Assembly (NCBI GenBank): GCA_964435355.1
Contig: CAYSYL010000004.1
Coordinates: 1-34,019, forward strand
Length of the DNA stretch: 34,019 bases
Direction: 5' to 3'
From: an uncultured Candidatus Peribacteria bacterium
GTDB lineage: Bacteria > Patescibacteriota > Gracilibacteria > UBA1369
Shown: positions 1-34,019 of the stretch, one piece after another
How positions within the stretch are numbered: position 1 is the first letter of the stretch
Layout: each line of letters opens with the position of its first letter
The notes under the pieces: generated by a model
Told to the model about the DNA's origin: nothing
The model's input: the letters and a program-made list of their open reading frames with translations, nothing else
Database searches by the model: none
Translations under genes and position numbers: made by a program

Positions 1-473
1 GAACCGAGAACAAACATTCTAGAGGAACTGGCCACATCAAAATCTTCAATGAAACGCCCGGTTTGTGCATAAAAATTGAGTGCTTTGGAGTACCCCCTTG
101 TTGTCCCGACTACCTGTGCTTTTTCATTATGATCCTGATGGACGAGAACAGCATCGTAGACCAAAAACGGCGTCACATTTTCGAGGTAATCGACTTTTTT
201 CAAATTAAGGTAATCACGATATTTCAGGCGATCGGCGGAAGTGATGGATCCTGCCAGTCCTTCATCGGGAGATCCCGGATTGATATACAGCAGATTTGAT
301 CCAAAACTGCTGACTGACCCCAATATTAAGGATTCGGCGCCTTTCCCAAGTGAAGTCATGAGGACGACTGATCCAACACCAATGATGATTCCCAGCATGG
401 TGAGAGCTGATCTCGCTTTGTTTTCCAAGACAGCAAGCCAGGCGATATGGAAAAATTTAATAAATTTTTTCAT
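1..473 (-). CDS. ABC transporter permease, FtsX/MacB family (second tandem copy; partial, continues past window start)
   Basis: Not in the ORF track because no stop lies in the window. Hand translation of the minus strand from ATG 473-471 gives MKKFIKFFHIAWLAVLENKARSALTMLGIIIGVGSVVLMTSLGKGAESLILGSVSSFGSNLLYINPG... This is clearly paralogous to the N-terminus of the adjacent 417-aa permease (LTMLGVIIGIGSVILMVSVGKGAESLILASVKSFGNQSLFIQPG). Its ATG shares one base with the upstream TAA (TAATG), suggesting translational coupling. Confidence 0.8.
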   Translation of the reverse strand, partial: MKKFIKFFHIAWLAVLENKARSALTMLGIIIGVGSVVLMTSLGKGAESLILGSVSSFGSNLLYINPGSPDEGLAGSITSADRLKYRDYLNLKKVDYLENVTPFLVYDAVLVHQDHNEKAQVVGTTRGYSKALNFYAQTGRFIEDFDVASSSRMFVLG

Positions 474-1726
474 TATTCTGATCGTAAACATTCTATTGGA
501 TCCAGTTTTGCCGCATTTCGTGCCGGATATATTCCAAATACCAGTCCAATCATGACGGATACCATGAAAGCGACCGTGATTGAGTCACCAGTGACGATAA
601 ACTCCCAGTCGGGCTGGAAGTTTACAAGAATAATTGAAATAAGCCAGGAAAGGAATATACCACTTCCCACCCCTATGACACCTGCTGTGAGAGTTAGTAC
701 CGCCGATTCTATCAAAAATTGAAGCATAATATCATCGTTTGTTGCTCCAACAGCTTTTCTAAGTCCGATTTCCCGAGTTCTTTCCGAGACGGCTACCAGC
801 ATGATGTTCATGATGCCGATGCCTCCCACTAAAAGAGAAATTGCTGCAATAGCCACCAAAAAAATGGTAAGGGTATCAGCCACCTGTTGAAATGTTTTTG
901 CCGCATCTACCTGGCTGATTACTTTGAAATCATCTTTGTTCGGGTCGTTTTCGGGATTAAAAATGGCATGCCTCTTTCGAATAAAGGTGCGAAGATCTTC
1001 AATGGTTTCAGGAATATCGCCTTTCGCATTGGCCATTATAGTCGTGAGATAGTCCACTCCCAAAAGCGTTGATCGCATGGTCGTTATGGGAATATGAATT
1101 CTTTTATCGAAATCCTGAAAAAACCTCGTCCCCTGAGGTTCCATAATCCCAATCACGGTAAAATTATATCCATTTATTTTTATATTTTTCCCAATGGGAT
1201 TTTGGTCTCCGAATAGTTCATCGGCATTTTTGTACCCGATAACGGTGACGCGGCGCGAATTGTTAATGTCGTCAGCCGAGAAAAATCTTCCTTCCTGGAC
1301 ACTCGCGTTTATGGCACGGTCATAGTTTTCATTGGTTCCAATGATGCGTGATTTTTGATTTTGACTTTCATAAGTTACCACTCCCTGATAGATGAGCATG
1401 GGAGCAACGTCTTCTATGTAATCCAGATTTTTCAAGGCCAGGTAATCTTTATATTTTATTTTGTCGATCGCCGTAACAGAAGGCGGACCTCCCTGAGTAC
1501 CACCACCCGGTTGGATAAAAAGGCTTTGATTGCCGAAACTTTTTACCGAAGCAAGGATTAAAGATTCAGCTCCTTTTCCGACGGATACCATCAAAATGAC
1601 GGAACCGATACCTATAATGACTCCCAGCATCGTTAAAACGGCCTGTTTTTTATTGCTTATCAAAGATTTCCAGGCAATGATGACGAATTTTCCGAATCTT
1701 TTGACCGACTTCTTTTTTTCAAACAT
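473..1726 (-). CDS. ABC transporter permease, FtsX/MacB family
   Basis: 417-aa ORF with an N-terminal TM helix, a large extracytoplasmic domain and a C-terminal FtsX-type TM bundle (SERTREIGLRKAVGAT motif region). It lies directly downstream of a MacB/LolD-type ATPase. Confidence 0.9.
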   Translation of the reverse strand: MFEKKKSVKRFGKFVIIAWKSLISNKKQAVLTMLGVIIGIGSVILMVSVGKGAESLILASVKSFGNQSLFIQPGGGTQGGPPSVTAIDKIKYKDYLALKNLDYIEDVAPMLIYQGVVTYESQNQKSRIIGTNENYDRAINASVQEGRFFSADDINNSRRVTVIGYKNADELFGDQNPIGKNIKINGYNFTVIGIMEPQGTRFFQDFDKRIHIPITTMRSTLLGVDYLTTIMANAKGDIPETIEDLRTFIRKRHAIFNPENDPNKDDFKVISQVDAAKTFQQVADTLTIFLVAIAAISLLVGGIGIMNIMLVAVSERTREIGLRKAVGATNDDIMLQFLIESAVLTLTAGVIGVGSGIFLSWLISIILVNFQPDWEFIVTGDSITVAFMVSVMIGLVFGIYPARNAAKLDPIECLRSE

Positions 1727-1735
1727 AGGTTATAT

Positions 1736-2473
1736 TTATTTTTCATAGTCTCCATCGAGACCAATTCGCCTGGAAACTATTTCCTGCCCTTCGATCAGTC
1801 CGTCTTTTATCCGTATAATTCTTTCCGCGTTTTTGGCGGTCACGCTTTCATGAGTAACGAGAATTATAGTATGCCCTTCTTGATTGAGTTTTTGGAAAAT
1901 GTCCATGACCTGTTTTCCGGACTTCGAATCCAGATTGCCCGTCGGTTCGTCGGCGAAAATAACGGAAGGAGAGTTCACGAGAGCCCGGGCTATGGCCACG
2001 CGTTGTTTTTCGCCCCCTGATAAGTTGGTGGGAAGAAAATTAACGCGATGGGAAAGTCCAACCGAGGCGAGAGCTTTTAATGCTTTTGCTTCGTGATTAT
2101 TGCCATCATTTGAGTACATGAGCGGCAGCATCACATTTTCTAAAACCGACGCTTTCGGCAATAAGAAAAATGCCTGGAAGACGAACCCGACTTTGTCACG
2201 TCTAATATTGGCCAAGCTATCCTTTTCAAGTTTCGTGACATTTATGTTTTCAAAAATATATTGACCGCTGCTCGCCGTGTCTAAAAAACCCAGGATGTGC
2301 ATGAGCGTCGATTTCCCGGAACCAGAAGGCCCCATAATAGCCAAGAACTCCCCTTTTCGTATGGTAAGGTCGATTCCATGAAGTACAGGCGTCGAAACTC
2401 CTTCGGTGAAATACACCTTCTTAAGATTTTTTATTTCTACGATATTCATGGGGGGATTTTCAGTTGCGACCAT
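1736..2473 (-). CDS. ABC transporter ATP-binding protein, MacB/LolD/YknY subfamily
   Basis: Walker [13 protein letters not shown] signature [15 protein letters not shown], Walker [14 protein letters not shown]-loop VTHE. The alternative start ATG 2449 ([11 protein letters not shown]...) is at least as plausible as 2473. Confidence 0.93.
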
Positions 2474-4427
2474 TGAGAGTTCTGAGAATAATTTCCTGTC
2501 CTTCTTTTAACCCTGAAAGGATTTCTATATTTCCTTGTATATCCCGTATTCCTGTTTGTACTGGGATATTCACCACTTTTCCCGCTACCTGCTCTCGAAC
2601 AATTTTCTTGTCACCGTCACTTAATACGGCTTTTTCAGGAACCGTGATGACCTGTTTCCTTTCGTTGATAATGATTTCTACATTGGCCGTCATCCCCGGC
2701 TTAATCCGTTCATCTTCACTATTGATCAAAATTTCCGTTTTATAAAATATAACATCCTGTATAACGGTCTCGACGGGATCAATTCTTACTATTTCGCCAT
2801 CAAAGGTTTCACCGGCACCGACGGCATCGAGGGTAATTTTTACTTTTGTTCCCACTTTTATCTTCCCAATATCCACTTCGGCTATATTGGCATCTATTTT
2901 AAATTTCTGGTCCGAAATCATTTCAAAACTTCCTCCTGTTGCTGTTCCTCCCGCATTTACGTCTTCTCCAATTTCAACGTTTTTTCTGGAAAGAGTTCCG
3001 CTCATAGGGGCCCGTAGAATAGTTTTTTCCAAATCTTCTTCAGCGAGCGCTACAGCGATTTGATTAACGGCTACCTGGGCCTTTAAAAAAGCTATATCAA
3101 CGGCTCTTGGCGGTGTTTTTTTCATGTCCAGATTGGCGTTTGCGGAATCCACTTTTGCCAACTGCATGTCGTGCTGCGCTTTGAGACTGCGAATGTTAGA
3201 CTCCTGCCGGTTAATTTCGACTTCATGATCTATCAATGTTTGCTGATATGTTTGAAGCTGCTGCTCATATAAGCTTTTTGCGGAACTCACCTCTGATTCC
3301 TTGCTATCACCTGATGTCGTTTCTCCAAGTTCCGCATCCAGTATGGCCTGGTATTTAGCATTTAAACTGGAATAACTTGAGGCAAGCGAATTGGTGTTAG
3401 CGGTAATGTTCGTTTTAATCTGATCAATTTCGGCAGCGGTCAAAGTCGTTGAAACCGGAAGGATGGCAAAGGCGTCCAGAATGGATTTTTGAGATTGAAG
3501 AAGATTGGTTATGGCTTCCTGTTCCTGTTTTGAAAAAGCTTCGAGTTCGGCCGGTTTATAGTTTTGCTTCGACTGAAACTCCTGATACATGGGAGTAAAT
3601 ATTTGTGTCGCTTTATAATATTTTTCCCGCGCTACGCTTAATTTTTCATAATCCAGTCTCACCATGTCCTCTGCTATGATGGATGTACCATCATCGATGA
3701 TGACCGATTTTACGTTGAAGAGTGATGACTGGATTTGGTTTCCCGTGCTATAAATTTGCGCTTCGAGGTCTTTTTTTGCCGTTTCTATGGCCAGTTCATT
3801 GGTCTTCCCAGTATTGGTCTGATTTTTAACAGCAAAATCGTAATCGGACTTGGCTTCATCGACCATGAGTTGAGCTTTTTTTTCGTCCTGTTCATATTTT
3901 TTCTTCGTGAGTTCCAACTCTTTTTCAGCATTTCCATAATCAATCCATGTTTTTTCTGCGGCCGCCTCGGCTTCTTTTACTCCTGCTATCGCAATTCTTA
4001 TGGACTCTTCCGTTTCGCCAGCAATTTTTTCGTTCAAATTAGCCTGTGCTCCCGATAAATTGGCCCTCGCCTGATCAACTTTCAGCTGCTGATCCCGGTT
4101 TTTTAGTGTCGCAATAACGGCATTTTGAGATACCATCGACCCCACTTCCACGGGAATACTTTCTATCTGTCCGCTGGATCGAAAATTTAGCGCAATGCTC
4201 GCTCCCGCTTCGACGTTTCCTGTTATTTCCACTACTTCACGGATATCTTTTCGAGCTGCCTTGACCATTTCGTATTTTATCGCAGAGTTGCTACTAATCA
4301 CTCCATAGACGATTGCTGCTCCAATAATACCTGCCGCAATATAGTATTTTTTCTTCGAGCGCTTTTTTGAAGTATTTATAGGAGTTTCAATGTTTTCTTC
4401 CAATCCTTTCACGGCTTCAGAGTTCAT
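2460..4427 (-). CDS. HlyD/MacA-type membrane-fusion (periplasmic adaptor) protein with an extended coiled coil
   Basis: 655-aa ORF. It has an N-terminal TM anchor (YYIAAGIIGAAIVYGVI), a lipoyl/barrel-sandwich start (VEITGNVEAGASIALNFRSSGQIESIPVEVG), a very long Q/E/K/A-rich helical middle, and a C-terminal beta-barrel part (GMTANVEIIINERKQVITVPEKAV). It is the first gene of the ATPase/permease operon. Confidence 0.85.
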   Translation of the reverse strand: MNSEAVKGLEENIETPINTSKKRSKKKYYIAAGIIGAAIVYGVISSNSAIKYEMVKAARKDIREVVEITGNVEAGASIALNFRSSGQIESIPVEVGSMVSQNAVIATLKNRDQQLKVDQARANLSGAQANLNEKIAGETEESIRIAIAGVKEAEAAAEKTWIDYGNAEKELELTKKKYEQDEKKAQLMVDEAKSDYDFAVKNQTNTGKTNELAIETAKKDLEAQIYSTGNQIQSSLFNVKSVIIDDGTSIIAEDMVRLDYEKLSVAREKYYKATQIFTPMYQEFQSKQNYKPAELEAFSKQEQEAITNLLQSQKSILDAFAILPVSTTLTAAEIDQIKTNITANTNSLASSYSSLNAKYQAILDAELGETTSGDSKESEVSSAKSLYEQQLQTYQQTLIDHEVEINRQESNIRSLKAQHDMQLAKVDSANANLDMKKTPPRAVDIAFLKAQVAVNQIAVALAEEDLEKTILRAPMSGTLSRKNVEIGEDVNAGGTATGGSFEMISDQKFKIDANIAEVDIGKIKVGTKVKITLDAVGAGETFDGEIVRIDPVETVIQDVIFYKTEILINSEDERIKPGMTANVEIIINERKQVITVPEKAVLSDGDKKIVREQVAGKVVNIPVQTGIRDIQGNIEILSGLKEGQEIILRTLNGRN

Positions 4428-4586
4428 GAGGTGTATTATTTAAGGCGAAAACAGCTTACTGATTAACGGCAAAAATATCAATTCCCTTTTGTTTTACAGT
4501 ATTAGTAAAATATTTTATTTTCCCTCCTTTCAAATATGGGTTACAATGCGTTCGCTCTGCTTTTTATTCTTTAACCAATCACTGGT

Positions 4587-5111
4587 ATGTACTTACAAGT
4601 TGGATTGCCCGCTCCCAAGTTTTCACTTGAAGCCCTCGTAAAGGATAATTTTGAAAAAGTATCACTTGATGACTATAAGGGGAAATGGGTTGTTTTCTTT
4701 TTTTATCCGTTGGATTTTACTTTTGTGTGTCCTACGGAAATTCTGGAGTTCAGCAAACGCATCGAAGAGTTTAAAAAACTGAATGCTGTTGTTTTAGGGT
4801 GTAGCATCGACAGTGTTTATTCCCATAAAGCATGGACAAAAGAGCTCGGGGAACTCAGTTATCCTCTGTTGAGTGATATTACCCGTGATACGAGCCGCGA
4901 TTATGGAATTTTGATTGAAGAAAAAGGTATGGCTCTCCGTGGACTTTATATTATCGATGATGAGGGTGTTTTACGTTATCAGGTGGTTCATGACGTGAAT
5001 GTCGGACGAAGTGTCGATGAAACGCTTCGTGTTTTACAGGCTTTGCAAAGTGGCGAACTTTGTCAGGTTGGGTGGAAGCCAGGACAAAAAACGTTAAGCG
5101 CCAAAGGGTAA
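4587..5111 (+). CDS. Typical 2-Cys peroxiredoxin (AhpC/Prx1 family)
   Basis: Peroxidatic Cys motif FFFYPLDFTFVCPTEI. The resolving Cys is in GELCQVGWKPGQKTL near the C-terminus. Confidence 0.92.
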   Translation: MYLQVGLPAPKFSLEALVKDNFEKVSLDDYKGKWVVFFFYPLDFTFVCPTEILEFSKRIEEFKKLNAVVLGCSIDSVYSHKAWTKELGELSYPLLSDITRDTSRDYGILIEEKGMALRGLYIIDDEGVLRYQVVHDVNVGRSVDETLRVLQALQSGELCQVGWKPGQKTLSAKG

Positions 5112-5125
5112 AAAGTAATTTATCA

Positions 5126-6082
5126 ATGTTATGTATGGAAACTTCAAATCTTTATGATCTGATCATTATTGGTGGGGGTTGTGCGGGAGCAAGCGCCGGT
5201 ATGTACGCCGCACGGCTTAATTTAAAAACAGCTATTATTGCCGAACTACCGGGAGGTCTTATTACTACGACTCATCTTGTAGAAAATTGGCCGGGGATTA
5301 AAGCTATTTCCGGACCAGATTTAGCCCAGTCACTTCTGGATCACGCTTTTTCTTATGGGGTACCTCTTTTTAATGAGCGGGTTATTGAAGTGAAGAAAGC
5401 AGTTACTGATGTTCCTTCCGGAAAACAAAGCGGCTATATCGTTACAACCTCTTCTAAAATTTACCGGGCCAAAACCGTCCTTTTTGCTACGGGGACCGAG
5501 CATAAAAAATTAAACGTTCCGGGAGAGAAAGAGTTTGCCAATAAAGGTGTTTCTTACTGTGCCTTGTGTGATGGCGCATTTTTTAAAGGGAAAACCGTTG
5601 CCGTTGTTGGCGGTGGGGATTCTGCCGTGAAAGAAGCTATTTTATTGGCAGGGTTTGCTCCAAAGGTTTATGTCCTTGTTCGTGGTGATCGTTTGAGGGC
5701 TGAGGCTCCGAATGCGGAACGACTGAAAAAAAATCCTGCCATTGAAGTTCGTTTTCGAACGGAAATTGCTGAAATTCTCGGAACACAACGAGTCGAAAAA
5801 ATAAAATTACGATCCGGGGAAGAGGTGTTGCTCCAGGGTATTTTTGTAGCTATCGGCCATTTGGCTTTGTCAGGATTGGCGAAAGAGTTGGGAGTTGCTC
5901 TCAATGCTCAAGGTGAAATCATGATCAACCGCCAATCCGAAACGAATATGCCCGGCATTTATGGTGCCGGAGACGTGTGTGACAGTCATTTCAAACAAGC
6001 CATTACCGGATCTGCGGAAGCGGTAACGGCAGCTTTTCACGCTTTTGAATATATTGGAAAAACACCTGTACTTTTTGAATAG
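5126..6082 (+). CDS. trxB: Thioredoxin-disulfide reductase
   Basis: FAD-binding site IIIGGGCAGASAGMYAAR, redox CxxC motif CALCDG, NADPH-binding site VVGGGDSAVKEA, and C-terminal GIYGAGDV. The ORF track starts at 5060, overlapping the peroxiredoxin gene. ATG 5126 (or 5135), just ahead of the GxGxxG motif, is more likely. Confidence 0.9.
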   Translation: MLCMETSNLYDLIIIGGGCAGASAGMYAARLNLKTAIIAELPGGLITTTHLVENWPGIKAISGPDLAQSLLDHAFSYGVPLFNERVIEVKKAVTDVPSGKQSGYIVTTSSKIYRAKTVLFATGTEHKKLNVPGEKEFANKGVSYCALCDGAFFKGKTVAVVGGGDSAVKEAILLAGFAPKVYVLVRGDRLRAEAPNAERLKKNPAIEVRFRTEIAEILGTQRVEKIKLRSGEEVLLQGIFVAIGHLALSGLAKELGVALNAQGEIMINRQSETNMPGIYGAGDVCDSHFKQAITGSAEAVTAAFHAFEYIGKTPVLFE

Positions 6083-6091
6083 TTTTTATTC

Positions 6092-7375
6092 ATGTCCCAT
6101 CGAATTTCTCCATCTGAATTTTCCCCCAAGAGTAAGACTTCCTCTCTCGAAGCCTTAAAAAAAATAGGGCTTTTGCTGATGATTCTTTTGCTTTTGACGA
6201 ATAGTATCCAGCTGGCTTACATGGGGAGTATTGTTTCGAGTGTCGATCATTATAATAAAGGTGTTGTTGATGAGATCGGAAAAATCCGACAGGATGTCGT
6301 GATGTTTGGGAATGATTTGAATGAGATGCGTAATTTTCTGCTTTTGCCGACGAAAGATTATAGTTCCATGAGCGAGGTTGCATCCATCGATCAGGATTCG
6401 CAAGATGAACAAAAAAGCAGTGTGGCGGAAGCGGCTCTTTATCAGTTTCTGGCTCAAACGACGGAGGAAGAGAGCGCCCAGCGAAATACTGCTGATGCTG
6501 AAAAAACTTATCGATCTCTCATTGAAGATAAAGAAGGAGAAGAGAGTCTTCATCGCGATTTGAGCACTAAAGGTTTTATCATTGAGGCTGAAAAACCTAC
6601 TGCGGATAACTTTTCTTTCTCAATTTCTTCCAAAAGTGATGAAGAGAAAGCCGTCTCTCGCCTTTTTTCCGTTGTTATCGAAAAGAAAACGAATAAGGCA
6701 TTTTTTACCAGCTATTTAGGTTCGCAAGAGTTGCATGGTATTAATCCACTTGGATATTCTTCAGAAATTCTCAAGCTGACATTGGAGAATGCGCCAAAAG
6801 TTCAAGCACTTTTGGCGAAAATTCTACAACAGGAGAAGGCGGTTACGTCTTTTTTTACGTCAGAAGGGAGAGGAATGGATGTTTTGAAGAAAAGAAAAAT
6901 AGGTTTTGAAAGCGTTCCGGGAGATCAAGAGAATGTTGTGTCTTACCATTTTACGAATGAAGCTCATGAAACGGTTGCCAGTTTTAGTGTGCGGAAAAAA
7001 GATGGAACTTTTGTTTTTGAAAACAAGTCGTATGTTTCGATGGAAGAATTGATGCCTCCTCTGATGGCTTTTTTGCAAAAGGTCGATGTTTCTACGGCTG
7101 AACAAAAACAGTTAAAGAGCCGAAAGCAGGAACTGGAAGCTATTTTCAAGCAAAAAGCTTTTGCCGATCTTCTTAAGACGAACGGACTTACGATACAATT
7201 TCCTCCCCGCGAAGAACCTAACAAAGTCCTTTATGATGTTTTGAAACCTGATAAAACTGTCGCGTTTTCATTTGTTATCGAGATTTCTTCCGGTATGTAT
7301 AAGGTTTTGAAAGATGGGAATGAGATTGATCTCTACTCGTTTTTGGACCCGGAAGGCTCAAAAAAAAAACCTTAA
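6092..7375 (+). CDS. Membrane-anchored protein of unknown function; probably the N-terminal part of the downstream LCP protein (frame break at A10)
   Basis: 427-aa ORF with one N-terminal TM helix (IGLLLMILLLLTNSIQLAYMGSIV) and a charged, Ser/Glu/Lys-rich remainder with no motif I recognise. It terminates immediately after the A10 run at 7360-7369. Confidence 0.6.
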   Translation: MSHRISPSEFSPKSKTSSLEALKKIGLLLMILLLLTNSIQLAYMGSIVSSVDHYNKGVVDEIGKIRQDVVMFGNDLNEMRNFLLLPTKDYSSMSEVASIDQDSQDEQKSSVAEAALYQFLAQTTEEESAQRNTADAEKTYRSLIEDKEGEESLHRDLSTKGFIIEAEKPTADNFSFSISSKSDEEKAVSRLFSVVIEKKTNKAFFTSYLGSQELHGINPLGYSSEILKLTLENAPKVQALLAKILQQEKAVTSFFTSEGRGMDVLKKRKIGFESVPGDQENVVSYHFTNEAHETVASFSVRKKDGTFVFENKSYVSMEELMPPLMAFLQKVDVSTAEQKQLKSRKQELEAIFKQKAFADLLKTNGLTIQFPPREEPNKVLYDVLKPDKTVAFSFVIEISSGMYKVLKDGNEIDLYSFLDPEGSKKKP

Positions 7376-7428
7376 TCCAGGGGAAAAGCGACCTTAATCT
7401 TCTGATTGCCGGAAAACATGGGAGTCTC

Positions 7429-8214
7429 GTGGATACGATGATTTTCGCGAATATCAATACGGAAAAACGCCGAATAACTCTTATCAGTATTCCCCGCGAT
7501 CTTTATTATAACGGCCGTAAGATTAACAGTATTTATGCTCTCTATGGGATGCCGGAAATGAAGCGGACTCTTTCTTACATTACCGGGTACTCCATTGACC
7601 GATATATTTTAATCGATATGTACGCTTTTATTGATGTCATTGATTTAATAGGCGGCATAGATGTGCATTTGGATAAACCGGTTATTGATCCTACCTATAA
7701 AACGCTGGATGGAGGTGAATGGGGTACTCTTTATTATCGGGCGGGAGATCATCATCTGTCGGGGAAACAGGCTTTACGCATAGCCCGCAGCCGCCATACT
7801 TCTTCGGATTTCGCCCGAGCTGAGCGCCAACAGATGATTCTCAAATCTTTACAGAAAAAGGCACGAGAACTCGGCTTTGGGGACGCCAAAAAGGTGAGTT
7901 CTTTGATCGGCACGGTCTTGAAAAAAACAGAAACGGATATTAATGTCGCTGAGGCCGTTTCTTATTATTTTCGATATCAAAGCTTCAATGTCCGGGGCGG
8001 TAATGTTTTATCCACTGGCAATGTTTTAAGTTCCCGTTACACTGGAGAAATTAAACGACAAGAGGAAGGATGTGATCTCGTTTCGGCTGAAGACACCGAA
8101 CGCCTTGAATCCTGCAAAAAGATTGAAAAGGGAGCCTATATCCTGGAACCCCAAAATGGTGATTGGGGTATTATCCGATCGTATGTTCGTGGAATAATTG
8201 AAAAAGATTTGTAA
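7429..8214 (+). CDS. LytR-CpsA-Psr (LCP) family cell-wall polymer phosphotransferase domain
   Basis: DTMIFANINTEKRRITLISIPRDLYY... and ARSRHTSSDFARAERQQ are typical LCP core motifs. The same frame is open back to 7330 and encodes the conserved LCP start (NLLIAGKHGSLVDTMIF) without any start codon, so the GTG 7429 call is truncated. Confidence 0.85.
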   Translation: MDTMIFANINTEKRRITLISIPRDLYYNGRKINSIYALYGMPEMKRTLSYITGYSIDRYILIDMYAFIDVIDLIGGIDVHLDKPVIDPTYKTLDGGEWGTLYYRAGDHHLSGKQALRIARSRHTSSDFARAERQQMILKSLQKKARELGFGDAKKVSSLIGTVLKKTETDINVAEAVSYYFRYQSFNVRGGNVLSTGNVLSSRYTGEIKRQEEGCDLVSAEDTERLESCKKIEKGAYILEPQNGDWGIIRSYVRGIIEKDL

Positions 8215-8267
8215 TACTATTGGTCATTATTCGTTTCTCTATTGGTTTATTTTTTTATTAACATTTT

Positions 8268-9065
8268 ATGAAAAAGTTTTTATCGGGAGTTTTTATCGGG
8301 TTTATGGTAGCAAGTTTACCCTTGGCATTGGCTGCTTCGAATACGCTTCCTTTTAAAGATGTGGAGGCGTCTCATTGGGCTTATGGTGCTATTTTTAACC
8401 TTTATGACAAGGGTTTTATCAAAGGGTATTCAGACCAAACTTTTCGACCAAACAATAACGTTACAAGAGCAGAACTCTCCGTTATTTTAGACCGAATGAA
8501 TCAGTATAATGAAAAAAGTTTTATCAGGAAAACTGATACCACTACCCATAATCTTACGCCACTGACGCTTGATCCTCTTAAACTGGCTCTCCAGTATCCA
8601 TCTACCTGGGGGATAGCGAAAATGGTTACCTATCCGAGTTATGAAGGATCGGGGAAGGGTTTCAGGTTTCATTTCAGTGGGTTACCTGATAACTCATCAG
8701 AAATACCTTTAACTTTAACTTATTTTGGTATCGATTATTCTGCAGAAGGAGAAGGCATCGAAGAGATGTTTGCTCCCCTTGTGGCTCCCAAAAGTTGTGC
8801 TGAATTGAAAGCTTTTGGAGATGAAGGATATTTAAGTTTCGCCGATGTGACCCAATGTGAACTGGTGCAGCATAACGGATTTACCATTGTTACGATGAAT
8901 TTTCCTGAACCAGAACCTGACACTATGAGTATTGGAGCGCGTCATAGTGCGCTTTTATACACCAATGATGCCACTTATCCCTATGTTTTTGCCACGGCCT
9001 CTCTTGATAGCAATGTGACACTTAATGATATGAAAAATCTTTTCATGACTGTCACAAAAATTTAA
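8268..9065 (+). CDS. Secreted SLH-domain protein
   Basis: Signal peptide MKKFLSGVFIGFMVASLPLALAAS, followed by one S-layer-homology domain (FKDVEASHWAYGAIFNLYDKGFIKGYSDQTFRPNNNVTRAELSVIL). The C-terminal ~170 aa are unassigned. Confidence 0.8.
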   Translation: MKKFLSGVFIGFMVASLPLALAASNTLPFKDVEASHWAYGAIFNLYDKGFIKGYSDQTFRPNNNVTRAELSVILDRMNQYNEKSFIRKTDTTTHNLTPLTLDPLKLALQYPSTWGIAKMVTYPSYEGSGKGFRFHFSGLPDNSSEIPLTLTYFGIDYSAEGEGIEEMFAPLVAPKSCAELKAFGDEGYLSFADVTQCELVQHNGFTIVTMNFPEPEPDTMSIGARHSALLYTNDATYPYVFATASLDSNVTLNDMKNLFMTVTKI

Positions 9066-9084
9066 ATTAATTCAGGCCTTTTTT

Positions 9085-9112
9085 ATAAAGAGCTCTTGAG
9101 AGAGCTCTTTAT
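9085..9112. terminator. 12-bp perfect hairpin between convergent genes (possible bidirectional terminator)
   Basis: ataaagagctct-tgag-agagctctttat. There is no clean U-tract on either strand, and the hairpin overlaps the rsmE stop codon. Confidence 0.35.
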
Positions 9113-9858
9113 AATTGAGATAGACTCGCTAATCCCATGGCCAGGATAGCGGCAGTTTCCATACGTAAAATCCTGTGGCCAAGAGAAAAACAATGGAGGT
9201 TTAATTTTCGGATGGTTTCTTTTTCGGATTCGGAAAATCCTCCTTCGGGGCCGATGAGAATGTTGCTAGTTTTTTTTGCCAATACCGGGTCGAAGTGGCC
9301 AACACTCCGCTCCATTGCCACGTATATGTTTTTTCGCTTTTCTGCGTCGCATGTTTCGAGGTAATGAGTCAGCATTCCCTCTTCCGAAAAGGTCGGGATG
9401 ACTCCCCTTTCCGATTGTTCGGCAGCTTCGAGAATAATTTTTTCGAGGCGATCTTTACGAATGGTGTGTTTAAATTGAGAGTGGTCGCCATGAACCACAT
9501 GTATATGCGTCACTCCCAGTTCGACGGCTTTTTGTAAAATCAGTTCCAACTTCTCCGGTTTGTTAGGAAGACATAAGGTCAACTCAAGAGAGAATTTTAA
9601 TTCATTTACATTTTCCTTGGTTTCTTTAAAAAGTAAGCCCACGGTATGTTTCTGAATAGTATCCACCTCATAATGATATTCAATGGTTTTGTCAGATTCT
9701 TTTTTTGCGGGAAGAAGAACGATTTTGTCTCCTTCTTTTATTCGAAGTACTTTTGCCATTTGGAAGAAAATTTCCGGCTCAGAAGTATCATCCAGTGTGA
9801 ATGGTTCGTTTTCTACAAGTTTTGAGGTGTGCCGTAAAAAAAATCGGTAGGTTCTCAT
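9109..9858 (-). CDS. rsmE: 16S rRNA (uracil1498-N3)-methyltransferase
   Basis: Size and layout of the RsmE/SPOUT family (PUA-like N-terminus). C-terminal SAM-binding knot motif ILIGPEGGFSESE ... LGHRILRMETAA. Its ATG overlaps the nadA stop (ATGA at 9855-9858). Confidence 0.88.
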   Translation of the reverse strand: MRTYRFFLRHTSKLVENEPFTLDDTSEPEIFFQMAKVLRIKEGDKIVLLPAKKESDKTIEYHYEVDTIQKHTVGLLFKETKENVNELKFSLELTLCLPNKPEKLELILQKAVELGVTHIHVVHGDHSQFKHTIRKDRLEKIILEAAEQSERGVIPTFSEEGMLTHYLETCDAEKRKNIYVAMERSVGHFDPVLAKKTSNILIGPEGGFSESEKETIRKLNLHCFSLGHRILRMETAAILAMGLASLSQL

Positions 9859-10913
9859 TTTTGATTGGTTAATTCAAACATTTTTTGAAGGGCACGAGCG
9901 GCTTGTGCCCGAATCTTTTCAGGAATTTGTATAGTTTGGACTTCCGTCGGATTTGTAAGAGCCTGCCGTATATTGACGAGGGTGTTCATTTTCATATAGG
10001 GGCAAAGTCCGCACATGCCGATAAACTCTTTGTCCGGCATTTCCACCCGCATCCGTTCCGACATGCCACATTCTGTGACTAACATGTAGGAAGGCGCTTT
10101 ATTTTTCTTGATGTAGTGAATCATTCCTTCTGTTCCTCCCACAAAATCCGCGCTATCGGCTACTCCCGGAGGACATTCCGTGTGAGCCAGGACTTTTAAT
10201 CCGTTATGAATCCTTCGAAATGACACTATTTTTTCCGCCTTGAAATCTTCGTGGACGATACAATGGCCTTTCCAGGTTATAAGTTTTTTTGAAGTTTGAG
10301 CCTGAAGGTTTTTGGCCATGAGCTCATCCGGCAAGAATATTATTTCTTTCGAAGGCAACGATTCAATAATTTTTAGCGCATTTGAGGAGGTGCAACAAAC
10401 ATCTGATTCGGCTTTTACTTCCGCTGAGGTGTTCACATAGGTTACCACTGGAAGGCCGGGATATTTTTTTTTCAAATTTCTGACATCCTTTGCCGTAATG
10501 GAGTCGGCTAAAGAGCAGCCTGCTTGAACCGCCGGTAAAATAACCGTTTTAGTGGGATTAAGTATTTTTGCCGTTTCTGCCATGAAACGAACCCCGGCAA
10601 AAATAATGGTATCGACTTTCGTTTGCCTGGCTTTTTCACTGAGCTGGTACGAATCACCCACGAAATCGGCCACTCCATACATTATGTCGGCCGTTTGATA
10701 GGAATGAGCCAAAATAATAGCATTTTTTATTTTTTTTAGCTTGTTGATTTCCAATGTAAGTGGGGCGATGATTTGGCAGTAGCCTTCGTTAAAACCGACA
10801 TTTTGGAGTTTTTTGTGAAGACGCAACGTCTCTTTTTTTATCAGAGCCGTTGAAAATTGACCGGCTTTTTGTCGTATACGAAGAGGGGTTGTTTTCTGAA
10901 CTTTACTTGGCAT
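9855..10913 (-). CDS. nadA: Quinolinate synthase
   Basis: NadA motifs ILAHSYQ, DFVGDSYQLS, FAGVRFMAETAKILNP, VTYVNTSAEVKA, HTECPP and CPYMKMNTL. The ORF-track start at 10961 lies inside an intrinsic terminator hairpin, so ATG 10913 (MPSKVQKTT...) is preferred. Confidence 0.92.
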   Translation of the reverse strand: MPSKVQKTTPLRIRQKAGQFSTALIKKETLRLHKKLQNVGFNEGYCQIIAPLTLEINKLKKIKNAIILAHSYQTADIMYGVADFVGDSYQLSEKARQTKVDTIIFAGVRFMAETAKILNPTKTVILPAVQAGCSLADSITAKDVRNLKKKYPGLPVVTYVNTSAEVKAESDVCCTSSNALKIIESLPSKEIIFLPDELMAKNLQAQTSKKLITWKGHCIVHEDFKAEKIVSFRRIHNGLKVLAHTECPPGVADSADFVGGTEGMIHYIKKNKAPSYMLVTECGMSERMRVEMPDKEFIGMCGLCPYMKMNTLVNIRQALTNPTEVQTIQIPEKIRAQAARALQKMFELTNQK

Positions 10914-10945
10914 TAAAATTTTTGATGGATGCAGGCCGACTGTAA

Positions 10946-10980
10946 CAAAAAAGGCTGCCAAAGGAAAGATTTGGCAGCCT
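10946..10980 (-). terminator. Rho-independent terminator (minus strand) 33 nt upstream of the nadA start
   Basis: Minus strand reads AGGCTGCCAA-atctttcct-TTGGCAGCCT followed by TTTTTG. This is a 10-bp GC-rich perfect stem plus a T-tract. Confidence 0.65.
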
Positions 10981-11107
10981 AAGAGCCTGTCTGAAAAGGT
11001 CTCTTCCTTCGTTGAAAATTAAAAAGCAGCTCACCGTATTTGTGAATACGGCTCGCTTTGCTTTTTAATTTTCGCCTTGTAATAGGCCTTTTCAGACAGG
11101 CTCTTAG
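10979..11107. repeat. 129-bp nested imperfect palindrome (21-bp and 15-bp perfect arm pairs plus a 7-bp apical stem)
   Basis: ctaagagcctgtctgaaaagg (10979-10999) is the exact reverse complement of 11087-11107. gaaaattaaaaagca (11014-11028) is the exact reverse complement of 11059-11073. The apical stem is ccgtatt/aatacgg (11034-11040 / 11045-11051). The two perfect stems are separated by non-complementary 14/13-nt segments. Confidence 0.8.
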
Positions 11108-11123
11108 ATTTATTGGGAATATT

Positions 11124-11804
11124 TTACCAAAACCTCAATTTACTTACTTTATCTGTTACTGCAGAAGCTGCTCTACTCAACCAGCCCCCACTTTTCTTTT
11201 TCGAAACCTCATTATGTAATTCTGCTCTTTGCGCTTCGTTATTATTTTTCATATAAGAGGGTTGCGGGGTATTATACGGGGCTTCATTGTAAGTGACGGG
11301 CCTTGCTCCATACACTGCTTTTTCTTTTTCGGCAATATCATGGAGGTAAGCCTGGGCTGTGTAACGGCGAAGTATGTGATTTGTGCTTAATTCCTGCATA
11401 GTTATCCTTTCCCCTCCCTTATGTCCGAGTTCATCATTGTATCTCCTTAACCAATCTGGATCTGTTTGCATCATTTCATTTAAGGCATTCATCCATTGGT
11501 CCCGATCTGCTTTTGTATTTAGAACTGGATGAAAATTTTGTCCTTTAAAAGCATTTATTGTTGATTGGTCAAAGGTTTCCGTATGGGGCTTGCCTAACAC
11601 AGAAGATTTGCCAAAAACTTCTATTGCTTGACTTGCAATATCCTGAAGTGCCGATGCCACTTCATTCTTTGGATTTAACCCAATATCGTCTGTCAATTCT
11701 GACATGTCGGCTTCAACCGATTGAGCTTGAGCTACATATTTTGTATTTTCATAATATCCTTTGCTTGTTTGCTCAGAGCTATATTTATGGTAATTAGTTT
11801 GCAT
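11124..11804 (-). CDS. Hypothetical protein (no recognisable family)
   Basis: 226-aa ORF that fills the gap between flanking genes. It is hydrophilic with a basic C-terminus (SKKKSGGWLSRAASAVTDKVSKLRFW). I recognise no motif in it. Confidence 0.55.
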   Translation of the reverse strand: MQTNYHKYSSEQTSKGYYENTKYVAQAQSVEADMSELTDDIGLNPKNEVASALQDIASQAIEVFGKSSVLGKPHTETFDQSTINAFKGQNFHPVLNTKADRDQWMNALNEMMQTDPDWLRRYNDELGHKGGERITMQELSTNHILRRYTAQAYLHDIAEKEKAVYGARPVTYNEAPYNTPQPSYMKNNNEAQRAELHNEVSKKKSGGWLSRAASAVTDKVSKLRFW

Positions 11805-11990
11805 TTATTGTTTTGGTTAAGTTTATGAAGTTTTCACTATAGCAAACTCTTGCATTTTGTCAATATTCTGTTTTATTCTATTTATTTGTGCTTCACTCGT
11901 CAACTTTATTCCTGCCGGTGCCTTGATTGCATATTTTCCGGTTACCATTAATAATGGTGATGTCTTCTTTTTATTACTAAATTTTATTGT

Positions 11991-12815
11991 ATGGCTACCA
12001 TTACCGTTGGAAATGAGTCAACTCTTAAAAAGTTTTCCAAAAGATTCGTACAAGTGATCATTGCTATTTTTGTGGTCGTTATTCTTTTGAATCTTTCAAC
12101 TTTTTTTATCGTTATCGCTCCGAATGAACGCGGTATTTTAGTACAACTTGGAAGTATTCAAGCGGTTTATGACCCGGGTTTGCACTTTCAAATTCCTTTT
12201 GTCACCAATGTGGTAGTTTTAGATGTTCGAACTCAAAAAAGTCAAAGTGAAGTGAACGCGGCTTCCAAGGATTTGCAGTCTATCCGGACGGTTGTGGCTC
12301 TTAACTATCACATCGATCCAAAAAATGTCGACAAGCTTTATCGCCAGATTGGACGGGATTATGAAAACAACATTATCAATCCCGCCATTCAGGAAAGTGT
12401 CAAAGCTGCTACGGCCCAGTTTACCGCTGAAGAGCTTATTACTAAGCGACCACTCGTCAAGGAGGAAATTAAAGCAAAACTTTCGGAAAGGCTCGGGACT
12501 TCCTTCATCATTATTGACGAATTTTCTATCGTTGATTTTAATTTTTCTGAAGAGTTTAACCGCGCTATTGAATCCAAACAAACGGCTGTGCAGCAGGCGT
12601 TGAAGGCTGAAAATGACCTCAAACGTATTCAAATTGAAGCTCAACAACGAATTGAGACGGCAAAAGCCGAGGCTGAGTCAATTCGTATACAAGGAGAAGC
12701 CCTTCGAGAGAATCAGGGATTGGTCCAGCTTAAAATGGCGGAAAAATGGAACGGGGTTCTGCCGGTCTATATGATGGGAGATAGCGTGCCTCTCGTGAAT
12801 TTATTGGGCCACTAA
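11991..12815 (+). CDS. SPFH/band-7 (prohibitin/HflC-like) membrane protein
   Basis: N-terminal TM helix (VQVIIAIFVVVILLNLSTFFIVI), then an SPFH core (PNERGILVQLGSIQAVYDPGLHFQIPFVTNVVVLDVRTQ) and a C-terminal coiled coil (AENDLKRIQIEAQQRIETAKAEAESIRIQGEA). Confidence 0.88.
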   Translation: MATITVGNESTLKKFSKRFVQVIIAIFVVVILLNLSTFFIVIAPNERGILVQLGSIQAVYDPGLHFQIPFVTNVVVLDVRTQKSQSEVNAASKDLQSIRTVVALNYHIDPKNVDKLYRQIGRDYENNIINPAIQESVKAATAQFTAEELITKRPLVKEEIKAKLSERLGTSFIIIDEFSIVDFNFSEEFNRAIESKQTAVQQALKAENDLKRIQIEAQQRIETAKAEAESIRIQGEALRENQGLVQLKMAEKWNGVLPVYMMGDSVPLVNLLGH

Positions 12816-12831
12816 TTTTCGATAGTATTGT

Positions 12832-13728
12832 ATGAGCGAAGAGTTTTTTTTTCTTTTTGAAAGGTGTCTTGAGTCGCGGCGAGAGTTTATTTCGAAGAAC
12901 AAGCTGGAAGCATGGAGGCTTTACAGTTTTGAAGAGGCCATGCTTCCCGCCGCTATCGATATTTATAAAGATGACGCTGTCATTCATCTTTTTGATGATA
13001 TGGCATGGGTTGAGCATGAGTTTATCGAATCGGCTCTTAAAAAATTACTTTCCATTCAAAATTTTTTCTATAAAAACAGGACGAAACGGCCCATCCATTT
13101 GCCAGAAAGGAGTACGCGATCATTTGTTCTTTCAGAAAATGACCATAAATTTTTGGTAAACTTATCGGATTATTTAGATACCGGACTTTTTTTAGACCAT
13201 AGAGAATCCCGTCAATGGATTCAAAATCTCAGCAAAAATAAGATCGTTTTGAATCTTTTTGCCTATACCGGTTCGTTCAGTGTGTATGCCGCTGCTGGCG
13301 AAGCGCTTAAAACCTACAGCGTCGACCTTTCCAAAACATATTGTGACTGGATGAGAAAAAATATGGATCTCAATGGATTTCCACCTGAGCAGCATTGGAT
13401 TTATAAAATGGACTCTTTTGAGTTTTTACGTTATGCCAAACGGAAAAATTTGAGTTTTGATATCATCATTATTGATCCTCCTACTTTTTCCCGGAATAAA
13501 GGTGCAACGTTTCATGTGCAAAAAGACCATGTGAACCTTTTACAGCAGGCGAATGAGGTTTTGGCTCCGGATGGCTTTGTCCTCTTTTCCAATAACTTCC
13601 AGGATTTTCGGCTTCACGAAAAAGAGTTGAATAACTTTCAGATTACCGAAAAGCTGGATTCGATTCCATTGGATTTCAGTTTTGGGCCAATTCCCCACCG
13701 ATGCTGGGTGCTTCACAAAATTTCCTGA
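12832..13728 (+). CDS. Class I SAM-dependent rRNA methyltransferase, RlmI/RlmK(YcbY C-terminal)-like
   Basis: SAM-binding motif I VLNLFAYTGSFSVYAA, acidic motif SVDLS, and catalytic motif IV IIIDPPTFS. Confidence 0.78.
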   Translation: MSEEFFFLFERCLESRREFISKNKLEAWRLYSFEEAMLPAAIDIYKDDAVIHLFDDMAWVEHEFIESALKKLLSIQNFFYKNRTKRPIHLPERSTRSFVLSENDHKFLVNLSDYLDTGLFLDHRESRQWIQNLSKNKIVLNLFAYTGSFSVYAAAGEALKTYSVDLSKTYCDWMRKNMDLNGFPPEQHWIYKMDSFEFLRYAKRKNLSFDIIIIDPPTFSRNKGATFHVQKDHVNLLQQANEVLAPDGFVLFSNNFQDFRLHEKELNNFQITEKLDSIPLDFSFGPIPHRCWVLHKIS

Positions 13729-13772
13729 TTATTTGGAGCTTTTTTTGTTCTTTTGTATACTGAGTCCGATTC

Positions 13773-13846
13773 GCGATAGTGGTTCAATGGTAGAATGCGG
13801 CCTTCCCAAGGCCGAGACGGGGGTTCGATTCCCCTCTATCGCTCCA
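13773..13846 (+). tRNA. tRNA-Gly (anticodon CCC), CCA encoded
   Basis: Hand-folded cloverleaf. Acceptor stem gcgatag/ctatcgc. D arm gttc-aatggta-gaat. Anticodon arm cggcc-ttCCCaa-ggccg. T arm ggggg-ttcgatt-cccct. Discriminator U, then CCA. Confidence 0.92.
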
Positions 13847-13902
13847 TATCCCCCCTAAGTGTTAGAGCTTTTTCGGCCTATTTCCAAGTTCATCCGGGAA
13901 AA

Positions 13903-14264
13903 TTATGAATCCACCAGATGCTTCGATTTCTGAATAGGTAATAAGCTGTTGTGTTCCTGTTGGATCAAGAAGAGCGAATCCCCCTCTTCATGAAAAAGAT
14001 TAACGGCTTTAAGTTCTTCCAGTTCATCAAGGGTTATCATGACAACTCCCAGGTCATCTACGTCTCTTCGAGTGAGCGGGATTGCTTGATCTTCATAGAA
14101 GACTTCCTGCAAGAAATAAAAGAGCGTTTGATAACGCGGCAGAACTTTTTTTCGGCCATTTCAGTAAAAAATTTTATTAATTGACTTTCAAAAATATCAT
14201 TTCCATAAGGATGTAAGAGCGGATCATTTTTAACGTCTGCTTGTCCTCCTACTATTTCAGTCAT
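13903..14264 (-). pseudogene. Small gene of unknown function split into two overlapping ORFs (14058-14264 and 13903-14112) at an A7 run
   Basis: The two minus-strand ORFs lie in different frames. One extra A in the A7 run (plus-strand T7 at 14146-14152) would join them into one 120-aa product: MTEIVGGQADVKNDPLLHPYGNDIFESQLIKFFTEMAEKKVLPRYQTLFYFLQEVFYEDQAIPLTRRDV... Confidence 0.5.
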
Positions 14265-14377
14265 TATTATTTAATTAAAAAATTTATTCTTTTTATTGGA
14301 TTATAAAAAAGTTGTTTGTAATACCTTCCTTTATCTTCCGTTCTTATCTTCTGGTATTTTATTTTTTTACTTTTTTT

Positions 14378-15124
14378 ATGCGTCGTTCGTTTATCATTAC
14401 TTTCATGGCTTTTACCTTAATGGGGATAGTTTTAGCCGGCTGTCAGCCGGTGGAAAACACCAAAGTTTCGGAAACCGTTGTAACGCCTTCTCGTGAAACG
14501 GGTGTTACTACTGCCACTTCCAAACCAAATCTTCAAGAAAATGCTTCAGAAACTGAAGCTGAAAAAGCCGTGAAGAAGTTAGGAATCACCACAGCTTTAC
14601 CGAATGGGACGGTTGATGAAGGGTTTAATCTTGGAAGTGTTATGGGTGAGTTTTCTGTCCTCGGCAAGACCGTCAAAATTCCTCCAGCACTCATGAAATG
14701 GATAGAAGGACGTCAGGAAAGAATCTCACAATTTACGCTTCCTTCCTATGACTCGATGTATTTCGTTTCAACGACTTCAGATCTTTCAGTTCAGCCGTCG
14801 GATAATGTTAATCGGATATATCTCTTCGATCCGAAGGCAGCAACTCTGACACTTTTATACGAAGAAAAGAATGAGCGAATTTTACGTTTGATTGGTCGTG
14901 ATGGGTCAAAACTCCTTGTTTTCGCAGATTTTATCGATAAGTCTCCTGGGCCTTGTGCTATTACTTGGCTGATGAATAATTCCACTACTCCTATCATGGC
15001 TTTGGAACTTACTGACACTAAAGCGGGAATTCAGGCGTATACGGTTCCTGCTGCCCAAATGGAGAAGGCTAAAAAAGATGAATTAGACTGCCGAAAAGAA
15101 AGTGGGCTTCTGATAGAAGAATAA
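14378..15124 (+). CDS. Putative lipoprotein of unknown function
   Basis: From ATG 14378 the product starts MRRSFIITFMAFTLMGIVLAGCQP, which is a lipobox (LAGC). The ORF-track start at 14312 would add an implausible Phe-rich extension. Confidence 0.7.
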   Translation: MRRSFIITFMAFTLMGIVLAGCQPVENTKVSETVVTPSRETGVTTATSKPNLQENASETEAEKAVKKLGITTALPNGTVDEGFNLGSVMGEFSVLGKTVKIPPALMKWIEGRQERISQFTLPSYDSMYFVSTTSDLSVQPSDNVNRIYLFDPKAATLTLLYEEKNERILRLIGRDGSKLLVFADFIDKSPGPCAITWLMNNSTTPIMALELTDTKAGIQAYTVPAAQMEKAKKDELDCRKESGLLIEE

Positions 15125-15142
15125 AAGTTAATAATAATTCCT

Positions 15143-15175
15143 AAAAAAGCTCACGGTATATAAGTGAGCTTTTTT
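15143..15175. terminator. Bidirectional rho-independent terminator between convergent genes
   Basis: aaaaaagctcac-ggtatataa-gtgagctttttt. A stem flanked by an A6 run and a T6 run can terminate transcription from both strands. Confidence 0.7.
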
Positions 15176-15216
15176 ATTGTCCCCTAAAGCTGCTTTAATT
15201 ATTACCATACGTTTTA

Positions 15217-15696
15217 TTACTCCACCTGGACTTTCAGTTGTTTTTTACCACCCTGCTCTTTTTTAGGAATGGTTATCATAAGGGTGCCGTTTTTAGCTTT
15301 ACAAACAGCTTTTGAGGTATCGAGATAATCCGGGAGCGGTATTTCTCTATAAAACTCACCAAAAAATCTTTCTCGCCGATAATATTTCTTATCTTTCTCC
15401 TCTCTTTCGTCTTCTGTTTTCCCCTTAAGTATTATGGATTGAGTTCCTATTTCAACTTCCACTTTATTCGGATCGTATCCTTCTATGCTTGCCTCTACAA
15501 TCATATCTTTTTCATTTTCCGCAACATCTATGCGAGGAAAAGTACTGTTGAGAGAAGATAAAGTTTTAGTATTAAAAAAAGTATCAGGAAAAATCCCTAG
15601 TGGATCTGTCCAGTCGTTGAAAAAGCGGTTCATGAGACTTTCAAATGGAACTACCTGACGACCCTGGTCGTCATGAATGCGTCGTATAAGCTTCAT
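15217..15696 (-). CDS. Small heat-shock protein, Hsp20/alpha-crystallin family
   Basis: Alpha-crystallin domain: PRIDVAENEKDMIVEASIEGYDPNKVEVEI ... RRERFFGEFYREIPLPDYLDTSKAVCKAKNGTLMITIPK. Confidence 0.92.
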   Translation of the reverse strand: MKLIRRIHDDQGRQVVPFESLMNRFFNDWTDPLGIFPDTFFNTKTLSSLNSTFPRIDVAENEKDMIVEASIEGYDPNKVEVEIGTQSIILKGKTEDEREEKDKKYYRRERFFGEFYREIPLPDYLDTSKAVCKAKNGTLMITIPKKEQGGKKQLKVQVE

Positions 15697-15727
15697 AAGG
15701 ATTTGGGTTAAAGGATAGAAATGCTAA

Positions 15728-15754
15728 TTAGCACTCACTATTATAGAGTGCCAA
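15728..15754. promoter_or_regulatory. CIRCE element (HrcA operator)
   Basis: TTAGCACTC-actattata-GAGTGCCAA, compared with the consensus TTAGCACTC-N9-GAGTGCTAA. There is one mismatch. The element lies 32-58 nt upstream of the hsp20 ATG. Confidence 0.85.
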
Positions 15755-15768
15755 TCCTTTCGGGTCAA
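15740..15768 (-). promoter_or_regulatory. Sigma-70-type promoter of hsp20
   Basis: Minus strand reads TTGACC (15768-15763), a 17-nt spacer, then TATAAT (15745-15740). The -10 hexamer lies in the CIRCE spacer. Confidence 0.7.
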
Positions 15769-15854
15769 GGCTTTTTTCTCTTAAAAAACTATCACTAAGG
15801 CTCCTCTTTTTTTGATGAGAGTGTAAAAATACTTACCATTCAAAAAAACTATCC

Positions 15855-16118
15855 TTATGATCGCCCTGTCGTTTTGAAATAGTACCCGAGAATAAATCCC
15901 AGTGGCGTTCCTATCGCTAAGAGATAATCTTTAGCTACCTGCTCTGACAGCTGAAAGAAAGCAGAAAGGGAAATCAGTAACAGAAGCAGAAAAAGATAAC
16001 TGGCTATAAAAACGAGCGCAATAATGTTACGCGTGTTTTCTGTCCGTTCATTACGGGTAATAGCCGTTTTTTGAGCGGGGACTATTGTATCGAATATCTG
16101 TATTTTTTCTGGTGCCAT
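15855..16118 (-). CDS. Small two-TM membrane protein, unknown function
   Basis: 87-aa ORF with two hydrophobic helices (IIALVFIASYLFLLLLLISLSAFF and LLAIGTPLGFILGYYF). It starts 8 nt downstream of the preceding small ORF. Confidence 0.5.
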   Translation of the reverse strand: MAPEKIQIFDTIVPAQKTAITRNERTENTRNIIALVFIASYLFLLLLLISLSAFFQLSEQVAKDYLLAIGTPLGFILGYYFKTTGRS

Positions 16119-16125
16119 GGGATGA

Positions 16126-16386
16126 TTATAATTTTTTAATATCTATTTCCATGCAATCTTTATCCCGTTCAACGTACAATTTTCCTCCCTGCGATATGTC
16201 GATGAGGTGGAGGCCTTTTACGAGGACATTTCCCATTTTATCTTCCGGGATATTCAATACTTTTGCCATTTTTTTTAGCTTATCGAGTGCTTCATGGCGA
16301 AAAACAACGCAAAATTCGTGATCGCTAGTATCGGTATTGTTTTTATAATCGTCGTTCATTTTGGAAATTTTGTATGGGGTCATCAT
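16126..16386 (-). CDS. Small soluble protein, unknown function
   Basis: 86-aa ORF, co-oriented with and tightly spaced to the membrane ORF. No motif recognised. Confidence 0.5.
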   Translation of the reverse strand: MMTPYKISKMNDDYKNNTDTSDHEFCVVFRHEALDKLKKMAKVLNIPEDKMGNVLVKGLHLIDISQGGKLYVERDKDCMEIDIKKL

Positions 16387-16510
16387 ACCCTTTTTCTTCT
16401 CTAGAGGAACTTATTATTGTGACATTTTAATGACATTTATGGCCAGCTCTTCACTTTTTATAAAGATTCGGAGTATAAGTCTATGTTAATTATTTAATGA
16501 CAGAGATTAT

Positions 16511-17104
16511 ATGACAAAAAAATGGGAAGAGATCGAAGGAGCTGTTGATACTTATTTCCAGAATTTGGATGGACACGGACTTCGCTCTCCCGCTTCTCCC
16601 CGTGCCCCTACTTTACCAACTCCTCACATTGAAGGGAGGGCTATCGGGGTGGCTGTCAGGGCTGCTTTAGAGAGTCAAGAGGGTGATCGAATATCTTCTC
16701 TTCCGGAATCAAAAGTGGGGACTTCTCCTGAAGCCCGGGATATGGTTATTTTTTTTGATTTGCTTCACCATGCGGCACTTCACTCAGAGGCAGGAGAATT
16801 TTTCGAAATATTTAAACGTGAAATAATCCAACCCCATTCGGGGGCATTGATGCGTTCCTTGGCCCTGGGAAGAAGCCAACGATTTTTTCCATTACTAACA
16901 GGAAGGGCTTTTATGTTTCAACCTCCGGGAGCTTTAGAGCCAAGTGAATATCATGTTTTGCCCTTCTCCGAGCAAACGTATCATCCCACTGACTTGTCTG
17001 ACCCTGGAAGAGTTTTTGTACAAACAAGAGCAAAAAATTCACCGATCGGACGACGTATTGCCGTTAATCTTTATAATGTTTTTAAGGGGTTGCTTCCCCT
17101 TTAG
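16511..17104 (+). CDS. Hypothetical protein (Pro/Arg/Ala/Gly-rich N-terminal half)
   Basis: 197-aa ORF. It ends at a TAG that is in frame with the next ORF. Confidence 0.5.
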   Translation: MTKKWEEIEGAVDTYFQNLDGHGLRSPASPRAPTLPTPHIEGRAIGVAVRAALESQEGDRISSLPESKVGTSPEARDMVIFFDLLHHAALHSEAGEFFEIFKREIIQPHSGALMRSLALGRSQRFFPLLTGRAFMFQPPGALEPSEYHVLPFSEQTYHPTDLSDPGRVFVQTRAKNSPIGRRIAVNLYNVFKGLLPL

Positions 17105-17521
17105 TTGTTCCTCTTTTTAATATTATTGTGGCTCGAAGATCAGGTCCAGACAGATGAAATTGAGAAAAGATGGGATGAAGAAAAGAAAGCGGTAGAAGAC
17201 TTACTCTTACACCTTTTCGATATAGCCCAAGAGGGGGATGAAGATCGATTTATTGATGAATGGGAATTATGCAGGGCTCAAGAAACAACAAGAAATGCTT
17301 TATTAAAACACCTGCCTTCAAGTTTTCATTTTTATAAAGACAAGGTTCTTTATGATGTTTCGTTTTGTACTGCTTTAGAACTTTTTCCATACGGGGAAGA
17401 TATAGCTTCTCCGGTTATACGAGGCATGCCGGTTATTGAAGGAAAAATCCTTGATTCTGCTAAAGGAATTGAAATTTCACTTTTTGAAGCACTTGGCGGT
17501 ATACTGCCCCGTAATGTATAA
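17105..17521 (+). CDS. Hypothetical protein, or the continuation of the preceding ORF across an in-frame TAG
   Basis: It lies in the same frame as 16511-17104. The only candidate starts near its 5' end are TTG codons (17105, 17126), with no convincing Shine-Dalgarno sequence. There is no in-frame ATG until near the C-terminus. Confidence 0.4.
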   Translation: MFLFLILLWLEDQVQTDEIEKRWDEEKKAVEDLLLHLFDIAQEGDEDRFIDEWELCRAQETTRNALLKHLPSSFHFYKDKVLYDVSFCTALELFPYGEDIASPVIRGMPVIEGKILDSAKGIEISLFEALGGILPRNV

Positions 17522-18236
17522 AAAAAGTTTTTATATTACTCGCCCTGTCTCCAATAATTTTTTCAGCTTTGAAAAGCGGAAAGAGCCGAAACTTTTTGTT
17601 CCCCCGCTTATTGATGGAAACATTGATGATGCGAGGGTTGGCAATCATATAGTGTTTGAAGATTTTGATGATAATGGGATTTTGCGCTCCTGCAAAGGGT
17701 TAGAGCAATTTATTAAGGGTATGTATCGACAGAGCATCCCCTTTTATATTTTTGATAATCATAACCATGCTTTCGCTTTTTGGCATAAGGAGATGATTGA
17801 AGGGAATCTTCGAAAGGGAACCCACCTTGTTCATATCGATGCTCATAAAGATACCCGCCAACCAGAAAAATTCTTGTCACTCGATGATGCGTCGTACCCA
17901 CAAAAAGTTTTCGAATACACTAACACAACATTAAATGTGGGGAATTTTATTCCAGCTGCCTGGCATACGCTGCTCGTGAAAAATACCACTTTTATTACTT
18001 CGCAATCAGAACTTGAAACTTTTGACGCTTCCTCTTTTTTAGAAAATAACGAACGCTTTATCCTGGATATTGATTTGGACTTTTTTGCTCCAGAACTTGA
18101 TTACATTAATAATCGGGATAAAGTCCGGCTGATACAAAAACTGATGGGAAGCGCTTCCGTTATCACTTTTGCCACTTCCCCTTTTTTTATCGATCAAGAA
18201 TTGGCGCTTTATTGGCTTCGAACTATTTGCGCTTGA
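17514..18236 (+). CDS. UPF0489-like protein (putative metal-dependent hydrolase fold)
   Basis: FDNHNHAFAFWHKEM ... THLVHIDAHKDTRQPE ... LDIDLDFFAPE resembles the His/Asp-rich motifs of the UPF0489 (C5orf22-like) family as I remember them. ATG 17514 overlaps the upstream stop by 8 nt. The ORF-track start at 17436 is probably too long. Confidence 0.55.
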   Translation: MYKKSFYITRPVSNNFFSFEKRKEPKLFVPPLIDGNIDDARVGNHIVFEDFDDNGILRSCKGLEQFIKGMYRQSIPFYIFDNHNHAFAFWHKEMIEGNLRKGTHLVHIDAHKDTRQPEKFLSLDDASYPQKVFEYTNTTLNVGNFIPAAWHTLLVKNTTFITSQSELETFDASSFLENNERFILDIDLDFFAPELDYINNRDKVRLIQKLMGSASVITFATSPFFIDQELALYWLRTICA

Positions 18237-18367
18237 TTAAAAGAGTTCTTTTGGACGGCCTTTTAGAAATCCACCAGTATTAAAAGGGTAGAGATACTGA
18301 AAATCGCGATTAATATTATGATGGCCCAGCTTTTATATTTTTTCATTGGGGAAATATTTGTGGAGTA

Positions 18368-19363
18368 CTAACGGATATGAGTATCCCAGTACTCCATCAT
18401 TTTGGCAATTACTTTGGCTGCCTCTCCTCGAGTTATCGGTCGGTTCGGATCAAAATTTCCGTTTCCGATTCCCTGAATCAATCCTATCTCGTGGGCCCGT
18501 TCTATCCATCCCACACTCCAGCCTGAAACGTCTCGAAAGAAAGACTCACGGGTATATGTGGGATCGTATCCATACGTTGCCAAAATCACTTTTACTGCTT
18601 CCGCACGGGTAATCGAACGATTTGGGCGGAAATGGTTATAGTTATAGCCTTCAACTATGCCTCGGTCCCATGCCGTTCGAATCCAGGGTCCTTGCCATCG
18701 ATCCAAATCTCGAAAAGGACTTCCACAATCATTGTCATAACATCCTTTTTTTTGCGGTATTTTTTTGGAATGCAGAGCCATTTTTACTAGTTCAGCCCGT
18801 GTTATTTGCTGATTTGGACGGAAAGTCCTATCGGAATATCCTTCCGTAATACAAAGGTCGTATAAACGACGCACATAGATTTCGGCCCAATGATTATCAA
18901 TATCACGCGGATACGGACGTTTATTGCATTTACTTACATTTCCAGGATTGGTTGGGTTTGTCGGGTTCTTTGGATTATCAGGATTTAAAACGTTGATTAT
19001 TTCGGGACGGATAATAATTTGAGGCTTTGGGTTAACGATAGTCGGTTTGGCTGGAATATAAGGACGAACTGGCTTTGGATTGACGATAGTGGGTGTCGCC
19101 GGCGTGTAGGGCCGTGGAGTTGGATTTTCTATGGTTGGATTTGCCGGGGTATATGGGCGTGTGGTGGGGCTTACTATGGTTGGTTTGGCTGGCGTATAGG
19201 GTCTCGGGGGATTGAGAAACTGTATGGCCTTTGGATTTATTTCAATTCTAGGCTTTATGGTTGGGTTGGTTGGAGTGTATGGCCTTGTGGCTGCCTCCAC
19301 CGTTATTGGAAGTATAAATCCAAGAATGAGTATGGCCTTAATGAGCGGATTAAGTTTTCTCAT
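18368..19363 (-). CDS. Secreted envelope protein: Pro-rich repeat spacer plus three SLH domains
   Basis: Signal peptide MRKLNPLIKAILILGFILPITVEA. Five RPY(T/I)PxxPTI repeats follow. Then come three SLH domains: HWAEIYVRRLYDLCITEGYSDRTFRPNQQITRAELVKM, WQGPWIRTAWDRGIVEGYNYNHFRPNRSITRAEAVKV and GWSVGWIERAHEIGLIQGIGNGNFDPNRPITRGEAAKV. Confidence 0.87.
   Translation of the reverse strand: MRKLNPLIKAILILGFILPITVEAATRPYTPTNPTIKPRIEINPKAIQFLNPPRPYTPAKPTIVSPTTRPYTPANPTIENPTPRPYTPATPTIVNPKPVRPYIPAKPTIVNPKPQIIIRPEIINVLNPDNPKNPTNPTNPGNVSKCNKRPYPRDIDNHWAEIYVRRLYDLCITEGYSDRTFRPNQQITRAELVKMALHSKKIPQKKGCYDNDCGSPFRDLDRWQGPWIRTAWDRGIVEGYNYNHFRPNRSITRAEAVKVILATYGYDPTYTRESFFRDVSGWSVGWIERAHEIGLIQGIGNGNFDPNRPITRGEAAKVIAKMMEYWDTHIR
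19019..19285 (-). repeat. In-frame coding tandem repeats (about 45-48 bp) encoding RPYTPAxPTIVNPxP units
   Basis: Repeat units start at residues R27, R54, R69, R84 and R100 of the SLH protein. The antisense strand gives a spurious Trp/Gly-rich ORF (19019-19375 +). Confidence 0.75.
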
Positions 19364-19524
19364 AAATTTTGGTGATATTTTTAATTAAGATAGGTAATAA
19401 ATCATATTTTTACAATTATGTCAAATTAATTTTGCTAAAAGGGCGCATTCACTAACGCAAAGTAATAATCTCACGTGGGGAGAGCCTCCTTCAGACAATA
19501 TCCCGTCATGTATGCGTAGGAGAT

Positions 19525-19998
19525 TTAATAGTGGTATGTTTTCCCTGTCATGATGGTGAATCCACGATAGAGTTGTTCTAATAACAATACCCGAATCATT
19601 TCGTGGGTAAAGGTAAAAGCTGAAAAAGAGAGCTGAAGATGTGCCTTTTGAAAGATGGAATCGGCTAATCCGTAAGGACCGCCTATTATAAAAGTGATAA
19701 CGCCTCCTTCAAAGTTTTTGTTTTTTTCAAGTAGTTGAGCGAATTTTTCAGAAGTAAAACTTTTACCCTTTTCCGTTAGCGAAATTACATAGTTTCCTTT
19801 TTCGAGATGTTTCCCAATCTCTTCCGCCTCTTTTTTTTTCGTGATTTCACGTTCAGAGTTACTAGTAGCGACTGGGCCTTCCTTCAATGTTATAGTGCGT
19901 ATTTCGGCGTATGGTTTTAATCTTTTAACATATTCCCTCTCCGCTTCTGAAAAGTATGATGCTTTTGTTTTTCCAATCTGAATAACGGTTATTTTCAT
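19525..19998 (-). CDS. rlmH: 23S rRNA (pseudouridine1915-N3)-methyltransferase
   Basis: 157 aa with SPOUT/RlmH architecture: MKITVIQIGKTK ... FIIGGPYGL ... LSFSAFTFTHEMIRVLLLEQLYR. Confidence 0.9.
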   Translation of the reverse strand: MKITVIQIGKTKASYFSEAEREYVKRLKPYAEIRTITLKEGPVATSNSEREITKKKEAEEIGKHLEKGNYVISLTEKGKSFTSEKFAQLLEKNKNFEGGVITFIIGGPYGLADSIFQKAHLQLSFSAFTFTHEMIRVLLLEQLYRGFTIMTGKTYHY

Positions 19999-20070
19999 GG
20001 GCTTATTGTAGCATAATCTGGTAAGGACTCTTTTATCGTTTTATAATGGGACTGTTTTTAACTTTTTTTT

Positions 20071-20583
20071 ATGGCCTCAGATCATACCTTTGATATTGTT
20101 TGCCAGTTTGATCGGCAAGAACTGGTCAATGCCCTTGACCAAGCCCGACGTGAAATCGCTACGCGCTATGATTTCAAGGATTCTCATGCGGAAATAACCC
20201 TCAATGAAAATCAAAAAGAGGGTGGAGATAATATTACAGTTTTAGCCCCCGATTCCATGAAAATGGAAGCCGTGAAAGGAATGCTCCTGCAGAAGCTTAT
20301 TAATCGAAAACTTTCCCCTAAAATTTTACAATTTGGCGAACCCGAGCCGGCTGCCGGTGGAGCTCTTCGTCTCGTTATAAAGCTGCTTAAAAACCTTGAC
20401 CAAAAACAATGCAAAGAGATTAGCGGGTTAATTCGCGATAATTTTTCGAAAGTAAAACCGGCAATTCAAGGAGACAGTGTCCGGGTTTCTTCCAAGAATA
20501 TTGATGACTTACAAAGCGTGATTGAATTTTTGCGCACTCATCCGTCTCTTCCGATGCCTCTCGATTTTATTAATTTCCGGTAG
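20071..20583 (+). CDS. yajQ: YajQ-family nucleotide-binding protein (UPF0234)
   Basis: The N-terminus SDHTFDIVCQFDRQELVNALDQARREIATRYDFKDS, and the ~170-aa length, are characteristic of YajQ. Confidence 0.87.
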   Translation: MASDHTFDIVCQFDRQELVNALDQARREIATRYDFKDSHAEITLNENQKEGGDNITVLAPDSMKMEAVKGMLLQKLINRKLSPKILQFGEPEPAAGGALRLVIKLLKNLDQKQCKEISGLIRDNFSKVKPAIQGDSVRVSSKNIDDLQSVIEFLRTHPSLPMPLDFINFR

Positions 20584-20597
20584 AATTTTTTGTACTT

Positions 20598-22079
20598 ATG
20601 GCCCTTAAGCGTGATGATATTATTGAGCTGTTTATTGATGATCTGGCCTTCGGAGGGGAAGGAGTCGGCCATTTGCTCGTCGAAGATAAACGGTTTGCCA
20701 TATTCGTTGAGGACACTGTGCCCGGCGATCGGGTGAAAGTAAAAATAGGCGGGAAGAAAAAAAACTATGCTTATGGTTACGTACAGGCTTTTTTAGAAAA
20801 ATCTCCCCTAAGAATTACTCCCCGTTGCCCCCATTTCAATGAAGGCTGCGGCGGGTGCAGTTTGCAATCTTTGCCTTATAAGAACCAATTGAAAATAAAG
20901 GAGCAACAGGTCAAAGAAGCCCTCAAGAGAATTGGGGGAATGGATCCAAAGCATGTGGAAACGTTAGTTCGACCTATTATCGGGTGCGAAAAGGAGTGGT
21001 TTTATCGTAATAAGATGGAGTTTAGTTTTACCAAGGAGGCTGATGGAAACGTCGGATTAGGTCTTCATTTAAAACGTCGTCACCATGATCTTGTGGAACT
21101 GCAAGAGTGCTTTTTACTTGAACCTTATATTGGGTCTCTGGTTGAAGCGACGCGAAATTTTTTCCGTACATTGCTCAAAGCCGGCCATCTTTCGGAAGGG
21201 CGATTGGAATCTTTCGTTGTGCGGGAAGGGAAACATACCGGCGAGATTATGGTGCATCTCATTGTCGAAAATAGCACTGCGGATTTTTTTGACTCTTTTA
21301 CCACTATGATTCTCGATTATTTTGAGAAAAAAACTGGAGCTGAAATGAAAGGGAAAAAACTTGTTTCGATATATGGGACTATTGTTCATAACATGAAAGG
21401 ACAGCCTAAGCGAAGAATAGAAAAACTTTTATGGGGAGAAAAAACCATTCACGAATATATGGAACTTCCGGGCGGCCAAAAATTGATGTTTGAAATTTTG
21501 CCTCAAGCCTTTTTTCAACCCAATACTTATCAGGCAGAAATTCTTTATACTAAAGTTTTGGAGGCTTCCGGACTCTTGAAGAGTTCTCAACATTCTCCTT
21601 TCATTTTGAGCGAATCAGCTACCGTACCGCAAAAATCTCCCGAGATACTTTTCGATCTTTTTTGCGGGACAGGAACTATCGGGCTTTTTTGCGCTCCGTT
21701 CGTTAAAAAAGTTTACGGTATTGAGTTGAATGAAAGCGCCGTTGAAAACGCTCGAGCCAATGCCATCCTCAATAATATTTCCACGATCGAGTTTTTGGCG
21801 GGGGATGTTGAAAAAGTTATCTCCCGACTTCCCAATACGGCAGATGTTGTTATTCTCGATCCTCCCCGGGGAGGGCTTCTTCCAGGGATGGTGGAAAAAG
21901 TTCTCCGGATAAAATCTCCTACCCTTGTGTATGTATCGTGCAACCCGACAGCGTTGGCCCGTGATGCCAAGCTTTTAGCTGAAAATTACATTTTACAAAA
22001 CGTTCAACCCGTCGATATGTTCCCCCAGACATATCATATTGAATGTGTCGCGAGGTTTAAGCTTCGAGACGATCTTTAG
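20598..22079 (+). CDS. rlmD: 23S rRNA (uracil-C5)-methyltransferase, RumA/RlmD family
   Basis: N-terminal TRAM domain (GEGVGHL ... VPGDRVKVKI). Fe-S cluster cysteines CPHFNEGCGGCSLQ. Motifs FFQPNTYQAE, DLFCGTGTIGL, DPPRGG and YVSCNPTALARD. Confidence 0.9.
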   Translation: MALKRDDIIELFIDDLAFGGEGVGHLLVEDKRFAIFVEDTVPGDRVKVKIGGKKKNYAYGYVQAFLEKSPLRITPRCPHFNEGCGGCSLQSLPYKNQLKIKEQQVKEALKRIGGMDPKHVETLVRPIIGCEKEWFYRNKMEFSFTKEADGNVGLGLHLKRRHHDLVELQECFLLEPYIGSLVEATRNFFRTLLKAGHLSEGRLESFVVREGKHTGEIMVHLIVENSTADFFDSFTTMILDYFEKKTGAEMKGKKLVSIYGTIVHNMKGQPKRRIEKLLWGEKTIHEYMELPGGQKLMFEILPQAFFQPNTYQAEILYTKVLEASGLLKSSQHSPFILSESATVPQKSPEILFDLFCGTGTIGLFCAPFVKKVYGIELNESAVENARANAILNNISTIEFLAGDVEKVISRLPNTADVVILDPPRGGLLPGMVEKVLRIKSPTLVYVSCNPTALARDAKLLAENYILQNVQPVDMFPQTYHIECVARFKLRDDL

Positions 22080-22336
22080 TCTTTCTTGAAAAATCCTTTC
22101 TTTTTTGGTTTTTCGGGAGCATTGAGGGCCAGTCCCCTTACTCCAGCGAGAACTACAAAAGCTAACAATAAGTTGGCTGACTCAAAACCCTGGGACATGA
22201 TTTGGAAAAAGAGCGGAGGAAGCTTTGGAGGCTCAAACTGGCTCCAGACAAACAGGACAATACTTCCCAGAAGCTGAATAAAGAAGGCGACACCTACTAT
22301 CCAACTGAGAATGTTGATGAATTTTTTGTTAAACAT
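22076..22336 (-). CDS. Small membrane protein, unknown function
   Basis: 86-aa ORF with two hydrophobic helices and a Lys-rich tail. It converges on rlmD and overlaps its end by 4 nt. Confidence 0.45.
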   Translation of the reverse strand: MFNKKFINILSWIVGVAFFIQLLGSIVLFVWSQFEPPKLPPLFFQIMSQGFESANLLLAFVVLAGVRGLALNAPEKPKKKGFFKKD

Positions 22337-22507
22337 ATGTGTTTTGTATTAAGAAATTTAGTACCCTTGGAAAAGTCCATTTTCTGCGTTACCGGGAAAT
22401 AGTGTAATTTTTTTATCGTTTTTTGACAAGAACTCCTAATAATCTTCTTTTTCAGCCACATCTCTTATTTTCGTCAATACAACTCAATGGGGGAAACTCG
22501 TTTTTTT

Positions 22508-22516
22508 TGCTATAAT
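22508..22516 (+). promoter_or_regulatory. Extended -10 promoter element upstream of lon
   Basis: TGcTATAAT matches TGnTATAAT, 41 nt upstream of ATG 22557. It is embedded in the 15-bp palindrome TTGCTATAATAGCAA (22507-22521). No good -35 element is present. Confidence 0.45.
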
Positions 22517-22556
22517 AGCAAGATAACTTTTTATTTTACTCTTCATCTCGAAGATT

Positions 22557-24953
22557 ATGCCCAGCGTCATCCCTTCTCCTTCCAACACATCTACCGAAGA
22601 AAAAGATTATAAAATGCCCCTTGAAATCACCGTAATCCCTATTAAGGATATTGTGATTTTTCCGTCTATGGTTATGACGATTTATCTCCATAGTCAGCCA
22701 TTGATAGATGCTGTTCAGGAAGCCCATAAGCACCAGGAACTGGTGGGCCTTATTACCGAAAAAAATCCGGGAATCGGCGATTCGAAACTTTACACTACCG
22801 GAACGAGCGCCACTATTTTACAAGTCATTGCGGGCACTGCTCCGGGAGAAGCTATGGTTCTTGTCGAAGGAATCAGCCGTTTCACTGTTGTGGAGTTCCT
22901 TCAGTATGCTCCTTTCACTGTTGCCCATGTTGAACCGATTGTCGAACCGGAAGCTATGACCCTGGATCTTCAGGCAAGTGTTGAAGAACTTAAAGCCCTC
23001 ATAAAAATTGCTTCGAATGAAGGAAAAACCCTTCCTCCTGAGCTTATCGTCGGGCTTGAAAAACTTACCCTTGTCGATCAGGTAGCGGATCTTGCCTGTT
23101 CGTACCTTACCCTGGATGTTGATAAAAAACAGGAGCTCCTCGGGATTACCGATCCCGCTATCCGGATTTCAAAAATAATGGAGTATCTTCAAAAAGAGAT
23201 ACAGCTCATTAAGATTCGCCAAAAAATTCATACGGATGTGTCACAGGAGATCAATAAGAATGAACGGAATTTTTTGCTCCGTCAGGAGTTGAAAGCTATT
23301 AAGAAAGAGCTGGGAGAAGAGTCGGGTGAGATGGGTATGATGGAAGGGATGGGCGATTCTCAGCAGTTAAAAGAGTTGCATGATCGTATTTCACTAGCCA
23401 GCATGCCGCCTGACGTTGAAAAAATAGCTCAAAAGGAGTTAGACCGGCTTAAAAGAATGTTCGCCTTCTCGCCTGAGTTTTCCATGGCCAGGACGTATAT
23501 CGAGTGGCTTTGCGATATGCCGTGGAACAAAAGTTCTCCTTCCCGCGTCGACGTTAAAAAGGCCCGAGAGATTTTGGATGAGGATCACTATGGTCTGGAA
23601 AAAATCAAAGAAAGAATTTTGGAGTATTTATCGGTATGTCAGTTGAAGAAAAATTGCGGGGCTACTATTTTATGTTTCGTCGGGCCTCCAGGAGTTGGCA
23701 AAACTTCCCTTGGAAAATCTGTCGCGCGAGCCCTCGGACGACAGTTTATCCGTACGTCTCTCGGAGGGATACGGGATGAAGCTGATATTCGTGGCCATCG
23801 ACGTACCTATGTCGGGGCCATGCCGGGACGCATTATTCAAAGTATTAAACGCGCGGGATGTCATGATCCTGTTTTTATGCTGGACGAAATCGACAAGATC
23901 GGACGTGATTTTCAAGGGGATCCGGCTTCCGCTCTTCTTGAAGTTTTGGATCCTGAGCAAAACTCCAGTTTTGCCGATCATTATCTGGATGTTCCTTTCG
24001 ACCTTTCGAAAGTGTTTTTTATTACCACGGCCAATGTTCTCGATACTATCCCCCCGGCTCTTTTGGATCGTATGGAAATTATCGAACTTTCGGGTTATAC
24101 CGCCGAAGAAAAACTGGTTATTGCTAAAAAATATCTTCTTCCACGACAACTCACTTTTAACGGGCTGGATGCTTTACCCTTTACGATGACGGACTGGGCT
24201 CTTCTTACCATTATCCGATCCCATACGAACGAGGCGGGGCTTCGCGAATTGGATCGTCAGATCGGAACGGTGTGCCGGAAGATCGCGAAAGATTACCTCG
24301 AAAAGAAAAAGGTGGTGACGACGGTTGGCGCCCACGACATAAAAAAATATTTGGGCATTGAGAAGTATGAGTTTGAGATGAAGCAGGAGGAAGATACGGT
24401 GGGAGTGGCTACAGGACTTGCCTGGACAGCTTCGGGAGGTGAGATTATTTTTATTGAGGCAACCAAAATGAAAGGCAATAAAAATCTTATTTTAACGGGG
24501 AGCCTGGGAGAAATAATGCAGGAATCGGCCCGTGCTGCCCTGAGTTATACCCGAAGCCATCAAAAAGAGTTGGGTGTTAAAGATCGCCTTTTTGAAACTT
24601 CCGATCTCCACATTCATGTTCCGGAAGGTGCTACGCCCAAAGATGGCCCATCGGCCGGGATTACTATTTGTACCGCCCTTGTCTCATTACTGACGGGGAA
24701 AAAAATCCGTCGGGATGTAGCTATGACGGGGGAAATTACTCTTACCGGACGAGTACTTCCGATCGGAGGGCTTAAGGAGAAGATTCTAGCCGCACGGCGC
24801 GCCGGGATAACAACGCTTATCATTCCAGAAAAAAATAAGAAAGATGTGTCTGAAATTCCTTCCCATCTTTTAAAGAATATCGACATTCACTATGTCTCTT
24901 TTGTAAAAGAGGTTTTAAAAATTGCCCTTCTTCCTGATATGAAACATACTTAG
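22557..24953 (+). CDS. lon: ATP-dependent Lon protease (LonA type)
   Basis: N-terminal LON domain (PLEITVIPIKDIVIFPSMV). Walker A GPPGVGKTSLGKS, Walker B VFMLDEIDK, catalytic Ser in PKDGPSAGITICTAL and Lys in GGLKEKILAARRAG. The start may instead be ATG 22614. Confidence 0.95.
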   Translation: MPSVIPSPSNTSTEEKDYKMPLEITVIPIKDIVIFPSMVMTIYLHSQPLIDAVQEAHKHQELVGLITEKNPGIGDSKLYTTGTSATILQVIAGTAPGEAMVLVEGISRFTVVEFLQYAPFTVAHVEPIVEPEAMTLDLQASVEELKALIKIASNEGKTLPPELIVGLEKLTLVDQVADLACSYLTLDVDKKQELLGITDPAIRISKIMEYLQKEIQLIKIRQKIHTDVSQEINKNERNFLLRQELKAIKKELGEESGEMGMMEGMGDSQQLKELHDRISLASMPPDVEKIAQKELDRLKRMFAFSPEFSMARTYIEWLCDMPWNKSSPSRVDVKKAREILDEDHYGLEKIKERILEYLSVCQLKKNCGATILCFVGPPGVGKTSLGKSVARALGRQFIRTSLGGIRDEADIRGHRRTYVGAMPGRIIQSIKRAGCHDPVFMLDEIDKIGRDFQGDPASALLEVLDPEQNSSFADHYLDVPFDLSKVFFITTANVLDTIPPALLDRMEIIELSGYTAEEKLVIAKKYLLPRQLTFNGLDALPFTMTDWALLTIIRSHTNEAGLRELDRQIGTVCRKIAKDYLEKKKVVTTVGAHDIKKYLGIEKYEFEMKQEEDTVGVATGLAWTASGGEIIFIEATKMKGNKNLILTGSLGEIMQESARAALSYTRSHQKELGVKDRLFETSDLHIHVPEGATPKDGPSAGITICTALVSLLTGKKIRRDVAMTGEITLTGRVLPIGGLKEKILAARRAGITTLIIPEKNKKDVSEIPSHLLKNIDIHYVSFVKEVLKIALLPDMKHT

Positions 24954-25009
24954 GAGCTTTTGCAGAAGGCTCTCTAAAAATTCAAGAACTGCCTCAATTT
25001 TCAGACTTT

Positions 25010-25636
25010 ATGACTGACCGCACGCTTTTTTTAGATTTTCACACCCAACGAGACTTTTTCCCGCCTAAGGGGCGACTTCCTTTTGAAGAAGCAGGAGAGA
25101 TTCGACCCCGTCTTCGACTCCTTACTCACCATGCCATTGTTACTAAAAGTTTTCTTGTGGCCTTTGTAGAGACACACTCTGCCTGTCATCACGCTATGTC
25201 GCCTTCTTTAAAAAAGACGGTCGATTTTTGCCTTGAAGGGTCTCGTGGCAGCGAAAAAATTCCCGAGACTTCCGTACCTGACTCATATTTTGTTCATGAG
25301 TTGAAGATGCGAAACTCTCTTAGTTCTTTTTTCAAAAAAAAGTCGCAACTTATTCTCCCTACTACTCATTTTAATGCTTTCGAAAAACCTGCCCTTTTGA
25401 ATGTACTGAAGAAAAGCGGGATTACAAAGGTCGTTCTTTTTGGCATTGGTCTTGAATATGGGATTGAAATGGCTGCCCTTCAGCTTTTAAAGGCCGGATT
25501 TTCCGTCTACATTCCTGTCGACGCTGTCGCCTGTATTAATCCGGCAAATCGTGAACCTGTTTTAAAAGAGCTTCATAAAGCTGGGGTACATATCTGGAAT
25601 ACTGAGTTTCTTATTACACCCGTTGTTCCCGGTTAG
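25010..25636 (+). CDS. Isochorismatase/nicotinamidase-fold protein, possibly lacking the catalytic Cys
   Basis: LFLDFHTQRDF resembles the VDxQNDF motif, HFNAFE resembles YSAF, and VVLFGIGLEYGIEMAALQLLKAGFSVYIPVDAVA resembles GxxxDxCVxxTAxDAxxxG. In my by-eye alignment the Cys position is Gly. Confidence 0.55.
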   Translation: MTDRTLFLDFHTQRDFFPPKGRLPFEEAGEIRPRLRLLTHHAIVTKSFLVAFVETHSACHHAMSPSLKKTVDFCLEGSRGSEKIPETSVPDSYFVHELKMRNSLSSFFKKKSQLILPTTHFNAFEKPALLNVLKKSGITKVVLFGIGLEYGIEMAALQLLKAGFSVYIPVDAVACINPANREPVLKELHKAGVHIWNTEFLITPVVPG

Positions 25637-25688
25637 GTTGGCATCTACTAAAACCATGTTTTTTGTCGCGTGTGAGATGTAGAGAGAA

Positions 25689-25982
25689 GTGTTTTTCTCT
25701 TTGATTCTGGAGGCTGTTTCCCCTTTTCTTCTGGCTGGTGGCAACTTCCTTTTGACTGAGTGCCGCTTTCTTGTGGCTGATTACAACTTTCTTTTGTTCA
25801 ATTACCATTTTCTGATGAGTGTTTTCATTTTCCTTTTAATAGTTTCCATCTTTCTCATGGGAAATTTGGAGTTGCTTTCAGCTGGTTACAATTTTCTTGT
25901 GGCTGATTATAAATTTCTTGGGACTGGATGTGACTTTCTTATGGCTGAGTGAGAGTTTCTGATGGGAATAGTTTCTCGACAG
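25689..25982. repeat. 14 x 21-bp degenerate tandem repeat array in exact register (consensus nnGGCTGnnnnnnnnTTTCTT)
   Basis: Consecutive 21-mers with no indels. Examples: gtggctgattacaactttctt (25773-25793), gtggctgattataaatttctt (25899-25919), ctggctggtggcaacttcctt, ttgactgagtgccgctttctt, gggactggatgtgactttctt, atggctgagtgagagtttctg. It overlaps the GTG-initiated 87-aa plus-strand ORF 25689-25952, whose product is built of xxxxxFL heptads. Confidence 0.85.
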
Positions 25983-26062
25983 GAATCAAGGAAATGGTTT
26001 TTACTGTCTTCTGTTGCATTTTTTAAAAAATGTGTTAACATGACCGCCTTTATTTACATGTT

Positions 26063-26581
26063 ATGCGCATTTTAAAACCTATTTTAACTCTTCTTGTTTT
26101 AGCGGCGATTGTTTATTTTGCCTATCAGTGGTTTATTTTTCCTCTTTTCCAGCCGAAGGCCAAAGTCATTCATGTTATGGATGCCGATACTTTGCTTGTA
26201 AAAGAAAACGGGAAGTTGAAAGTAGTCCAACTTATCGGGGTTGATGCTCCTGAAGTAAGTGAGGACGGCAGTCGTCATCAGTGTTTTTATGAAGAGGCTA
26301 AAATAGCTACGGCTCAAGCTTTTTCAAAGACCCGCGATATAGAATTAAAAGCCGATAAGTTGTTGGGGGATACGGATATTTATCTTCGCCCTTTGCGATA
26401 TGTGAAAGTAAAAAATAGTGTTACCGTGAACGAAATGTTACTTCAGGGCGGATTTGCCAAAGTGTATCTTCCGGATCATAAATCTTTTGAGCAGGAAAAA
26501 AAGTATTTACAGCTTGAGTCTGAAGCGCGCGAAAAGAAAGTTGGTTTGTGGAGTACACAAACGTGTCGGGGAATATTTTAA
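26063..26581 (+). CDS. Membrane-anchored staphylococcal-nuclease-like (thermonuclease) protein
   Basis: N-terminal TM anchor (ILKPILTLLVLAAIVYFAYQWFIF). SNase motifs VIHVMDADTLLV ... VQLIGVDAPE ... RPLRYV ... NEMLLQGGFAKVY ... EAREKKVGLW. Confidence 0.85.
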   Translation: MRILKPILTLLVLAAIVYFAYQWFIFPLFQPKAKVIHVMDADTLLVKENGKLKVVQLIGVDAPEVSEDGSRHQCFYEEAKIATAQAFSKTRDIELKADKLLGDTDIYLRPLRYVKVKNSVTVNEMLLQGGFAKVYLPDHKSFEQEKKYLQLESEAREKKVGLWSTQTCRGIF

Positions 26582-26601
26582 TTTTCTTTCTGGGAGGTGT
26601 C

Positions 26602-29600
26602 TCAGCTGCAACCTGAAGTCTCACCGCAATCCAAACATTTATAACAGCTTCCGTTTCGTACCATGACCGAGCCGCAGGCGCTGCATATGGAAGCGTCTTC
26701 GTTGTTGAGATGCAAGGCCATATCTTTTTGCATTTTCGCGAACTCATCTTTTGTGACGGCATGAGCTGTTTGAGTTTTGGTCATGACCGGTATTTTAGCG
26801 TCAGTTGCTGATACTTTTGTTGCCGGTGTTGGGTTTTGGTGAGGTCGATCCGCTATGAAAGCTGCCGTGACATCTTCCATTTTCCCTGTCCCGTGCTCGA
26901 GTGGAACCTGTCGAAGCATGATGCTGGTCCCATTATCGTAGGCACGATCAACAAGGTCTGCATTATGGTATTTTTTCGCCGTTTCCCGAGGTAAAAATTT
27001 GAGGGCCAACCAACGACCAATGTAATCCATGATAGATTTTACCATCGGAATATCACGGTTTCCCGTCATTCCGGCCGGTTCAAATCGGGAATGGCAGAAT
27101 TTGCTGACAAGAACTTCGAGTGGTACTCCATATTGCAAGTTCATCGATACTGAGAGGGCGAGGGCATCCATGATACCGGAGAGCGTTGACCCCTCTTTGC
27201 TCATCTTAATGAAGATTTCACCGGGGACGCCATCATCGTAAAGACCGACGGTAAGATACCCCTCATGTCCCGAGATGGAAAACTTATGAGTGATGCTGTG
27301 ACGCTCTGGAGGAAGTTTTCTTCGAAGAGGTTTTTGAACGATTTTTTCAATAACCTGTTGCACCTGTTGCGGCCCAACGGTTTCGTCAATTTCATCCTCT
27401 TTCCCGAACTGGAAGAGATCGCCGAACGTGGCATCTTTTGAAGAGGTGTTGAGCGGCTGATTCAGTTTGGAGTTATCACGATAGACGGCATTACATTTCA
27501 ACATCAGTTCCCAGCTTTCCATGTAGGCTTTCTGGATATCCGTCACTTTGCATTCTTCCGGCATGTTAACGGTTTTTGAAATGGAGCCACTGATAAATGG
27601 TTGAGCCGCTGCCATCATGCGCAAATGGCCGACGTAAGGGATGAATCTCTTACCTCTTTTGCCACATTTATTGGCACAATCGAAAACGGCATAATGTTTT
27701 TCTTTGAGGTGGGGAGCCCCTTCTATCATCATGGTGCCGCAAACGTATTCGTTGGCTTCTTCGATCTGCTCTTTGCTGAAACCGAGCGCCAGAAGCATAT
27801 CAAATTCCATGTCATTTAACTCATTGTCTCCCATGCCGAGCACTGTACTGCAGAACTCTTCACCCAGGCTGAATTTATTGAACGCGAATTTTAGTTCAAA
27901 TACACCGGCTAATTGCGCTTCTATCGCCGCGAGTTCTTTTTCGGTGAACCCTTTTTGTCTGAGACTTGCAGGGTTGATGTGAGGACAACCGTTCAAAGAG
28001 GCATGTCCTTTTACATATTTTTCGATGTCGCTTATTTGGCTTTCACTGTAACCAAGAGCTGACAAAGCCGGATGCAGCGACTGGTTCATAATCTTGAAAT
28101 AGCCTCCTCCTACCAATTTTTTAAATTTTATGAGAGCAAAATCCGGCTCGATTCCTGTCGTATCACAATCCATGACAAGTCCGATGGTTCCCGTTGGAGC
28201 TATAACTGTCACCTGGGCGTTGCGATAGCCAAACTCAGTCCCCCACTGAAGAGCTCTGTCCCAACAGTCCTGAGCGGTTTGAAGGAGATCTTTCGGTGCA
28301 TATTCTGGATTAATTCCCTGAGGAGTTACCGTTAATCCTTCGTATTCTTTCTTTTCAGCATTATAAGCAGCACGACGGTGGTTACGAATAACCCGGAGCA
28401 TATGTTCCTTGTTTTTTCCATATTTTCTGAAAGGGCCAAGTACTTTTGCCATTTCGGCCGAGGTGGCATATGACTCTCCACATAAGATCGAGGTGATAGC
28501 TCCACATACGGCATAGGCTTCCTCGGAAGTGTAAGGAATACCCATTTGCATGAGAACGGTTCCGATATTGGCATATCCTAAACCTAATGTTCTGAAATCG
28601 TAGCTGAGTTCGGCTATCTCTTTTGAAGGGAACTGCGCCATGAGGACGGAAATTTCGAGAACGATAGTCCAGAGGCGAACGGTGTGTTTGTACCCTTCGA
28701 TATCGAATTTTTTTGTGATGGGATCGTAAAATTTTATGAGATTGATGGAGGCCAAATTGCATGCCGTATCATCCAAAAACATATATTCGGAACATGGGTT
28801 GCTGGCATTAATGCGTCCATCTTCAGGACAGGTGTGCCATTCATTGATCGTGGTATCATATTGAATTCCAGGATCAGCGCAAGCCCAAGCAGCATATGCC
28901 ACCTGATCCCATAATTTCCGGGCTGGTATCGTCTTGTATACCTTATTATTTATTCTGTTTTTTAATTCCCATGAGCCATCCGTTTTAACCGCATTGATGA
29001 AATCGTTCGGAACGCGAACCGAGTTATTGGAGTTTTGTCCACCGACCGTAAGGTAAGCTTCGGATCTGAAATCCGTATCGTATCGACGAAAATTGAACTC
29101 TTCCGGCTTCATCCCGTCCTCTACCTGCATTAAAACTCTTTTTATATATTTGAGAGGAACATGTTTTTTATTTGCCTGTTTAATGAGTTTTTTAAGGGTT
29201 GGATTTTTTTCCGGATCGATGCCATTCTCACTGGCGGAGTCAACTATCTTTTTCAATTCTTCATAGCAGATATGAGAGCCTGCATTTAAAGCAGCCACTT
29301 TTTGCTCTTCGATCACTTTCCATGTTACAAACTGCTCGATTTCCGGATGATCCATATCCAGACAGACCATTTTAGCGGCCCGACGGGTGGTACCTCCTGA
29401 TTTGATGGCGCCCGCGGCACGATCAAGTACCGCTAAAAAGCTCATTAATCCTGAAGAGATGCCTCCTCCGGATAACGATTCATTTCCTCCACGAAGCTTG
29501 GAAAAGTTGGTCCCTGTTCCCGATCCATATTTAAAGAGGCGCGCTTCACGGATTACCAGGTCGAAAATCCCTCCTTCATTTACCAAATCATCCTGCACCG

Positions 29601-30225
29601 ATTGAATAAAACAGGCATGAGGCTGTGGACGAGTATAGGCATCTTTGGATTTCATTAATTTTTCCGTAACCGGGTCTATATAGTAGTGCCCCTGGGCTTC
29701 CCCAGTAATGCCGTAGGAATGAGCCAAGCCAGTATTAAACCACTGAGGGCTGTTAGGAGCACACATTTGGCCCGCGATCATATATTTCAATTCATCTTCA
29801 AAAGCCTGTGCATCTTCTTTAGTATCGAAGTATCCATACTTTTCTCCCCAGTGTCTCCACGTTGAAGCCAAGCGGTTTGCTACCATTTTTATCGAGGTTT
29901 CACCTCCCATTATTACCTGTCCTTCTTTGTCTTTCTTCGTTTCTCCTTTTTCATCTACCTGAGGGACTCCTTTCTTTCGGCAGTATTTTTGCGCCAAGAT
30001 GTCGGTGGCTACCTGAGACCAAAATTTCGGAACTTCCACGTCCTTCATTTCAAAAACTATGGATCCATCCGGATTTACGATCCGGGACGTCCTTTTATCA
30101 TATTCAAAATAAGAAAAAGGATCTTTTCCTGCCTCGGTAAAAAATCGTTGGATTTTGAGTCCTTTTTTTACTCTTTCAGTGAGAGAAACAGCGGCAACGG
30201 GACGGGAAGTTTTTTTTAATGCCAT
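26602..30225 (-). CDS. nrdJ: Adenosylcobalamin-dependent ribonucleoside reductase (class II RNR, long form)
   Basis: 1207 aa. Motifs include ACFIQSVQDDL, GSGTGTNFSKLRG, the active-site NPCSEYMFLDDTACNLASINL, TVIAPTGTIGLVMDCDTTGIEPDF and SISKTVNMPEE. The C-terminal Cys-rich tail is CSACGSVMVRNGSCYKCLDCGETSGCS. Confidence 0.93.
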   Translation of the reverse strand: MALKKTSRPVAAVSLTERVKKGLKIQRFFTEAGKDPFSYFEYDKRTSRIVNPDGSIVFEMKDVEVPKFWSQVATDILAQKYCRKKGVPQVDEKGETKKDKEGQVIMGGETSIKMVANRLASTWRHWGEKYGYFDTKEDAQAFEDELKYMIAGQMCAPNSPQWFNTGLAHSYGITGEAQGHYYIDPVTEKLMKSKDAYTRPQPHACFIQSVQDDLVNEGGIFDLVIREARLFKYGSGTGTNFSKLRGGNESLSGGGISSGLMSFLAVLDRAAGAIKSGGTTRRAAKMVCLDMDHPEIEQFVTWKVIEEQKVAALNAGSHICYEELKKIVDSASENGIDPEKNPTLKKLIKQANKKHVPLKYIKRVLMQVEDGMKPEEFNFRRYDTDFRSEAYLTVGGQNSNNSVRVPNDFINAVKTDGSWELKNRINNKVYKTIPARKLWDQVAYAAWACADPGIQYDTTINEWHTCPEDGRINASNPCSEYMFLDDTACNLASINLIKFYDPITKKFDIEGYKHTVRLWTIVLEISVLMAQFPSKEIAELSYDFRTLGLGYANIGTVLMQMGIPYTSEEAYAVCGAITSILCGESYATSAEMAKVLGPFRKYGKNKEHMLRVIRNHRRAAYNAEKKEYEGLTVTPQGINPEYAPKDLLQTAQDCWDRALQWGTEFGYRNAQVTVIAPTGTIGLVMDCDTTGIEPDFALIKFKKLVGGGYFKIMNQSLHPALSALGYSESQISDIEKYVKGHASLNGCPHINPASLRQKGFTEKELAAIEAQLAGVFELKFAFNKFSLGEEFCSTVLGMGDNELNDMEFDMLLALGFSKEQIEEANEYVCGTMMIEGAPHLKEKHYAVFDCANKCGKRGKRFIPYVGHLRMMAAAQPFISGSISKTVNMPEECKVTDIQKAYMESWELMLKCNAVYRDNSKLNQPLNTSSKDATFGDLFQFGKEDEIDETVGPQQVQQVIEKIVQKPLRRKLPPERHSITHKFSISGHEGYLTVGLYDDGVPGEIFIKMSKEGSTLSGIMDALALSVSMNLQYGVPLEVLVSKFCHSRFEPAGMTGNRDIPMVKSIMDYIGRWLALKFLPRETAKKYHNADLVDRAYDNGTSIMLRQVPLEHGTGKMEDVTAAFIADRPHQNPTPATKVSATDAKIPVMTKTQTAHAVTKDEFAKMQKDMALHLNNEDASICSACGSVMVRNGSCYKCLDCGETSGCS

Positions 30226-30293
30226 AAGAATGGAATTTATGAGGATTTAAAGAGGAAAGGAATGAAATTTCGAGGAAGAGAAAGTAAGACAAC

Positions 30294-30309
30294 CCCCTAT
30301 ATATAGTGG
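30294..30309. promoter_or_regulatory. NrdR box upstream of nrdJ
   Basis: cccCTATATATAGtgg. The 10-bp core matches the central CwAtATaTwG of the published 16-bp NrdR-box consensus acaCwAtATaTwGtgt. It lies 69-84 nt upstream of the nrdJ ATG. Weaker core-like sites occur at 30339-30348 (ccaaatattg) and 30358-30367 (caagatattc). Confidence 0.6.
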
Positions 30310-30531
30310 GCTAGGCTTTAAAATCTTCTATTTTCATACCAAATATTGAACGAGTCACAAGATATTCCCTTCATCTTCACCCGTCAAGAAATAAGAAGTA
30401 AATTTCCTCCAATTTACTTGCCTAAATTTAAAATCACCTCTTTGGTTATAATAGTTTGTTTCCCGTAAAATATATTTTGGAAAGAGCAACAAAATATGTA
30501 AAAATCGCCTTGAGATTTTTAATAGAATGCC

Positions 30532-31362
30532 ATGAAAAAAATACGCCCCCATCCCGGGAAGGTTTTATCACCTTCTTTTCTCCCTTTTTGTCTTATTTTA
30601 GCAAAAAAAGCTGGTTTTATTTTAAAGAAGTACAGCGAGGATGGATTTCATATTTATCATAAGAAGCAGTTAAGCAATAACCTTGTGACAGAGGCGGATC
30701 GAGCCAGTGAAAAATATATTGTCGAGCAGATACGCCGGAAGTTTCCGACCCATGCGATTGTGGGTGAAGAGGGTGGTAAGCAAGGAGCTGGGAAGGCTTC
30801 GCATCCTTTATATCGATGGATCATTGACCCCTTGGATGGGACGCTTAATTTTACTCATGGATTTCCAGCATTTGCCATATCCATTGCTTTAGAATTTCAA
30901 AAAGAAATTATACTCGGAGTGGTGTATGCTCCCCTCCTCGGAGAAATTTTTTATGCGGAACGCGGGAAAGGAGCTTTTTACGTTTTCCACCTATCGGGAA
31001 AAAAGGCAAAGAAGTTAACGGTCAGTGATGTAAAGAGAGTACGTGAGAGTTTGCTTGCGACAGGACTTCACTCCAAGGACACCTCGGGAAATCTTCCGGC
31101 TTTTCAACACTTTTTGTATAAATCCCAGGGGATACGCCGCACCGGATCGGCCGCCCTTGATTTATGTTACGTGGCTGCGGGACGTTTCGACGGTTTTTGG
31201 GAGCCAGGTTTATCTTCGTGGGATATCGCTGCGGGTTCTCTTATTGTTGAAGAGGCCGGAGGCAAGGTTTCCAATTATAATGGGAAGAAACTAGATCTTG
31301 AGGCGGAGAATATTGTGGCGTCGAATGGGTTGATCCATAAAGAGATTTGCAACCATTTATAA
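30532..31362 (+). CDS. suhB: Inositol monophosphatase family protein (SuhB-like)
   Basis: Motifs VTEADRASEKYI, WIIDPLDGTLNFTHGFP, and RRTGSAALDLCYVAAGRFDGFWE ... SWDIAAG. Confidence 0.87.
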   Translation: MKKIRPHPGKVLSPSFLPFCLILAKKAGFILKKYSEDGFHIYHKKQLSNNLVTEADRASEKYIVEQIRRKFPTHAIVGEEGGKQGAGKASHPLYRWIIDPLDGTLNFTHGFPAFAISIALEFQKEIILGVVYAPLLGEIFYAERGKGAFYVFHLSGKKAKKLTVSDVKRVRESLLATGLHSKDTSGNLPAFQHFLYKSQGIRRTGSAALDLCYVAAGRFDGFWEPGLSSWDIAAGSLIVEEAGGKVSNYNGKKLDLEAENIVASNGLIHKEICNHL

Positions 31363-31401
31363 AGCTGGTACACTAACCTTCGCCGTAATTTAGGAAGGTG
31401 T

Positions 31402-31478
31402 GTGCCCGTAGCTCAGATGGATAGAGCGTTGGTTTGCGGAGCCAAAGGTCGCGCGTTCGACTCGCGCCGGGCACACCA
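31402..31478 (+). tRNA. tRNA-Arg (anticodon GCG), CCA encoded
   Basis: Hand-folded cloverleaf. Acceptor stem gtgcccg/cgggcac. D arm gctc-agatggata-gagc. Anticodon arm ttggt-ttGCGga-gccaa. Variable loop aggtc. T arm gcgcg-ttcgact-cgcgc. Discriminator A, then CCA. Confidence 0.9.
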
Positions 31479-32615
31479 GAACTTTAAAATTTCAACATTT
31501 GAGCCTTTTTCCTTATCAGAAAGGGCTTTTTGCGGTTCGAGCCGAGAAAATATCTTAAAGATAGGATTATATTCGATTTCAAGCTCACCATCACATAGAA
31601 AGTACTTATAGCCAACGGTTTTCAATATCAAATGTTTCTGTTCGACCGACTGAGCAGTTCGAAATTTATAAACTAACTTCGCAGAGAATTCAAAAGTTTG
31701 CTCACATTTCTCAAGCCAGCTCTTCTGGTTATTTTCAGATTCATCAATTTTCCTCTTTAATAAGCTCAACTGCTCTTGTAATAAAGCCTTTTGTCTCAAA
31801 TATTCTTCATCACTTAAAAGACTCCCATTTACATTGGAGGGGGAGATCCTTAGCTGGAGTAGGTTATCCAGACGTTGTTGATGGTCATTATAGTCCAATC
31901 GTAGTTTGTGTGTGCCTCCAGCTATAAGGCTTGCTTCTTCTTTATGTATTTTTGCTAATTTCTTTAACCCCCATTCCACAAAAAAAGGATGGAGCTGAAC
32001 TTTTTCAAGAAGCTTAACAATTTTTTCTTCCATTTTATCTTCTCGTACATAAGGTTGCCTACAGGCACCTCTCTTCTTAGTGCAACGATAATAAGTATAA
32101 CCTTTCTGAACTTCGGCGGTAATCATTCCACCGCAATCAGAACACTGTATTAAACCGGTATAATAAAACTCGCGCCAATGTTTTCTAGGCTTCGCTTTAT
32201 CGGTCAAAGCTATTTGGACTTTTTCAAATAAATCTCTCGAAATAAGGGGCTCATAATTGCCAAGGTACTCTTCTTCTTTATACCTCATCACCCCACAGTA
32301 AAATTTACTGCTTAGGAGTTTACTGATTGAAGATTTATCAAAGGGGCGATCCCCTTTCTTTGAATGGATTCCCATACCGTAAGCTAATTTTGCTAATTGT
32401 TCTAGCGTATAGACACCTTTAGCTGCTTCTACGGCAAGCTTTTGAATAGAAGGGCCTAGAAGAGGATCAATTTCGATCCGCTTTAAAGGTCTCTTAAGAG
32501 CAATTAACATTTCTTGTTTTTTATGATCATAGAGTTTACCGGCTATTCTCCCATTACGATCAATATTTAAATAACCTACAGGGGCAACTCCTACCCACTC
32601 CCCTTTTTCCAGTTT
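31413..32615 (-). pseudogene. Large serine recombinase lacking its N-terminal resolvase catalytic domain
   Basis: The frame is open from 32615. It encodes the recombinase domain start (LEKGEWVGVAPVGYLNIDRNG), then the Zn-ribbon (CSDCGGMITAEVQKGYTYYRCTKKRGAC) and a coiled coil. A stop lies immediately upstream (32616-32618), and the next gene starts at 32653 on the other strand. No catalytic Ser domain of ~140 aa is therefore present. The 3' end of the ORF reads antisense through the terminator into tRNA-Arg. Confidence 0.75.
31502..31531 (+). terminator. Probable rho-independent terminator after tRNA-Arg
   Basis: agcctttt-loop-aaagggct (one G-U pair) followed by TTTTT. Confidence 0.5.
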
Positions 32616-32652
32616 TTATTTTGAGGCAGAAAATTGGAAAAATTTAGAGCAG

Positions 32653-33129
32653 ATGGTTAGGAATTGGAAAAATAAAGCTTTACTTAAAAGACGGTATAAA
32701 ATATTGATGGATTGCGTAGTATTTATAAAAATTGCTGGCAAAAGAAGAATAAACAGTGCTAATGCGGTCTTACCTACCTTAATAACTCAAATCGACGGCG
32801 CTTTGAGCGACTTTCTAGATTCCAAACATATCCAATGGGATTGTGATTATGATGATTGGGTTGATCTTAAGACCGGAAAGATTAGAAAAGTTGGAAGAAA
32901 GACTCAATATAAAAATTCAAAGCCAAAGGTTTTAAGTCATTCTCTTGATGATCTTGCAAACGATATATTTTTGAATATCTTGTTCCAAAAATCTCAAAGT
33001 GGAAAACCGCTTAACACACCATTTAATTTCAATAGGCACAAAATAATTCATGGCGAAAGTGTTAAATACGGTAGAAAAGATTATTTAATTCGAGCATTCA
33101 TGGTCTTGGATTTGCTTGCACATCTTTAA
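32653..33129 (+). CDS. Hypothetical protein with a C-terminal HEPN-like Rx4H motif
   Basis: 158 aa. The C-terminal segment FNFNRHKIIHGESVKYGRKDYLIRAFMVLDLLAHL contains R-x4-H followed by an amphipathic helix, as seen in many HEPN nuclease families. The assignment rests on this motif only. Confidence 0.4.
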   Translation: MVRNWKNKALLKRRYKILMDCVVFIKIAGKRRINSANAVLPTLITQIDGALSDFLDSKHIQWDCDYDDWVDLKTGKIRKVGRKTQYKNSKPKVLSHSLDDLANDIFLNILFQKSQSGKPLNTPFNFNRHKIIHGESVKYGRKDYLIRAFMVLDLLAHL

Positions 33130-33262
33130 TAAAAGTAGAATCGATAAATTTCAAAAATATAATTAGGGATGTCGGACAATAAATTTATCATTTTTAAAGG
33201 CTCTTCAGTTGCACATACGGCTTGCACGTGTTAACCTACTATCCCAGAAAAACACCACAAAC

Positions 33263-33736
33263 ATGACAACACCAAAAACCAAACAGCTGCTTGCTTATTT
33301 ATCTAGCAAGCATATAAATGCATCGCTGACTGTTTTGATGAAACTTGCTTATTTGGTTGACCTCATTAGTTACAAAAAAAATAAAAAACAAATCTCTGAC
33401 TTTAGATATATAAGATTTTACTACGGTCCTTATGATTCAGCGATAAACGAATATATCGAAGAACTATTAAAAGAAGGCATTATCTGTGCACAGCCCGAAT
33501 ATACTTATTCAGGTAGTGAGTACATAATTTACCATTTTAATACTGATAAAGGATTTTCCTTCGATGCCTTGGAGATACCTGAAATTGAATTGATAGATGG
33601 AGTTCTGGAAGGTCTCAAAGGATATGGAGCAAAAACGTTAACAGATATAGCATATAAGACAGCTCCATTAGTTAAATTGAAAGCTACACAGGGGGGAAAA
33701 GAACATCTAGGAGAATTACTTGATCTCGGTGCATGA
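33263..33736 (+). CDS. Panacea (DUF4065, SocA/PanA-like) antitoxin-domain protein
   Basis: LTVLMKLAYLVDLISYKKNKKQISDFRYIRFYYGPYDSAINEYIEELLKEG fits the KLxYLxD ... GPY core of the Panacea domain. ATG 33263 is preferred over the TTG 33209 given in the ORF track. Confidence 0.65.
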   Translation: MTTPKTKQLLAYLSSKHINASLTVLMKLAYLVDLISYKKNKKQISDFRYIRFYYGPYDSAINEYIEELLKEGIICAQPEYTYSGSEYIIYHFNTDKGFSFDALEIPEIELIDGVLEGLKGYGAKTLTDIAYKTAPLVKLKATQGGKEHLGELLDLGA

Positions 33737-34019
33737 TAGTCTTTCCTTTCTTTCCAGATGAATTCCATTTAAAAAAGATTGCAACCAGGCATTTGTATTT
33801 TGATAAAAAATCTAAAGAAAGCTCGACAAACGTCATTAAACCCAAATACAAACTTGCCGGTATCAATGATGTTTTAACTGATATAAGCGGAGTATATCGC
33901 TTTTTTGTTGGAACATCTGAAAAAACGTCATGCCAAAAAGAATTAACCTTGGTGGTTCAGCCTGATCACTGGGAAGATATTGAGGGAAGCCATGTATCTA
34001 CTATTGGCACTGCAAATGG
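33733..34019 (+). CDS. Unknown ORF translationally coupled to the Panacea gene (candidate toxin; partial, runs off window)
   Basis: ATG 33733 overlaps the upstream TGA (ATGA). Hand translation gives MIVFPFFPDEFHLKKIATRHLYFDKKSKESSTNVIKPKYKLAGINDVLTDISGVYRFFVGTSEKTSCQKELTLVVQPDHWEDIEGSHVSTIGTANG..., which stays open to the window end. No motif recognised. Confidence 0.45.
   Translation, partial: MIVFPFFPDEFHLKKIATRHLYFDKKSKESSTNVIKPKYKLAGINDVLTDISGVYRFFVGTSEKTSCQKELTLVVQPDHWEDIEGSHVSTIGTAN

Follow-up and report, generated by a model that had tools for sequence, protein, structure and literature searches.

The window analysed here, i.e. the whole stretch of 34,019 bp from contig CAYSYL010000004.1 of an uncultured Candidatus Peribacteria bacterium, contains an array of 21-bp tandem repeats in the 426-bp spacer that separates the gene for an isochorismatase-family hydrolase from the gene for a staphylococcal-nuclease-like (SNase) protein. 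Isochorismatase and SNase domains were found in the products of these two genes, in agreement with the nicotinamidase-like gene and the nuclease gene named in the first-pass annotation of the locus. Further out, a Lon gene is located upstream and a class II ribonucleotide reductase (RNR) gene, in convergent orientation, downstream, and the remaining window is made up of ordinary chromosomal genes. The other large spacers of the window are 306 to 814 bp in length. A Pfam scan of the long ORFs of the window revealed no Rep-family domain in any of them, and no Rep, Par or obvious transcription-factor gene near the array. The coordinates of all features are collected in Table 1.

Table 1. Positions of the repeat array, its reading frames and its flanking features in the window.
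Feature	Position	Strand	Remarks
Isochorismatase-family hydrolase gene	25010..25636	+	5' of the array
Minus-strand ORF, 64 codons	25614..25808	-	sole open piece of the Lys-rich heptad frame
GTG-initiated ORF, 87 codons	25689..25952	+	nearly coextensive with the array
Marginal first unit (unit 1)	25689..25709	.	9/21 to consensus; holds the GTG that opens the 87-codon frame
Solid 21-bp units, n = 12 (units 2-13)	25710..25961	.	11-19/21 to consensus
Unit 14, no repeat unit	25962..25982	.	5/21 to consensus
21-bp unit in 3-unit form			TTTCTTGTGGCTGATTACAAC x3
Probable SNase promoter	26014..26041	+	TTGCAT, 16 nt, extended -10 TGTTAACAT; direct reading of the sequence
Staphylococcal-nuclease-like (SNase) gene, membrane-anchored (N-terminal)	26063..26581	+	3' of the array

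The sequence quoted earlier for the array (25689-25982) is exact, and the 21-bp period, which had been derived by eye, is confirmed by two formal analyses. Self-identity of this segment at lags of 21, 42 and 63 is 0.553, 0.544 and 0.494, respectively, compared to a background mean of 0.280 (sd 0.038) obtained from 294-bp windows across the entire 34-kb window. Period 21 is the strongest periodicity of the window and, at lags from 4 to 63, nothing in the rest of the 34 kb comes near the lag-21 signal of the array. Tandem Repeats Finder returns two period-21 pieces (25725-25793 and 25881-25948), both with 0% indels, and the two pieces share one register, being offset by 168 bp (8 x 21 bp). The array had been described as 14 units in exact register; the register is indeed free of slips and indels, but only 12 of the units are solid when scored against random 21-mers from the window, which match 5.6±2.1 of the 21 consensus positions. 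The first unit is marginal and the last is not a repeat unit: only TTTCTGATGGGAA in it echoes the junction of units 8 and 9, and ATGGGAA is common to units 14 and 9. Consequently, the repeat extends only about 10-16 bp beyond the stop of the 87-codon ORF and not the approximately 30 bp given before.

The consensus of the unit is GTGGCTGATTGCAA(C/T)TTTCTT. Its conserved part is a 13-bp core, TTTCTTnTGGCTG, which spans the unit junctions and is followed by a variable spacer of 8 bp, in which the T at unit position 10 is conserved. The pattern GGCTGN8TTTCTT, with at most one mismatch allowed, occurs nine times in the window, eight of them inside the array, while shuffled sequences yield 1.2 matches. 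Adjacent units are about 55% identical in pairwise comparison, and units 5 and 11 are identical at 19 of 21 positions, as stated in the first-pass annotation. The spacers fall into approximately three groups of variants (units 5/10/11, units 2/7/8 and units 4/12/13); these variants do not follow any periodic order along the array, and no higher-order repeat structure is present. The array is an old and decayed tandem amplification of a 21-bp unit which is restricted to this lineage.

In spite of its age, the array has maintained its phase. Compared to the consensus, 72 differences are present in the 252 bp of the 12 solid units (~29% divergence), parsimony requires at least 60 changes across the units (the absolute minimum count being 37), and the number of indels is zero. 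Even the degenerate units 6-9 remain in register, with TTTCTG, TTCCTT, TTTCTC and TTGCTT. The substitution-to-indel ratio in bacteria is about 20:1, at which about four indels are expected in the array and the probability of observing none is ~0.01-0.03. The substitutions are also unevenly placed. Unit positions 16, 17, 19 and 20 are invariant and form a TTnCT cluster; four zero-change sites within 5 nt have a probability of 0.0003 when 60 parsimony changes are assumed and of 0.027 with the minimum of 37. The 13-bp core has accumulated 2.2 changes per site as compared to 4.0 in the 8-bp spacer. Since these positional tests were chosen post hoc and lose weight through the common descent of the units, the uneven conservation amounts to moderate evidence only. 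In a rival view of the locus, a minisatellite of 21 bp arose by slippage in a variable spacer and has since decayed by point mutation as a functionless relic, so that ORF, core and phase are all accidental. Neutral decay of this kind fits poorly, because indels are absent despite ~29% divergence, the invariant positions are clustered, and substitutions per site are about half as frequent in the core as in the spacer.

The 87-codon frame on the plus strand is the sole frame open across the array, and it was called as a gene by Logan's gene caller. It raises the possibility that the array encodes a repeat-born micro-protein, starting from the GTG at 25689 or the ATG at 25815, which would be a very hydrophobic single-helix peptide and probably inserted in the membrane. 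Its translation agrees with that reported earlier, with Phe-Leu at the end of 10 of the 12 heptads. The heptads follow the pattern [LVM]-[AST]-x-[YCS]-x-F-L, where the first column is hydrophobic in 9 and the second a small residue in 10 of the 12. In the TTTCTT block, the first two bases of both the Phe and the Leu codon are invariant, and the third base has changed three times in each, mostly synonymously, as expected of a coding sequence. Missing ribosome-binding sites are no objection to a micro-protein, as the genes of the window lack Shine-Dalgarno sites. AlphaFold2 predicts the 87-mer to adopt one continuous helix (pLDDT 92). However, predictions made from one sequence generally turn Leu/Phe-rich strings into such helices, and the 85 helical residues obtained here are no evidence for a fold; moreover, the hydrophobic residues at heptad positions a-d ring the helix, which therefore resembles neither a coiled coil nor a helix with an amphipathic face.

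Openness of the frame is itself expected by chance, because a stop-free 21-bp unit stays open when repeated. In simulations where 12 consensus copies were decayed neutrally by the observed number of substitutions, this frame acquires 1.4-1.9 stops as compared to one observed (P(<=1) of 0.44-0.57), and the Lys-rich frame in register with it on the minus strand acquires 1.9-3.4 as compared to two. ORF openness and stop counts in every frame thus match the neutral simulation, as the relic explanation would have it. A bias of substitutions to the third codon position, proposed in the first-pass annotation as the mark of coding, is restricted to the Phe-Leu block: pN/pS between units is 0.80 in the plus frame, where shuffling of columns gives a null of 0.99±0.24 (P = 0.21, not significant). 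The information content at the three codon positions of the plus frame (0.92, 0.68 and 0.65) shows conservation without overall 3-periodicity, and the parsimony changes are distributed as 17, 19 and 24. At unit position 3, which is a third codon position, 12 of 14 units retain the G, whereas unit positions 8 and 11 (second base of codon 3 and of codon 4) belong to the most variable sites. Codon usage lies at the very bottom of the range of real genes. The log-odds per codon is 0.021 for the plus frame; the real genes of the window score 0.247±0.095 (minimum 0.008) and their antisense -0.34±0.18 (maximum 0.029), and the score of the plus frame is beneath 148 of 149 real-gene windows, yet exceeds most antisense windows.

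The start and the end of the ORF also speak against a gene. Its start codon is GTG, in contrast to the ATG used by 24 of the 29 long ORFs of the window, and its stop falls inside unit 13 with the TTTCT core intact beyond it. The statement in the first-pass annotation that unit and peptide belong to no described family holds in all collections searched. Neither the 87-aa peptide nor the minus-strand peptide has a family in Pfam or NCBIfam, and the former has no sequence match in the PDB and no word-sharing homologue among 5.8 billion proteins. An exhaustive HMMER search with it against 1.84 billion representatives returned six matches, all of which are unrelated low-complexity repeat ORFs, so that true homologues were found by neither type of search. 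Altogether, the coding reading receives no positive statistical support from five tests. We consider that the 87-codon ORF is most likely a by-product of the stop-free repeat unit and that the array is probably non-coding; a repeat-born micro-protein seems unlikely to us.

The complementary Lys-rich heptad frame offers another coding interpretation, in which the array is what is left of an inactivated gene on the minus strand whose product consisted of Lys-rich heptad repeats such as KKVVISH and KKAALSQ. In favour of it, long ORFs for Lys-rich heptads lie antisense to most other period-21 ...TTTCTT arrays that we encountered in viral contigs, and the variation between AGC and AGT (Ser) and between CAY and CAR (His/Gln) in our array looks synonymous or conservative. 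However, as already noticed in the first-pass annotation, the frame is broken by stops in units 8 (TAA) and 10 (TGA); directly upstream of the array there are another two, and its edge offers no start codon. The spacer is too small for a longer gene, and a pseudogene should have accumulated indels. The pN/pS of this frame is 0.95 and its codon log-odds -0.075. Its first Lys codon is AAG (or CAG/GAG) in 14 of 14 units and never AAA, although the genome prefers AAA by 3:1, which argues for conservation at the level of DNA and not of protein. A minus-strand relic is therefore highly improbable.

The positional conservation would suit an RNA motif as well as a DNA motif. It could be hypothesized that repeated UUUCUUnUGGCUG, or CAGCCAnAAGAAA on the other strand, titrates an RNA-binding protein in a sponge-like manner, the transcript being either the 3' UTR of the isochorismatase mRNA or an antisense RNA from the promoter-like site at 25934-25906. 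No intrinsic terminator was found between the isochorismatase stop and the array, and a sigma-70-like match (10/12) is present on the minus strand inside the array; however, promoter-like matches occur at the chance rate (3 found vs 3.1 expected). Folding predictions show no structure for the minus-strand RNA (z = +1.1), which would leave the motifs accessible, but neither strand folds significantly better than its shuffles (z = -1.8 for the other strand). No Rfam family reaches its gathering score, the sub-threshold matches (E>2) being all located outside the array, and no candidate partner protein was found. In addition, a sponge does not need an exact spacing of 21 nt. Sponge RNAs such as CsrB and RsmZ are similar to the array in that they pack numerous copies of a short motif closely together; their motifs, in contrast, are displayed in hairpin loops with irregular spacing, as against the exact spacing and the absence of structure and of an Rfam match seen here. 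We regard an RNA-level function as very unlikely.

No close relative turned up in the collections searched. The closest Lon proteins are 63-68% identical over their full length, with three partial sequences at 71-76%, and the few named ones are labelled Candidatus Gracilibacteria or Patescibacteria. Through Lon, eight more distant relatives of the locus were reached (Lon 62-68% identical; 74% for the partial Lon of L164). Gracilibacteria read TGA as Gly; such an alternative code was considered for the window and rejected, as 8 of its 31 ORFs end in TGA and neither Lon nor RNR contains TGA in frame. Searches of species genomes gave only Lon matches of at most 51% identity and no match for SNase, and a search of 5.8 billion proteins with the isochorismatase gave one homologue only, 41% identical. 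The sole other copy of the array is on a Logan contig (L001, run SRR11567520), which is 100% identical to the window over 24613-26279.

None of the eight relatives carries the period-21 array. SNase is kept near Lon in five of them, and in two of these five the isochorismatase gene is kept as well. Of these two, L165 has an isochorismatase-SNase spacer of 106 bp with a promoter and a repeat of another type, a 17-bp x2 hairpin, and in L210 the spacer is occupied by an unrelated gene for a membrane protein of 307 aa. In L166, L207 and L211 a cation-efflux gene takes the place of isochorismatase. Since the relatives carry other spacer content and no period-21 array, the array is best described as a lineage-specific expansion in a variable spacer. 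Two possible sources of it were tried and discarded: tblastn revealed no similarity to the 307-aa gene of L210, and the isochorismatase gene of the window shares only a 12-nt exact match (at 25150) that does not extend.

Searches for a second array of this kind were negative. Blastn in distant mode found no DNA match to the array in 72,556 plasmids and 50,697 phages. Two-unit pattern scans of viral and metagenome collections yielded 82 viral and 35 metagenome loci, where every metagenome locus is a single match and the two viral loci with 2-4 matches are other, mostly coding, arrays. The few period-21 arrays among these loci bear no relation to the one studied here. The repeat unit was seen neither in these collections nor in the rest of the 34-kb window, and we have found nothing in the literature specific to this kind of array. 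An 11-copy, young 21-bp array located directly after a rho terminator on a Bacteroidota-like contig (L209) was considered as a relative through its ORF P0128, which itself is almost certainly spurious, and was rejected, as a unit match of 15/21 is what chance would give for a pick from ~1.8 billion proteins. It does illustrate that young, near-perfect intergenic arrays of 21 bp arise spontaneously elsewhere. Together with the singleton nature of the array, the variable spacer that differs in content in each relative and the other long spacers of the window, this is consistent with a functionless relic; set against the intact phase and the clustered invariant sites, such a relic remains rather unlikely, though a real possibility.

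On its 3' side the array approaches the probable promoter of the SNase gene. This promoter was missed by a strict consensus scan. Its architecture is conserved in the relatives, where it reads TTGCAT-16-TGTTATGAT in L210 and TTGCCA-16-TGTTATACT in L165. The array stops short of the -35 hexamer by ~52 bp when its last solid unit is taken as the end, and by ~46 bp when the last repeat-like bases are.

Our best guess, which we hold tentatively, is that the array represents a set of helically phased binding sites for a putative DNA-binding protein. With a 13-bp core and a fixed spacer of 8 bp, the core would recur every two helical turns and hence on one face of the DNA. About 12 copies of a putative sequence-specific protein might line up on the array as a cooperative filament or a wrapped complex, which would end ~46 bp upstream of the SNase -35 hexamer. 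Such a complex could regulate the SNase promoter or insulate it from isochorismatase read-through. The data themselves show the array with its phase and positional conservation, its absence from the relatives and the lack of a coding signal; we infer from them a role of selection in maintaining the phase, a protein acting on double-stranded DNA as the ligand, and the SNase promoter as its target. The first-pass annotation had left the coding and the phased, iteron-like readings unranked; the coding one found no positive statistical support in five tests, and phased non-coding sites are favoured, although not as iterons in the strict sense. They are favoured because conservation resides on a DNA-level core of 13 bp and not on codon positions, because the 21-bp phase is strictly kept, because a coding signal is absent, because the array ends just upstream of a promoter conserved in relatives, and because it is lineage-specific, as seen from the 106-bp spacer of L165 and the unrelated gene of L210.

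Several observations weaken the binding-site proposal. No candidate for the binding protein was found, there being no Rep, Par or transcription-factor gene adjoining the array, and the core motif is not enriched elsewhere, with seven matches vs 5.3 expected for the whole window; there is thus no sign of a regulon for this motif within the 34 kb. Within the most conserved block, the two positions that vary (18 and 21) are where the Phe and the Leu codon of the plus frame have their third base, a coincidence which a coding sequence predicts and which has a chance of about 1 in 15 under a DNA-motif model. The positional tests are subject to the reservation given above. Intrinsic curvature was considered and rejected: a wedge-model trajectory puts the array at the 38th-50th percentile of the window and predicts no unusual curvature. 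Finally, the other large spacers of the window show that non-functional DNA can persist.

In its anatomy the array resembles the iterons of plasmids and phages (pSC101, R6K, P1, RK2, lambda ori), where a Rep initiator binds to direct repeats 17-22 bp in length. Like them, it is built of non-palindromic direct repeats arranged head to tail, whose period corresponds to approximately two turns of the helix, with a core followed by a variable spacer and a strict phase, and its 21-bp period, kept over 12 units with no indels, falls in the same range. In contrast to iterons, the array has no rep gene, no adjacent AT-rich unwinding element (its flanks are ordinary spacer) and no DnaA boxes, the best match being 7/9, judged by eye, in only two units. 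A GC-skew switch is absent at the array, and the cumulative minimum lies near 4.5 kb and not at 25.7 kb. Its context is one of chromosomal housekeeping genes, its 12 units exceed the usual 3-7 and are far more diverged, and it has no DNA similarity to the plasmid and phage records searched. Because no Rep or Par gene is nearby and no candidate binding protein was found, the array does not qualify as an iteron set in the strict sense.

A similar picture emerges from the comparison with partition centromeres, such as parC of R1 (11 bp x10), the 20-bp repeats of pSK41 and sopC of F (43 bp x12). These also comprise many phased direct repeats, which in the known systems are coated cooperatively by a small DNA-binding protein, but they are located directly upstream of a par operon, whereas parA, parM, parR and parB are all missing from the window. 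The array thus resembles iterons and centromere repeats in anatomy yet falls outside both groups, because Rep and Par genes as well as origin features are lacking. A chromosomal platform similar to iterons or centromeres in this Patescibacteria-related bacterium, in which, with no Rep or Par partner encoded nearby, the 12 phased cores would nucleate a filament of the putative protein that controls or insulates the promoter of a membrane-anchored, nucleotide-scavenging nuclease, is possible but doubtful. Less likely than this is a hydrophobic micro-protein that originated de novo from the minisatellite.

Minisatellites of the VNTR type share with the array a lineage-specific occurrence, a variable spacer, a unit length in multiples of 3 and an ORF that arises incidentally, as in the young example of L209. 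VNTRs, however, are young and have near-identical copies, as compared to the old array with its ~55% adjacent identity, absence of indels and conserved core. The tandem repeats of Borg elements are reported to be recently formed and rapidly evolving and to create intrinsically disordered protein regions (PMC9879509). Like the array, they have units divisible by 3, which results in an open frame of amino-acid repeats. The array differs from them in its strongly hydrophobic peptide, its decayed state and the lack of a detected coding signal.

The practical value of the finding is limited, as only one such locus is known and its lineage is uncultured. If the array did encode a micro-protein, it would show cleanly how a tandem repeat can give birth to a gene. 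Should neither a micro-protein nor a set of binding sites be real, the locus is still a useful caution that stop-free repeat units which are a multiple of 3 in length yield ORFs that gene callers accept. The call of the 87-codon ORF by Logan and the case of P0128 are similar in this respect. To our knowledge, regulation in bacteria of the candidate-phyla-radiation type is almost unknown. Should the helically phased binding sites be confirmed, the array would be among the very few cis-regulatory or architectural DNA elements described for such bacteria, and its 13-bp core would provide a defined bait for pulling out the binding protein.

The promoter architecture of the staphylococcal-nuclease-like gene (SNase), which lies downstream of the 21-bp array, is conserved between lineages with an identity of only 38-42% at the level of the SNase protein. 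The conserved promoter consists of TTGCAT or TTGCCA followed, after 16 nt, by an extended -10 element of the form TGTTAnnnT and a short leader. It could be located in our window and in L210 and L165, two contigs of distant relatives. Short direct repeats of their own are present upstream of the SNase gene in L165 and in a further relative, L207. The spacer upstream of SNase seems to be prone to tandem duplication.

Arrays of 21-bp period are also found on other contigs. A Bacteroidota-like contig (L209, GCA_965190365.1) carries at 5043-5294 an 11-copy, nearly perfect array of the unit GTTGCAGGTTGTAATATTCTC, located directly 3' of a rho terminator; this array is young. It had been called as an ORF of 156 aa with a weak ice-binding-repeat match in Pfam, and is almost certainly a spurious ORF arising from a 21-bp intergenic repeat. 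Three metagenome contigs identified by the pattern scan (L179, L193 and L200) carry other 21-bp arrays which read as small heptad ORFs; these arrays are mutually unrelated and the ORFs are putative.

Within unit 3 of the array, the octamer GCTGGTGG, the Chi sequence of E. coli, is present at 25735-25742, and degenerate versions of it are seen in the other units (e.g. GCTGATTA, GCTGGTTA and ACTGAGTG). Its presence in unit 3 is probably coincidental. A 45-bp tandem repeat (19098-19201; 2.3 copies, 74% matches) residing in an SLH-domain gene gives the second strongest periodicity of the window.

No Shine-Dalgarno sequence could be identified upstream of the long ORFs of the window. Several of these ORFs have TTAACC(A)A 10-20 nt 5' of the start codon; this motif may belong to the promoters or leaders of the lineage. 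A single reading frame at 16511-17521 (+) is interrupted by one TAG codon into two ORFs, neither of which has a Pfam match, and could be a pseudogene, a case of read-through or an assembly error.

Coordinates of features in the window and on related or pattern-matched contigs
Feature	Contig	Position	Strand	Remark
SNase promoter	window	26014-26041		
SNase promoter	L210	about 8775-8802		
SNase promoter	L165	about 9118-9145		
Direct repeat 5' of SNase	L165	9070-9110		17 bp x2, GCTCCGGGAGCTGGGTG, hairpin-forming
Direct repeat 5' of SNase	L207	about 5158-5184		13 bp x2, AAGGCCGATTTCW
Heptad-ORF 21-bp array	L179	1460-1696		PFLRAAT...
Heptad-ORF 21-bp array	L193	741-1250		KKILSNR...
Heptad-ORF 21-bp array	L200	969-1160		PKKLRVS...
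ATG without Shine-Dalgarno (others also present)	window	4587	+	
ATG without Shine-Dalgarno	window	9858	-	
ATG without Shine-Dalgarno	window	11804	-	
ATG without Shine-Dalgarno	window	15696	-	
TAG-split frame, first half	window	16511-17104	+	
TAG-split frame, second half	window	17105-17521	+	
SLH-domain gene	window	18368-19363	-	contains 45-bp repeat
tRNA-Arg(gcg)	window	31402-31478		overlaps 3' end of serine-recombinase-like gene
Serine-recombinase-like gene	window	31413-32510	-	
SocA/Panacea antitoxin-like gene	window	33209-33736		right of serine-recombinase-like gene

At the right end of the window, the serine-recombinase-like gene lacks the catalytic resolvase domain, and to its right the GC content drops to 34-36%. 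The region 31402-34019 is probably a mobile element integrated at a tRNA gene.

Follow-up and report, generated by a model that had tools for sequence, protein, structure and literature searches.

Large serine recombinases (LSRs) of phages and conjugative elements, such as phiC31, Bxb1, A118/LI and SPbeta SprA/YokA, share the domain order Resolvase, Recombinase, Zn ribbon and C-terminal region. Serine integrases need no host factors, and the known targets of phiC31, Bxb1, A118/LI and SPbeta-type enzymes are protein-coding or intergenic. By contrast, insertion into tRNA genes is treated as a trait of tyrosine integrases, both by island finders and in the literature (PMC4383910; PMC10484663; PMC13626063). 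In Islander-type tRNA islands, a tyrosine integrase adjoins an intact tRNA gene and a displaced repeat of the tRNA 3' part marks the far end. Among serine integrases, those of streptococcal conjugative elements in rumA are described as having the att site inside the integrase gene, where it takes in the last part of the frame, such that integration alters the C-terminus of the protein (PMC4701971). The target of these elements is protein-coding and not a tRNA gene. Here, we analysed a stretch of 34,019 nucleotides (the window), in which a serine recombinase remnant runs antisense into a tRNA-Arg gene, together with the clade of recombinases to which this remnant belongs. The full-length members of the clade have the LSR domain order given above and resemble the rumA integrases in the overlap of att with the 3' end of their frame, although the two clades are unrelated. 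They differ from the phage and conjugative LSRs in that their target appears to be the T-loop of a tRNA and in that the 3' end of the gene overlaps the tRNA; the window copy additionally lacks the catalytic domain. Our working hypothesis, to which we assign a probability of roughly 0.78, is that the right end of the window is the attL end of a small integrative element in the 3' part of tRNA-Arg(GCG), that its integrase was disabled by a single deletion at 32616 and that a Panacea gene and its partner were left behind.

The putative integration target, on the attL side, is an intact tRNA-Arg(GCG) gene (31402..31478, plus strand) that was called by ARAGORN, scores 65 bits with Rfam RF00005 at 31402-31478 and matches the tRNA-Arg(gcg) of relative G006 except at 1 nt. 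On the minus strand, a frame of 400 codons from stop to stop (31413..32615) overlaps this tRNA by 66 nt including its stop codon, and its last 22 codons are tRNA antisense. As in tRNA-integrating islands, an intact tRNA thus lies at one end beside what is left of the integrase. The frame matches the Pfam families Recombinase (PF07508; E 4.8e-12) and Zn_ribbon_recom (PF13408; E 5e-10), both above their cut-offs, as well as the PHROG 95 integrase (E 1e-39), and Pfam found no Resolvase domain (PF00239) in it. These results bear out the preliminary description, which had reported a tRNA-Arg at 31402 with a recombinase frame running antisense into it, with the same C-terminal residues as found here, and had proposed that this recombinase retains its Recombinase and Zn-ribbon domains and lacks the N-terminal catalytic domain. 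Full-length relatives are 530-550 aa long and carry PF00239; the window copy begins at residue ~144 of these proteins, and ~143 N-terminal codons comprising the catalytic domain and helix E are gone. In an alignment with the homologues, the four zinc-ribbon cysteines are invariant, and the region in which the earlier proposed coiled coil would lie aligns as well. By domain content and alignment, the window copy is what is left of a large serine recombinase and not a working family member. Its 400 codons lack an internal stop, which fits a recent deletion and also a retained function. A phmmer search of the remnant against the PDB gave no match. Candidate N-terminal recombinase remains at 33371-33433 were examined, and their weak matches (E 0.44-5) were judged to be due to chance.

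A 10-bp hairpin followed by a T run lies downstream of the tRNA on the plus strand (31501..31528), inside the variable linker of the recombinase frame. The terminator previously assigned to tRNA-Arg is present as a structure, but only as a weak candidate: the fold energy of -14.7 kcal/mol is not unusual compared with shuffled sequences (z -1.13), and the terminator scan did not flag a hairpin after tRNA-Arg.

The recombinase frame is bounded by a minus-strand TAA stop at 32616-32618, and a plus-strand ATG follows at 32653, both exactly as the preliminary description had it. Similarity to homologues stops at 32615 on the recombinase side and begins at 32617 on the side of a second gene on the opposite strand, placing a deletion junction at 32616, give or take 2 nt; here two genes of divergent orientation meet, each lacking its 5' part. 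This second gene (32617..33129, plus strand; 158 aa if read from ATG 32653) is the 3' remnant of a longer gene. It has 308 relatives at E up to 0.001; among the best 150 of these, most match through their C-terminal ~155 aa, and of 69 metagenome copies away from contig edges, 60 have lengths of 412-506 aa, indicating that the stump is short of about 285 N-terminal codons at the very junction that truncates the recombinase. The full-length relatives have an N-terminal part of ~290 aa without an assigned family. The C-terminal domain is HEPN-like: it carries an R-x4-H motif with R128 and H133 invariant in 53 sequences, its AF2 model has a pLDDT of 96.2, and the best VIA-align matches of this model are HEPN proteins with Z of 7.4-6.2, all below 8 and no higher than chance matches between helical bundles may score. 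Foldseek returned nothing in the PDB at E up to 0.001, and the gene has no match in Pfam, NCBIfam or PADLOC. Compared with HEPN RNase toxins and abortive-infection proteins (HEPN-MNT, RnlA/LsoA, Csm6, AbiV), the window gene shares the R-x4-H motif and has a helical model that matches HEPN structures best (Z 7.4-4.3) but matches no HEPN family by HMM, and its Z scores stay within the chance range of helical bundles. The proposal of a HEPN-like cargo gene is supported by the motif and by the fold matches below Z 8, but this gene was not simply retained, having lost ~285 N-terminal codons at 32616.

Because the similarity limits of the two genes lie at 32615 and 32617, a single deletion most simply explains the loss of both 5' parts together with the loss of mobility. 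Such a deletion would have removed ~143 codons from the start of the recombinase gene, among them those of the catalytic serine domain, as well as ~285 codons from the start of the divergent gene and everything between the two genes, including both promoters. Lacking the catalytic domain, these 5' parts and the promoters, the element would now be unable to excise. An alternative that we regard as improbable is that the recombinase gene was split by an inserted cassette consisting of the HEPN stump, the Panacea gene and the partner gene, with the catalytic part lying past the contig end. The contig does end 1.4 kb past the junction in a metagenome-assembled genome (MAG) that is 92.7% complete, leaving room for this arrangement; however, the insert would need to start with an already truncated gene exactly at the junction, and a Resolvase domain of the same clade is found on no other contig of this MAG, which contains only two distant full-length LSRs.

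It could also be argued that assembly or binning has wrongly joined two organisms, either at 32616 or across the islet as a whole. The bin is fragmented (154 contigs, 5.3% contamination), depth is low at about 3-5 and GC is lower to the right of the junction (0.339; z -1.94). Nevertheless, a 258-nt Logan contig of run X1 (32481-32738) bridges the junction with 0 differences, further Logan contigs tile 32711-33968 and a contig of run X3 crosses the border between tRNA and islet (31416-31566). As the source sample may be among these runs, they do not provide independent support; still, we consider an artefact very unlikely and favor a genuine deletion junction. The sequencing runs listed for the sequence included none of RNA, and parts of the stretch have no Logan cover; neither fact was weighed as evidence. 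As the preliminary description had judged by eye from an AT-rich shift after tRNA-Arg, windowed GC does drop in the islet (31479-34019; 0.355 against a mean of 0.403, sd 0.029, for equal-sized genome windows), but the shift is weak (z -1.66), and 4.9% of the genome windows are as low in GC or lower.

Downstream of the HEPN-type stump lies a gene for a SocA/Panacea-domain protein (33209..33736, plus strand; likely true start ATG 33263), a candidate antitoxin. Its PF13274 match (E 2e-10), at 42 bits where the family cut-off is 25.7, confirms the Panacea gene listed earlier for the islet, and it additionally has weak DarG-like matches in PADLOC and NCBIfam. The stop codon is overlapped by 4 nt by the 5' half of a partner gene (33733..34017, plus strand), a candidate toxin gene cut by the contig end. 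Two-gene operons typically show such a short overlap with a small partner. Relatives of the partner are 172-181 aa long and 61-69% identical, and only five clusters were found. The partner has no Pfam or PADLOC family, and the AF2 model of its family reaches a pLDDT of 34.3. Among the structure and family searches run for the locus, the Atlas yielded unnamed clusters only. Panacea pairs reportedly combine with many toxin types (Kurata et al. 2022). The window thus shares PF13274 and the 4-nt overlap with a small partner gene with Panacea (SocA-like) toxin-antitoxin pairs and differs from them in that its partner is of no known family and is cut by the contig end. We suggest that the Panacea gene and its partner are probably an addiction or defence module with a putative toxin-antitoxin role.

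The order RNR, IMPase, tRNA-Arg is kept in five relatives. In all four of these with readable downstream DNA, the islet genes are absent after tRNA-Arg; in the fifth, G006, the contig ends 185 nt past the tRNA. Because none of the relatives searched is of the same genus and their gene order downstream of tRNA-Arg varies, this absence is weak evidence; it does agree with the earlier reading of an accessory islet with an inactivated recombinase at the 3' end of tRNA-Arg. The genes that follow tRNA-Arg in G009 and G011 sit on contig C22 of this MAG, and we considered C22 as the far flank of the island on grounds of synteny. This candidate was rejected, as C22 goes on with other housekeeping genes, and because gene order differs no boundary was gained from it.

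To place the window copy among its relatives, we surveyed homologous loci, 70 of which have an integrase frame that ends inside the locus when the first in-frame stop is taken. The frame terminates within a convergently oriented tRNA or tmRNA gene in 49 of these 70 loci. At the default ARAGORN threshold there are 47 overlaps involving 17 kinds of tRNA, and in five further loci a tRNA was called at a relaxed threshold only. The overlap is exactly 66 nt, as in the window, in three of the 49 loci. Of 48 loci with a determinable frame, 41 share a single reading frame for the tRNA-encoded tail (a split of 41, 6 and 1, not corrected for kinship), and the C-terminal tail of the clade follows the pattern W-x-x-R-x-D/E-S-N-x-R-P. 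That one frame prevails in 41 of 48 loci hints that the protein uses the tRNA-encoded tail. The antisense read into the tRNA might be taken as a sign of decay; instead, genes of this recombinase clade are normally built this way, as also indicated by direct repeats and an empty site in relatives. The same observations bear on the idea that the genes are native, that recombinase and tRNA are adjacent by chance and that the antisense read of 22 codons is meaningless. By a rough estimate, 22 stop-free codons occur by chance in about one case in three, but the overlap at 17 kinds of tRNA, the single prevailing frame and the repeats and empty site leave a chance adjacency with very little to recommend it.

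In three intact elements, the direct repeats begin after TTCG of the T-loop. Specifically, L006, an element of 2.9 kb, has a 22-nt repeat at tRNA-Arg gcg, L049 a 21-nt repeat with 90% identity at tRNA-Gly, and in G075 22-nt repeats flank a 15.6-kb element at tRNA-His, with the last integrase codons lying beyond the repeat in host tRNA DNA. The same-genus genome G067 provides the empty site, in which the tRNA-His of G075 is directly followed by the flank. In a repeat search within 10 kb, any match was found in 5 of 47 loci; those of L006 and L049 lie at the expected element end, and the remaining three mark no far end. Most intact homologous loci have no repeat of at least 11 nt within 10 kb. 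In an exact 11-mer search only L006 was convincing, and because the reverse-strand control was noisy (22 hits) the count was not used. L006, L049 and G075 resemble Islander-type islands in having an intact tRNA, an adjoining integrase and a displaced 3' repeat at the far end, and differ from them in that the enzyme is of the serine family and the repeats are short (21-22 nt).

We suggest that elements of this clade use the T-loop of the tRNA as their recombination site and bring along its final ~20 nt, and that the element in the window inserted into the 3' part of tRNA-Arg(GCG) by means of a tRNA-targeting LSR of this kind. The integrase gene would then form the outermost part of the element, which would explain why its frame runs antisense into the tRNA and stops there. 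Because 21-22-nt direct repeats occur at the same T-loop position in L006, L049 and G075, we place the predicted att core by analogy at the tRNA 3' end just after TTCG (31460..31480), where element-derived DNA should begin on the left. As the tRNA-Arg is identical or nearly identical to the copies of relatives and no element-derived stretch is visible within it, the putative crossover position rests on analogy with these three loci. Searches of this MAG, including the other 153 contigs, yielded neither a second copy of the att core nor an orphan piece of the tRNA-Arg 3' end, and no such piece lies within 31300-34019 either. Since assembly breaks off at 34019 before the right end (attR) is reached and no orphan 3' copy is present, the boundaries of the island are putative. 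The preliminary description of a fossil integration junction with a decayed integrase and retained cargo therefore stands as regards an inactivated recombinase at a tRNA gene, but must be modified in that the first cargo gene has been beheaded as well.

Decay of the recombinase is not confined to the window. In eight of 80 homologous loci, away from a contig edge, the catalytic domain is frameshifted, N-terminally shortened or missing, and the truncation points of decayed copies vary from locus to locus. Another recombinase stump, at tRNA-Asp in L140, lies in an islet with a full-length copy of the same HEPN-type gene; in none of the other 79 loci of this HEPN-type gene was the Panacea gene or the window's partner gene found beside it. 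We also considered that the headless recombinase was kept as a DNA-binding protein that blocks the tRNA-Arg att site against related elements or acts as a regulator. The frame has stayed open for 400 codons in DNA of 38% GC, the zinc-ribbon cysteines and other invariant residues are kept, the first ATG at 32510 would give a product of 365 aa, and databases hold relatives without the catalytic domain (e.g. 444, 414, 413 and 390 aa). However, the differing truncation points of decayed copies speak against a conserved form without the head, some short database entries may simply have been cut at contig edges, and the upstream region is deleted with no promoter-like site upstream of the frame start, those on the minus strand lying inside or beyond the frame. 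We therefore hold a retained function to be unlikely, if somewhat less so than a split gene, and prefer the deletion of an integrase at its attL end.

The best identity of the clade to any phage recombinase is ~25% among 50,697 phage records, and a scan of viral contigs in IMG/VR gave no relative; the clade profile does find the SPbeta YokA structures (9dxh, E 9e-20). In the literature we found no description of tRNA-targeting serine integrases, although supplements (e.g. TIGER/Islander tables) may list cases. We tentatively propose, at somewhat less than even odds, that these recombinases form an undescribed large LSR clade in small-genome uncultivated bacteria and some other phyla that uses tRNA or tmRNA genes as attB, with crossover in the T-loop and a tail that is templated by the tRNA antisense strand and is perhaps used by the protein.

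The locus itself is an ordinary mobile-element fossil, with the recombinase and the 158-aa gene both probably stumps of one deletion, and is useful mainly for annotation; the clade matters more. If the proposal is true, it overturns the working rule that tyrosine integrases alone target tRNA genes. Should assays confirm it, software for mapping islands would have to consider tRNA genes as sites for serine integrases too, gene callers would have to permit integrase frames that end in tRNAs, and serine integrases would gain natural landing sites that are conserved across many bacteria.

The minus-strand frame that runs into tRNA-Arg is the remnant of a large serine recombinase (LSR) with 400 open codons, extending from 32615 to a stop at 31413-31415. 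Its final 22 codons are the antisense of positions 77 to 12 of an intact tRNA-Arg(GCG) gene (31402-31478, plus strand; ARAGORN and Rfam in agreement). As anticipated in the preliminary description, Pfam detected the Recombinase and zinc-ribbon domains in this stump and no Resolvase domain; PHROGs assigned it to integrases (E 1e-39). A database search returned 268 relatives; among those of full length, the best measure 530-550 aa and have a Resolvase domain, and the first residue of the stump aligns to residue ~144 of these proteins, directly past the catalytic domain and helix E. A search for the missing N-terminal part detected none of it within the window, which is the complete contig C4 and ends at 34019, beyond which DNA is unreadable. 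Elsewhere in this metagenome-derived bin (1.42 Mb, 154 contigs, GC 40.4%, 92.7% complete, 5.3% contamination), Resolvase domains occur only in two full-length LSRs of 612 and 613 codons (C29:1347-3182 and C42:4537-6375; L001 and L002), which are distant kin of the stump and neither of which overlaps a tRNA.

Recombinase similarity stops at 32615 on the minus strand and similarity to HEPN-type genes begins at 32617 on the plus strand (tblastn), 5' of the ATG of a 158-aa open reading frame (32653-33129) that matched no family. The stop at 32616-32618 and the opposite-strand start at 32653 are where they had been placed, and this upstream stop of the stump frame was created by the join itself. 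Here two divergent genes, both lacking their 5' part, abut within 1-2 nt, and the simplest explanation is a single deletion that would have beheaded the recombinase and its HEPN-type neighbor and removed the intervening DNA. The loss amounts to at least about 1.3 kb; the equivalent genes in L140, a tRNA-Asp islet of another metagenome contig, lie about 4 kb apart. That the join at 32616 is instead a scaffolding artefact is argued against by a 258-nt Logan contig that crosses it with no differences, from a run that may be the source sample.

The HEPN-type gene is, therefore, a second stump. An exhaustive search found 308 relatives of the 158-aa frame (E up to 0.001). Among the best 150, the majority are 270-510 aa long and match only via their C-terminal ~155 residues, and in 80 metagenome loci the gene encodes 412-506 aa in 60 of 69 copies uncut by a contig edge. 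The label "HEPN-like" for the remaining domain (model pLDDT 96.2) is reasonable but not proven, because the R-x4-H motif is invariant and HEPN proteins head the fold matches (1jog, Z 7.4; 8xdj, 7.2; 2hsb, 7.1; followed by 5yep, 6.8; RnlA, 6.7; Csm6, 6.2), while Foldseek with the same model gave no match. Further right, the proposed Panacea gene was found by Pfam at 33209-33736 (plus strand), and the first half of a partner gene overlaps its stop by 4 nt. Relatives of the partner are few (5 clusters, 172-181 aa) and matched no known family; a putative toxin-antitoxin pair is the obvious guess. Of the suggested cargo, the HEPN-type gene did not survive whole, having lost its own 5' part at the same join. 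Close to the junction on its right side, AATTGGAAAAAT occurs as an exact 12-nt direct repeat (32632-32643 and 32662-32673, 30 nt apart); the two copies each encode N-W-K-N within the HEPN-type gene, probably a coding coincidence.

The preliminary description presented the read-through into the tRNA as part of a fossil junction; homologous loci show it to be the normal design of this LSR clade rather than a mark of decay. We retrieved 80 loci of relatives (L003-L082) from many phyla, including many small-genome uncultivated lineages. The frame end falls within the locus in 70. With each frame counted to its first in-frame stop, 49 of these 70 integrase frames share 10-95 nt with a convergent tRNA or tmRNA gene (46 at the ARAGORN default threshold and 3 at a relaxed threshold); in a further five loci, calling a tRNA required both the relaxed threshold and excision of the stretch. 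The clade uses seventeen tRNA or tmRNA kinds. Aligned homologues all share a similar C-terminal tail of W, two residues, R, one residue, and D/E/G-S/L-N, often followed by R-P, which is the coding product of antisense CCA and T-loop. Among 48 placeable loci, one reading frame through the T-loop predominates, with 41 loci against 6 for a second frame and 1 for the third, and the linker before the tail varies by tens of residues despite this dominant frame. The bias could reflect either common descent or selection acting on the tail; with kinship uncorrected, the count is no proof of selection.

Judged from their sequences, such overlaps in three relatives are integration junctions. At L006, tRNA-Arg(GCG) has an exact 22-nt repeat of its 3' end 2.9 kb distant, enclosing scarcely more than the recombinase gene; at L049, a tRNA-Gly and its 21-nt repeat (90% identity) enclose 2.1 kb; in genome G075, tRNA-His and an exact 22-nt repeat enclose 15,596 bp with a recombinase (40% identity to the stump), a 202-aa gene, a 711-aa gene, and further genes. 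All three repeats start directly after the TTCG of the T-loop. In G067, of the same genus as G075, the site is empty and tRNA-His directly adjoins the flank found after the second repeat of G075; G083 carries a 1.5-kb insert there. Because the final codons and stop of the G075 recombinase lie outside the repeat, within host tRNA DNA, its C-terminus must differ between the integrated and excised forms, resembling the serine integrases described for streptococcal elements in rumA (PMC4701971). At the tRNA-His site of G075 (L225, C2 about 179100-179230), there is also an inner second 12-nt copy of the tRNA end with a hairpin, common to G083 (L223, C15); element remnants seem to have accumulated in tandem at this tRNA.

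Of 151 genomes sampled from the order, 63 (this one included) contain recombinases of the stump family, and decay of these genes is common. Off contig edges, the 80 loci include one with the catalytic domain absent, one with it partly in frame, one lacking its first ~20 positions, and five with it out of frame. The truncation points vary between loci, favoring decay over a conserved headless form. L140 (1-11300 of a 192-kb contig) holds a 235-aa recombinase stump ending in ...RNGRDSNPRPPA, an 862-aa putative restriction-modification enzyme (by eye), a full-length HEPN-type gene (499 aa; 80% identity to the window copy over the shared part), and three unknown genes, after which the housekeeping genes return.

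RNR-IMPase-tRNA-Arg(GCG) is kept in five genomes from other genera of the same family, and the islet genes (31479-34019) are absent from all four with readable downstream DNA; because the downstream genes of these relatives also differ among themselves, this absence supports insertion weakly. In a genome of a sister genus (G006, L106; C28:7398-7659), a partial second tRNA-Arg copy lies 80 nt past the gene, shortly before the contig ends; it spans roughly positions 20-73, lacks CCA, and is accompanied by a strong hairpin. It suggests past traffic at the same site and looks like an earlier-insertion scar, with a repeat (~50 nt) much longer than the 21-22 nt of the serine recombinase elements. 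The reported AT-rich shift is present and modest: GC drops from about 0.42 to 0.355 over the islet, at z -1.66, and 4.9% of genome windows of the same size reach values this low. The terminator after the tRNA is a weak hairpin. In runs X1 and X2, Logan contigs match the final ~33 nt of tRNA-Arg up to 31478 and then diverge; they may come from another organism or an islet-free strain. Five of the 40 tRNAs called in the bin are tRNA-Arg (gcg, ccg, tct, tcg, cct), and the ACG anticodon is absent. GCG is also the anticodon at this site in relatives, and decoding of CGU and CGC seems to proceed without inosine.

We conclude that the reading of the locus as a fossil junction left at tRNA-Arg by an integrative element is right in outline. 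It calls for two corrections: the antisense read-through is how this clade is normally built, and one deletion would have taken the 5' parts of both the recombinase gene and its neighbor. According to the Islander paper, no serine-family integrase is known to use a tRNA gene as its target (PMC4383910), and passages in later surveys continue to attribute RNA targets mainly to tyrosine integrases (PMC10484663, PMC13626063, PMC12884075). A full-text literature search found no description of a tRNA-targeting serine clade, cases of which supplements may list. Known phage recombinases share at most ~25% identity with the clade, and the nearest solved structure in a profile search is SPbeta YokA. The window locus itself is unremarkable. 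Behind it stands a clade of tRNA-targeting serine recombinases, probably a new variant, which merits an experimental test.
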